DNA from: Podarcis pityusensis
Taxonomy: Eukaryota
DNA length: 64,000 bases
Direction: 5' to 3' (one strand)
NCBI GenBank assembly: GCA_964106645.2
Contig: OZ067038.1
Shown here: in pieces, positions 1-64,000 of the stretch
Layout: every line of letters starts with the position of its first letter
Position numbering within the stretch: the first letter of the stretch is position 1
The notes under the pieces: generated by a model
Told to the model about the DNA's origin: nothing
What the model saw: the letters and a program-made list of their open reading frames with translations, nothing else
Database searches by the model: none
Made by a program: the position numbers and the translations under genes

Positions 1-246
1 CCTGGGTAGCCTGGCCAGTCTTTTGTAATGATAAATACTTAGTTCCTGGGCCATGTCACAGGCTCACACCCTATTCATATCTTAAATGTGCCCTTAAGAC
101 AGGATTTGTGAGGAAAGAGACAATGGGGAGGTTTCCCACTTTGACCTTGCAGAGGAAACATTTGCTCAGTTTAGGAATCAAAATGGTTCCAGGTCGGTCT
201 TCCTGTGCTGATCTAGGTACGTGCTTGGTTAGTACATTTATGAACA
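1..246 (-). mobile_element. LTR fragment (5' part, cut by window edge), same family as solo LTR at 60534-61207
   Basis: Reverse complement of 60534-60778 with about 8 differences by eye; ends at the TG terminus (plus strand ...tgaaca at 246). Confidence 0.75.
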
Positions 247-939
247 TTTCCGTACATCTAAGACCTCAAAATTCCTATCGCACCCTTCACCTTAGTTGCT
301 TCCAGAGTCCAAGATGCCGCACAAGGACAGTCAGGTCCAGCCACTCACGATTTTGCGCCATATTATACTATATAATAAGAATAATTATTATTACTTAACA
401 TTTTCAATAGGAAAGGCGGGGAGCGGGCATGTCAGAAAACTATAATTGCAAAATAACTTTCAAAAGCTGCTCTTGGAAATATTTGACATCAAGGTTGTAA
501 ACCTGTAGCTAATTTCCTGGGAGTGAGCCCCATAGAACTCACTGAGATTTACCGTACTTCTGTTCTGAGTTTGTATAGGCATGTGTAGGTATGTACAGGT
601 TTGGTCCTTAATATGCATAACAGTTTAAAAGATTTTTTTAAAATCATTTTTTATACCTCATAGTAATAGAGATATATGATCCCTGGTTTGAAAAAGACAT
701 TGCAGGAAGTGTCTCCCTTCCTGCTTCTAATGGCTCCCCCTCAAGGCCGCTCCAAAACATTTTGCTGCTGAGACAAAAGTCAAAATGGTGCTCTCCCCCA
801 ACCATGCCTCATTCAATAAATGAAATTGTGTGGTGTTTCCTGTGTGCCTGGTGCCAGAGCAGGCAGGCTCTGAGCATATTCAGAGTGCCTCACCACAAGA
901 AAATAAATATGCAGTTATGAAGCTGACTACATTGCACAA

Positions 940-1313
940 GAATTGATGCTTTTGAATTCTGGTGCTGGAGGAGACTCTTGAGAGTCCCATGGACTGCAAG
1001 AAGATCAAACCTCTCCATTCTGAAGGAAATCAGCCCTGAGTGCTCACTGGAAGGACAGATCCTGAAGCTGAGGCTCCAATACTTTGGCCACCTCATGAGA
1101 AGAGAAGACTCCCTGGAAAAGACCCTGATGTTGGGAAAGATGGAGGGCACAAGGAGAAGGGGACGACAGAGGACGAGATGATTAGACAGTGTTCTCGAAG
1201 CTACGAACATGAGTTTGACCAAACTGCGGGAGGCAGTGGAAGACAGGAGTGCCTGGCGTGCTCTGATCCATGGGGTCATGAAGAGTCGGACACGACTAAA
1301 CGACTAAACAACA
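940..1313 (+). mobile_element. Bov-B (RTE LINE) 5'-truncated 3' fragment
   Basis: Encodes RVPWTARRSNLSILKEISPECSLEGQILKLRLQYFGHLMRREDSLEKTLMLGK (Bov-B ORF C-terminus); (caa)n tail; TSD acattgcacaa/acatcgcacaa at 929-939 and 1314-1324. Confidence 0.9.
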
Positions 1314-1833
1314 ACATCGCACAATGGAGGAAGCCTCTGGGTATCCTTTGCTGTTGGGCTTCCAGTATATCAATAAACTCACAGGAGGGAGAAAGAAGTA
1401 TAATGGGGTATTGAAAGGCGTGGGGGCAAATAAACTAACGTACACTAGCCAGAAGACACCCCCCTGTATGTGTGTGTGAACAATTTCACAATTGTAAGTC
1501 GCTTTGGTTTGCCCTGAGCAAGATAAAGTGATTAACAAGTTCAATAAATAAATAATAAATAATAATAACTGTTTGTGCTGCCTATATAGCATGCAGGTAT
1601 GGACGCTTGCAAAGTGATGTCTAAAAAAGTTCTGTTAGAGAGGAAAAAACTAAACTACAGTGATTCAATGGCTGAAGTATGTACAGAGCGATATAAACTC
1701 GTACCTCACATGTTTCAATGCACTGTAGCTTTCCTCTCATTAAAACAAGTTTTATATTGGTTGATTTTCCTTTCTTTTCTAATATGAAATTGCACATAAG
1801 AATATCCCTTCTGTTTCTCTCTCTCATTTTTAG

Positions 1834-1887
1834 ATTCCAAAGGACAAGCCTGGGACCTATAAACCATGGGCTATTGAAGTAGACTAA
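1834..1887 (+). CDS. Terminal coding exon of an aldehyde oxidase (AOX family; paralog not resolved; rest of gene upstream of window)
   Basis: Polypyrimidine tract and AG at 1832-1833, then IPKDKPGTYKPWAIEVD*, resembling the AOX C-terminus (human AOX1 IPRDEPGSYVPWNVPI). The AOX cluster lies just upstream of BZW1 in amniotes. Confidence 0.75.
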   Translation: MPKDKPGTYKPWAIEVD

Positions 1888-3879
1888 CGTCCTGGTTTTC
1901 CGCCAAAGTTTTTCGCTTTTGTATGTTCTTCCTCATCAGAAGAGCCGTCGTAGTTTAATCACACACCAGAAGGACAATGATATTAATTTCAGTTGTGCAA
2001 GATTTAAAAAAATTATATTGATGTACGAAAACAAATCTGTGAATTTCAGCAGGCGTATAATCAAGCATAGGCGTCGTATAAGGGATAAGAAAATTTAATT
2101 CCAAACTGTGAGAATTAGCAACTGTATATCTACATCTGTGATTTGTGTTCATGTTGTATTGTAATGTAATGGCCATTGACATCTACATCTGTAACTGTAG
2201 GCATATAAAATGTTGTAATTAGGTGACTGCCTACCAGGCACACAGATACACCTCAGCTTTTATCCAGAGGAATTAGAGAGGGCTGAGATTGTTGGCTTGC
2301 GCTTTGAGGATCACGTGGGTGTAGGGAGAATCATTTAGTAAATGTTAGGGCACAGGGGAGAGTGCTGAAGTACTCATTTGGCTTATACATTCTGTCCCTT
2401 GCCAGTTAAGCAGACCTTCTCCTGGAACTTGCCCAGACTTGGTATTCAATTACCGTAACCTTTACTCAGAGTAGACCCACATAGCATAGTTGAGGAAACT
2501 GAAAACTGTCATCAGCAGAAAGTGACCACGTGTTGCCAAGGTGCGCTGTGGAGGCGGGCAAATTTTACTTGCAAAATAGGAACATCTCTGGACTCCATTG
2601 CAAGGCTGTCATAAGCCACTGGTCTTTTCCTCAACCTGAACATGCCTGTGGGGGTGGTATCAGACCCATAAAAAGGGAAGCAGTTAGCTGGTAAAATAAT
2701 GGTCAAGTACTTTTAAAGCATTAACTTTAATCATTTATTATCCTGTTGATGATCACCTTTGCTCGCATGATGATTTGAGAACTATTGTTTTCAAGAGATC
2801 TGACACATATGCTAATTAAAAAAAATTAAAAATTGTTATTATGAAACTGTATGAGTCACAATGAATTACTTATTTCATTTTTGTATTTTGCTGTTTCCCC
2901 AAGGAGTCCAGAGCAGCCTACATAAGCTCTCCTCACCTCCACACCCCTCCCCAGGTTTTTAATTTTTCCCTCACAGCACTCAAGAGTCAGGCTAGGCTAA
3001 GTATATGAGATTCACCAGGCATCACCTAATGGGCTCCATGGCCAAGTAAGGATTTAAACCAGGGCCTCCCTGTCTTTGACCTTGCCAGTCAATTTCCTAG
3101 TCAGTGCTTGTGTAGTTTATGGCTTTGCAGTTACTGCCATAGAATTTGCTACCCTGCACGGTTTTCTCTCGAATGTTGCATTATCCGTATATCTTAGGGA
3201 AGTTCACAACATAAAAACACAAGATTTTAAAAAATAATAAAGGCAATAGCAAAGCAAAGCATTACCCCCCCCTCGCCCTACAGAGCAGCATTCTCAGAAC
3301 ATGAGATACCTTGCCACGATCAAGTAATAATGCATTTCAGCTTGACACAACTTGGCCAGGCCATTGGTTGGTGTGCCAACCGTAAGGATATCACCACCTG
3401 ACTACAGACCAGGGTTGTTGTAACCCAATTTCGGCTCCAGCCCCTGTAATGAAGGCATGAGTGATCTGTCTCGAATCCTGTACCCCACCTGCAACACGGG
3501 AATAATTATTAATGATGATGATGGACAGTGCCGGAAGCGCCAGATAATTTACGATTTCCTCACACTAGAAAACCCGACTGCGTTTAAAAGCAAATGAACC
3601 TTTGCATATTTTCCCTTCCCCCTTTTTCCTTTGGCTGATGGAATCCGCTGCCACCAAATCACTGTAGAGTTGGAAGGGGTACCCAGGGTCATCTAGTCCA
3701 ACCCCCCCTGCAATGCAGGAATCTCAAGTAGACCATACATATAGAAACGCGGAAACAATAAAAGTCATAAGCACCATTTATTTATTTTGCAAGCTCTCAT
3801 TGTTGCGAGACAGACAGACAGACGAAACTTCAAAAGCAAACCAGAAAGTCTGGGCTGCTTCCTCTTACGGTGATAACCA

Positions 3880-5100
3880 CCTGGGCTCCACCGCCGCTTC
3901 AGTCCCCCTACTTCGGCTCAATGGATTGCGCCACGAAGTATCCCGGCCATTCCCGGAAAAGAACGAACCTGGACGCGTCCACTTAGGGAGGGGAGGTGGA
4001 AGAGGAGAGCAGAGTCTCGTTTCAAACCCCGCCCAAGGGAAAGCAGCCCATTGCTACGTGACGTAGTTCGGAAGGGGGCGAGCTGGACGAGCCCATTTCC
4101 GAAATAAACGGGGGTAGGGTAAAACAAACACATTTGCTTCATTTTTAACTTGAACTCCCTCTCTGTATGAGGAAATAATCAACCCCCCACAATAATAAAA
4201 CAAAACCCTTTAGGGCCAGCCGGCGTCACGCACTCGACCCTCAGCACGACGCGCTTCTCTTCTCTCTCCCCCCTCCCCCCACTGTGTGACGGCTGTGAAT
4301 AATAGTTCCTTCCCAGCAGGCCTCTCCTCTCTCCTGCCCGTCACCCGCGTGTTCTCGCGTGGTTTCCTCTCCTCGCGGGGGAGGTTGTGTGGGGAGGGGG
4401 AGTAGAAGAGGAAAAGGGGTGGAGACTTGAAGCCGCTTCAGACCGCCCGCCTTCTCCGTCCTCCGTCGCGCCGCTTAGTCAAGCTCGTGCTCCTTGGACG
4501 TTCCTTTCCTGCCTTAAAAGTCGGTGAGGCCCGAGGCGCGCGGCGGGATTGATAGCATGGGGGTGGGTGGGGAGAGAACGCGGCTTGGCGGGCGCTGATT
4601 GGGCGGGGAGCGCGGCGCGAGGCTGGCCCGTAACGGCCGCGCTGGCAGGGCCGGTTGCTGGGCCTGCTTCTCCCCTCCTTCTCCTCCCCCCTCCTTTCCC
4701 TTCACTCGCCCGCGCCCTCTGGCCCGGCCCGGCCTGGCGGGTAACAAAGCGGCGGCCTCTGTTGGGCAGTGACGCCGCTGAGGGAGGGAGGGGACGCGGC
4801 TGTGGCGGTGGCCGGGAGGGGCAGCAGCGCGGGACTCAAGCCTAGCCGGGGCGGCGGCGCTAGCGGGAGACTTCCCCCTTCCCTTCCTTTCCGGGGCCAT
4901 CGCTTCCAGCTCCTGCAGCGGCCGCCTCCGCCCGGAGGGCTCGGTGGGTAGGCCGTGAGGGAGGGAAGGAGGAGGGCGCCTCGGGTCGGCTGAGGGAAGA
5001 GTCTTCCGGGAAAAGGCCCGTTTCCGGCCCAGGCAGCGGCACGAGGCGGGGCACCCCCCCCCCACAACTACACAAAAAATACGTACACACGGCCTACCCG
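3880..5100 (+). promoter_or_regulatory. BZW1: CpG-island promoter of BZW1 with non-coding exon 1 (probable donor g|gtgagg after 4523)
   Basis: High GC and CpG density, GC boxes, CRE-like motifs (4054-4066), donor at 4524; the next exon (7226) carries the AUG. TSS not determinable. Confidence 0.75.
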
Positions 5101-7235
5101 TGTTTGTAGATGGGGGGTGAAGGGTGGGGACACCTCCCGGGGCTGAGTGGGTGGAGCCTGGGGGGAAGGAGGAGGAGGGGACTCAACGTTTGGCGATTGC
5201 ATTTTGAAAAGAATTTCTCTTTTTAAAAAAATAATAATAATTTTTATTAAGTTTTCCATTTTAATAATCCAATCGCATCACATTGAATATTCCAGATTGT
5301 ACAAATACATATCATAAAGTCCAAATATTTTGCCAAATTATAATTTTTTGTTGGGGGTTCCCATGCTTCAAGTTCAGTAGGGTCCAATCATCTCATGTTT
5401 CTACTGCCTTGAGTGTCAGAATTTCTCAGCCTTTTTGCTTCAGTGCAAGATGATTAGCTGGCACGTTTTCCAAAATCTGTATGCGCTCGTGACTCTTGGT
5501 GGTGGATTTTTTTTTGGGAGAGACCATGGTGGGGAAAGGAGGAGTTTTAAATACCACGAGGATGGGTGAAATGAGCCCTGTGGATAAAACAGCTTTTTGC
5601 ATCCCCCCCCCCTGCATTTTTTGCAAAAGTGTGAAGGGCATCTTAAGTTATTTTCCTTCTCCCCTGGCACCCTGAATTGATACTCTGTCCTGATGTAACA
5701 TTATTCCAAGGCACATGCGATTGGGGGGGGGGGCTTTCCCCTAGCTAAGCAGTAGCCATGGGGTTGCTGGTAAGTTTGGTCCCCTCAAAATCCAAGCCCT
5801 GCCACCCCAAAAACGAGAAAGAGGATAGCTAGTTTCAGTCTGGTTATGCTATATGCTCCCGGAATGCATTCAGGAATTTTGAGAAATTTTGGCCCATCCC
5901 CAAAACTTCATTCACACCCCAATACCTAGAAACATGCCGGAGGAATGTTGGCCCTGCCTTTTGTTTTATAGACAGCTATGATTTTTTGGAAGAGCAGGTA
6001 CTGTAATCCTAAGCGCACCTGCTCAGAATCATCCCATTTTGTTCAGGTGCAGTTAGTTCCAGGGAAGTGTTCATAGGACTACAGCCTTGTTGGGGTATAC
6101 AGAGGACCACAAATGCCCCTTTAAAATACCCCTCTCGTTCTTGCTTACAGTTTAATCTGGAATGGACAGGGCTTTAAACATTGTGATACTCTTGCTGCTC
6201 CGCCTGCCCCCCCAACCCCTCCCTTTTCCCATGAAGCCTTAAATGCAGTTCATGCTTTTGCTTTTTTGTGTTAAGGCTGGATTCTATACATGCAATTAAT
6301 ACGTTTGGACTGAGAGCCTTTCTTTTTACTTATAATTATGAAGTCGAGGTGTGAGGACATAGCCACGTACCCCTTGGCTATCTTGATACATTCATCTTAT
6401 GATTCATCTCACTGCAGGCAGTGTCAGGCAACTGGATCTAACCAACTTAAAATCTATCACAGTGCCCCTAGCCTAGTGTTGCTGTGGGGCATTGCACTGA
6501 AATAAAAAGATTGCTGCACCATTTAGCCAGCAGTGCTTGGAGCCCACTGACATAGGAAAGGGCCCACAAGAGAACACTTTATCAAGGAGCTAGTCCTGAC
6601 TTAATTATGGCCTTACTTAATTTTAGGCAGAGTACTGGTAAAAATCATGCGGTTGGAAGTCCCCCGATTCCAAGTTAAGGTTGACCCCAAGTTCATTAAT
6701 AGGCCTTTATAGTCTCTTGGTCTCAGCCCCAGCGCTCTGCTGTGTTGATAACTGCTGGTCCAGTATCAACTACTCACCTCAGAAGTCAAACTATTTGCTC
6801 TTCAAACCATAGATTCAGATCATGGCAATGCTTGATTTGTTCTAACCATACTGTAGTTGGTTCAATTTAGATCTTAGGGAAAACTGTGGTAAGAACCAAC
6901 TGGGAAAGGGAGAAGGGAATTCTTATGCAAGGGGGGAAAGGAGGAAGAAAAACGCAGCATGTTTCTAATCTCTCAGCCCAGATTTATTCAATTTAGGCAT
7001 CATAGAACCTGAAGTCTGTTATATATTTTGAAACCTAGGAAAAGGTTTGTAAACACTTAATGTTTCCAAATGTTAAAGTAGAAAAAAATAGTTAGGAAAC
7101 CATTAAGATGCATTTTTAGGATGTTGCCAATAGCTAGCTGGCAGGTGCTTAACTGAAGTCTTCCCAAACTCTTAGGGATGATCTGTTTAACTGATACATC
7201 TTGAAAATTTTGTTTCTTTCCATAGGGTGTCTTTT

Positions 7236-10200
7236 ATGAATAATCAAAAGCAGCAAAAGCCAACGCTATCAGGCCAGCGTTTTAAAACTAGGAAAAGAGG
7301 TAAGCTAATTATATGTATGCTTAAATTGTTTCTGTCTAATACAGTTGGACATCTGAGAGAAAGTTTGCTTGTGGTCTGTATTGTGTGTGTTTTTGCGCGC
7401 GCGCGCGCGCACACACACACACACACACACAGAGAAAGCTGCATTGACAGTTTGGTGGAAAGTCTTTAGGATTGATCTTTGATCAACTATACCTTCTTTA
7501 TATTAAGGCAGCTATGTCTTATATATAACACAACAGTGAGAGTAGTGTCAATATCCTTGTTGTTGTTTTCTTCACTTATCACCTGCTTTTAAAATAAAAA
7601 TATTTGTTTTAAACAAAAATATACTTTGACCTAAAATCTTAATTTTATTAAAGCCAGTGAACTAATGAACCCATTCTCCTTTGTCTCCCAGTGATAGGTT
7701 TTTAGTCTGTTTAAAAATCAGATTGCAGCCTTTGATTTATCTGACACACTGATGGTCTCACATACTGAGCTTGAACAAAATTGTTCACTGCGAGTTGTAT
7801 CCAGCAGCATCCTAGCATGAGTGAAATAGACTTATGCCCATGCAGCAGGACTTCCCCCTTCCTCTCTGTCTAATCCTGTATGCACCCTTCCGCACCTGTC
7901 CTTCACCCAAGGATCACAGGGTGGTTTACAATATCAGATAGTATAAAACCACTAAAATACATACCATAGTAACAAACAAAAAACAACAATCTACACACAG
8001 TTTAGAAGGCCATAGATTGGCTCATTAGCCAAAGGCCTGGGAAAAGCAGCAGCAATGGATGCAGAAGTAGCCCTAACCCGGGTATCTGTTCCTCCAGAGA
8101 GAATGTAATCCCATCAAGACCAGGCAACCTCCTATCCATCCAGTCAAGAGAACCACCCACTAACAGTACCTCAATCTTATCTGGATTGAGTTTTAGTTTC
8201 TGGCTCTCATCCAGTCCATTATCTAGGCAAGACAATGGTCCAACACATCCACTGCCACAGCTGCAGATGTAAAGGAGAAGAAGAGCTGTGTGTCGTTAGC
8301 ATATTGCTGGCAACATACTCTAAAACTCCAGATAACCCCACTCAGCTGGTTCATGTAGATGTTAAATACTAGGGGGAATACAATCGAACCCTGAGAAACC
8401 CTACATTGAAGGCTCCATGGAGCCATATGGTATTTCTACCCATGGATTCAAATTTTCATGGTTCTTTAATGCTTGGCTTTAGGAGAGATGTTTGTTTTAG
8501 ATGGGTAGGTGCTATATTTAACTTTTCTTCAAGCCAGTCAACTACGAGCTTTCAAAGGTGTTATGGCTAGGAAAGGGCCTTAATTTTGCCTCTGCACAGG
8601 GCGTATATCTCTTGCTTGCTACTATGACATATAAATAGTTCAGCCAAGTTGCTATGTGGCATGCCAGAAAGCACAGGAATACTAACTTGTGGGTAGTAAT
8701 TATGTAAAGGAGTGTTTGTCTGTTCAGTGTTTCTTCAGGAAAAGGAGAGAAAAGTGTAGCTTTAATGAATTCTAAAGTGAAATGTTGTTATTTTAAAGAT
8801 TATTTTTGTATGGTTTCAGTTAAATGACTTGTGAAGGTGAAAGCAAATCTTGATCCTATGACTTAAAAGATATAGCACATGAACTTCTGTGCCAGCATAA
8901 AAACATCACAAAATTGATTATTGTCATTGAGCCAGAACCCTGAATCTAATACTTAGAGTTGGGATAGGTCCATGATACGAGGTCTTATTTGAACTCATTT
9001 CTGTAATCCACGTTCAATTTTATGGTGGACATTCCAGCTTTTTTGTTTTGTTTTTGTTAAACCTTTGAAACTGAAGGAGCTGCACACTTCATGTCAGGAT
9101 GTTCTAGGGAAAAGAGTGTAATCTGCTGTTTAGTACTGCTCTGCTCAAATAAGTGAGAAAGAATGAAACTGAACTGAGTGAAAAAGGTGGAATTCCAATA
9201 AACAAATTAGTAGGTGGGAGTGGGATCCGGAAGCAGAAATAGATAAGTACGGTCTTGATCTGCTGAAACATGGTGGGTGAGCTGGAGTGCACACATGACA
9301 TAATACTGTGGTACAGTGGTGCCTCGCAAGACGAAATCCAGTTACAGATGGGTAGCCGTGTTGGTCTGCCATAGTCGAAGTAAAAAATTCTTTCCTGTAG
9401 CACCTTAAAGACCAACTAAGTTAGTTCTTGGTATAAGCTTTCGTGTGCATGCACACTTCTTCAGATACACTGAAACAGAAGTTACCAGATCCTTCTATAT
9501 ATTGAGAAGGTGGGGAGGGGTATTACTTAGAAGGGTGGTGGGAATCGGAGATTGGCAGATAGCTGAGATGAGCCTGTTGACGACTCTTAACGACTGTAAT
9601 AGGTCTTACAGGAAAAGGCAAGGGGTGAGAAGGTGAGAAATGGCTTAGTCATGTATAATGAGATAAGAATCCGATGTCTCTGTTCAGACCAGGTTTCTCT
9701 ATTGTTTTAAGTTTGGTAATGAGTTGTAATTCAGCAGCTTCTCTTTCCAGTCTATTTCTGAAATTCCTTTGTAGTAAAACAGCTACTTTGAGATCTTGTA
9801 TAGAATGTCCTGGGAGATTGAAGTGTTCTCCTACTGGTTTCTCTGTTTTGTGATTCTTGATGTCAGATTTATGTCCGTTTATTCTTTGGCGTAAGGTTTG
9901 GCCTGTTTGTCCAATATAGAGAGCTGAAGGACACTGTTGGCATTTGATGGCATACACAATGTTAGACGATGAGCAATTAAATAGTCCCGAGATGGTATGT
10001 GTGATGTTGTTGGGGCCAGTAATGGTGTTGTCCGGGTGTATGTGGCAGCAAAGTTGGCATCTGGGTTTATTGCAGGCTCTGGTGCCAGTGTCCGTGTTAA
10101 GTCTGGTTGTAGTATTATTGTGGGTTAGGAGTTGTTTAAGATTGGGTGGCTGTCTGTAGGCAATGAAAGGTCTTCCTCCCAGAGCTTGAGAAAGAGAACT

Positions 10201-13200
10201 GTCATTGTCCAGGAGAGGTTGTAGATCTCTGATGATGCGTTGAACTGTTTTAACTTGGGAGCTGTATGTGATGACTAGTGGAGTTCTGTTATTTTCTTTT
10301 TTGGGTCTGTCTTGCAGCAAGTTCTCTCTGGGTATCAGTCTGGCTCTGTTGATCTGTTGTCTAACTTCATCTGCTGGGTATTTTAGTTCTGAGAAGGTTT
10401 GCTGTAGATCTCTTAGGTGAGAGTCTCTGTCTGTAGAATTGGAACAGATGCGGCTGTAACGTAGTGCCTGGCTATATACAATGGACTGTTTGGTATTGTC
10501 AGAGCTGCTTCCAGATCCTAGCTCACAGAGGATCACGCTAGCCAGCGATCATTAAATAAAAGTCTTTATTGAGTTACAGTTTCCATTCTCAAGCTGCTGC
10601 GTGCAACTCTACGTCTCATGGTTAGATCGGCGAAGCTCCATCTGAGTCTCCGCCCCTTGTACACCAACTTAATATCCTAGCCTTGCTCCACCTTTTCCGC
10701 CTGACTGTTCTTCTCTGGGTCCCTCTGCCCCCCGGGGTCTCTTCCTTCCGGGATTCCTCTGACGCTGACGCTGACCCCCCTGACTCTTCTCCCTCCTTTC
10801 GGCGGGCTTTAGGACCTGGCTCCCTTTCCGGGCTGCCTACTGCGCCACCTTCCTGTGCATTTGAACTTGGCACGCGCGCCCAACCTTCCACCTTCCGTCT
10901 GACCGTTTCTTCGCTCCCCGATGGAGGTGTGGCCACTCCTGACTCGTGCCCTCCCCCCTGTTGTGAGCTGCCAGCGCTTGATCCCTGGCTCTCTGGCGGT
11001 GACGCTGGTCCTGATTTCCAACTGCTCCCCTCTGAGTCCCCTCTGGCTCTATCTTCCTGGGGTGTCCCCCTAGGCTCCCCCCTTGCCCTGGCCACTGGTG
11101 CTCCTTTCTGTGAATCTTCTGATTCACTGGAAAGACTCGGAGATCTCGGGTCGTCGTCATCACTCATCTTTTCTTCTGCCTCCTCTCCCTCGCTCTCTGT
11201 TTCCTCCCTTGCCCTTGCCTCTGCTCCTGAACCCCTGACAGGTATGTTTGGGATGGTAGCTAGAGGCATGTAGATATGTTTGTCGGTCAGTTGGTTTACG
11301 GTATAAGGTGGTGTCTATGCGTCCATCCTGTATTTTTATAGTAGTGTCCAAAAAATGTATTTCTTGCATAGATTGATTCATTGTAAGGTTGATTGTGGGG
11401 TGAAAATCATTGAATTTCTGGTGAAAGGTGTCCAGGGTCTGTTGACCATGTGTCCAGATGATAAAAATATCGTCAATGTATCGTAGGTACAAGAGAGGTT
11501 TGAGTGGGTAGGAGTTTAGGAAACGTTGTTCTAAATCTGCCATGAAGATGTTGGCATACTGTGGGGCCATGCGGGTGCCCATTGCTGTGCCGCTGATCTG
11601 AAGGAACAGGTCATCACCGAATTTGAAGTTGTTGTGGGTAAGGACAAATTGGCAGAGTTTGGTGGCAAGGTCCGCTGTGGTTTTATCTGAAATGGTGTTC
11701 CTTATAGCTTGTAAACCATCGTTGTGTGGGATGTTGGTATACAGAGATTCCACGTCCATAGTATCTAGTATAGTATTGTTGGGAAGATTATTTAAAGATT
11801 GTATTTTCCTCAGAAAATCTGTGGTGTCACGTACATAGCTGGGAGCACTGATGGCATATGGTTTCAGAACAGAGTCCATATAACCGGAGACACCCACTGT
11901 AATAGTGCCAATACCTGAAATGATGGGGCGTCCTGGATTTCCTGGTTTGTGTATTTTAGGTAGAAGATAGAAAGTTCCTGGTCGAGGTTCTGTTGGTGTG
12001 TTGGTGAGGATCTGTTCTTGGATGTGTGGGGGTAGCTCCTTAACAATCTTGTTCAGTTCTTTCTTGTATTCTTGTGTGGGGTCTGAGTCCAATTTTGTGT
12101 AAAAGGCGGTATTGGAAAGTTGTCTGCGAGCCTCCTGAATGTAGTCAGTTTTGTTCATGATGACGACAGCTCCCCCTTTGTCTGCTTCTTTAATTATAAT
12201 GTTTGGGTTGTTTCTGAGATTATCTATGGCTCTCCTTTCAGCATGGTTTAGATTTTGTTGTAAGCGATGGTGTTTTCTGGTTACATCTGTTTGAAATCCG
12301 TTCTGGTTACATCTGTTTGAAATCCGTTCCGCGAGTCTCTTTGTCTTGCGGTTTTTTATCTTGCGAAGCACGGCTATTAGTGGCTTTAAGAAAAAGGAAA
12401 CAAACTCGCAAGACGTTTCGTCTTGCGAAGCAAGCCCATAGGGAAATTCATCTTGCGGAACGACTCAAAAACGGAAAACTCTTTCATCTAGCGAGTTTTT
12501 CGTCTTGTGAGGCATTCGTCTTGCGGGGCACCACTGTATTAGTCTTTGGATAACAAATGCTCAGTATCTTGAGGATCAAAGAAAACTGATACCTGAGTTC
12601 TAAATGTCATAAGTGAAAGAAGATCCTCTCATATTCATGGAATTTAGTTCCATGTAATGTTTTCAGAAATTTTATTTATAATTTTCATTATTACCATCAT
12701 GTAATGTTTTCAGAAGTGGAGTAGCAAGCAATTATAACAACTTTGAATTTCTGTGGGTGGTACTAAAATTTTAGCCCATTATAAATAGACTGCTAATTAA
12801 GATTTCAGGTGCAGCTGATATTTTGATTGCTTTTTACCAGATATTCTTGGCTTAAGAGAGTGCTCAAACTGACAGCACTTACGGTATGCCAAAAATGATT
12901 TTGCTGTGACTGTGGCCCTTAGTTTTCTGTCTGTTGTATACTTCTGGTATCTTACAGTGAGAGTATCTTGTGTTCTAGTACAGAAAAGTGGCTTATTTGA
13001 AGCTGAGAATCTGGCCATTCAAAGATCTTGAGGAATATAGCAAATTCATGAAGGCAAGCGCATGAAGTTTTTTTTTTTTAATAGATGAGTTTAAAGAGAA
13101 CTTCTGCAATGCATTCATATGAGGGTTTTTATAGAGAGAACCAGAATGTAATAAAATGGCGAGAGGTAGAAATAGCTCTTTGAACTGCTGGTGAGAGTTA

Positions 13201-16200
13201 GCTTGCTCAGTGATAAACTGATTTGTGTCAGAATCACTATTTAAAGTGAAAGGGAAATACCTATGTTTGTGGAAGATTGAAGCAGACCTTAATGGTTTCT
13301 CAGTCATGAGCGCTGTACTCATGATTTCCACATCCTGAAAATTGGGCTGGATACTGGTTGATAATTCAGGTAATTATTGTCAATTTACTGGTGCCACGCC
13401 AGAAAAAGAAGGGTGTGGCCAAAGGCTGATGTGGAACCATTTTATTTTGATCTATAGAACATGGGTGCTAACTTTTTAAAGGTAACTTTCTTTGAATACA
13501 AAGCACACTTCTTGATGGAAAAGGGTTTGTTTTGTATTTTGCTAAAAATACCAAACCATATATCATGCAAAAAGGGGGAAAGCATAGATCTTTAAAGGGC
13601 CTGGTGATGGGCCTCTCCAAAGTGTAATGGAAATCTCCAGTAACTTTAAAGTGGAAAATGGCCATAATATGCTCCCCTGATGTGCGGTATATTAAATGCC
13701 AATCTTCTATCTCAGCAGTGTGCCATACAGTGTAATAGTTGTCCATATACAAAACTTGTTGTGTTTCTTTGAGTTGTGATTATTGAGATGTTTTGGACTA
13801 CAACTTGCATTAGCCAAATAGATGTTGTAGTCGAGAACATCTGGAGGGCAGCTGGCTGGCAAAGGCTGATGTATCAGCAGTATGAACCTGTACAACAAGC
13901 GTGAGAGATACTGGGGAACTGGGTTCGGGACTTCACATATACAGAGGCCATGTCATGCCCCAGCCCTAGAAGGCTCTTTTACCCACTACTGTACTGTTCT
14001 CTAGTGAATTAGCATGATTTGAGTGTCCTACTTCCTGGTCAACCCTGACTCTCAAAGGGTATTTCAAAGAAGAAAGGTTTCCAACCTTTCTGTTCCTCAG
14101 CATCTATTGAGAAGCTGCATTACAGAGTGGCCCCACAGTAGGTAATACTTCTTTAGAATCCGCTTTCTTTCTTCTTTTGACTCAAGTTTGCTGTCATCAT
14201 TCACAATATCAGTAAAGAAAAATCCTTTTATCTTGTTCTGTGAACCACTCAGAGACTTCTGGGTATAGGGCGGTATATAAATTCTAGTAATAGTAATAAA
14301 TTTTTTTATCTGGCTCCACTATTTTTTCCAACTGCCAGCCTGAATCTAACTGCCACTTTGTTGTGTGTGTGTTATTTGTACCCATATAATTTGTTGTGAT
14401 GAATTTCATTGATTGAACTGTGTACCTAAATTGAGGCCACTCTCTGTAATATGATTTTATATTTAAAAAATGTAATAAATAGTACTATGTTCACAGAATT
14501 TTTATTTATTTATTTATTGCAGATGAAAAAGAGAGGTTTGACCCCACTCAGTTTCAGGACTGTATTATTCAAGGTTTAAATGAAACTGGCAGTGACTTGG
14601 AAGCAGTAGCAAAATTCCTTGATGCTTCTGGAGCAAAACTTGATTATCGCCGCTATGCAGAGACACTCTTTGACATTCTGGTGGCTGGTGGAATGCTGGG
14701 TAAGTGACCTTAAGAGGGGCTTTTTGGTTTACAAGCGTGCCTGTGTATTTGCATGGCTGGATCTTAAAACTAACCAACCATTCATTGGTCATGATCTCAG
14801 TTGCTACTGATTATGCAGCCTCTGTACCCTCCAGAATATAATAGCATTAGAGCTCTTTTCTCTGTGAAGGGCTTCGCAAAACACAGAAGTGACGTAGTAT
14901 CTTACGGTAGCTGTTAACAACTGATGATCCAGTTCAGTTTAGGAAGATGAAAGCTTCTAGTCAGCCTTCAGTGTTTTCCTGAAAAACTAGCATCCTTGTA
15001 AAAAGGTGGGGCTCCTAATTCTTAGCACTGGGAAATATATTTATCTTGCTCCGTTTGCCATTGAACTTTAAGTAGTTGGTTTTCACTGTCTGTTGATTTA
15101 CTTCACATTGCATTGTATTAAACTTAAACGCTGTTCTAATTAGTGAAAGTGATCTTAGCCAATGTTAGCTTTTCTTGTAAAACTAAACACCAATTTCTCA
15201 ATAGCCCCAGGTGGTACACTGGCAGATGACATGATGCACACAGATGTCTGTGTGTTTGCAGCACAGGAAGACCTAGAAACGATGCAAGCATTTGCTCAGG
15301 TTTGTTTTGCTGGTTTTTTAAAAATGGCTTTTCTTGATTCTACCTCCCTGCAATATAAACATCCACAAAAAAGCAGATTGCATGTATAAAGAGTTCGTGA
15401 TTGAGCCCAACAGGGATTGTTGAGGGCTTAATTGCTGAGGGGTACCTGCTGGCACTGACCAGAGCCGGAGCAGTGATGGGCACAGCCAGAGACAAAAGTG
15501 TTCTGGATTATGGAGGGGCGGGATTTCCTTATCCTCAAGTCAAATAATAAGGAAAAAAGTTTTTAAAAATCAGTTGATTTTATCAGGTAAAAATACTGCT
15601 TCTTCCAGTTGTTCTGAAATTACATAGAGAGGGGGAAAGCCTGACAAAATTAGGAAATTGACAGAAAGAAAGTTACTGCTGGGATGCAAAGATTCTGGGG
15701 GATCCCCTTGCTGGGGAAGATTCTGAAGGCGCTAGGGGAACATAAAATGAAAGCAGGACTGCATATGGCCCCTAGGTATCAGGTTGCCCACCTTTTCTAT
15801 GAAAACTATAGTCTTAATTGCTAACATTTGTCTTTCAGGTCTTTAACAAGCTGATCAGGCGTTACAAATACCTGGAAAAAGGCTTTGAGGATGAAGTCAA
15901 AAAGGTATTGCAAGTTGAAACTATTTTTTGGACTATGGCCTTATAGATACTCCTGTATATTTGTGTGTTTGTTACTATTTAGCAAAACATTTAGTCTGCA
16001 TGTGCACATATTCCTTGGCTAGTCACTTAGGACCTGAAAGAAAAGAATAATTTCTGTCCCATTTATAAAAGTTCCATTTTCTGGTTACCTGGAGGATATA
16101 GTTCTCCATAGGCATCAGAGTAAGTGGCTGTGCAGAAACTCCGTGTAAGACTTTCAGTCATTATAAGAAAAACTCCGCAAAAGGGATTCCTTTTCTTGTT

Positions 16201-19200
16201 TCCAGTGATACATTCCTTTATATCTCATGGTAGCATTCATAAATGATTTCAGCACTTCGCTTGTTTCAGGGTGTTGACTGTGCCTTTTACCCTTTGCAGT
16301 TGCTGCTATTCTTGAAAGGTTTTTCAGAGTCTGAGCGGAACAAACTGGCCATGCTGACGGGTATTCTTCTGGCCAATGGGACACTTAATGCGTCAATTCT
16401 CAACAGTCTATATAATGAGAATCTAGTTAAAGAAGGTAATTGTGGTAAACTATTTTGGAAGTGTTCCCTGTATGTTTTGATATTTAGAGGTGTATTCCTG
16501 CACAGTGTGTTAGGTTTCTCTTCACCAGTAGAAGTCCTGTCCAACCCCAGTTCCTAGCATATGAGTATTTTTCTCAGAATTTTACACTACAAGACCCAGA
16601 TTTTTTTTAAGATTCACAGGTTGAAGTAGGAACTAGGTAACAGACTGTGCATTTGTTTTAGTAATAGTGAAGCAAAACCTTACCATTTAATCATCCAATG
16701 TGACCTTTGCACGTCCAGTGAGAGTGCTAGAAAACCTTTCCTCATGAAGCCAGTCAGGAGGTGATACACAAGGAACGATTTCATTATCAAAATCTGTTGA
16801 CAGTTTGAGACAACAAAGCCACCTGTGTTTTTATATGCTAACCTGTGCCCTACAGATGTAGATGGACTACAACTCCCATCATTCTTGTCCATTGGCCGTG
16901 CTCTATGGGACTTATGGGAGTTGGGAGTCCAATCACGTCTGGAGGGCCAAGGGTAAGTCACATCTGATAGTAGGACAGTATTAAGCAGGACACCTCTTCA
17001 AGAGTATTAAAAGTAACCATACAACTCCTCATGCAGGTGTTTCAGCAGCCTTTGCAGTAAAACTGTTCAAATCATGGATAAATGAAAAAGATATCAATGC
17101 AGTGGCTGCTAGTCTTCGTAAAGTCAACATGGACAACAGGCTGATGGTAAGTAAATAAGATAATCTATTTTTGCTGCTGAAAACAAAGTAATTTGAGATG
17201 GGCAACTTTTTTTAAAGTACACCGCAAATAATCAATATCAATGTTTCAGGAACTCTTTCCAGCCAACAAGCAAAGCCTTGAACACTTCACAAAATACTTC
17301 ACTGATGCAGGATTAAAGGAACTCTCTGAATACGTCCGGAACCAGCAGTGCATAGGGGCTCGTAAGGAGCTGCAGAAAGAACTTCAGGAGCAGATGTCAC
17401 GTGGGGATCCCTTTAAGGATGTAAGTACATTGGTTTCCTCTGCTCATAGCTTATGAGCCTCTTTGGTCTCTGATACTCATTTTTCGTAACTTTGGCATCT
17501 GCCGTGGCAACCAGGGAAGGTGAAAGTAGCTTGGTTTTCTAGCTGTCTCAATTGCTGTAACAATTTTTGCTGTTAAAATATTTTCTTTCCGAGTGTGTTT
17601 GGCGAATTAACTTTGCGCTAATGTCCGCACAATGTAAAATGCTGACAGCAAGGTGGGAAGTATGAAACCTTGTTTAATAATTTTTGAAATAACTGCAGAT
17701 ATTTATGAAAATAACGATAATGTTCAGGAACAGTTAAGCATGCTCACATATACATTTGTACCTGTTCAGGCTATAGCCTTTTCACCTGTGAATAATGCTA
17801 TTGTGTTTATCACATTTGCATCCTACAAGGAGTCCAGGAAAGCATGCACTGGGTTATCTTGATCTATGCAGTAAGCCCTGTGAAGAAAGCTGGTCTGCAA
17901 GATGGTGACGTTCTCCAAGGCCACCGACCAGGGAGCTCTGTGATTGAACAGGGATTTGATCCCTTTTCCTTGGCAAGGGTTTGGGACACAGCTGGCTGGT
18001 TTCACCTTGCTTCCTAAGGACTGGTTGTTGCTACAGTGCACAAACCATAGATGTTTTAGGGCTAGAGCTCCCACCATCCCCAGGCAGCATAGCCATTGAT
18101 AGCTCGTGGTAGCTGGGGATCCAAGCAATTTGGAGGGTGGAAGGCTACCATAGTTGGGCTGCCCAGTTTCTGTGCTTGGTTTCCATGGTCAATGAGAAAT
18201 GTATTAAGATTTTATATTCTAAAATGGGGGTGGGGAAGGAGAAGCAAGATGCCTGTGTCTATAGGCAGAAACTGTAGAAAAGAATGGGGAAATGGCTGTT
18301 CGCACCTTGAGCTGTGTCTTGAATTTCACATTCTGAGTCTTGACAGAAATGTCTTAAAAGGTGGTGCACAATGTACCCTCCCTGCGAGAAGTGAGGTTAC
18401 AGGGAACCAGGCAGTGGCACCCGCCCTGTGGAAGACCCTCCCATCAGATGTCAAGGAAATAAACAACTATCTGACTTTTAGAAGACATCTGAAGGGAGCC
18501 CTGTTTAGGGAGATTTTTAATGTTTGATGCTTCATTGTGCTTTTAATTCTGTTGGGAGCCGCCCAGAGTGGCTGGAGTATAAATGATTAGTAGTAGTAGT
18601 AGTAGTAGTAGCAGTAGTAGTTGTTATTACTCAAGGGCGGTGCCAAGTATTGTAGCATTTACTGCTTGGGTAGAACAAAGCTAATCTCTAGGCCCAAGGA
18701 AATCTATATCTGAAAATCTAAGCAAAGCTTGTCAATACACGTGGAAGAATGTTATGTAACACTCCCTGGAATTGCTTGTCTAGATCATCTTGTATGTCAA
18801 GGAAGAGATGAAGAAAAACAACATATCAGAACAGACTGTGATAGGCATTATCTGGTCCAGTGTAATGAGCACTGTGGAATGGAACAAAAAAGAGGAGCTA
18901 GTAGCGGAACAAGCCATCAAGCACTTGAAGGTATTTGTATGTTCATTTTTTAAAAAGTATATCATATAAGCAAACTTCTGTGGGTCTATTGCCGTGCAGG
19001 CATGGGTGCAAAAGCCACGTAATCATTCCTTCTGTATCCAGCTGAATTTTCAGGTGCTCATGCAGATGTCATGTTAGGGGTAACCCTGAGGTTTGCAGAC
19101 AAATCAAATGAAATTTTTTTTAAAAAAAAGAATGTAGCTGGGGTTGTACATAAATGTGTCTCCCACCACAACCCACCCCACCCCCCGCCAAAAAAATAGG

Positions 19201-21480
19201 AGAGAGGGAAAGCCCCAAACAGGCCAATATGGGACTGAACCTGCCCATTGGGCACAAAATGTGCACTGGAAAGTAGGATAGGGAATGAAAGCTAGTGGCT
19301 AGAACCCCGAAAAAGAAATATTCTACGCTGCATAATGTTGTACGGTCCCAGTCATAATACTGCATTGCCAATCTTGATATGCAGAAAATAGGCTGCATAA
19401 AAATGAGAACTAGATTTTTCAAATGGATTCTCTTCATTTCTCCTGATTGAATAAAAGCTTATTATCTCATTCAGTGTAAGCCCGTTGAAAGTGTACCCTG
19501 AATGCCACAATGTAGGGCTCACATTCTTCCTAAAATGTTGAGTTCCTGGATTTCGAAAAATCTTACTTTGTCTGTAAAAGAAAATGGAAATCACTAATAG
19601 CCGACTTGGCGGTGCATGGTTCTAAGACTGGGGTGGGGAACTTTGGGCCCTCCAGAAGTTGCTGGACTATAATGCCCATGAGCGCCCGCAAATGTGGCCA
19701 GGAACAATGAGAAGCTGCAGTTCAGCAACAGCCAGAGGACAAAAGGTTCATTCAATGGAAGTCTATGGGAAGTCCTCTTAGAAGTTCCCAGACAGCTGGT
19801 TTTTGCTGTCAGGATTTTTTCCCTTCATGAAAGAGGCATTTTCTGGCAGCAGGGTTTGAAAATGTACATGTCCATTTTAGGACAAATTACGTGTTGGTGA
19901 TTTCTGATAAGCCCAATTTTAAGCTGTATTCTGGTATATGCTAGTTTGTGCATAACTAGTAGGCAAAACATTATTATTTATTAAACTTGTATACCACACT
20001 TCATTTGAAGATCACATGGCGGTTCACAACATAAGAAAACAAAATGAAAGCACAAAATATGTAATACAAAAAACTCTCCAACACATTTAAAAGGCACATT
20101 TATGGAGAACTGGGAAGCTGTTGATCAGAATAAAAGCGTGTGTGGGTTTTTTCCTGTACGTAATTGTTCTTATAATCTTCACAGCAATACAGCCCTCTTC
20201 TTGCTGCCTTTACAACCCAAGGTCAGTCTGAACTGACTCTGTTGCTCAAGATTCAGGAGTACTGTTATGACAACATCCACTTCATGAAAGCCTTCCAGAA
20301 AATAGTGGTGCTCTTCTACAAAGGTAATGGTTTAACACTCAGTCATGTGCAAAAGAAGATAGAACACTCAAGAGTTTAACATTTTAACTCTCTTTAACTC
20401 ATTTTAACTACTTAAGCTATAGCTTCTGATGCTTATCAGTAAAGTCTTAATCTCAAAGAAGAAAGCTGCAGCCCATAATTCCATTATGCCAGTTGAAAAG
20501 AGTCTTAGTCTTCTGCCCACAATAGTGTTAACAGAACCCCGCCCCCCATTGTGATGTCAAGTGACTTTTTTGAGATGTAGATGAGTATCCTGTTGATGAA
20601 AATAGGGTGTCGTAATGAGGCTTCAAGGGATGCGGGTGGTGCTTTGGGTTAAACCACAGAGCCTAGGGCTTGCCGATCAGAAGCTCCCATTGTTAGGTCC
20701 CAGCTCCTGCCAACCTAGCAGTTCGAAAGCACGTCAAGGTGCAAGTAGATAAATAGGTACCGCTCCGGCGGGAAGGTAAATGGCGTTTCCGTGCACTGCT
20801 CTGGTTCACCAGAAGTGGCTTAGTCATGCTGGCCACATGACCCGGAAGCTGTACGTCGGCTCCCTCTGCCAGTAAAGCGAGATGAGCACCGCAACCTGAG
20901 TCACCCGCGACTGGACCTAATGGTCAGGGGTCCCCTTACCTTTTTAATGAGGCTTCAGTTCCAAAGATGTGATTGAGCAACATATAAAATGTATTGCTTG
21001 ATGAACTGGTCAAGTCTAGTGGAATTTACAGCCCAAACAATGCTAAGACCACAGAGCATGAGGAACGTGGCTTGGCAAACTTACTGGTGGTTTTTTTTTT
21101 TAGAGTTTGCATTTAAGCACTTCTGTGCTTTGAAAACACATGGTTTGACTTGGCATCTGTTTTCTAAACTGTGCTGCATGACGGTATAGACACTGCTTGC
21201 CCTAACCCCACTTTGTTTTCAACAGCTGAGGTTCTAAGTGAAGAACCCATCCTGAAATGGTATAAAGATGCACATGTTGCCAAAGGAAAGAGTGTCTTTC
21301 TGGAACAAATGAAAAAGTTTGTAGAATGGCTCAAGAATGCTGAGGAAGGTGAGTAAGCCTGATGCAATTCCGCTTTGCTTACTGTGCATTCATTTGAATA
21401 AGTTTACAAAGTGTTCTCATGCTGGAATACTTGTTTGTTTTCTTTCAGAATCTGAGTCTGAAACTGAAGAAGGTGACTAA
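7236..21480 (+). CDS. BZW1: eIF5-mimic protein BZW1 (5MP2), 419 aa; join 7236-7299,14523-14699,15205-15299,15839-15904,16300-16435,17037-17146,17250-17420,18784-18930,20185-20323,21226-21348,21449-21480
   Basis: Translation [32 protein letters not shown]...[17 protein letters not shown], near-identical to vertebrate BZW1; all introns GT-AG, phases consistent, total 1260 nt. Confidence 0.97.
7394..7431. repeat. Compound (GC)n(AC)n microsatellite, alternating purine-pyrimidine
   Basis: tgcgcgcgcgcgcgcgcacacacacacacacacacaca seen directly. Confidence 0.9.
7880..8430 (-). mobile_element. Degenerate L2/CR1-clade LINE fragment (RT region and tail)
   Basis: Frameshifted peptides [26 protein letters not shown] and [14 protein letters not shown] typical of L2 RT; boundaries approximate. 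Confidence 0.75.
9431..9468 (-). ncRNA. Minimal type I hammerhead ribozyme motif of the Penelope-like element
   Basis: Minus strand GUAU-CUGAAGA-A-GUGUGC-AU-GCACAC-GAAA-GC-UU-AUAC: core boxes CUGANGA and GAAA, stem I GUAU/AUAC, stem II GUGUGC/GCACAC, palindromic AGCU stem III. Confidence 0.85.
10497..11240 (-). mobile_element. Solo LTR (744 bp) of an LTR retrotransposon or ERV
   Basis: Termini TGTCAG...CTGACA (inverted); perfect 5-bp TSD ggtat at 10492-10496 and 11241-11245; minus-strand AATAAA at 10565-10570. Confidence 0.9.
10622..11167 (-). CDS. Putative LTR-encoded ORF, 181 aa from internal AUG (frame open from the LTR 5' end); acidic/Ser/Gly/Arg-rich disordered protein
   Basis: Uninterrupted frame 11239-10622; AUG with A at -3; stop about 50 nt before the poly(A) signal; no family recognised. 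Confidence 0.35.
   Translation of the reverse strand: MSDDDDPRSPSLSSESEDSQKGAPVARARGEPRGTPQEDRARGDSEGSSWKSGPASPPESQGSSAGSSQQGGGHESGVATPPSGSEETVRRKVEGWARVPSSNAQEGGAVGSPEREPGPKARRKEGEESGGSASASEESRKEETPGGRGTQRRTVRRKRWSKARILSWCTRGGDSDGASPI
18378..18625 (+). mobile_element. L2-type LINE 3' end with (tag)n tail
   Basis: Same 3' sequence as the L2 at 47761-48361 (gtggcacccgccctgtggaa..tcagatgtcaaggaaata..gcccagagtggctgg); boundaries approximate. Confidence 0.7.
20626..20944 (+). mobile_element. Sauria SINE
   Basis: tRNA-like head, Sauria body, accttt tail; 13-bp TSD taatgaggcttca. Confidence 0.9.
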
Positions 21481-21870
21481 GTTGTCAAAAACAGTAAAGC
21501 AAACAGGAGCAGTAGATAAAACTTCATGTCTTTGTGTCCTGATTCTTACATCCTACCTCCCTGTATCAAGCATGATATAAGGGCTCTCATGGCAAATTTA
21601 TGTTTGTGTTTTCTATGGTCATTAGAGAACACCAGATTTAGGTTTTAAAACCATGTGTTAGTAGCTTACAGGAGCTATAGATTTGATTCTAACATTGCAT
21701 TAGTTTTTTGAGTTACCTTCTACCTCCTGTATTTTCTACTGTAACATAATTTAAGGCCTTCCACAACTTAAATTCATTTTATCCCTGGGTTTTCTATAAA
21801 AAAAAAGTTTACAAGTAGACATGATTTGGAAAAATGAAATTTGTTATAAAAATTCTGTTTGCAAATTAAA
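21481..21870 (+). promoter_or_regulatory. BZW1: BZW1 proximal 3'UTR with two let-7 seed matches and a candidate ATTAAA poly(A) signal (21865-21870)
   Basis: CTACCTC at 21553-21559 and 21720-21726. Confidence 0.6.
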
Positions 21871-23668
21871 CTGTACAAGTATCCAAAGTAAAGAGGCCAT
21901 ACTTGTGTAATTGTGTGTGAAAGATAACTAGATCCAAGCAAGAGTGATGGGATCCCTAACATCACATCATTCCCTGTTCATAATACCACTGCAATTTGCA
22001 GTCACTAAGCTCAGTATTCAAACTACGCTCTTTGCCTTCAGCTTCCTGGTTCTGGTGTTCTTGCAGTCTTAAGCAGATCCTTGAACAATCTGTTCTCTTT
22101 GAAAAATGTATTTTTCTGCCTTGCTATTAGTTGGAAACAGAACGAAGTTTGCATTGACCATTTTTGAGCAATGTTGTATACTATTTTTTAGCTTGTAGTA
22201 AACCAAGTCCTAAAAAATAATGAACGTGACTAGGTTATGTCTAGTGGGTCTAGATTATTATATGGGTCTACTTTTGAGTAGGATGAGTGTTGAATACCAT
22301 CCTTTTAAAGGTTAAAAGGATTTGCATTTTAGATGCTGAATGTGAAAGTGAAAAAGGTTCTGGAACCCCAAAGAAGCTCCAACTATCATTTAGATTCCCA
22401 ATAATTTACATGGTTGGAGAATGTATTCTTGCTAACCAGGATCAGGAAGAGAAATATTGTGTGTGTGCTCCAATGCTGCTTTCACTGAAAAAGTATGGAA
22501 GGAAATTAGGCAACTCTTGCATACTATCTGCATAAGCTATCCCTAGTTTTCCTGTTACTAGTCCCCATGGTCTCTGTACTCCCGAATCTGCAAGAGAAAG
22601 GGGAATTGTCTAAATTGGACCCAATTGTTGATAGAGGAAAGCTATTTCCTATAGGCTTCTTTGTTTCTTTAAATGCATTAGGTGTTCTGAATATCCCCGG
22701 GTCAGAATATATTCTGGTTACATTTAGCAAGATGTAATATAGCAGATGTGACTCTAGTAGTGGGCCTACTGGCAGAGAATGGATGAGTCAGGCAGTTCAG
22801 AATAGCAGCCAGGGAGTGCTTCTTTCAGTGCAGAAATACATGGGTTTCTACGGGCCAATCTGTTTCAGTACATGCAGGTCCTGCTTTCCCACCCTGAAAT
22901 GCCAAAGGAAAAACTTGTGTGTCTGATTGCTCTCCCTCAAATGGCTGCTTCTGACCAGTGAAATGTAAGTGGGCAAACTGCAGCTGTTTAGCTATGTGAA
23001 TCAGCCACATGCGTTGAGAGGTTTTGGCTGAGCAAAGCCCTGTGTGTATACAGTTCCACCAAGATGCAGGTAACTACCTACTTCCCTAACAAATGTTGCC
23101 AGATTTTGGCAGTAAAAACTTGGGAATAGGCTCCATTTACAGCAACTGTGCCTTTTCCCCTGGTGCATTCACCCTTGGCCAGAAGACAGGATACTTCAGT
23201 GTTTTGTGAAAATGCAGGTTCTGTCCTTTTTAAAGGCTTTAAGCCGGTGGGTTATATTTGGTTCTAGACAACTTTCTAGGGGCTAGAGATTTAAATCAGC
23301 ACGCTTTGTCGAGCAGCTCTTTGAAACTTCAAAGGACAGATTGCTGTCTCCACTACAATGTCAAAGTATGCATGTTCAACAATACTGATTTACAATTTCC
23401 TCTATGCTACCTATTAGTTTGCATATCATGTCAAACTGATAAAGGTGTGGATTGTTTAACAGTATGCCTGATTGGAAATTTGAATGATTAGTTTGCCAAA
23501 CTAGGACTTCTGTCCTTCTGTTAACTTCGGAACAGAACCTGTTGTTCCAACTGCAACAAGGATGCATGTGCGGGCTGCAGCCGTTAACAAAAAAAAGCGC
23601 AACATTAAGGAGAAAATGGTTCTTTTGCATTAGGAAAAAGAAACAGGCAAGTTCTTTTTGTCAAATGC

Positions 23669-23674
23669 TTTATT
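23669..23674 (-). promoter_or_regulatory. CLK1: CLK1 poly(A) signal AATAAA
   Basis: tttatt on plus strand about 135 nt past the CLK1 stop. Confidence 0.65.
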
Positions 23675-23809
23675 TCAAGTGGAAGGTTTAACAGATGAAC
23701 AAGACAATATGAAAAGAAATTTACAGATCTAATTACAAAATAAATACATAAAAAGTCTTAGTCGCTTTTTGACTGACACAGTCTATAATCACCTAAGGAA
23801 CTCTGTTGT

Positions 23810-26800
23810 TTATATTTTTTCCTTACATGGGGAAAAGAAAGGATGCTGCAAGGCTTCTGCAAGAGTAATTCTTTTGGCTGGATCATACTCCAACATCCTC
23901 CCGATGAGATCAAATAGGTTTTCATGGTCAGCATCATGACACTGCATGAATTCCTAGGGTAGGAGGGAAAGCAAGTTACCACCCTGACACTACACAAATG
24001 AGGGGTAGGGGAAAGTATTGTATGGTTATGCAGTTAACACCTCTTACCTTCAAGGGTTTACAGCGCCTCGAAACGTATCTTCCAGCAGAACTATGCTCAT
24101 CCCAATCCAACTGGTCATGGTGGAAGTACTTGCGCTTTCTTGTTATGTAAAAAAAAAGAAAGAAAAAAAAGTAGTAATTATGAGTGACAGGCTGCATTTG
24201 GTTGCTTGTGATTTCACATGCAAAAAAGGAAGCATGAGTTTGAGGGACAACATATAAGGGGTGTGGCATTCCTTTTCCTGTAAGCGCCCACAGTATTTAG
24301 AACTCCATTAAAGAACAGGGTTCTTAAAACACATTAAGAGCAGGAACATCTTCCCATGGCAAAAGTTACCCCTTCCAGAAGACATGAGTTGCATGCTCAC
24401 CCTGCTATCCTTGTTCATACCTGGGCTCCTGAACCATCAAAAACCGAAGTGATCCAGTTTTCGAACATTCTTTCGGAAGCCAAACATCCGATGGGGCTTC
24501 CAATTAGCAGCTAATCAGAAGCTGCGATTTGGAAGTCGAACGGGCTTCCAAAACGGATTTTGTTTGGCTTCCGAGGTACGACTAAACTCCTCAAAGTGTA
24601 ACTTGAGTAATCCATTTGACATGTCAACTTCATGTTAGTACCATTTCCCCTATGCAGTCATACCTTGGGTTAAAGTTGCTTCAGGTTGAGTGTTTTCGGG
24701 TTGCGCGCCACGGCGACCCAGAAGTAACAGAACGCATTACTAAATGATGTCATGCGCAGAAGCATTGCGTTCTCTTTGGGATGCAAACGGGGCTCCGGAA
24801 CGGATCCCATTTGCATCCAGAGGTACCACTGTATAATACTTTAGTAGTCCTGGATACTAAAACTAGCAGTGCACTGAGCACAAATACTAGATTGAGCTTA
24901 CCTTGAATTATGTAAGCCATACTTCCTGGTACTATCCTCAAACAAAAAACAAGCAGCCAAGTAGTTCAAATAGTGACTCAGTACCTGATCTACACTGCCA
25001 TTAACAAGCCATTTTATACCCTACACTACCATATTCTTGAATATGCACTCTGACGAGTGAGAGGTGGTCTATAAATATTAAAACAAGTAACTACAACCAG
25101 AGCTGAAAATGACTGTTTCAGTTCCTCTAGAATTATGCAACCAAATGCTACAAGTAAAAACATTCTTCAAATTACAACTGCCTACAGAACAAGGAAGGAC
25201 ATTTCTCAAACCTACTTCCAGGTCAACCTAGTGAATACATTTAAATTTATTATAAGCACTTTGCAGTTATAACTCCTAACCCATGCTTACAACAGGCAGG
25301 CTTTGTATTTGTAGATGAATGGGTTCCCATCAGAAGTCGCTGCATGTTGTTAGAGAGCCTCAAACACAAAGCACTTTCATGCCCAACATGTAGGTTCACA
25401 CACAGGTATATGGTTACATTGTGGAATTTACTCCCACAAAAGGTATCAACTTGGTTGGCTTTAATTTATGTAAGGACTATGTTCTATTGTCCACAGTCAG
25501 AGGCCTCTCTGAACAGCAGGCAGACTATTTTAAAAATTTTCCATTCCGGGGCAATTTGCCATATAGCTTCCCCATAATGTGTTTATGTGCATCAGTGGAA
25601 GTATTGTCCACACCCATGCAACGTAAACATGGACACTGTCACCAGTATAAACCAGCCTAAGTTGCACTAGGTCAATTGTTCTGTCAGGAAAAGCATTTCA
25701 GCTTGCCATATTAAACAAACACTCCCTTTCCTCCCCTTGTTCTCCCGCCCCTGCAGGGGCCACAAGAGAGGAGGGAAAGCCCAATTGTTGAAGCCTAAGT
25801 CATTATATTCCAAAAAGGAGCGTTTGGACTGTATTCATTACAACATTTATTTGTGAAGCGGTTGCTATGACAACAATGAATGACTACAAACTGATCAAGG
25901 GTGTGCTATGGGGCAGGAAATAGAATTTGAACCTTAAATAAAGTTTACCTGGTTTTCTGGACCATATGAATTGGTAGCGGTCCAAGTATCTTTTCCATCA
26001 TTGCCAGGTGCTCCTTACTGTCATGTGTCTGTTAAGAAAGATGGAACATTGCCATATAAGTGTGCTTGAAAAACTCAAAAGGAAAGCTAGAACTATTCAC
26101 AGTATATAAAGCCAACTACTATTGGAGTGTGTTGCCTTCTGGGTTCTCTGGCAGCTGCATACCTTTGAGGAAAGCAAGTTTGTTTTTGCATAATAGTACC
26201 TATATAAGGTAAGGTTAAATAGTATCTAGCATGCTCCTAAACAGTCAGCTCTCCACAGCAGCTGCAACTTAGTAAGGCTCATGAAACTGATCAATGGCAG
26301 TAGGCACCCACTACACAAACTACTGCTATAAAGGGACAAAGCACTGGGCTCTGAAACGGAAGAAACACCCAGCTAAGTCCATGTGAACAAGGAGGGTTTG
26401 TACTATTCCATTCCTCTCAACCCTTTTTGGAATTCAACTAGTCAGTAAATTTGAAATGCGACATCAGAAGAGAGGCTGCCGTCCCATTACAGAACTGAAG
26501 GTCAAATACTTCACAAACACTGGAGTTTATTCTGATTCATCAGGTAACATTAAAAAAAATAAAAAATTTAACACTAAGATTTGTCACTGCTGTCTCTATA
26601 TCCAACATTTCTGCAGTTACGTACCGGAAATACTGTGAATCCAAGGTAATATTCAATAAGAATGCAGCCAATGCTCCAAACATCGCAAGGCTGTGACCAT
26701 CCCAAGGCTGTGGAGAGAGAAAATAAATTATTATGCTTATCTAATAACATAAAATCATGTAGCTTTTTCAAACCTAAGGTGTTACTGATCTGCAACTGAA

Positions 26801-29800
26801 TTGCTTAAAGAGCTCTTCAAACAGGTTCATCATATTTTGTAAATGGGAAAGTCACAAAACAGACTGCCTAAAAAAGAAACCCTAATTCTAATGTAAGTTC
26901 AAGATGAAACCAACATTTGCTACACTTAGAACTACTTAGAATCAGCATTTAGGTTGAAATTCCAAAATGCACAGGGTGCCAAGAAGGTAAACAGAAACTG
27001 ATATTAGCAACTCCTAAAGCAGCCTTACTAAGCATGGTCTAAAAATGACTCACAAAAGTACTGTAAGAAAAGTAATTTTCTAGACTACTTTTCTACTCAC
27101 CCAAAATAACTTCAGGAGCTCTGTAATGCCTTGTAGACACGAGAGTACTATGATGTTCATAGTCGTATGTTGCACTTCCAAAATCCACAACTTTTATATC
27201 TGGATTTTTCAGTGTACGTTCATCACGTTTCTGAAATAATACCATAATTACTAAGCATACATCCAAAAGAGATCAATGGTGAGAGGAGCTTTTTAATTTA
27301 AGAAATGAGAGATTTACCAGTTTGGGATTGTATGCTTCTGTGTAGTCAGACTTCACAAACAGTATGTTTTCAGGCTTCAGATCTGTATGGGTTAGCTTGT
27401 TTGAATGCAAAACTGTAAAGAGAAGTCAGGAAATTATTACAAGAGATGTTAAACAGAACACTGCTCCTACATATACTGTGCATTGTGCTTTTTCTTTTAA
27501 CTACTAACTGCTTCGAGTCTTAAGAGACATTTTAGAAACAGAAATAAAGTGCTATGTGTACTTACAGTTTACAGATTTGCAAATCTGGTAAGCCATTCGT
27601 CTTATGTGGTCAAGACTGAATGGCAGAAAACTGTTTTCTTTAATGAAGTCATATGTACTGAGTCCCAGCAGTTCAAACACAATGCAAACATGGCCATGAT
27701 GTTCAAACCATTCCAACATCTGGACACAGCGACTGTAAATACAATAATAATGTCATTCACAAGATGCTACAAAATAGTCAGGATAATACTCAATGTTAGT
27801 TATACTAACAGTAGACCCACTTAAAGCCAATTTATCTTAATAGGTGTAACTCAAAATTCAGCTTAGCTAGAGATGATCCAGGGTTCTCAACTTAAACAAA
27901 CTTAAAATTTAACATAAACAAAAAAATTGTATTCAGTACACCAATGAAAGCCCCCATTATTTTCTTCTGAAAAGGAATCACACAAATAAACACAGCATGC
28001 AAGCATTTGTAAAAACTTCACATTCTTATAATATACTTACAATATGTTGTTAGGATCGGATTTATTTATGTGCTCCAGTACTTTTATTTCTGAACGAGCT
28101 GCTTCTGTGTATCTATCAACATTTTTGACTATTTTTACTGCTACATGTCTGCTTCCCCTAAAAAAAAAGTTTTGAAAAGTCACAAGACTACTCCATGGCA
28201 TAAAGCAAAGTTTAAACAAGTTTTGTTCAGTTAAATAACTATTCATATCAACACTTAAATTATTTCTAGCATATTATTTTGGTGGAAATGCATATTATTT
28301 TGATGGAAAATGACAAGCTGAATGAACAATGCTATCAGGGAAATGATAACCACAAAAAGCTGGTGTATCCATTTTAATATCACTCTAATAGCACCATGGT
28401 GCCTTACACAGCAACAAACAAAAAGATCCCCTTTCTGAGGAGCTTACAACTTAGATTTAGGCAATGAAAAGACAGAAGAATTGAGACCAGATGGGAAAGG
28501 GAGATGAGCATGTGTAAGTGCCATCATAAGTACCTAGGTTTCTTTGTTTCATCTGGAGGGAAAGAACTAAGGGGTTATGGAAAAAGCTTCATGGAAGGTG
28601 GGTTCTCTAGAAGGATCTGAGAAAGATGTGCCACCATTTAGGTGTCAGGCTCTTACAAAAAAAAGTTAAACTTACGCTTTGTTATCAATGCACTCCACGA
28701 CTTTCCCAAAAGCACCTTCACCCAGAACACTGACAATTTCATCTAAAAACAGAGGGGAGAAATTAGTTATACAAACAGTGGTGTATTGTCATTATGCAAA
28801 ATACCATGCTATGTTCTAGGCAGTGCCGCTATGTTAAAAAAGTGTAACTAGACATCTTTAAAATATTTAATTGGACAACTCTTCAAGACAGTTATGTCTA
28901 TCTCATTCTAAATTAACTTGCTCACTATATAAGAAGTTCCAATTAAAATTTAACTTCTATATAAAAATAATCTCCCCCCCCAAAGAAAAAAACAAAACAC
29001 AGAACAAAAAACCAAAGAAAGGAAAGGACTTCCAAAGACTCCTGGCTTCTTATCTAAAAGAAATTATTCTATCTGAAAAGTGTATAAGTTTTGAAAAATA
29101 TTCTATACATCTTGCACTTAGTACGTCTCCACTCTGACAGATCAGGTGACCCTCCTCATCATCCTCTACACTCCTCGATCTTTTCCTTCGGTGACTCCTC
29201 TGGTAACGGCAAGTGCGCGGCACCAAGATCATCCAGCCAATCAATAAACCCGAGTGAATTCAGGGCAGAATACGAAATTCATTCAGCAGGGAGATATTCA
29301 GGCATTCAGATACGCGCCAGGCCACAAACGGTTGGCAGGAACAATTTCAAATTCCCCAGAATTTCACAGGGCACATAGTTTAGGGTTACAGGAGAAAAAC
29401 ATGGCAAGGAACAGATTTTCAGATAAGGTACTTCAAGTGGCAAGGCAATAACACACAATATAAACGCTTTTAAAAATATGGTTCACTAGAAAAACTATAT
29501 ATTTTAAGATTTGCAAATAAAATGTCTTCTGTTTAATGCTGTAACATAACAAGCACTGGAATTTATACTGCATAATGTGCAGCCTTTTACTGGTAAATAA
29601 GGAGTGTCAACAAAACGTAAAGCGTTTAAAGTACATATTGTACAGTACACATAATTTGTTATAGGTGTTCTGTGAGTAATGTCAAAAATCACAAAACCTA
29701 CTTAATTGCACACAGCCACCACTTCAGTTGAGGAGATATGTGGATTACACATATCCATCCTGAGCATTACACAGCACCCACTGCTATCCTTGTAGACTTC

Positions 29801-31173
29801 TCCCTCCCTCAGCCAATTATCAGCACCACTTCTGGCAGAACTGATCCACTACTGGATGGTTGTGAGTGGGGAAGAGAAATGTGTGGACCAAGTCTATCAG
29901 CTGATAACCCAACAGTACTAGCTGTACTAAACATGCAACTCCCATCCTTGGAGCACCTATGTGCTAGCTTGGTAAGACAGATCGGTGCAAAGAAACTTGT
30001 TTCCCTCCACCATCAACCTTCCTGATTTGGGATCATGGTCTTGTCTGGCTGTTCCAAAAAGGTTATGAGAGATTACATTAATCTAATAAATAGTGTTTAA
30101 CATTTAACACAAGTACATCAGTCTCAGTTTACAAGGCATTTATTCCACTTTCATTTTTGTACTGTCCAATAAGACATTCAGAATGTAACTTGAAGCCACT
30201 AGTTCCACTGATTTTGCCTAACAGGGGAAACAATATTCATGGTGCATCTTAGCCATACTTCCAACAAATGCCTAGTTCAGGTATTCAAACAGAAAAGTGG
30301 AATACTGCCTGATAAACAAGCAATAGTAATAAAACTAGAAAATATTTGTCTACATGTTACAGAACTTTACCATTTCAGGAACGTAAGATCTAGCAGAAAA
30401 AGCGTACTTCTATGCTAAAATACATCTTCAACTCGCTTCATTTGTGTGATTATTCAAGTATTCAAGGTGCTCTAAATTATACATACCGCGTGTGAATGAT
30501 GTGATTTACTATGATGAGTCTTGTGTTTTCTTTTGTAACTGCTTCCACCGCTATGCCCCGATGACTTGCTACTGTGGTTGTGATAACCATTTTCATGGTC
30601 TCTGCAATGGTGCCTGGTTTCAGACAGTTGACTGTAGTTGTATCTGTATTCTTCCACATAACGGCGTTCATGATTATCTCTTTCATGGAAGGAGCTGGCA
30701 TCTGAATAAAGGCTTGGAGAGAAACAAACAAAAGAATATAATGTGGAACATTAAACTACCAGTTCTCATGCATGCAAGTTATGTCTGTTTAAGTGTATTT
30801 CAAATTCAGACTGACATTTAAGGTATTCATTGGAAATTTAAAGACAGAAACTGGATGGCCATCTGTCATGGATGCTTTAGTTGAGATTTCTGCATTGCAG
30901 GGGGATGGCCTAGATGACCCTCCAGGTCCCTTCCAACTCAACAATACTATGATACATATTGATAACTTTAATAAGATACAGACTTGCCATATGGGGTGGG
31001 GGTGAACTAACTCACCTATCATAAGTTTGGGTTTGAGTATATCTGCAGCGCTTTTTCTCATGCGTACTGCTGTATGATTCTCTTCTTCTCTTATGATGGC
31101 TGCTGCCTTTTTTAGGATCCAAACATTGTTTTTCTTCCCAATCAGAATAGTGTGTTTGCTTTGAATACCGCAT
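23810..31173 (-). CDS. CLK1: CDC-like kinase 1, 482 aa; join (minus) 31173-31016,30712-30487,29199-29109,28742-28676,28157-28041,27732-27566,27412-27318,27230-27101,26707-26625,26028-25949,24138-24048,23953-23810
   Basis: RS/His-rich N-terminus, GEGAFG loop, [35 protein letters not shown]; 91-nt exon 4; total 1449 nt; position between BZW1 and PPIL3 favours CLK1 over CLK4. Confidence 0.96.
24655..24831. mobile_element. Tc1/mariner (Tigger-like) MITE, family C
   Basis: Ends cagtcatacct...aggtaccactg; homologous to 42026-42262. Confidence 0.7.
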
Positions 31174-32821
31174 CTGTAAATACATACATTTATGAGACAA
31201 AAAGTCAACAGTAACTTTTACTGTATACACCAGTTTTAGAACTATTTCCAGTAAATCTCTCTCTTCCTATCAGTCTATTAAGCAGTGCAATGAGATCAAA
31301 CTTCAATATACAATTTAAATGGCTTCAATTCTACCACAGACAAATGAGAATTTTTTTATTGGGGCCCTACACTTTGAAGCACAGAAATGCCTCAGACTCA
31401 TATTAACAGTAATTATTTGAATAGGACCAATCCATATTCACAATGCAGTGTAAGCTTTTGAACTACAGAAATGTTGCATTAAAAAAAAATTAACATATAA
31501 ACAGAAAAGAACAAAAACTGATCAGAAGTACTGCCACCAAGTTACTATGCAAGCTTGCATATTTTTTTTTAACCACTGGTTGCACCTAATAAAGCATTTT
31601 ACCTATCATGTAATTTCTTTGTCTGCTCATTTTTAACCCACATTTGCTTTAATTCTCAATGTATGTGCGAGTTCAGTACATTTTAGCAACACATTACTCT
31701 TAATGATTATACTCAAAACTGCTGCCACCTAAAACACATCAACGAGACTAAATACTACCAACTACTACCAACGGCTTATGCAACTGACTAGCAGGGATTT
31801 CCAAAATACCGCAGTGACAGCAATCCCCATTCATGCACTGCAATATGAAGCCTAACATGGAAAAGAAAAAGCACTAATACTAATGGAAAAGCACAGCACT
31901 TTACACCCCACAGTACAGATCAAGTGCCGAAAATCGAAACCCCCTGAAATGCCCCAGCGCGAGAAGTCTTACCTTCCAGAGCCAGCACACCCTAAGAGTC
32001 TACCATACCAAGCAAGGCAGAGTGCTTTTAAGCTATCCACCTTGCTTTGCTGGGCTCTGAAAGTCTCCCGGCAAGATCTTGGGAGGTCATCTGAGATCTC
32101 AGGATAGCCGCCCAGTAAGCAAGGAGAAGAGCTTAAAAGCTCTTTTTGCTTTATGGTTAGTTTTTAAGCATGCCACCTTCTGTGCATTTAATTTCTGCAA
32201 TTTCAACTGGCCAGCCAACAACCACATAAAAGTTGAAATTGTACAAGTTAAATGTGCCTCAGATATGAGTTACCTATATAGCCAGTGGCAAAATGTGCCC
32301 ACAAATTTGGGAAACTTGTATGCCAATACAGTATTACTATGCTAATAGAATTATATATTACTGGGCATTAACACCATAGGATTTCAACTTTTTAAAACCA
32401 GTCATTCCCTTTTGTATACAAACTATATTAGCAACCCAACTGAAACTGACATAATCAACCACAATCACACAAAAACAAAAGGAACAAGTGACTGACACTG
32501 CATAGTTCAGCTACGCAATACCTAGATCCTGAATACACTTCACAGTGTTTTGACTGTATTTTAGTAAATGTTCTTTGACGTGAAGTGAGAAACAAGCCTC
32601 CTTGGAGACGGCATAACCTAGCTGGGGCGCCACCAATTGCCAGCCCCCACATCTCTGATGGAGGGGAACACAGAAGGAACTCAGATGAAGAAGACCTGAG
32701 CGTCCAGACAGGCACATATTCAGATGGGTAATGCCTACTGGTTTGCCTCCTCTTTTTCTCTCTTGTGGCCCACTTCTTTCTCAATTGTTTTGAATTCGCT
32801 CCTTTTATTTATATACCTATA

Positions 32822-33047
32822 CAGTGGTACCTTGGGTTAAGTACTTAATTCGTTCCGGAGGTCCATTCTTAACCTGAAACTGTTCTTAACCTGAAGCACC
32901 ACTTTAGCTAATGGGGCCTCCCGCTGCTGCCGCGCCACTGGAGCAAGATTTCTGTTCTCATCCTGAAGCAAAGTTCTTAACCTGAAGCACTATTTCTGGG
33001 TTAGCGGAGTCTGTAACCTGGAGCGTATGTAACCCGAGGTACCACTG
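32822..33047. mobile_element. Tc1/mariner (Tigger-like) MITE, family B
   Basis: TIR cagtggtacct..aggtaccactg, TA flanks; near-identical to 35824-36052. Confidence 0.85.
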
Positions 33048-33599
33048 TACCTATAGATCTCTGGGCAGCTCCTTTCTTTCTCTTCACGTCCCACCCAACG
33101 AAACGAGCTCAATCGGGAATTACAACTGGGAGGTATTAAGAACAAGGCCTTTTCTGGTGGCGACACTGCAGCTCAGGCACCCTCTTCCCATGGGGCAGCA
33201 ACAGCACCACAGGCTTTTCTTCTCTTTCCTGCTTTTAGCCAGGCTATGCAAACTTCCTTCTCCTTATCAACAAGCAGCCCCTTTTTTGCTACTTTAACCA
33301 CCGCCCTTAGTTTTGGCAAGGCCAATACTCAGGGTTTGTTTACAGAGTACGGTTTTGGGGGGGGGGATGGGCAAACAGGAACTGAACAAGCAGAGAGAAA
33401 AAAGGGGACTTCGCGCTTGTGATTTTCCACAACCGGATTTATTCTCTGGAAGAACCCATCTCGTAATTTTCGTGATTCCATTTGTTACTGCGGAAGGCAT
33501 TTTTCGGCTATAGACCGCCCCTGGGTTGCCAGGTCATGTTGATGATGTTGTTTGTCGTCGTTTTTACAACAACCCCCATAATAGATATCCCTTCACTCC

Positions 33600-34380
33600 T
33601 GTGCTAAAACCACAACGCTTATTACTACGACGCCGGTGACGCACTGGGAAGTTATGTCGCTCGTGTTTACCCTGCCTCGGATCTCGGAGAAATCGGGGGA
33701 GACGACACAAAAAGCAGGTGGTTCTGCCCCCAACATGTGTGAGCCGAGGAAGCGCCAAAAAAAGCGGATTAATTTCACAAGAGGAGCTCGGACGGTTAGA
33801 AAGGGACGCGACGTGCCTCTCGCGTAGGTGACGCCAAACCGAAGGCCTCGAAGCCATTTTAAGCTCGCCTTCCCGGAGGAGAACATGGCGGGAAGGGCTC
33901 GGCTTTGGAGGGAGGGAAACCATTCTCGACCAGCCAAGCCAAGCCCATCCCGGTGCGTTTCCCCCTGAGGGAAAAAAAATCGTGAGGTAAAAATAGGGAG
34001 AGGCTCCCCCTTCCCCCCTCGAATCCTTCCCCTCACGCGCCATTACTACCGGCCGTTTCGTGGCGCCGAGCCTTTCGCCGACCCACACCCGACACTTACG
34101 GCTCTCCTTTTCGGAGTCGACTCCGCTTCTCAAAAGGCGCCTCCGGACACGACGAGCCTTCCCGTCTCTCCTCCTCTCCGGCCTCAGCAACCGCCGCTGG
34201 GGGAAAAAAACAACAACCGTCCGCCTCGACAAAATGGCGCCGGCTGCGAGGAACCTTCTGGAAGTGGGAAGGTCGTCACAATGGCTGCGCGTGCGCGGCT
34301 GCGTCACGGGCCTCGCTGCCCAGGGGTTCGGATTGGATGGAATAAGCCCCGCCCACCTGTTTCGCTGGTCTGTGTGCTAA
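33600..34380 (-). promoter_or_regulatory. CLK1: CLK1 CpG-island promoter and non-coding exon 1 (about 34240 to 34100)
   Basis: CpG-rich; YY1-type motif aaaatggcg at 34231-34239; donor cc|gtaagt after 34100 on the minus strand; the AUG is the first codon of exon 2. Confidence 0.75.
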
Positions 34381-35583
34381 TCCTGATTGTGTTATTCTAT
34401 TCCTTGGCCCCAGGAGGCAACTCCTAGCAGAAGTCCCTTCGCCCCCACAATAAAATATTTTGAGTCTCTCCCCCCCCCCCCACGCCAAAAAAAGTTAATG
34501 GCCATAAGGCCCTAGGGTTGCCATATTTCAAAAAGTGAAAATCCAGACACAAAAGCTTAACTTTTTTGGAGCAAGTTGTTTAGCTGCTTTTGCAAAATCT
34601 TTTATTTTGCAGTGCTTTTTTCTGGGGGGACACGGGTACATATACCCCTAAAGATTTTGTGAATTTTTGTACCGTTGTCCATTCACTGTATTTATTTCCC
34701 CCCGATTTGAGCTACAAAATGGTGATTTTCTTGAGTCAAAATGAAAGCCCGTACCCCTAAACATTTTTTTTTAGAAAAAAAGCACTGAGTGTCAGCTATT
34801 TTTATGGATAATTGCCCAACAAGGGTTGCCGTATATCCAAATTTTGCTGGGCATTTTTTAGGCAAACCTAGATGTGGGGCAGGTTGCAGTTTTGAGAGAG
34901 ATATAGAGATATTTAATCTTGCCACTTTCAATAAATAGAGAGAGAGAGAAGAGAAAGAGGCAAGATTAGATGGGGACACAAAAACCATTACAAAAATAAT
35001 CATGATCCCTGCACCTGCTCAGTTCATGGGCCCATTTGGAAAAGTTGTGTTTTGCTTCGCAAGAGGGCAATGTCAATGTGGAGCAAGGAGGCTTCTTCTA
35101 TGGGCTGCATTTTGGCTGGGTGTGAGGGAGTCCTGGAGGGTGGGAAATTAAACTACAAGCTGGCCACTGAGGTGTGTAGATGAGGCCTAAGTGTGTGGAT
35201 GAGGCCTGCCATAAGGTTGTGGGACTATTACACCATTTGTCCCAATTGTTCAACCAACCCGGCCTTGAAGACAAGAGTCTGCATACAAAGCATTTTGAAA
35301 GAACAGCTGGTATAATCCAGATGGAATTTAACAGGAAAAAATGAGTTGAGATATATATATATATATATATATATGCATTTATTTATTTATTTTAAAAACA
35401 TTAGCCCAGATTTGTTAAATGTGTACAATTTCACACATCAAACGGTGGCCTTTCCCCCTCATGAACTGCTGAAATTTGAACAGCTTAGGAAGTCCGTAAT
35501 TCCAAGAGAAGGCACGAGCCCGTGTGTCTTCAAAGACCCACCAGCAGTTTTTCAAGCCAGGAATCTGCATGGGCGCTTTGCAG

Positions 35584-38500
35584 CTACTGAGCAAAAGGGT
35601 TTGCGTGGATTGTAACATCTTTAACATGGACGTCATTAAGGGGGCGGAATGTCTTCTCGTTCACTGGCAGTTTCTCCAGCTCATCCAGGGTATCCAAGCC
35701 ATCGATTACCCTGTTTGAGCAGGCAAGAAATGAAAAATAGCAATGAGAACCTCCCTGCACAGAAAGGCACAAACTTCAGATGACAATTTTTCAACCTCGT
35801 GGAATGATACGTCTTCTGATATACAGTGGTACCTCTGGTTAAGTACTTAATTCGTTCCGGAGATCCGTTCTTAACCTGAAACTGTTCTTAACCTAAAGCA
35901 CCACTTTAGCTAATGGGGCCTCCCACTGCTGCTGCCGCGCTGCTGGAGCACGATTTCTGTTCTGATCCTGAAGCAAAGTTCTTAACCCGAGGTACTATTT
36001 CTGGGTTAGTGGAGTCTGTAACCTGAAGCGTATGTAACCCGAGGTACCACTGTACATAAAAACTTAAGGCTGGCATGACGCAGTTCATGTGGCCGCCAAC
36101 TCGAGTATGATGACAGAATTAAATACTGCATTATACAATTCAATACTGTAATACTCACTTCCCAAACACGGTGTATTTCATGTCCAGGTGTGGCTGTTTG
36201 CCGTAGGTGATGAAGAATTGAGACCCATTTGTATTTGGACCATTATTTGCCATAGAAACAACTCCACGGACACTGTGCTGAGAGAGGAAGATGGAAAGTG
36301 GGAGTGGGGACCCAAAAACAAGTCTTTTTATTATTATTATAGCATTTTTCTCCTGCCTTTCACTAGATGGTCTTAAAATGTAACACACTAAAATGCAATA
36401 AATTATTATTATATACTACTACATCTCTGGGTTTGTGTCGTTTCCTTCCAAGCCAAAAAAAGGGCAACTTCCCTGTTCACATAAACGTACAGCAAGAAGA
36501 AACTGTTAATGAACAAAGCAAAACATACTTTTAAGTATTCACTGTATTCATCTTCAAATTTTCTGCCCCAAATGCTATTTCCTCCTTTTCCGGAGCCTGA
36601 AAGAACAAGAGGGATGGGGGAAGTTGGGTAGATAGGTTAGCAGGATTCCTACAAATCCAGGCACCTTTTCCCCATGTCCACAACATACACATATCTCCCT
36701 TAAGTCCGTAGCAAATTGGTGATGACTAAGCAACAGGAGATGTCCTCTCTGGTTTGTGCTGCTGTTTGGAAAAAAGGCAAGAAATAATGAAAAGACTTTC
36801 TCAGCAGCATAACAGACTCATGCCATTTCTCATCTCTCAAAAACCTCACTGCAGATCAGAGAACACCCCATGCCACTCCCCCGAACACCCCAAATATGCA
36901 AGAAGACAATAAAGCAAACATACTGCAAGGCATCTACAGGGTAGAAAGAGCCAGAATTGGGAGGACTGTATTGTACCTCCATTTCAGAAGCAACCTATTT
37001 ATGACGCTATTATCCCCCAATATCATAGAACTCAAAGGAACTTGCACTGGATTCCCAAGTGGTCTTTTGTGCAGATTCTGGTTAGATTCTGAAAGGTTCC
37101 CAAATCATGTACGTTCAGATGATGTCCAAGCCTAACCCCCTAGATTTCCCCTTCTTAAGCACCTTTCAGATGATTTAGGACTTGCATTCCTACAAATCCA
37201 GGTAAAGGTAAAGGGACCCCTGACCATTAGGTCCAGTCCTGACCGACTCTGGGGTTGCGGCGCTCATCTCGCTTTATTGGCCAAGGGAGCCGGCGTACAG
37301 CTTCCAGGTCATGTGGCCAGCATGACTAAGCCGCTTCTGGCAAACCAGAGCAGTGCACGGAAACACCGTTTACTTTCCCGCCGGAGTGGTACCTATTTAT
37401 CTACTTGCACTTTGACATGTTTTCAAACTGCTAGGTGGGCAGGAGCAGGGACCGAGCAACGGGAGCTCACCCCGTCGCGGGGATTCGAACTGCCAACCTT
37501 CTGATCGGCAAGTCCTAGGCTCTGTGGTTTAACCCACAGTGCCACCCGCGTCCCAATAGTTATTAGGTACTAGGGTTAAATACTACCACCAATTTCAAAG
37601 GAAACAGACATTGATCTGACTGGCTCCAATCTCTATGTTGGCAAAGGATGATATTAACAGGTCAGCATGAAGGAACCAGGTGGATGCTATCAATATCTGA
37701 GCAGAGTCCACTGATCTAAGAAAAGTCACAGCAAATTCCACTTGCAGCTGACCTTTTCTCACATATTTTACACCTTCACTAACGAGTGTTTTCTCAATTT
37801 CCTGTTGTATACAAGAACCAGCCATTTCACTAAGAGACTGAGCTGTGAATCAGGAGGTCGAATTGAGAATCTCCTGGTTTGCAGAGTTTCAATTCAATGC
37901 TCACCACCGTGAACTTGCCACTCTTGGAAAGATCACTATTCTCCGTATCTCAAGCCTTCATAGGCAACATGGGATATTAGAGTTGGCCTACATTATAAGA
38001 TTGCTTTAATGGGGCTCTACAAACACGCTAAGTATTATGATTGTGATGCACTGGATACTTTTTTTGAAATACGATCTATACAGCCTGTAGCATTGACTGG
38101 CCTTCCTTGCATATACAGTAATGCCTTTTAAAATTCAAAATTAGTATCTATTTGTTTGAAAGAATTCAATAGCACAACAACAGTTCTCATGTTGACTGAT
38201 GCTTCTCTCAGTGCTCCAAGAGAATGGTTTAAGACATATCTAACTTTAAAAAAAGGAATTACCTGTTGGATCTCCAGTCTGCACCATAAATCCTTTGATA
38301 TTCCGGTGAAAAATACAGCCATTGTAGTAGTTACTAGCGCAGAGTGCCAGAAAATTCTAGAAAAAGAACCAGAAGCCTAGTTAAGAAATAAACCAGCAGT
38401 AAAATGCAAAATGGTACGAGGACATAAAATTTTGTCCCCTTTGAATCACATGTTCCTTTCTTTTCCCTTTTCTTTCCAGCACTAACTGCTGTAACCTTTA

Positions 38501-41500
38501 AATTATTTAAACCATTATTTTTTGCCAATCTGATTTTTTGTGGTGTTAGAAAATCCAGATTAAAATGTAACAAAATTTTGCTAAAAACAACTGTGTGTAA
38601 AACTTGCATAGACAAGCTGCTGGCAATGCAAAATAAACTCCTGCCTGGAAGAACCTTTCATCTAACCAGCATTCATTTTATATTAATATAGCTATAATGG
38701 AGAAAGTTCCACATAAATTTGAGATTTAGACAAGGACTAAAACCTCCAGACAAATTTTATACAATTTGGCATCCCTTTGTTACATACACAGTGGAAGCAT
38801 CTTTTTCAAGACAACCTTGACAAACCTGGAATGATACTTGGGAATCAAATAACATAAATAGGCTTCTTTTATGTGTATACAACTTTTATTCTTACTTTTT
38901 TCTTTCATTCTTTTTTCCCCTTTCCTTTTCCCCCTTTTTATTCTTGCTTGGTTTTTCATCTTTTAATTTTCATCTGTTGTTATGAAATAACAAATCTTTA
39001 TCCGAACGCCACATTCATTTATGTTGTGTTCTACTATTTGCAGCCGATGGAATGAACTGAAGACTGGCTTATCTTTATCTGGTGAAACTATTTTGAAAAC
39101 AGAACGTGCCTCAAAGGAAACTGGATCAGCGGGTGCAAAAGCGTCAGGGCGTAGCTGTTAATTACAGCAGACTGCCTACTAAGGAATGAAAGCTCCTATT
39201 CTAACAGGAAACAAGGATGATTCACTAACCCTACCTACCTTTTCATGTTCGATTGTACCTTAATGAGAATTTAATTTAACTGAATTACCGTATTTTTCAC
39301 TCTATAACACGCACCCGACCATAACACGCACATAGTTTTTAGAGGAGGAAAACAAGAAAAAAAATATTCTAAACGAAACAGTGGATGTATGATTTTTTTG
39401 GTTCATGCTGTGGCCACAGACATGTAATCTGATGGTGAGTTTGGGGTAACCCAATGCAAAAATCCTGAGTATCCATGTGGATCCGTGCTTTGTAACCACG
39501 TTTTAAGTGGGGAGGGAAGGAAAAGCACTCAAGGGACAAGGAACACGCGTGGGGTGGGTGGAGAAGGATGCTGTTAATAACGCAGAAGAGGGGTATAAGA
39601 GGAGAAGGCTCCTGTCCTCTCCCGCTTTGCTCCTTTAAAGCAAGGAGGCTCTCTGTCCCTCTCTCCTCCCCACTCAGCGGCTCTTCTCCCGCTTTGCTGT
39701 TTCAAAGCGAGCCACGGAGGAGGGAAGGAAGGGGAACCATGGATCCTCTGCTCACGACTGCAGAAGACCCCCCCGCCATCCATAGGCATTCACTCCATAA
39801 CACGCACAGACATTTCCCCTTACTTTCTAGGAGGAAAAAAGTGAGTGTTATGGTGCAAAAAATACGGTATTTTATTCAATTTTTATCCAACCATTTCCTC
39901 CCAGGAGCTGAAGGTCGCATACATGATTCTCCCCCCCACCCCATTTAATCCCTACAAAAACCCCATGGGGTAGGTTAGGCTAAGAGAGACCCAAGGTCAG
40001 CGACTGACCTAATGTCATCCGGTTACCGTATTTTTCGCTCTATAAGACACAGTTTCTCTCTCCTAAAAAGTAAGGGGAAATGTGTGTGCGTCTTAAAGAG
40101 CGAATGCAGGCAGGGAGGCTCTGCTCAGCGCTCCCTTTAAAGAGCCGCGTGGAGCGTGTGTGTGGCTCTTTAAAGGGAGCGCGGCTCTTGGGGGAGCCTT
40201 AGCCGCAGGCAGCCTCTCCCGGGAAAGGGGAGCCTTCATCCCGCTACCCAGGAGAGGCTGCGCGCAGCTATCCCATAAGCCAGGACAGCCACTGGGATCA
40301 CTGCACAGCGATCCCGCTTGCTGTCCTAGCTTCTGGGATTCAGAATTTTTCCCCTCTTGTTTTCCTCTTCCAAAAACTAGGTGCGCCTTATGGTCTGGCG
40401 CGTCTTACAGAGCGAAAATACGGTAGCTTCGTGGCTGAGTGGGGGTTTTCAACCCTGCTCTCCCAGATACTATAGTCCAACACACTCAACTAACTCATCG
40501 CACCGGCTCTCGATTTGGTATATGAAATCTAAACGTGGAAGGTGACTGCTCATATTATTTAACAGACAGAGGTGGGCAACCTGTGGCCCTTTAGCCTAAT
40601 TTCAATAGCCCTTTGCAAGCCATCAGTTCAGACCTCTGGAAAGAGCAATGTGTCCTGTCTCCCCCTCCTGTAGTGTGTATGGGGGCGGGGGGGGAAGGAA
40701 AGAGAAGGGGGGGCCATCACTTACTTCACATGCCTTGGGTGCTCTTTCACAGAATAGCTCTATTTTAATTTCTCCCACATCGGTGTGTAGGGTCACAGCC
40801 TGGGGGTGGTGAGGAAAAATTATTATTTATTCACAGCAGTTCAGGCAAACAGCAGCCAAATCAGCAATACAATTAAGCCGGGTTATATCAGAGCAAGAGG
40901 AGCAGCACACACAAAAGTATCTTAAAATTATTTGCAGACAGCCCAAAAGTTTAATATTTATTCTTTTATTTTACTTATTTATTGAATTTATATACCGCCC
41001 TATACCTGGAGGTCTCAGGGCGGTTCAGAGAACAAAATCAAAATATAAAACCACAATGTATATAATAAAAATAAAAATAACAACCCAATAACGCACGCCG
41101 CCCCCAAATTCTGTTTAGCTATCCTTTTGCAAGTAAAGTAATGCATTTCCACAACTAGTTAGCTTCCCCCCTACCCCAGGTGTCTGGCTCAGAATGCACA
41201 CATAGAATATCAGGATGCAAACAAAACTCTCCCTTCAAACAGGCAGGTTTTCCGATTGTGGAAACTTGACCCCTCTTGCAGGAATTACAAGGTATGGGCA
41301 TTCAACCGGCTTCCGCAAAGATGCTTCAGGAATGTTTAGGGGAAAGGCCTAAATAACCTTTGCACTGAAGTCCTGATCAAGTCTGCAGCCCAGAGGAAAA
41401 AATAATTCAACTGCAATGTATTTATGTAGGACGGATCCTATGCATATGACACAGGAAGCACATGCAACTGAGTTAAAGGTCACAGTCTGGGAAGTGGGGA

Positions 41501-42722
41501 AGAATTAAAATCTTAAATCAAGCATGCCCATCATTAGTTTTTAGTTAAAGCTATCCAATCCAGGCTTTAGCGTGTTTTATATAATTATTACTGTATTGAT
41601 TATGTTCATTTGTTTCAATGTTTTTATTATGTTTTATTGCATTTTACATGTGCAGTAGACCCGCAACTTTGGCACATTTAACTTGTGTGCATTCGGCTTT
41701 ATGCACTTGGTAAAACAATAACAATAATAATTTAAAGGGAAGGCAGAAACTTTTGCAATCCCACCTGCCACTGCACCCGATGTGCTTTCACTATGCATGA
41801 TTTTGGCTTTATGCACTATCCATGGAACGTTAACCACCGTGTCAGTTGCAGGTCTACTGCATTGTAAATTGCTTTTTAATGTAAAGTGATATACAAGTCT
41901 AAGAAACCACTTTTTTAAAATTGTGAGGATTACTGAGATAATGTGTGAGAAGCACTTTATACTATTATTATTATTATTATTATTATTTATTATTAATAAT
42001 AACTGAATCTATATGGTGCCCTATACAGTCATACCTCGGGCTGAATACGCGTTCGAGTTGCGCTCTGCGGCAACCCGGAAGTAACGGAGCGCATTACTTC
42101 CGGCTTTCGCCACTTGTGCATGCGCAGACGCTCAAAATGATGTCACGCGCATGCGCAGAAGTGGTGAAAAGCATGCGCAGACGTGCCATCGCTAGTTACG
42201 TTTGCTTCTAGATGCGAACGGGGCTCTGCAACGGATCCCGTTCGTATCTAGAGGTACCACTGTACCCGGAAATCTCAGGGCGGTTCACAGAACAAAATCA
42301 AAATACAGTGGTGCCTCGCAAGACGAAATTAATCCGTTCCGCGAGTCTCTTCGTCTTGCGGTTTTTTTCGTCTTGTGAAGCACGGCTATTAGCGGCTTAG
42401 CGGCTATTAACGGCTTAGCGGCTTTAAGAAAAAGGAAACAAACTCGCAAGACGTTTCGTCTTGCAAAGCAAGCCCATAGGGAAATTCGTCTTGCGGAACG
42501 ACTCAAAAAACGCAAAACCCTTTCGTCTAGCGAGTTTTTCGTCTTGCGAGGCATTCATCTTGCGGGGCACCACTGTATAAAACCACAAAATATATAATCA
42601 AAATAAAAACAACTGGACTACTAAATAACTGTATTATGAAACCAAACTGGAAGATTATTTATGGAAGTCTCCAATGGTTATCTTAAAAGCAGATAGGATA
42701 CTGAAACAACCATTCTTACCAT
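35584..42722 (-). CDS. PPIL3: Peptidyl-prolyl isomerase-like 3 (cyclophilin J), 161 aa; join (minus) 42722-42720,40799-40725,38356-38263,36596-36529,36277-36159,35710-35584
   Basis: [32 protein letters not shown]...[15 protein letters not shown]...[18 protein letters not shown]...IHANPFAQ*; total 486 nt; AUG inferred at the end of the exon 42793-42720. Confidence 0.95.
35824..36052. mobile_element. Tc1/mariner (Tigger-like) MITE, family B
   Basis: Same TIRs and body as 32822-33047; TA flanks. Confidence 0.85.
37201..37554 (-). mobile_element. Sauria SINE
   Basis: Full-length reverse copy with (aaaggt)n tail. Confidence 0.9.
39288..39867. mobile_element. pogo/Tigger-type MITE, family D
   Basis: TIR ccgtattttt..aaaaatacgg with TA flanks. 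Confidence 0.8.
40026..40423. mobile_element. pogo/Tigger-type MITE, family D, inserted in an older MIR-like SINE (about 39870-40510)
   Basis: TIR ccgtatttttcgctct..agagcgaaaatacgg, TA flanks; the flanks join into a CORE-SINE-like sequence. Confidence 0.75.
41653..41859. mobile_element. Old MITE
   Basis: Inverted termini cagtagacccgcaact / agttgcaggtctactg. Confidence 0.6.
42026..42262. mobile_element. Tc1/mariner MITE, family C
   Basis: cagtcatacctc..gaggtaccactg, TA flanks. Confidence 0.8.
42306..42575. mobile_element. Tc1/mariner MITE, family A, short intact copy
   Basis: TIR cagtggtgcc(t/c)cgcaaga, TA flanks. Confidence 0.88.
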
Positions 42723-43279
42723 CTTTTCTGGCCAGGAATGCAAAGCATATCAGAAGAGGCAACACCATCTGATCCTGTCAGGATTTCACAATTCTGCAGC
42801 AACAGAAGACAGAGCATCATAATTTGCCATGGGAGGTGGGAGAGAAAGAGTACGTAAATTCAGTTTGTTGCTTCTTCTTTTTTAAGACGATTGCTAACAG
42901 CAACATCATAATCTTACCCCTTTTGCCTTCACCCATTCCTTGCTGCATAAAAAAAAAATGGCTGATATTTTTTCTAGGATAATAAGCTACCCAACAGAAA
43001 AAAGCAACCTCATCTATTCACCACTGATGTAACAACAACCCCATTTTGGGACCCCTTCCACATAGGCTGCTAGCAGATATATTTTGTTTTCCCTCTCCAT
43101 GGGAACCTTTAAATTTGAGATATTCTGCATTTCCTATCTGGAAATAATAAGTACATGTCTATCCTTAAGAATCAGGTGATCTGACCTTCAGGACAGCTCT
43201 ATATATCATTCCCCACCCCTGTCTCTCACACTCCTGTCACTCATGTACATCTACATCAATGTTAAAGCTATTTAATATT

Positions 43280-43600
43280 AGGTAAAGGGACCCCTGACCG
43301 TTAGGTCCAGTCGTGGCCGACTCTGGGGTCGCGGCGCTCATCTCGCTTTTTTGGCCGAGGGAGCCGGCGTACAGCTTCCGGGTCATGTGGCCAGCATGAC
43401 TAAGCCGCTTCTGGCGAACCAGAGCAGCACACGGAAACGCCGTTTACCTTCCCGCCAGAGCAGTACCTATTTATCTACTTGCACCTTGACGTGCTTTTGA
43501 ACTGCTAGGTTGGCAGGAGCAGGGACCGAGTAACGGGAGCTCACCCCGTTGCAGGGATTCGAACCACCGACCTTCTGATTGGCAAGTCCTAGGCTCAGTA
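43280..43600 (-). mobile_element. Sauria SINE, slightly 5'-truncated
   Basis: Reverse copy; imperfect TSD ttaaagcta..tttaatatt. Confidence 0.88.
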
Positions 43601-43635
43601 TTAAAGCTACGTTTAATATTGAGGTAACACTGTAT

Positions 43636-44079
43636 GCCTGTTTTCTTTGTCCATGGAGTTTTCTTGGCAGGGATACTGGAGTGGCTTGCCGATTCCTGCT
43701 CTACGTGGATCACGTTTGATCAACACTCTGCACTATGATCTGTCCATCTTGGGTGGCCCTGCACGGCATAGCTTATAGCTTCTCTGAGTTATTCAAGCCC
43801 CTTTGCCATGGCAAGGCAGTGATCCATGAAGGACAGATCGTGAAGCTGAGGCTCCAATACTTTGGCCACCTCATGAGAAGAGAAGACTCCCTGGAAAAGA
43901 CCCTGATGCTGGGAAAGATGGAGGGCACAAGGAGAAGGGGATGACAGAGGAGGTTGGACAGTGTTCTCGAAGCTATGAACATGAGTTTGACCAAACTGCA
44001 GAAGGCAGTGGAAGACAGGAGTGCCTGGTCCATGGGGTCACGAAGAGTCGGACACAACTAAACGACTAAACAACAACAG
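43636..44079 (+). mobile_element. Internally deleted Bov-B derivative (5' region fused to 3' end)
   Basis: Bov-B 5'-type sequence (gatactggagtggcttgcc..cttgggtggccctgcacggcat) joins the 3' end at about 43830; (caa)n tail; TSD cactgtat at 43628-43635 and 44080-44087. Confidence 0.8.
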
Positions 44080-44579
44080 CACTGTATACACAAACACATA
44101 ACATTCTGGTTTCACCAAGTCTATTGCTTTGTGCAACCTGATCTAACGGTGCCAACTTGAATACAATATGGGGGGGGGGGAACCCCTTGGCCCCTAGGAG
44201 TTGGCTCCTATGACCTGATCCTAAGCATGTTTACTCAGAAGTAAACACCACTGAACTGGGATGGGACTTAACATCCAAAGAGCAAAGATATAACCTGATC
44301 TGAAGAATACACGCTGAGTTCAGGAGCACTTTCTCCCAGGTAAGCGAAATAACAGGGACCCATCATCCTTCCTTCCTCTCCCCCCCCTACTTTGTTTAGG
44401 TCAATTTTTGATGTTTTAGCATGCTTTTAATATTCTGTTGGGAGCCGCCCAGAGTGGCAGATGGACGGGGTAAGAAAAAGAAGAAGGCTAGTGAAAATCA
44501 AGGCTGCTACTGCAGCTACGAACTCTTGTTTTATTGTTTATTGTTGCAGAAATACGTTTTGATCAACCCGCTTCATCTC

Positions 44580-44860
44580 CACCCACCCCGCTGCAAATGG
44601 ACAGATCCTGCACTGCTAAAGGGTCCCCGGGCTCTGATCCTGCGCCGCTCACCGCTTACCTAAGAAGGGACTGCAACCTGGGCGCCCCTTTGCTCCTCGT
44701 GGGACCCGGGCAGGAAGTAGCGCTTCCCCGGGCCTGGGAGCCCGCCGGGAGGGCAGGAGGCGGCGCCGGATTAGAGCCGCGGAGCGAAGGAGGAGCCGAG
44801 CAGAGTCAGGCCTGGGTGGGCTCCGGTTCATCCTGATCCTCGTTCTGCACGTTTTGTAAG
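44580..44860. promoter_or_regulatory. Bidirectional CpG promoter shared by PPIL3 (-) and NIF3L1 (+)
   Basis: GC/CpG-rich; ETS-like caggaagt at 44711-44718; minus-strand donors after 44660 and 44653, plus-strand donor gtaagt at 44856. Confidence 0.75.
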
Positions 44861-46303
44861 TACCCCCCCCCCAAAAAAAATGCATGCAAGAAAATGCATG
44901 CAGGGCTTGGGTTTTTTAAATTATTATCCTCTCTTTGCACAGAATAACATCCGTCTCCCTGCCCTCTTCCTGCTCACCTCTTTATTCGCTCCGCCGGACT
45001 TTCACTTTTGGGGCGTTCATATTAAAGCATATTCTCTACCCCTGAAATACTTAATAGAAGGATTTTATTAATGACAAGCACAGGATTCTTGTGCTTCTTG
45101 TCCTTTCGATTTTTGGCCCACTAGGGTATTCTAACTGGAATGGAGGTGGGTTTTTTTGGTAATGTGTCATTGGACACTAGGGAGGCTGCTTTTCTAGATT
45201 CACTTCTGTGAGAGTAGGTCTCTTAAGATCTTGCTTTATCTTGAGCTCCCCCCCCCCTTTCCCCCCAAAAAGATTTATTGGGTTTTCACAAAATTAAAAA
45301 AACACACACAAATAAACAAACAAGCATAAATCATAACCTTATTAAAACTAATCTTAACATTGTTAAGTAACTTCCTCGTATCCCCCTAGTTGGATTTCAA
45401 TGAATATCATTTTAACGGTTTTCCAAATCAAAGTTCTTAAAACCTTAACTTAATCACTTAACATCAGTCATTCTTCCCAATTCAGCATTAAACATAATAA
45501 TTCCTCGCTTTTCTTAGAGGGTTTTTTCTTTTAAAAGAGTAGCCCAGATAATTTCCATTGTGATGAGCTTTTTACATTTATCTATGAGTTTTTAAAACCA
45601 GCTGTTCAAAAAAAAGTGTGGATTGAGAATAAATGGGGAGAAGATTTATTTGCAGTGGAGGGGACATTTCTCTCCCCCACCAAAAAAAGCTGGGGAGACT
45701 TCTGCTATTACCACATTGTTAGAGAAATGAAAGTTTGGATGAGGCCAGCAATTGTGTTGTTTGCAGCTACAGTGTAAATTCCTTGGATGGAAGTTGGTGC
45801 AGTGCTTTTTTATTTTGCTCTTCAAAATCTAGTACACAGTAGTGCTCAAGCTCAGCTACAGCACGGCAAAGAGGCGCACAATTTTTTCATCCCCATGGTT
45901 AATCCTGTGAACAGTGGTTCTGAGCCTTTTTTGTCAAAACACTTCACTTTGGACAAAATTCTGGTGGAATCCTTGCTGCTAAAATCCTGTCCACGGTTAG
46001 GCAGTTGGCTCATGACAGATGTAACATTCCCAGAGAAGATGCTATGATTGGGAAATTTCCTGCAAAGTTTATTTGTCATTCATTTTCAGTTCTGCATTAA
46101 ACAAGAGTTGTTTTAAATTCTTAAGGGGTGTATTTCTTTAATAAGTCATCTTATTCTATTGCATCTTACCCTACCTAGACGTTTAGAAAGCTTGTAGGAG
46201 TTTTTAGTCTTATTCTACTGCGGGCTTAATCTTCTGCATGTTTTAAATTACGGTTGTACATTTTTTTAGTGATAATTTTATTGTTTTATCTTTTATTGTA
46301 AAC

Positions 46304-46929
46304 CAGGGGTCGGCAAGGTTTACCTCAGCCTGGGCCGGTTCACTATAGCAGAGGTCACTCTGTGGGCCGGATTGTGCGTGTGTGTGTGAGTGTGTGCGCC
46401 CGCGATTTCTGGCGTCTGTGTCTGTGCAGACATGATTTTTGGCGCATGCGCATGGTGCTGCAGAAGTGAGTCCCCGCGCTGTGCCAGTTTAGCGCAGCAC
46501 GTGTGGACTCGCCAAGGGGGCGACTCGGTTCGAGGGCGGCTCGTGGGCCAGTTAAACAACCCCTGGCCCATGGGCCTTAGGTTGCCTAAAGGGAAAGGGA
46601 AAGGGACCCCTGACCATTAGGTCCAGTCTTGACCGACTCTGGGGTTGCGGTGCTCATCTCGCTTTATTGGCCGAGGGAGCCAGCGTACAGCTTCCGGGTC
46701 ATGTGGCCAACATGACTAAGCCGCTTCTGGCGAACCAGAGCAGCGCACGGAAACGCCGTTTACCTTCCCACCGGAGTGGTACCTATTGATCTACTTACAC
46801 TTTGACCGAGCAACGGGAACTCACCCCGTCGCGGGGATTCGAACTGCCGACCTTCTGATCGGCAAGCCCTAGGCTCTGTGGTTTAGACCACAGCGCCACC
46901 CGCGTCCCTCTTTAGGTTGCCTACCCCTG
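46304..46929. mobile_element. hAT-superfamily MITE containing a nested Sauria SINE
   Basis: TIR caggggt(c/a)ggcaa; perfect 8-bp TSD ttgtaaac at 46296-46303 and 46930-46937. Confidence 0.88.
46589..46910 (-). mobile_element. Sauria SINE nested in the hAT MITE
   Basis: 12-bp TSD ttaggttgccta. Confidence 0.9.
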
Positions 46930-47048
46930 TTGTAAACCTCCCTGAGGTTTTTCTACACTTGGTATATAAATTTTATGAAATGAAATAAATATTGGTAGAC
47001 CTACTGATTTTTCTTCTTCCTTACCTTTCAGGTTCTTTAGGAACCTGT

Positions 47049-47757
47049 ATGCAACTGAATCGGATTCCGAGGCAGTTCTTGCACATACGGTCTTTGATCA
47101 ATTTGACTGTGCGGTCCTTCATGGATCTGAAAGTTCTCGTTTCTTCCCTTAATGATTTTGCTTCGCTCTCTCTGGCCGAAAGTTGGGACAATGTGGGGCT
47201 CCTGGTTGAGCCAAGCCCTCCTCATTCTGTCCGCACCCTCTTCTTGACCAATGACCTCACAGAGGAAGTGATGGAAGAAGCCCTGCAGAAAAAGGCCGAT
47301 CTCATTCTCTCTTACCACCCACCTATTTTCCAACCACTGAAACACGTAACATGGAAAACGTGGAAGGAACGTCTTGTGATCCGAGCCTTGGAGAACCGAG
47401 TTGGCATTTATTCTCCACATACCGCGTATGACGCTGTACCTCATGGAGTCAATAACTGGCTTGCAAAAGGACTTGGTGAGACATTACTGTTTTTAAATAT
47501 AAAATGAATGTCAAAATTTATATATTGGGATGGGCCATGCATGAAGAAAACCAACCATAACATATCAGCACTTTTTAAAAAAACAACACTGAATGTTCCT
47601 CCTAACATTTAATGTTGATATTTTCTGCTCTTGAAAAGTGCTGCATAGACACCAAGCTCAATGGCTTGCAAAAAGATGGCTGTGGCAGTGAATGTAGAAT
47701 GTAGAATTATACTGAAGCAGTGCAGATGTGAGTTCACAGCCAATTTCTTCACCATGC

Positions 47758-47792
<35 letters not shown>

Positions 47793-50700
47793 TTATACCC
47801 CACCCATCTAGCTGAGTTTCCCCAGCCACTCTGGGCGGCTTCCAATCAAATGTTAAAAACAATACAGTATTAAATATTAAAAACTTCCCTGAACAGGACT
47901 GCCTTCAGATGTCTTTTAAAAAGAAGATAGCTGCTTATTTCCTTCACATCTGAAGGGAGGGCGTTCCACAGGGCGGGCGCCACTACCAAGAAGGCCCTCT
48001 GCCTGGTTCCCTGTAACCTTACTTCTCGCAATGAGGGAACCGCCAGAAGGCCCTCGGAGCTGGACCTCAGTGGGATCTGAACAATGGGGGTGGAGATGCT
48101 CCTTCAGGTATACAGGACTGAGGCCGTTTAGGGCTTTAAAGGTCAGCACCAACACTTTGAATTGTGCTCGGAAACATACTAGGAGCCAATGCAGATCTCT
48201 CAGGACCGGTGTTATGTGGTCCTGGCGGCCACTCCCAGTCTAGCTGTGCATTCTGGATTAATTGCAGTTTCCAGGTCACCTTCAAAGGTAGCCCCACATA
48301 GACCGCATTGCAGTAGTCCAAGCGGGAGATAACTAGAGCAGGCACCACTCTGGCAAGACAGTGCTTAGGAATGGACTGCGGGCTCACACTCACACACGTA
48401 TTCCTGACCTGTGGCACAAGTTTCATCAATTCAGCCTATTTTCTACTTTTGACTTGTTTGTGGAATCAGGAAAGTCTGCGTTCCAGTTCACCAGCTGAAT
48501 CTGGAATGCATTTGTCTTTCATCTTCTGAAAAAATCTGACCCAGCTTTTTGATATCAACATAGTCCGATGACATCTAAATGTAGTCATTGCAGTCACACG
48601 GCCACAGTCTCTGTTCGAGCCGAGGCTAGGAGGCAATCTAGGATCTTCACATGTTCCACCCTGAGTTCCTCGGAATAAGGGAGGGATGTAATTATAAATG
48701 AAGGGACGCGGGTGGCGCTGTGGGTTAAACCACAGAGCCTAGGACTTGCCAATCAGAAGGTCGGCGGTTCGAATCCCCGCGACAGGGTGAGCTCCCATTG
48801 CTCGGTCCCTGCTCCTGCCCACCTAGCAGTTCGAAAGCACATCAAAGTGCAAGTAGATAAATAGGTACCACTCTGGCGGGAAGGTAAACGGCATTTCCGT
48901 GTGCTGCTCTGGTTCGCCAGAAGCGGCTTAGTCTTGCTGGGCACATGACCCGGAAGCTGTACGCCAGCTCCCTCGGCCAGTAAAGCGAGATGAGCGCCGC
49001 AACCCCAGAATCGGTCATGACTGGACCTAATGGTCAGGGGTCCCTTTACCTTTTTATAATTATAAATAAACGCTGCCATGGAATCACTGCATAGTTATAG
49101 GAAGAGAGAGGTCTAACACAGACATAAATGGTGACTAGGGCTTTATGAAATGAACAGCCTTTCTAAAGCAGTGCAGAACATTGTCTTTCTGTCCATCCAA
49201 TTTGCTGAGAGATTTCCTAGAGAAGCCTTCCCAACCTGGTGCCCTCTAGATGTTGTTGGACTTGAGTTCCTGTCGTATGTCCAGTGGCCATGCTGGCTGA
49301 AGCTTGATGGGTGCTTGGAGACCTGGCTAAAATCTTATGATTTCTACTTTCAGAAAATACGCCATCTGGTTGCAAGGAAGATAGAACTTTGCCATGTGTG
49401 TTGTTGAAATCCTTTAACGTGGTACTTTTCTTTTTCCTCAGGTCCCTGCAGCTCTGCTCCCTTGCAGCCTGCAACAGCTTCCAGTTACCCCACAGGGGGG
49501 TCTTTCCGCGTTGAGTTTACTGCTTGCCCGGACGACAACCTAGACACAATTTTGTCCAGTTTGCGTGGGGTGCCAGAGGTGTCGTTTATCACAACTGTTC
49601 CTGCCAGGTAATGTTGAAGGCTACCCAAGGTGTTTCACTCTTGCTGTCAAACAGAAACCAACAATTCTGGTGGGTGGCCTTGCTGGCCCAGTCAGATATT
49701 GTGATTTGCCAACCCCTTTTTCTGCAGACAAGCCAATTCCCTAGATAATCTAATCCAAAAGTGACTAGAGTATGAATAAGACCAGGCCCTGTTTTTCCAG
49801 GAAAGGGCTCAACTGGCATACAAGTATAGGAGCAAATTGTGGAATGATGCGTTAAGAATCTTGGTTTGGTGTTAATGACTTTTAACGAATGTTTGGTATA
49901 TTGGTTTACATTTAGAAAGTAACTTGCTCTGGGATTGCTGTGTGGGGAAAAGCAGGATAGAAATTTAATGTATGAATTAAATAAGATATTGCTGGTAGGA
50001 GCCATTTCTGGCTACTTTGAGCTTCCAGGAGCAGGGCTATATTCAGAAAACCCCAAACCTTCAGAGGGAAGACAACTCTTTCCACAACATGCGAAATACC
50101 TCCTAAGATCACTAGATCCTCTAGTCCCCAGTATGTCCATCTTAACTGGATAAAGCTTCCATTTCTTCATCCTCATCCAATACATAACTGCCACCAGATA
50201 CTACAACAGAATTTGTACTAAAACCCCCAATATCATATTATGGGAGATGAGTGAGCATTGTGGATATGGGTTGAACATTTGAATGACCTGACCCAACCTT
50301 TTCAAAGAGAGGTTAGCATGGAAGAGGAGATGGATCCTTGTAGTACACCTGTGGCAGTGCAGATATTGTTGGACCCCAACTCTCATCAGTCCCAACTAGG
50401 AGCCAGTAATGAGGGATGACGGCAGAGAGTCCATCAACGTCTGGAGGGCCAAAGACCATGGATGGGGTAGAGAAGCAGCTTCTGAGCCTACTTTCAAGAG
50501 AGCATTGGAGTTAATGTTACTCACCCAAAGCATAATTAGTAGATCACAACTGATTTTTTAAAATAAAAAATAATATTAAAAAGTTACAATTTCCCCAAGG
50601 GTTGGAGGGGAAGAGCAGACACGAGTCGGCGTGAACTGCAGCCAGCAAGCCTTGCTGCACGTGGTGGCCTTGCTCTCCCAGAACAGTCTTCTCTATCAAA

Positions 50701-53700
50701 AGACTGAAATCGTATCATTACAGAAGGTAAGTCACATATGTGCATGGAAACAGAGAATTCTAAGAATTGGGAGGCATCGCGAGGATCATCTAAAGGTAAA
50801 GGACCCCTGGCAGTTAAGTCCAGTCGCGAGGGACTCTGGGGTTGTGGCGCTCATCTACTGGACGAGGGAGCCGGCGTTTGTCCACAGACAGTTTTCCCAG
50901 GTCATGTGGCCAGCATGACTAAGCCGCTTCTGGCAAAACCAGAGCAGCACACAGAAATGCTGTTTACCTTTCCACCAGAGTGGTACCTATTTATCTACTT
51001 GCACTTTGATGTGCTTTCGAACTGCTAGGTGGGCAGGAGCAGGGACCAAGCAATGGGAGCTCACCCTGTCATCACGGGGATTCGAACCGCCGACCTTCTG
51101 ATCGGCAAGTCCTAGGCTCTGTGGTTTAGACCACAGCGCCACCCGCGTTTCCGAGGATCATCTAGCCCTGCAGAAATACGCAGGGATTGAGCTTGCAACC
51201 TTGGCATTAGCAGCACCATGCTTTAAGCAACTGAGCCATCCAGGCTTGCTTTGAGGAAGGGGTCTGGCCTGAGGCTGCAAAATATACCGTGCTCTGATGG
51301 AAGAGTAGAAGACTTCTATCTTAGGAAGGAGCTGGAATGAATGGGCCAGCCACCTCAATGAGCTTAAAAGAGCCCCTCCCCTTCTCCGTCAATAACCCTG
51401 TTGTGTACTTTGGCACTTTAAGCACAGCTTGTCTGCCCATATCTTTATTGTGTAGTCGTGTCTGACTCTTCGTGACTCCATGGACCAGAGCATGCCAGGC
51501 ACTCCTGTCTTCCGCTGCCTCCCCCAGTTTGGTCAAACCCATGCTGGTAGCTTCGAGAACACTATCCAACCATCTCATCCTCTGTCGCCCCCTTCTCCTT
51601 GTGCCCTCCATCTTTCCCAACATCTCAGGGTCTTTTCTCATGAGGTGGCCAAAGTATTGGAGCCTCAGCTTCAGGATCTGTCCTTCCAGTGAGCACTCAG
51701 GGCTGATTTCCTTCAGAATGGATAGGTTTGATCTTCTTGCAGTCCATGGGACTCTCAAGAGTCTCCTCCAGCACCATAATTCAAAAGCACTGCCTATATC
51801 TACTTAACGTTATATTGCAAGTGTGGGGAACTTTGGGACTGCTGAACTACAACTCTGAGCAGCCCCAGCAAGCATGGCCCGTGACCAGGAATGATGGGAG
51901 TTGTAGTTCAGCAGCATCTGAAGCTCTGTTATATTGGATGTGTGTCTCACACACCTTTTTGAAGCCTCTGGGTAACTGTTTCCCTGCACTGTTAGCTTGA
52001 TTCTGTTTGGAGGGTTGCTGTGCCCTGCCTCTAGGATAAGCTTAAGAAGCCAAGAGAGGTCTTTCCTGGGTGTGAGAGAGAAGATTGGGGACAGAGATGG
52101 GTAGAGGGCAAGATTTCAAATGCTTATTTTATGCAGCAAATGTTACTGTATTTTTCGCTCTACAGGACGCACTTGACCATAGGACACACCTTGTTTTAGA
52201 GGGGGAGAACAAGAAAAAAAATTCTCCCCCTCTCTGCTCAGCGCCCCTTCAGCGAAGCGGCAGGAGAAACGGAGCCCCTTCCATTTCTCCTCCCGCTTGG
52301 CTGAAGGGGCGATGCGCAGCTCTCCCTCTCTGCTGAAGCACACACATTTCCCCTTAATTTTTGGAGAGGAAATGTAATCTCATGAAGGATATAATGTGGA
52401 GTTCCAGATCTGAATGCAACTGCTGTTTCCTGGCAGTGCTTCCCACTAGGTTAGTTGCTGGTAGGGTGGGGTAGGACGAGCTGCTGCAATGACAGAAATG
52501 ATGACTAGGAAGTTGGGGCTGCATTCACTATTTGAAGACAGTTTGGGATCCATTTACGTCCTGAGACTCCAGTTACAGCCCGTTCCTGAGCATTTTTGCT
52601 GAAGCCCATGGGGCCTGCTCCCAGGTAGGAATGCAAAGGCTCTCAGTCTTTCTGTTGGCACATCAAAAATTAAAATAACATAACTTTTTCATATCGAAAA
52701 ATCAGAACTCCTATTAAACAAGTTCCGTTTCAAATACTGAAATACTAAATAAGATGGATAACAATGTGTAATAGAAAAAGAAGTACAGTGGTGCCTCGCA
52801 AGACGAAATTAATTCGTTCCGCAAGTCTCTTCGTCTTGCGAGTTTTTCGTCTTGCGATGCACGGTTTCCCATAGGAATGCATTGAAAATCAATTAATGCG
52901 TTCCTAGGGAAACCGCCTTCAGACCAGGTCCGGGGACAGTCTGTCCCCGGACCTCTTCTGAAGGCTGGGGGGGGGGGGACAAGGGCTTTTCTTCCCACCC
53001 CCAGCATTTTAAAAAACCCCGGGACAGCGGAGGACTTCTCCGCTGTCCGGGCGATCTTAAAATGCTGGCGGGCGGCATTTTAAAATCGCCCCGGGACAGC
53101 GGAGGACTTCTCCGCTGTCCGGGGCGATTTAAAAGCCCCTGGGAAGGCGGGCAGGGGGGACAAAGACTTTCGCCCCCCGCCCGCCTTCAGAAGGTGTTCC
53201 CGCCCCCCGCCCCGCTTCGGAGCACCGGGAGAAGCGATCTCCCCGCAGCCCCTTGCTTCAAAAGAGGTCCGGGGGCAGCGGGGAAGAAGCGCTGCGCTTC
53301 CCGCTGCCCCCGGACCTCTTTTGAAGCAAGGGGCTGCGGGGAGATCGCGATCTCCCCACCGCCCCTTGCTTCAAAAGAGGTCTGGGGACAGCGGGAAGCG
53401 CTTCGCGCTGCCCCCGGACCTCTTTTGAAGCAAGGGGCTGCGGGGAGATCGCTGCCCCCGGACCTCCTTTGAAGCAAGGGGCTGCGGGGAGATCGCTGTC
53501 CCCGGACCTCTTTTGAAGCAAGGGGCAGTGGGGAGAAGCGATCTCCCCGCAGCCCCTTGCTTCAAAAGAGGTCCGGGGGCAGCGGGAAGCGCTTCCCGCT
53601 GTCCCCGGACCTGGGGCTGCGGGGAGAAGATCGCTTCTCCCCGCCGCCCCTTGCTTCAAAAGAGAAGACCCGCTGTCCCCGGGGCAAGCTTCGTTTTGCG

Positions 53701-56700
53701 AAGCAAGCCCATAGGGAAATTCGTCTTGCGAGGCAACTCGAAAACGAAAAAACCTTTCGTTTTGCGAGTTTTTCGTCTCGCGAGGCGTTCGTCTTGCGGG
53801 GTACCACTGTATGAAATTAGGTTAAAGGTATGTGAAAGAAAGTAATAGAAGTGGAAAGAAATTGCAATTGAGTAGATTGGAAGTCTAACACAAAGGTGGG
53901 GTGAGGGTGGTGGATGGTGATGGGAAAAGGAATTATCTGTGGGATTGAGTGTAGGTATGTTTGAACACTTTTAAGGATTGTATGAAATGTATGTTTGTAT
54001 ATTTGTAATATATGTGTATTAATGCTGAATTATTTTAACAATAAAAACTTTTCAAAAAAAAATAAATTAAAATAACTTATTAGAAAGAATAACAAATTAC
54101 GTGAAATAGTCCAGGGGTTCCCAAACTGGTCTTCTGCAGCCTTTTTGTGGATCTGTGGTTGAAGACGGGAGGTGGCACATCCACTGCATTACATATTCGT
54201 ATTGTTGTATTGCTTATATTGTATTTGGCATTATTGCGCTTTGCATTGTATGGCATTCAAGTAATACGAAACGCAATGTATAAAAAAAGGAAAGGAGCAA
54301 TAAAATTGCAATTATAAGTCCCACAAGTGCATTTACAATGGTTAAAACAGGCAGAAGAATCAGGAAGCAGCCTGCCCAGACTTTCAGTGGCCCATGAGGG
54401 GAAAACGTTTTGGAACAACTGATACAGTACAGTCCTTTAAGAGTATCACATGTCTTTGGAAACGTGCTTGTATTTAGGGAAACTGTCAGTTGTTGAAGTG
54501 GGCCGAGATGTGTGTAAGCCCTTCTAAAGGAACTCTTTAATTTTTGCTTCTCCTCAGCCTCTTCTTGAAGATACTGGCATGGGACGCTTGTGTGCACTGA
54601 AGGAGCCAGTTTCTATTTCCACCTTGGTTGAACGAGTGAAAAGCCACTTAAGACTGTCTCATATTCGCCTAGCCCTTGGAGCTGGAAAATCATTGGGTAT
54701 GGTACTTGTATTTCCTCATATGAAGAAACATTGGGCCACAGACATGCATTACGGTGGTGCCCCGCAAGACGAATGCCTCGCAAGACGGAAAACCCGCAAG
54801 ACGAAAGGGTTTTCTGTTTTGGAGGCGCTTCGCAAGACGAATTTCCCTATGGGCTTGCATCGCAAGACGAAAGTCCATAGGGAAATGCTGGCGGTCGGGA
54901 GCAAAGACTTTCGCCCACAGCCGGCCTTCAGAAGAGGACCTCTTCTGAAGGCCGGCGGGGGGCAAAAGTCTTTGCTCCCCCCCGCCTGCCTTCCCCCCCG
55001 CCTGCCCCGGGCGATCTTAAAATGCTGGCGGGCGGGAGCGAAGCGTTCGCTGCCGACCCCCAGCATTTAAAAATCTCCCCGGGACAGCAGAGAAGTCTCT
55101 GCTGTCCCGGGGAGATTTTAAAATGCTGGGGGTCGGCAGCGAACGCTTCGCTCCCGACCCCCAGCATTTTAAAACGCTGTTCCGAAGCGGGGCGGGGGGC
55201 GGGAACACCTGCCCCAGCCGCCCCGCTTCGGAACGCTGCTCCGAAGCGGGGCGGGGGGCGGGAACACCTTCTGAAGGCGGGCGGGGGGCGAAAGTCTTTG
55301 TCCCCCCCTCCCTGCCTTCCCAGGGGCTTTTAAATCGCCCCGGACAGCGGAGAAGTCCTCCACTGTCCGGGGCGATTTTAAAATGCCGCCCGCCAGCATT
55401 TTAAGATCGCCCGGACAGCGGAGAAGTCCTCCGCTGTCCTGGGGTTTTTTAAAATGCTGGGGGTGGGAAGAAAAGCCCTTGTCCCCCCCCCCCCCAGCCT
55501 TCAGAAGAGGTCCGGGGACAGACTGTCCCCGGACCTGGTCTGAAGGCGGTTTCCCTAGGAACGCATTGATTGATTTTCAATGCATTCCTATGGGAAACCG
55601 TGCATCGCAAGACGAAAAACTCGCAAGACGAAGAGACTTGCGGAACGAATTAATTTCGTCTTGCGAGGCACCACTGTACTTACTTCCTATAAATGGTCTA
55701 TTGTTCTGTATATAACAGGAGAATGTCCACTCGCTGCAGCAAAGAGAGCCAGTTAATTCTGAAGTGACTGTTTTTCTTCCTACTGTTAAACGGGGGCAGC
55801 CCATGTATCTTGGCCATGTAAGCAGCCTTCAGATCCTTGAAGGAAAGGCAGGTTATAAATATTACAAAACACTGCTTGAATGCCAGTCTTGGCCATACAC
55901 AATCTTAACGGGGCTTAAGTCCAAGTAAATGTCTTTGAGTTCAGTGGGACTTCCTCTCTAGTAAGTGTGTTTAGAATTGCAGAAGTAAAAGTGACTAAAG
56001 CAAGTTCAGACAGTCTATAATTGGACCAGCTGGAACTTCTGGAAGTGGTTTAAAAACGTGCACACAAAGAGAGAGCAGATCCAAACAAATGTCTTCTGAA
56101 CAGAACATCTTTTTGAGGGTAGGCTAAAAATAATTATAGTTCCGTCTCCAAATGGGGAACATGGAACAATTGAAGTGGTGAAGCTCACTACGATTTGTGG
56201 AGGACTTAACTTGGTCTTATAGCATTATATGGATCTAGGATGCAGGCTTTGACTGTTTGCCCACCTGGGCTGAGTGGTATCTTCCAGGCAGCAGCTCCTT
56301 ATGGTTTTTGGCTGCTGGAGGTTTTTCAGGGTATTGCGACCAGGGTTTACTTACGCTGGAGTTTGGTTGTGGGAACTGAACATGAGGCTTCCTGTAGGCA
56401 AAATGTGCTCTTCTGCTAAGTTATAGCCTCCTCCTGTAGAAAACTTTGGAAACTGCATAATGCTCCTTGGCACAAGGATGGGGAACCTGCTGCCCTCTGG
56501 ACCGATGTTGTTGGACCTCAACTCTCATCAGATCCTTGGGAGAGCCACAGGTTCCCCAGCCTCCCTGAGAGGACCGACGGCGTAACAACGGGGTTTTACC
56601 ATTTTGTAGAATCCCAGGTGAAGGCGGTTGCCCTTTGCGCCGGCTCAGGAAGTAGTGTTCTGAAAGGCACAGAAAGTGATCTCTACCTCACAGGTAAGAA

Positions 56701-57432
56701 CCTCTCAATAATAATGTATGAAAGCAGTCGATTCAAAGAACCTGTTTGGTTGCCTAGGAATCGAGGTAGGGAAGACACCGGGTTTAACGGTTAAACCAAA
56801 GGGGCAGAGTGAAGAGCAGCAAGTATAACACACATGGAAATCTCGTGTCGCAGCTTTAATTAAGTCTTGGGGAGAAGGGAAAAGGTGAGATGCAGGAAAC
56901 AGGCACAAAAGAAAGATGGCGGATTGGGTGGGGATGCAAGAGCCATGCACAGCCTTCAGTTCCCTGCAATGCATCCTTGTGGTTCTATGGGAAATTGGAA
57001 AATGAAGCTTTTTGGTACCTATAGGGCCTCTTCCTCGGCGCTGAACTTGCCTGGATTGAGCCCAGATCGATCTTTCTTGAAACCTGTTCACATCACTACA
57101 TTTTTAAAAAAGTATGCATTGTACTCTGCTTTTCAGCCAATGCCTGTAAGATCACTAACCAACATGGCCATTGGCTCTTTTCTGTCTCAATTACAAGCGA
57201 AGTGCCCAAGTCCTAATCAATAACCAGTATCTTAATTATATTGGTAGGAGAGATGTCCCACCATGACGTACTGGACGCTGTTTCCAAAGGGATCAGCGTG
57301 ATCTTGTGCGAGCACAGCAACACTGAGCGAGGCTTTCTGCTGGAGCTGCAAAAAGAGCTGGCTGTGCACCTTCAGAACAACATCTGTATCGTAGTTTCTG
57401 AGAGAGACAGAGACCCCCTTCAAGTGGTATAG
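47049..57432 (+). CDS. NIF3L1: NIF3-like protein 1 (DUF34 family), 375 aa; join 47049-47475,49442-49607,50600-50726,54558-54696,56610-56693,57248-57432; second in-frame AUG at 47121
   Basis: MDLKVLVSSLNDFASLSLAESWDNVGLL..SYHPPIF..HTAYD..GMGRL..CAGSG..TGEMSHH..EHSNTERG; GT-AG junctions, total 1128 nt; AATAAA at 57550-57555. Confidence 0.94.
47761..48361 (-). mobile_element. L2-clade LINE 3' fragment with (att)n tail
   Basis: Peptide LVISRLDYCNAVYVGLPLK..KLQLIQNA typical of the L2 ORF2 C-terminus; (aat)n at 47760-47792. Confidence 0.85.
48703..49055 (+). mobile_element. Sauria SINE
   Basis: Full length; TSD taattataaat. Confidence 0.92.
50793..51151 (-). mobile_element. Sauria SINE (variant subfamily) nested in an older tRNA-derived SINE (about 50750-51246)
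   Basis: 13-bp TSD cgaggatcatcta; the host has a decayed tRNA-like head at about 51180-51246 on the minus strand. Confidence 0.85.
51445..51789 (-). mobile_element. Bov-B 3' fragment
   Basis: Same peptide as the 940-1313 copy; TSD ctgcc(c/t)atatct at 51433-51444 and 51790-51801. Confidence 0.9.
52146..52372. mobile_element. Truncated family D MITE
   Basis: Starts ctgtatttttcgctctacaggacgc; shares cacatttcccctta with the 39288 copy; right TIR missing. Confidence 0.6.
52786..53809. mobile_element. Long family A MITE with internal palindromic minisatellite array
   Basis: Family A TIRs, TA flanks; repeated inverted units ggacctcttttgaagcaaggggctgcggggaga. Confidence 0.88.
54752..55676. mobile_element. 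Long family A MITE, inverted relative to 52786-53809
   Basis: Family A TIRs, TA flanks; 55237-55676 is the near-exact reverse complement of 52786-53224. Confidence 0.88.
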
Positions 57433-59388
57433 CAAAAGTGTGAGGTCCAGAACATCAGACTGTATTTAACATACAAAAATATAAAGCGGGAGAGGCTCTG
57501 GTTAAAAGCACAATATGGTTTTCAAAGTGCTAGGGATAACCTGCCTGGAAATAAATGGCTGACTGACAATCTGTTTGCAAAATGTGACTTTCTTTATCAC
57601 AACTGAGAACTATGTGCCCTGCTATTTAATTTTTATTCCACATAATCAAATGCTTTGTATTTTTGGGCAGCTGATACTGTTATCTCATCTTACTGCATTT
57701 TACCTTGTGAGGTAGGCAGTTCTCAAGGGGAGCAGAGCTCTCTCTCTCTCTCTAAGGCGGGGTGCAAAAGTCAGGCAAAAGACTAAGCACTGGGAAGGTG
57801 AGAGAAGGAATTTCCACAGCAGTTCCTCCCTCCATAGTAAGGAGGCATTTGCTTCCCAGAAGTGTAGAGAGGGGGGTACCTGACGGAGAACTATAAGGGC
57901 ACCAAAGCAAAGAGGCGCTAGCAACGTCACACCATTTGTGGGGCCCCAAAAAGGACTTCCGGGTAGGTTCACAGGGTTGCAGCTAAAATCACTCTTTGAT
58001 CGGTAGCCTTAGCACAAAAATTAATCAGGAACTTTAGGGAAAAAACTATTTCTCAACTTCACTTTTGGAATTTTATGCTGTGCGAGGAATCCCCCCCTCC
58101 CCCCGCAAGAAAGCACTTCTACCTGACAGCTAGCTTTTTTATCCTGGAAAATGTAAGACAAAAAATAAGCTAAACCAATGATTTATGTAGTACGTGAAGA
58201 TGCACATCTCAGAGCTTTTTCAAACAAACTTTCAATGGTCTAATGGTCATTGAACTGTCAGGGGTTGATCACTTCGATGTCAGAACCAGCAATATTTAAT
58301 TTAGGCTGCAATCCCATGGACATTTATTTTGGAATAAGCTCCATTGAATTTAGTGGGATTTGAACTTCTGAGTAAGGGATCAGTCCAAACTCCAGCTGTT
58401 GATGGCATGGGCTTTATGCAGCAGTAGGGGGAGGATGAATTCTGCCTTGATTGGGCCCTTACATTATCACATGTCGGAACTGGAAAGTGCTCGGGGACTA
58501 ACAAATCCTGCCCCATTTCAGCATCTTCCACTGGCTCTACAGCAGCACTTCTGCCAGCTCACACATGGGCTGCACGAATGTAGTGACACCACCACCATCC
58601 CATTACCTGGCACAAGAAGGGACGTTTGATCACTCCACCCGCTCAACAGCACCTCTTCTGCCATTTCAGTTGACGTTTTTTCAAATACAAGTCTTCGCCA
58701 GGACCATAAACTGTGTTTTATTTAGAACCATACAAAAAAAAAACACCCCACTATTGCACAACTACACATTTTTATTCAGATTATTTTTTAAAAATACCAA
58801 AATACTACCTCTCATTACTTCGGACGTTATCATTAAGAAAGCTGGTTTGAAAAATCAGCATAGCTGCCATTTTCTTTACATTGCAGAGACAGGTGCCAGC
58901 TTATTATTAACTTTACAATGGCTTGTATACCAATGAAGGCTAAAACGTCAACAAACTTGTCCAAAATAACCTGGGTCTCTGGTGTTTGTATTTTGCTTTG
59001 CCCAAGTACGGGCACCTCTCCATCTCACACGGCACATATTAGAAAACCAATAAGGTAGTCTGTAAATATGACATACTCATTCATTGTTGAAAAACTTAAG
59101 CTGCTAACAGCCAACAATGTGTATTTTCCAAGCACAAGTTACTTCATGAGCAGAAAGGCACATTCCTATGTCACATTTTCTTTGTAATGGAATACAAAGG
59201 AGGAAATCGTCATCCAAAGTGGAAAACCTAAGCAGTTTTAGATACATATAAAAGTTGGCTTTGCACAAACAATGCTTTACTCAATTATTACAGGCAGATA
59301 AAAACTCCTGAGATCTGAAAATTGACTACACTGTAGGCAGTATTCCAGCAGCTCTTGAGAGCAATTGCTATTGCACATTTCAGAGCCT

Positions 59389-62300
59389 TCAAATGTCATT
59401 ATCCTTCTGTAAAAAGTCAGTCAAGGTCCCAGCGTCCACAGGAATTAATAAATATTCAACTCCATCAGCACCCTGAAAACAAGCACACTATTTCGATTAG
59501 TTCTGAGGCATAAGAATAACAAAGCATTTTTGTTCAATCCAAATAGCAGTCCTGCACTGATAGGGATTTGCCCTCTCAAGTTATGCTACGTGACTAGAAC
59601 AAACTAAAGCACATTTCCTCCTCAAAAGGCATGATCCAATGTCCTACCAGAAATTTGTAGAAGACTGCTTCCACATTTTGGATGGCAACTTTCACAACAG
59701 TATAAGCAACCTTTGGCTTGTTTCAATACCATGAACACACATGTGATACTTCTGTCTATTAATATACACCACAAATATTTAATTGTCGTTCTGTTGTCAT
59801 TCACCCTGTACCCAGAATCATACACTCTGATTTTTTCTGCAGCATAGGCATTGTTAAACAACTAGTCACATTAGCATGTCTATAGCAACTTCACTCACCC
59901 TCTTAGTCCTAATGAGCTTGTGATCCCTGAATTCTGTGAGCTGAGCCCTGAGAGTTAGGTCACTATTGACCAGGAAGGCTTCCCGACATTGCTGGTAGAA
60001 ATCTTGGAAGGAAAGTCCTAGCAGGGGAAAAGAAGCAATGGAACGCCTAGCATTAAAAGCGAGGTCTTGCTCAAATGAAAATCAATGTTGCTAACGAGAT
60101 CTGTATGATGCTTGAAGGAGGTTTTATTCAAAAGGTAGTATGAATATTTTTCTTTGAGAAAGCTATGCACTAGAAATGTCTCCCCACCATTGTGTTCCCT
60201 CAAGATTGCAATTCGAAAAATGGGGGAAGGGGTTGATTTCCTCAAAACTTTTCCTTTCTGGATCTTTTCCTACCTGAGATAGCACTGAAAGCAAGGCTTC
60301 TAAGATTGCTCTCAAATATTGTACACTTCAGTCCCTAGTCTGGTCCTCTCATTCAGTTCAAAGCAATGCTACATTTCAGCGGCCAGTTTCCTGACAATTG
60401 GAAGAGCTTACAAACTCGCCCACTCAAATGAATTGCTGCAGCAAGTGTCCACATGCCCAGTACCAATTGATACTCACATAAAACAGAAGTTTCATCATGT
60501 GATAGGAATTTTATGGTCTTAGATATATGGTAATGTTCATAAGCGTACCAACCAAGCACGTACCTAGATCAGCACAGGAAGACCGACCTGGAACCATTTT
60601 GATTCCTAAGCTGAGCAAATGTTTTCTCTGCAAGGTCAAAGTGGAAACCTCCCCATTGTCTCTTTCCACACAAATCCTGTCTTAAGGGCACATTTAAGAT
60701 ATGAATAGGGTGTGAGCCTGTGACATGGACCAGGAACTAAGTATTTATCATTACAAAAGACTGGCCAGGCTACCCAGGCAATCCAATCAAGTAACCTGCC
60801 AGACAGGAGACAAACAACAACAGGAGAAAAACAACATTCAAATTTCTGTTTTAAGACCGCCTTTTCTGTGATGTAGGTATGGTGTATCTGAGGGGTGGTC
60901 TTAGGTTACACCCCTTCTGTGATGTATGTATGATGTTTCTTGGGGTGGTCTTGATCTACAGGGTGGCAATTTCAAAAGTCTTTATAAGGCCTTGCGCGCC
61001 ATTTTTCTGGGTTTCTCCTCTTCTGTGGGTGAGGGGAGCACCCTGTTGCAACAAATCAATAAAGATCAGGCTTACTAGCTGCTTTGCTTCTCAATATTCT
61101 CTGGTTGGCCTCTGTTATCTTCTCCTACCAACAGGGAACCTATGTAAGGACTCTATATGGGCTCTTGGATACCCCATAAGGGAAAAGGGCAATTTTTGTT
61201 TACAACAATCACATTTATATAGGCATTGTGCTCAGAATCCATGACTTAGGCTAAAGCTCATGTCCAATGCTACCCTAGTTTGACCTCCAGAAAGAATTAA
61301 GAATTTGTGTCTCTTGAGTTACCTGGGTATGAGGTGTTATCCTTATTTTCCAATTGATATTCTGCCAAAAGTCTGAAAATCCCCCTGGTAAGTAAAAGAA
61401 GTATCTTTAAACAAGACTAGAAACATAACTTACAATATGGGAGGGAACATGTTTTGAAAATAAAAAGGGCTTAATTGTGCATGCAACCACTTTTAACATC
61501 CTATTTCTGTTCTTGGCTTTATACTTTCTGCAGTGATTCCACCCAGAACTGGAACAGCTCCCTCTGTTGTGTACCAAAGCATTTGCTCCCTCTCCCTTTA
61601 CACCATTGCTGAAAATCCACATTTATTCCCAACTACAGACTTCCTTAGGGACACGGGTGGCGCTGTTGGTTAAACAACAGAGCCTAGGACTTGCCCATCA
61701 GAAGGTTGGTGGTTCGAATCCCTGCGATGGGGTGAGCTCCCATTGCTCGGTCCCTGCTCCTGCCAACTTAGCAGTTCAAAAGCACGTCACAGTGCAAGTA
61801 GATAAATAGGTACCGCTCCGGCGGGAAGGTAAAGAGCGTTTCTGTGCGCTGCTCTGGTTTGCCAGAAGCGGCTTTGTCATGCTGGCCACATGACCCGGAA
61901 GCTATACGCCGGCTCCCTCGGCCAATAAAACGAGATGAGCGCCGTAACCCCAGAATCGGCCACGACTGGACCTAATGGTCAGGGGTCCTTTTACCTTTGC
62001 CTTACAGACTTCCTTCTGAGGAAAACCTTTTTTTAAAATCTCCCGTCCGCTATACTAATTCTACAAATAATTTTGTGTGGGGAACATCATTTCTGTTGAT
62101 ACAGAAATGTGGGAAACATCATTTCTGTGAGAAAACAAAAGGGAAAATGAAGATAATCCGTAGGGCTATATTAGTCATGATCTACACTGTAGATTCTACA
62201 ATAGAGCAGGGAAAGATCTGGAGTCTCCCACTGCTGTGTTTCTAGCAAATATTAGGCAACATGAACTTGAGGCACTAGGAAAATAGCATTCAGGTCTTGT

Positions 62301-63552
62301 TTCCCTATTTGTAATATGAAAAAACAGCTTTCCGTTTCCAACATTGAAGCTTTATTTAAAAACCACTCCCCCCCCCGAGAATTAGCCCCCTGGTCGCAGC
62401 GAAGCTCCCCAACACTTGAACATCACAGAAGAGTTCTTACCTTGCATTAGGAGTGAGACTGCGCAGAACATGAGTGAGAGAGCTCAAAGCCAAAGACCCG
62501 GATTGCTGTATCAAGAGGGAGTTCTCAAAGGATGTTTCTTCTACATAAGGACTGTAAGTGGTCGTTTCATACCACAACCAATTATACATGCTTTGCTTTG
62601 CTTGATCCCACACTACAAGAGCAGAAAAGAAAGAAAAAGTAAAAATTATGTAACTCCACTTTATGTGGAGATTTTTGGGAGGGGTGGGAGGATGCTCCCC
62701 AAATCTCGGGCTCTGTGTGGGAAAACACAGTGGGAACAAGGAGGAGAGGCTGGTGGTTCCCCACCCTTCCTGTAAACAGTTCAAGTTGGAACACCAGTGT
62801 GCCCAACACTACAAACTGAATTGGTCTAAGATGCCATGTGGACTCCATAACTATTAATGACTAAAACCCGGGTAAAGGTAAAGGGACCCCTGACCATTAG
62901 GTTCAGTCGTGGCCGACTCTGGGGTTGCGGCGCTCATCTCGCTTTACTGGTCGAGGGAGCCGGCGTACAGCTTCCGGGTCATGTGGCCAGCATGACTAAG
63001 CCGCTTCTGGCGAACCAGAGCAGCGCATGGAAATGCCGTTTACCTTCCCGCTGGAGCGGTACCTATTTATCTACTTGCACTTTGAGGTGCTTTTGAACTG
63101 CTAGGTTGGCAGGAGCAGGGACCGAGCAATAGGAGCTCACCCCGTCGCAGGGATTCGAACTGCCAACCTTCTGATCGGCAAGCCCTAGGCTCTGTGGTTT
63201 AACCCACAGCGCCACCTGCGTCCCAGGTACAGAATGCTAATACCTGGTTTGTGGGCAAGCTTGTGTTCAGCTATAATACCAAACCATGGTTAAGAAATGC
63301 ATCTAAATACAGCCACAGAATGCATTACATATGCACCAAACAGATGTTCCCACTGACTTAAGATGAATTTTTCAAGCTAGAGTGCTGAAAGGCCTAAGAA
63401 CTCACTGAGTGGTGCATTAATGTGATCAATAGATGCTATGAGGTAGATATTAGAAAGAGATGACAATTGTGCTAGGATTTGTTGGTTTTTGTCTCCTCTC
63501 AATGTTGGACTGTCCAAGTTGTGGATGAGCAGGTAGAGCTCCAGTGAAGGAT
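59389..63552 (-). CDS. ORC2: Origin recognition complex subunit 2, C-terminal part (5' exons outside window); join (minus) 63552-63406,62612-62441,61384-61323,60017-59899,59472-59389
   Basis: [101 protein letters not shown]; phases consistent. Confidence 0.95.
60534..61207 (+). mobile_element. Solo LTR (about 670 bp) in an ORC2 intron, antisense to ORC2
   Basis: TG...CA ends, tandem U3-like repeats (about 60863-60953), TATA-like tttataa at 60981-60987, AATAAA at 61058-61063; second copy at window start. No clean TSD seen, so the right end is approximate. Confidence 0.72.
61647..62002 (+). mobile_element. Sauria SINE
   Basis: 13-bp TSD tacagacttcctt. Confidence 0.92.
62871..63224 (-). mobile_element. 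Sauria SINE
   Basis: Full-length reverse copy. Confidence 0.9.
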
Positions 63553-63908
63553 CTAGCAAATGAGAAGAAGTACAAGGGTTAAAAACAGGGTGTCAAGGAA
63601 GTAGGAAAGTCACCTAGCTGCAGCCAAATGCTGAAAAGCTTTCTGTGGCTGCTCATCACCTCCAAAAATCACAGGACCAGTCATTCAGGTAAAAACAACC
63701 TATATTTATGTGTCCAGGAATCCAAGATCCATGGCTAGTAATGCAAACATGTATTCTGAATAAAAGAATTCCATTTTAACCCATGCTATAATATTTTGTA
63801 ATCCAGATTCCCACCCAAAATTTTGTTTTAAAACTTCTCTCATCATTTGCATTTTTTAGATTCAGTACCAGAGAGACTGGGAAATGAACTGAATGTGAAT
63901 AATTTTGC

Positions 63909-63944
<36 letters not shown>

Positions 63945-64000
63945 TTATTTATACCCCATCCATCTGGCTGGGCTTCCCCAGCCACTCTGGGCGGCTTCCA
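63909..64000 (-). mobile_element. L2 LINE 3' tail with (aat)n microsatellite, cut by window edge
   Basis: Same tail as at 47761-47850 (cccagccactctgggcggcttcca). Confidence 0.75.

Follow-up and report, generated by a model that had tools for sequence, protein, structure and literature searches.

RESULTS

A hammerhead motif within a nested Penelope-like element

The window, a 64-kb stretch of the Podarcis pityusensis genome (contig OZ067038.1), carries on its plus strand a gene with a 5MP1/2 HEAT domain, which we take from its N-terminus to be BZW1 rather than BZW2. Antisense to this gene lies a Penelope-like element (PLE) spanning 12293 to ~9337, whose 3' pseudo-LTR (pLTR) harbors a 38-nt minimal type I hammerhead motif (9468-9431, minus strand), found by sequence inspection 181 nt past the stop of an RT plus GIY-YIG open reading frame (ORF). 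The initial annotation placed the motif in intron 2, a numbering that assumes a putative non-coding first exon in a GC-rich stretch near 4400-5100. Unit coordinates refer to the 3,010-bp family unit (from tandem copies) as found at locus L047, in which stem I starts at 567, the cut follows 600, and 664 marks the first ATG; a window position is approximately 10035 minus the unit position. The features are as follows.

7226..7299, plus strand: first coding exon of the host gene (ATG at 7236; next exon from 14523)
9312..12538, unstranded: older TIR element with 24-nt inverted ends and TA, within which the PLE is inserted
11241..12293, minus strand: RT part of the PLE ORF (domain analysis, alignment to family copies)
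10497..11240, unstranded: LTR-like insert of 744 bp with TG...CA ends and a 5-bp duplication, interrupting the PLE ORF
9649..10496, minus strand: 3' portion of the PLE ORF, including the GIY-YIG domain and a CX4CxxC linker (ORF and domain analysis)
9469..9648, minus strand: pLTR from ORF stop to hammerhead, recurring every 3,010 bp in tandem copies
9492..9501, minus strand: TATA-like box of a predicted promoter (starts at unit 534-536), ~30 nt upstream of the 5'-end cluster
9469..9474, minus strand: initiator-like hexamer directly before stem I (unit 561-566; sequence and 5'-end pile-up)
9468-9465 and 9434-9431, minus strand: stem I, GUAU/AUAC (sequence)
9464-9458, minus strand: hammerhead core CUGAAGA (sequence)
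9457, minus strand: extra A after the core (sequence)
9456-9443, minus strand: stem II (sequence)
9442-9439, minus strand: GAAA, followed by GC, U16.1 (9436) and U17 (9435)
Between 9435 and 9434, minus strand: predicted cut (sequence)
9337..9430, minus strand: tail past the cut site, i.e., the start of the next unit, with family 3' ends near 9382 and 9340

The carrier has the single ORF of endonuclease-bearing PLEs, RT followed by GIY-YIG, and the linker between the two domains matches the CX2-5CxxC pattern that marks Neptune/Nematis PLEs (PMC8557442; this and the other papers cited are used for the parts available to us). Family copies form partial tandems and inverted 5'-truncated arms and have a short tail (~42 nt, against a 30- to 40-bp criterion). 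By its linker, the element would be a young Neptune-type PLE; its youth follows from the 41 matches listed, all of which were 100% identical over 261 nt. The window copy is 5' truncated ~840 nt downstream of the full unit's first ATG, carries a 744-bp insert missing from the other aligned family copies, and is unable to make protein. The insert contains long open frames on both strands, one of which was scanned, with no Pfam match. Insertion of the PLE into the TIR element produced a 7-bp duplication (9333-9339; 12293-12299/12319-12325). At the PLE 5' junction, an exact 26-nt duplication (12275-12326) contains two copies of the target duplication, resembling a first attachment that was aborted. 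The TIR element (9312-9339 and 12300-12538) has TA ends and internal 17-nt repeats and is presumably Tc1/mariner-like. With it, nesting extends over three levels.

Structure and detection of the motif

The initial annotation had described an intact core, stems I and II, and a predicted cut between 9435 and 9434 on the minus strand, all of which are borne out by the sequence. The motif contains the core CUGANGA...GAAA...UH together with helices I and II; A9457 is the extra base separating position 9 from 10.1, G9456-C9443 forms the pair G10.1-C11.1, G9438/C9437 provides the palindromic 15.2-16.2, and the location is the pLTR. Its assignment to the minimal hammerheads of PLEs likewise stands, as all four traits listed for these metazoan motifs by Cervera and de la Pena 2014 (PMC4209133) are present and a turtle motif of the same build is known. 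The nearest relative is the Chrysemys picta bellii row in Fig. S3 of PMC4209133, which shares the 4-bp helix I, CUGAAGA plus the extra A, G10.1-C11.1, and GAAA-GC-UU with palindromic 15.2/16.2. It differs by C-G for U-A in helix I, G-C for U-A in helix II, and another helix II loop. U at position 17 occurs in many rows of the same figure.

A structural descriptor that demands the core together with both helices, I and II, matched the 64-kb window once, at 9468-9431, consistent with the single copy noted before, and matched none of 30 windows simulated under a first-order Markov model. A loose core-only pattern gave 9 overlapping matches at 5 places, compared with 2.7 expected, and the core alone is therefore weak evidence. 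The core matches at 14921-14957 and 39057-39093 (plus strand) and at 1905-1939 and 14072-14100 (minus strand) fail the helix requirements and are likely due to chance. An Rfam covariance-model search of 7000-12000 found no hammerhead at E values up to 10, this minimal form being devoid of stem III. The single-strand fold of the motif was ordinary (z = -0.9). The examined family loci yielded no further hammerhead families. Overall, the motif is an ordinary minimal type I hammerhead of a known kind, with predicted self-cleavage; as a lone monomer, the window copy is likely inactive.

Family size, variants, and constraint

Three variants of the motif together account for 6,674 exact matches in the genome. 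Among the first 100 matches listed, 50 had loop II UU with C17, 28 had AU with U17 (the variant of the window copy), and 22 had AU with C17. In DNA contigs of three related organisms, the motif changes listed at a frequency of at least 6% comprised H17 and one CpG, while each flank carried several, and helices I and II show compensatory pairs relative to the turtle motif. This pattern fits selection on the predicted fold in active lineages. At one locus (L324), two repeats carried different bases at the subfamily-diagnostic position of loop II and at a few further positions.

Relation to the host transcript

The initial annotation argued that the host pre-mRNA is spared because the motif is antisense. 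The premise holds: PLE and motif are antisense to the host gene, so the window motif cannot cut BZW1 pre-mRNA. The argument says little, since lone minimal hammerheads failed to self-cleave in vitro (PMC4209133) and coverage by RNA reads is uninterrupted. In a related organism, reads of both strands crossed the cut site with undiminished depth and no pile-up of ends. As reads span the cut site on both strands and lone motifs stay uncut in vitro, sense copies appear to be tolerated by hosts as well. Antisense to sense reads over the motif numbered 402:340 and 409:252 in two runs, a rough proxy for the orientation bias of intronic copies, with an inferred strand convention. Among the sources listed as carrying the stretch, none was marked as RNA. 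The predicted promoter, if it fires, would direct antisense RNA toward the host promoter.

The motif begins at a predicted transcription start

5' ends of family copies were taken from a tail marker (7,731 matches), using the loci of the first 96 among 100 matches listed; segments overlap in origin, as arms of inverted pairs were counted separately. Of 95 tail-bearing segments, 45 begin at unit 560-569 and 3 at 596-604; in short family copies, the predominant 5' terminus is the 5' base of the motif. Two copies beginning exactly at the cut site had been suggestive of starts there, a candidate not borne out by genome-wide controls. Breaks at the cut site, detectable only if the flank base is a purine, were found for 16 matches (14 junctions), with no excess over neighboring control positions, which gave 34 matches (24 of the 30 examined being junctions) and 16 matches (10 junctions) among the 7,731. 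Where the base before stem I was not the templated T (n = 1,898), it was G in 1,177, A in 489, and C in 232 cases; G thus reached 62%, compared with 31% expected. In L1 and SVA, an untemplated G is accepted as marking capped templates (PMC4859970).

The TATA-like box is retained in diverged subfamilies, some of which have a perfect TATA. The hexamer at 9469-9474 presumably represents an Inr consensus. From these features, we infer a predicted transcription start zone at 9472-9468. The motif thus likely starts where transcription of the element does, a point missed by the initial annotation. Boundaries at 567, 654, and 696 recurred in contigs of three related organisms and in RNA reads of a fourth. 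Counting against the predicted start, neither the starts nor the ends of RNA reads, taken from a related organism, piled up at any point of the stretch. A D. virilis-like intron with its 3' end at the AG preceding stem I was considered and rejected, as the RNA reads contained no spliced joint.

Two sequence peculiarities were seen in this region. At unit 564 (window 9471), 29 of 59 5'-terminal segments keeping GT at 565-566 carried T, compared with 1 of 94 internal passes; possible origins of this T are untemplated addition, slippage by 6 nt within the upstream repeat, and a modified cap-proximal A that was misread. RNA reads on L047:560-640 showed strand-specific A>G changes (T>C on the other strand) of 10 to 35% at several sites, including A15.1 (57 of 368 reads), and such changes were nearly absent from the DNA contigs of other organisms. 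The pattern looks like ADAR editing of head-to-head pairs of short copies.

Short and long copies differ in their 5' boundaries

3' ends cluster near unit 655 and 695 (86 segments) and also near 750, always past the cut site, and these clusters are likely internal RT start sites. Target duplications of at least 8 nt flanked 9 of 26 non-inverted short copies, compared with 2 of 650 swapped flank pairs. Copy classes were separated with a marker that directly follows the long tail (133 matches), with 86 loci examined among 100 matches listed; 3 loci of one array, 1 duplicate, and 5 places were left out. Copies stopping soon after the marker were classed as short (stubs of 90 to 185 bp), and those continuing into the ORF as long. 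Among 50 short copies, 27 begin at 550-571 and 3 run upstream. In contrast, 28 of the 36 long copies run seamlessly into the upstream pLTR, 7 are truncated further in, and 1 begins at 550-571; 2 more long copies end at the start site via an inverted arm. The classes differ both in starts at 550-571 (Fisher P = 1e-7) and in upstream runs (P = 3e-12), which likely reflects two kinds of RNA template. Supposed full-length copies beginning at the hammerhead edge turned out to be stubs.

One locus (L313) passes two start sites without a break, and 1 pair among 100 start markers listed was spaced 3,010 bp apart. Within-locus repeats were present in 12 of 13 loci, at least 99.3% identical but with private differences. 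None of 139 segments was a subfamily recombinant mapping to the cut site; two recombinants switch subfamily between positions 552 and 585-606. Four short stub arrays (L126, L142, L209, and L087) have periods of 185, 184, 74, and 59 nt, respectively, and in the first three the 5' end is joined to an RT start site. Such arrays are possible seeds of retrozyme-like arrays.

DISCUSSION

Relation to known systems

The kind of motif is known; new here are the control at the cut site, the count of G, and the partition into stubs and long copies. Start-site boundaries or a cap G for PLE hammerheads were absent from the literature searched (titles and abstract openings, mostly of papers outside subscription), and no mention was found in the available parts of PMC4209133. 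The minimal hammerheads described there are, like the present family, mostly dispersed single motifs, which were ascribed to truncated PLEs.

A close parallel, PAc (Poseidon, Anolis carolinensis; PMC11167929), is likewise a lizard-type PLE with a hammerhead at the pLTR-ORF junction, in which internal RT starts define the tail in a two-site pattern, templates are uncut, and no RNA ends lie at the cut site. The PAc hammerhead cuts only with protein, uncut RNA is the main substrate, and hammerhead mutants left insertion in vitro unaffected, i.e., the one reconstituted PLE needed no cleavage in vitro (PMC11167929). PAc differs in belonging to the Poseidon clade and in its ORF beginning inside stem II, whereas the present family has a Neptune-type linker, places its first ATG 63 nt beyond the cut, and shows a third cluster of 3' ends near unit 750. 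By eye, the PAc template contains a TATA-like run ~45 nt upstream of the hammerhead (PMC11167929). The start-site layout may be shared by Poseidon elements. D. virilis Penelope is likewise transcribed from within the pLTR, with its start upstream of the hammerhead, but the internal promoter is TATA-less and a 75-bp intron ends at helix I (PMC2377424); the TATA reading is therefore not general.

Animal non-LTR retrozymes (PMC7229834; bioRxiv 10.64898/2026.07.22.740005) resemble the stubs as short, non-coding, pLTR-derived type I units with dispersed monomers. They differ in being tandem repeats processed to small circles, those of PMC7229834 mostly with canonical hammerheads, whereas the stubs mostly occur singly or head-to-head, carry no predicted promoter, and resemble dead-end products. 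The window copy stands alone and is ORF-attached rather than part of a tandem array, and stub arrays of two or three units are few (L126, L142, L209).

A proposed role for the hammerhead

Taken together, the window holds a minimal hammerhead motif in a broken Neptune-type PLE copy. The motif is likely inactive alone and likely forms the extreme 5' end of a capped element RNA, and we rate this reading as more probable than not. A TATA/Inr-type promoter in the pLTR would start transcripts at the first bases of stem I. RT would start internally, ~55, 95, or 150 nt past the cut site, and on capped, uncut RNA would reach the cap, yielding stubs of 90 to 185 bp, often as head-to-head pairs or with target duplications, which would make up about half of all hammerhead copies. 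Since the window copy keeps the predicted promoter, it could still seed stubs.

The least certain step concerns the long copies. A linear capped one-unit RNA never restores the promoter, yet most long copies have it. The ribozyme's job may be protein-assisted cleavage of a dimer at both hammerheads, after which a ligated circle would template more-than-unit copies that restore the promoter upstream of the ORF; this is a serious candidate, which we rate at somewhat below an even chance. Circles by cleavage and ligation were proposed in PMC4209133, and the model expects seamless passage with no scar at the cut site, so that support for a step that leaves no scar is indirect. No subfamily recombinant among the 139 segments mapped to the cut site, and the catalytic dimer gains no predicted stability over two monomers, both of which speak against the reading. 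The fuller version is more tentative, and we hold it to be rather unlikely as a whole: a template switch by which capped uncut RNA gives promoterless stubs, and a doubly cut, ligated 3.0-kb circle gives every replication-competent more-than-unit copy. The genome would then record both paths, including the cap G and perhaps the misread cap-proximal A.

That fuller version is matched in likelihood by a reading in which long copies arise through linear read-through of rare multi-unit master loci or host genes, and the hammerhead acts as a brake or switch between translation and copying, a cut 34 nt below the cap removing the cap and a cut at the 3' copy removing the RT start sites. Two-unit arrays do exist (L313 and the single pair at 3,010-bp spacing among the 100 markers listed), uncut RNA is the dominant PAc substrate in vitro (PMC11167929), and the within-locus repeat identity of at least 99.3% is expected by either model. 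Linear capped templates should, however, leave many ORF copies ending at the start site, and such ends were found in 1 of 36 directly and in 2 via an inverted arm. cDNA arriving at the cap might also jump by homology to a second hammerhead-plus-tail repeat, as in retroviral strand transfer, which would make the stubs strong-stop products and leave cleavage uninvolved. Jumps from the 5' end to an RT start are visible as the short tandem stubs L126, L142, and L209, and the two recombinants between 552 and 585-606 would agree with such transfer. Internal passes nevertheless lack the terminal marks (T566 occurs in all 94 and A564 in 93, compared with terminal segments carrying G566 in 32 and T564 in 29 cases), a test weakened by the fact that most of the 94 passes are 3' pLTR. 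On balance, strand transfer appears improbable.

Slightly less probable still is a non-catalytic motif, a relic or passenger retained for its overlap with a promoter or protein-binding sequence. It does overlap the predicted start zone, folding and co-folding do not favor the active form, Naiad PLEs proliferate without canonical hammerheads (PMC8557442), and 8 of 9 Xenopus retrozyme dimers were uncleaved (bioRxiv 10.64898/2026.07.22.740005). Yet the tolerated changes are those that catalysis allows (H17 C/U, loop II, and compensatory stem pairs), and PAc cleavage requires C3 and G8 (PMC11167929).

The initial annotation had also noted that stem II is a perfect 14-nt palindrome, which is correct, and had suggested that it aids dimerization, which did not hold up. 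Any hairpin with a self-complementary 4-nt loop is a palindrome, as occurs by chance in 1 of 16 cases. Although loop II showed no frequent change among those listed for the reads or contigs of four related organisms, 50 of the 100 first matches listed carry the non-palindromic loop GC-UU-GC, and the palindrome is therefore dispensable for amplification. In co-folding, a 14-bp stem II duplex reached -28.0 kcal/mol, compared with -10.9 for the catalytic dimer; the palindrome thus favors a non-catalytic duplex and would compete with the active form. In the nearest-neighbor model, pairing into the catalytic dimer (-10.9) brings no stability beyond that of two monomers (-12.0). Hammerhead stems II and III stack coaxially, from which linking two cores via 14-bp and 4-bp helices seems sterically doubtful, and a swapped stem II by itself forms no stem III. 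That the stem II palindrome drives intermolecular dimerization into an active ribozyme is hence very improbable.

The function of hammerheads in endonuclease-bearing PLEs has been called "still unclear" (PMC8557442). With thousands of near-identical copies and sharp boundaries, the present family allows the circle hypothesis of PMC4209133 to be tested directly, and the stub boundary accounts for genomes with thousands of lone minimal hammerheads.

Follow-up and report, generated by a model that had tools for sequence, protein, structure and literature searches.

The long open reading frame that fills a solo long terminal repeat (LTR) in the window, by which we mean the whole 64,000-nucleotide stretch of Podarcis pityusensis DNA analysed here, is the orphaned C-terminal end of Pol from a young Ty3/Gypsy family of chromovirus type. 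In full-length copies the frame carries on from Pol without a break, it is under selection between subfamilies, its layout and terminal motif recur in distant families, and the primer-binding site (PBS) of these elements is complementary to their own LTR. We think it probable that the frame is a selected Pol tail, which crosses the polypurine tract (PPT) into U3 and forms a likely disordered linker with a nuclear-import or chromatin-tethering motif.

The solo LTR (744 bp, TGTCAG...CTGACA; 10497..11240, minus strand) is bordered by a 5-bp target-site duplication, which reads GGTAT on the plus strand beside the LTR 5′ end (11241..11245) and lies at 10492..10496 beside the 3′ end. An earlier note, made from the sequence alone, had described this LTR as almost entirely one open frame, and we confirmed that 205 codons are open in a single frame from LTR nt 2; with their stop (10624-10622) they make up the last part of the integrase C-terminal tail of Pol (10622..11239, minus strand). 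The stop falls 51 nt before the AATAAA polyadenylation signal (10565..10570, minus strand), in agreement with the ~50 nt first given, and the AUG reported at 11167 (11165..11167, minus strand) does open 181 residues, although it is an internal Met of Pol that the other subfamilies lack. The tail is low-complexity and S/G/E/R-rich, with S, G, E, R, A and P accounting for ~75% of its 205 residues and bulky hydrophobic residues for 10, and a Pfam search of the LTR frame gave zero domain matches. The basic cluster RRTVRRKRW is present as described, while the S/T-P motifs number seven and not six, a GTP having been overlooked. A basic cluster and a conserved hydrophobic-Trp motif together occupy 18 residues near the end of the frame (10661..10714, minus strand) and are a candidate nuclear localisation signal and short binding motif. 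Relative to the common 762-bp form, the window LTR carries a private in-frame deletion of 18 nt, the junction of which occurs once genome-wide.

The insertion site lies inside a Penelope-like element (window 9649-12464, minus strand), between an upstream part with the reverse transcriptase (RT) region (11246..12299, minus strand; RVT_1, E 4.6e-12) and a downstream part with the GIY-YIG endonuclease region (9649..10491, minus strand; GIY-YIG, E 1.3e-5). Both of these frames are long and open on either side of the LTR, and a further short repeat was seen near 12290-12540. Fusion of the LTR frame with the host Penelope frame was ruled out, as the latter is out of phase with the former once inside the LTR and meets a stop at 11160. 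Elsewhere in the window, a 2.9-kb element (52781-55681) has long terminal inverted repeats and internal GC-rich repeats of 44-49 bp.

The earlier note had warned that composition might open such a frame by chance, and had proposed composition-matched shuffles as a check. This concern held in part: across five composition-matched schemes of 5000 shuffles each, a frame of at least 205 codons was rare (0.2-3.8%), whereas one of at least 181 codons appeared in 0.5-14%. The latter figure favours a neutral explanation, in which the frame is read-through or a by-product of the purine-rich, T-poor composition of U3, and the open state of most family copies adds little against it. Of 101 LTRs parsed in a position-ordered sample from contig C1 (one more was unparsed), 97 were open, including 20 of the 20 solo LTRs among them, but this follows from the youth of the family and proves little on selection. 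Taken singly, the frame of the window copy is mildly unusual and suggestive, and the real support comes from comparison across the family.

Because a DNA search with the whole LTR returned only two places, common words being skipped, we took the scale of the family from pattern searches. A 27-nt pattern from the LTR 3′ end gave 3182 matches, mostly in pairs 5.8 kb apart, and a PPT-LTR junction pattern gave 1803. We examined 20 elements, 19 from LTR-end pairs and one more. They are ~6.57 kb long, with gag (Ty3 capsid, CCHC) followed by Pol in the -1 frame, and without env; the host of the frame is a Ty3/Gypsy element of chromovirus type and not a retrovirus. In 14 of the 20, a Pol frame of 1556-1558 codons terminates inside the 3′ LTR, having crossed the PPT and then run for 211 codons within the LTR, and a protein search likewise placed many 3′ LTR matches in frames of 1557-1558 codons. 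The suggestion that the frame runs from the internal region into U3 was thus seen directly in full-length copies. Pol is ordered protease, RT, RNase H, integrase, SH3 (SH3_Tf2-1), chromo-like domain and acidic tail. Its best match among solved structures is Ty3 Gag-Pol (E 4.7e-135), and the nearest named proteins carry Podarcis source labels. The Chromo score is 15.7 bits in the window's family, under the Pfam cut-off of 25.1; four copies from distant families, which can be aligned to it in every column, score 38-44 bits.

The two LTRs of one element differed by 0-2 substitutions or one 6-nt indel in the 14 elements with both parsed, which makes the family very young. The same 6-nt U3 indel separates the two LTRs, in either direction, in ten elements (L064, L068, L069, L078, L080, L170, L176, L187, L190 and L204), which suggests recombination between co-packaged RNAs, gene conversion or short-repeat slippage. 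Where Gag and Pol overlap in element L063, Pol lies in the -1 frame and G GGA AAC stands in phase near the end of gag, a sequence that resembles the PEG10 slippery site. Insertions into copies of the same family were also observed (L209, L210, L211 and L220), and several of them share, exactly or nearly, one target position in RT.

For the selection tests we used real copies only, from subfamilies A, A2, B and C, with LTRs of 762, 763, 801 and 822 bp that contain 211, 211, 224 and 231 codons of the frame, respectively. Despite these differences in length, the stop stays ~51-52 nt before AATAAA in all four. The earlier note had named a dN/dS below one and indels in multiples of three, in this frame only, as marks of a coding function. 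In five cross-subfamily pairs dN/dS of the LTR part was 0.18-0.30 at a dS of 0.44-1.57, compared with 0.06-0.09 for integrase and 0.28-0.53 for the pre-LTR tail, transition bias being uncorrected throughout. In each of the six subfamily pairs, frame-blind DNA alignments gave an excess of third-position differences (p 4e-4 to 4e-7), and the long gaps of these alignments in the coding part measured 30, 63, 9, 6 and 3 nt, with 1-nt gaps after the stop. The expectation for indels stood for these long gaps; some short gaps in the A-vs-B and A-vs-C alignments are not singly multiples of three, and become so only when summed locally. Between A and A2, 50 of 102 differences are synonymous, whereas 2000 simulations with the same spectrum averaged 30 and went no higher than 44. 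Within family A, shared variants comprise 13 synonymous and 14 non-synonymous changes, and private variants 13 and 21, together with two stops. The codons upstream of the AUG, and those upstream of the LTR, are likewise under selection.

That the Pol tail is under purifying selection is, in our judgement, almost certain. The neutral explanation is already largely refuted by the synonymous excess, the in-frame indels, the fixed stop position and the terminal motif across divergent families, and we rate it very improbable. A strict need for the tail is contradicted by element L075, both LTRs of which carry a deletion of 199 nt that breaks the frame; at least one RNA without the terminal motif has therefore been mobilised, whether in cis or in trans. 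An apparent tail-less sublineage of B was ruled out, as four of its copies share one flank and go back to a single insertion that was duplicated, while the rest show only one-base differences in G runs.

The requirement that selection act in this frame only was borne out less cleanly. On the opposite strand an open frame of equal length, overlooked in the earlier note, runs for 192-231 codons in all four subfamilies, and its pN/pS of 0.36-0.50 is nearly as low as the 0.32-0.38 of the Pol frame, so that selection could in principle have acted on the antisense product. However, the antisense frame has its third positions in common with Pol, and 38% of synonymous-codon shuffles leave it without a stop; it also contains a stop in B, lacks an early ATG and has a pN/pS above that of Pol in 6/6 pairs. 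We regard it as a shadow of the sense frame, and selection for it as scarcely credible.

We also sought the layout in more distant relatives, taking the 30 best SH3_Tf2-1 loci, with an integrase identity of 53-58% in the seven measured. Read-through of the PPT was found in 16 of the 30. Fourteen of these 16 loci, two of which are duplicates of one insertion, have shorter LTRs and end ~80-110 codons inside them, in a basic cluster followed by LLCW, WLCW or LACW, where the window's family has LSWC or LNWC; in the other 14 of the 30 the frame breaks before the LTR. The same kind of ends is present in proteins P0010 and P0014-P0017, which come from other sources. At the protein level, two more distant chromovirus proteins (P0028 and P0034) seem to extend ~20-80 residues beyond a PPT-like stretch rich in glycine, a hint that many elements read a short way into the LTR. 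In the window the terminal motif overlaps a TATA-like hexamer (10669..10674, minus strand) at Ile-Leu-Ser codons, and part of its conservation may be at the DNA level; in the other subfamilies the hexamer is poorly kept.

An 11-mer that begins at LTR nt 598 (window 10643; 10633..10643, minus strand) is complementary to the PBS found in full-length copies, and self-priming was assigned from this complementarity to R. Perfect pairing of the 10-nt core was seen in 61 of 66 elements, 14 of which keep it by compensatory changes at two positions, and complementarity is also matched in B and C copies. In Tf1/Sushi elements the R 11-mer is the 5′ end of the transcript, according to parts of PMC4600332 and PMC6317226. 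With this precedent and the TATA-like hexamer 31 nt upstream, the 11-mer would mark the 5′ end of R, and U3 is predicted to be nt 1-597. The AUG of the window copy, at LTR nt 74, consequently lies 524 nt upstream of the predicted start. It is missing at that position in A2, B and C, the in-frame ATGs being at LTR nt 74 in A, 146 in A2, 5, 41, 107 and 395 in B, and 41, 107, 152 and 356 in C. An unconserved AUG upstream of the predicted start means that solo LTRs are not predicted to express the frame, and solo copies are very probably silent; the proposal that they disperse an expressible gene is not upheld.

MMTV sag and lentiviral nef are cases of protein-coding sequence that overlaps U3, and both are separate retroviral genes with their own AUG and spliced mRNA. 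The earlier note had placed the lizard frame beside them as an accessory gene; instead it is the in-frame C-terminal end of Pol/integrase in a Gypsy element, without a conserved start codon. A separate U3 gene could still be expressed from AUG 11167, out of 3′ or solo LTRs, via subgenomic, spliced or read-through RNA. This AUG has an A at -3, a product of this kind has been predicted by gene callers in a relative (P0014), and LTR sequence occurs in RNA reads of a related species. Against this, neither the conservation nor the position of the AUG fits, selection extends to codons upstream of it and of the LTR, and no GT-AG joint into the tail was listed in the related-species reads, in which internal depth is low. 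These reads cover the LTR on both strands, ~10-fold deeper than the internal region, and run from LTRs into flanks that are unrelated to one another, which is what LTRs embedded in host transcripts would give; they cannot be tied to the window copy and gave no start or end site. We consider a separate U3 gene improbable.

Under the Pol-tail reading, genomic RNA would start at R (LTR nt 598), and Gag-Pol would be made by -1 frameshifting at G GGA AAC, with translation continuing across the 3′ LTR's U3 until it meets a stop 20 nt inside R. The tail would stay attached to integrase, and reverse transcription would copy the 3′ U3 to the 5′ LTR, whereby each 5′ and solo LTR comes to bear a headless copy upstream of the promoter. 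The window copy would accordingly go untranslated, its frame having stayed open merely because too little time has passed in so young a family. Composition suggests that the tail is a disordered linker; an AlphaFold2 model from an 11-row alignment had a mean pLDDT of 36.9, and below 50 over most of the SH3 and chromo parts, and is uninformative on disorder. By analogy with the end of Ty1 integrase, the conserved tail end likely supplies nuclear import and host contact, and for the tail as a whole we lean towards a role in import or tethering.

Alternatively, the tail could be made within Pol and then released by the protease of the element, to become a free accessory-like protein that acts in particle assembly, as an RT cofactor or as an antagonist of defence. 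The long low-complexity stretch past the chromo-like domain leaves room for a cleavage site, and in Ty1, reverse transcription depends in some way on the final 115 residues of integrase (from parts of PMC8487063). However, a cleavage site was not identified, and tethering motifs would be expected to work only when attached to integrase; we therefore view release of the tail as unlikely and retain an attached tail as the preferred reading.

Directly after the chromo-like domain, before the LTR and therefore outside the window, the Pol tail contains an FxGF motif in acidic context (about residues 1210-1220 of L063 Pol). Its position is invariant in 11 of 11 aligned sequences, which are related and not independent, and it is doubled in five distant-family copies (L138, L149, L151, L157 and L159); one FxGF is expected by chance in 1.5-8% of shuffled tails. 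Host proteins use FxGF to bind LEDGF and HRP2 (parts of PMC9987994 and 10.1101/624023). As in the TND-interacting motifs of JIL-1, KMT2A, IWS1 and JPO2, it is followed by an acidic S/T/D/E stretch (same sources, in part). Unlike those, it stands in a retrotransposon integrase. TND-type motifs have an obligate short helix after an 8-16 aa linker, and here aromatic residues follow at variable distance. We found no FxGF in a retrotransposon integrase in the open-access literature covered.

Of the first 100 junctions listed, all on C1, 27 lie in its last 2 Mb, where ~1.4 would be expected, and the other 73 are dispersed. A ~250-bp AT-rich satellite is confined on C1 to that end (62 of the 62 C1 matches listed), and the opposite ends of C1 and C2 have none. 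Elements fill 55-100% of 18 examined 10-kb stretches (C1:137.7-139.68 Mb and C2:0-1.1 Mb; L206-L223), often nested, and some neighbours in the satellite zone are tandem duplicates. Satellite-touching loci comprise 4 of 29 top family-A matches and 7 of 30 B/C, with 0 of 9 in A2 and 0 of 30 in distant families. Since most Lacertini have acrocentric chromosomes (PMC10654178), the satellite-rich end may be the centromeric one. FxGF and the clustering point to targeting, but heterochromatin retention or duplication explains the clustering equally well. Separately, older Gypsy families are strongly over-represented on contig C19, as would be expected of a W-like chromosome.

By domain order and self-priming the family fits the Tf1/Sushi chromoviruses (Tf1, Tj1 and Sushi-ichi; V-clade), with which it shares a Gag with a CCHC knuckle, a PR-RT-RH-IN-SH3 order followed by a chromo-like domain, absence of env and a PBS complementary to the 5′ end of R (parts of PMC4600332 and PMC6317226). 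It differs in ~350 extra residues past the chromo-like domain, 211 of them inside the LTR, in its own chromodomain scoring under the Pfam cut-off, and in a G/A-rich U3, where that of Sushi is reported as T-rich (part of PMC3601003). Extension of Pol into the 3′ LTR is already known in plant CRM group A elements, and a share of the lizard copies in chromosome-end satellite adds a further likeness. By description, however, a CR motif replaces the chromodomain in CRM, whereas the lizard chromo-like domain is kept upstream of the PPT; CRM is primed by tRNA-Met, whereas the lizard PBS is self-complementary to R, and most lizard copies are dispersed along the arms. The Ty1 integrase C-terminal module, too, is a long low-complexity tail, at the extreme end of which lie a basic cluster and a conserved short motif (parts of PMC8487063). 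Ty1, in contrast, is of copia type, with integrase upstream of RT and not encoded in the LTR, and its Pol III partner is proven, whereas any lizard partner is presumed. With the coverage given above, we found neither a 200-codon vertebrate case of Pol entering the 3′ LTR nor clustering of such elements in chromosome-end satellite; the published cases of Pol extension into the 3′ LTR with integrase that we found were from plants only, with none from reptiles. The explanation is thus of a known kind, the length and motifs of the tail are what appear new, and a prior description is possible.

A more far-reaching idea, which we hold to be doubtful, is that lizard Tf1/Sushi-type chromoviruses converged on the CRM design, the basic/Trp motif steering part of the insertions to the satellite end and FxGF mimicry recruiting LEDGF/HRP2; if true, this would put two host tethers in one vertebrate retrotransposon. 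The analysis also removes a false lead, in that thousands of annotated LTR 'genes' in these lizards are headless copies of the Pol tail. It also shows that 600 nt of U3 are at once promoter region and selected coding sequence, in a vertebrate family that is very young and retains many intact Pol frames. We found nuclear entry and site choice by such motifs described only for yeast and plant elements, and the two short conserved motifs offer a testable way into the question of nuclear entry and insertion-site choice by Gypsy elements of vertebrates.
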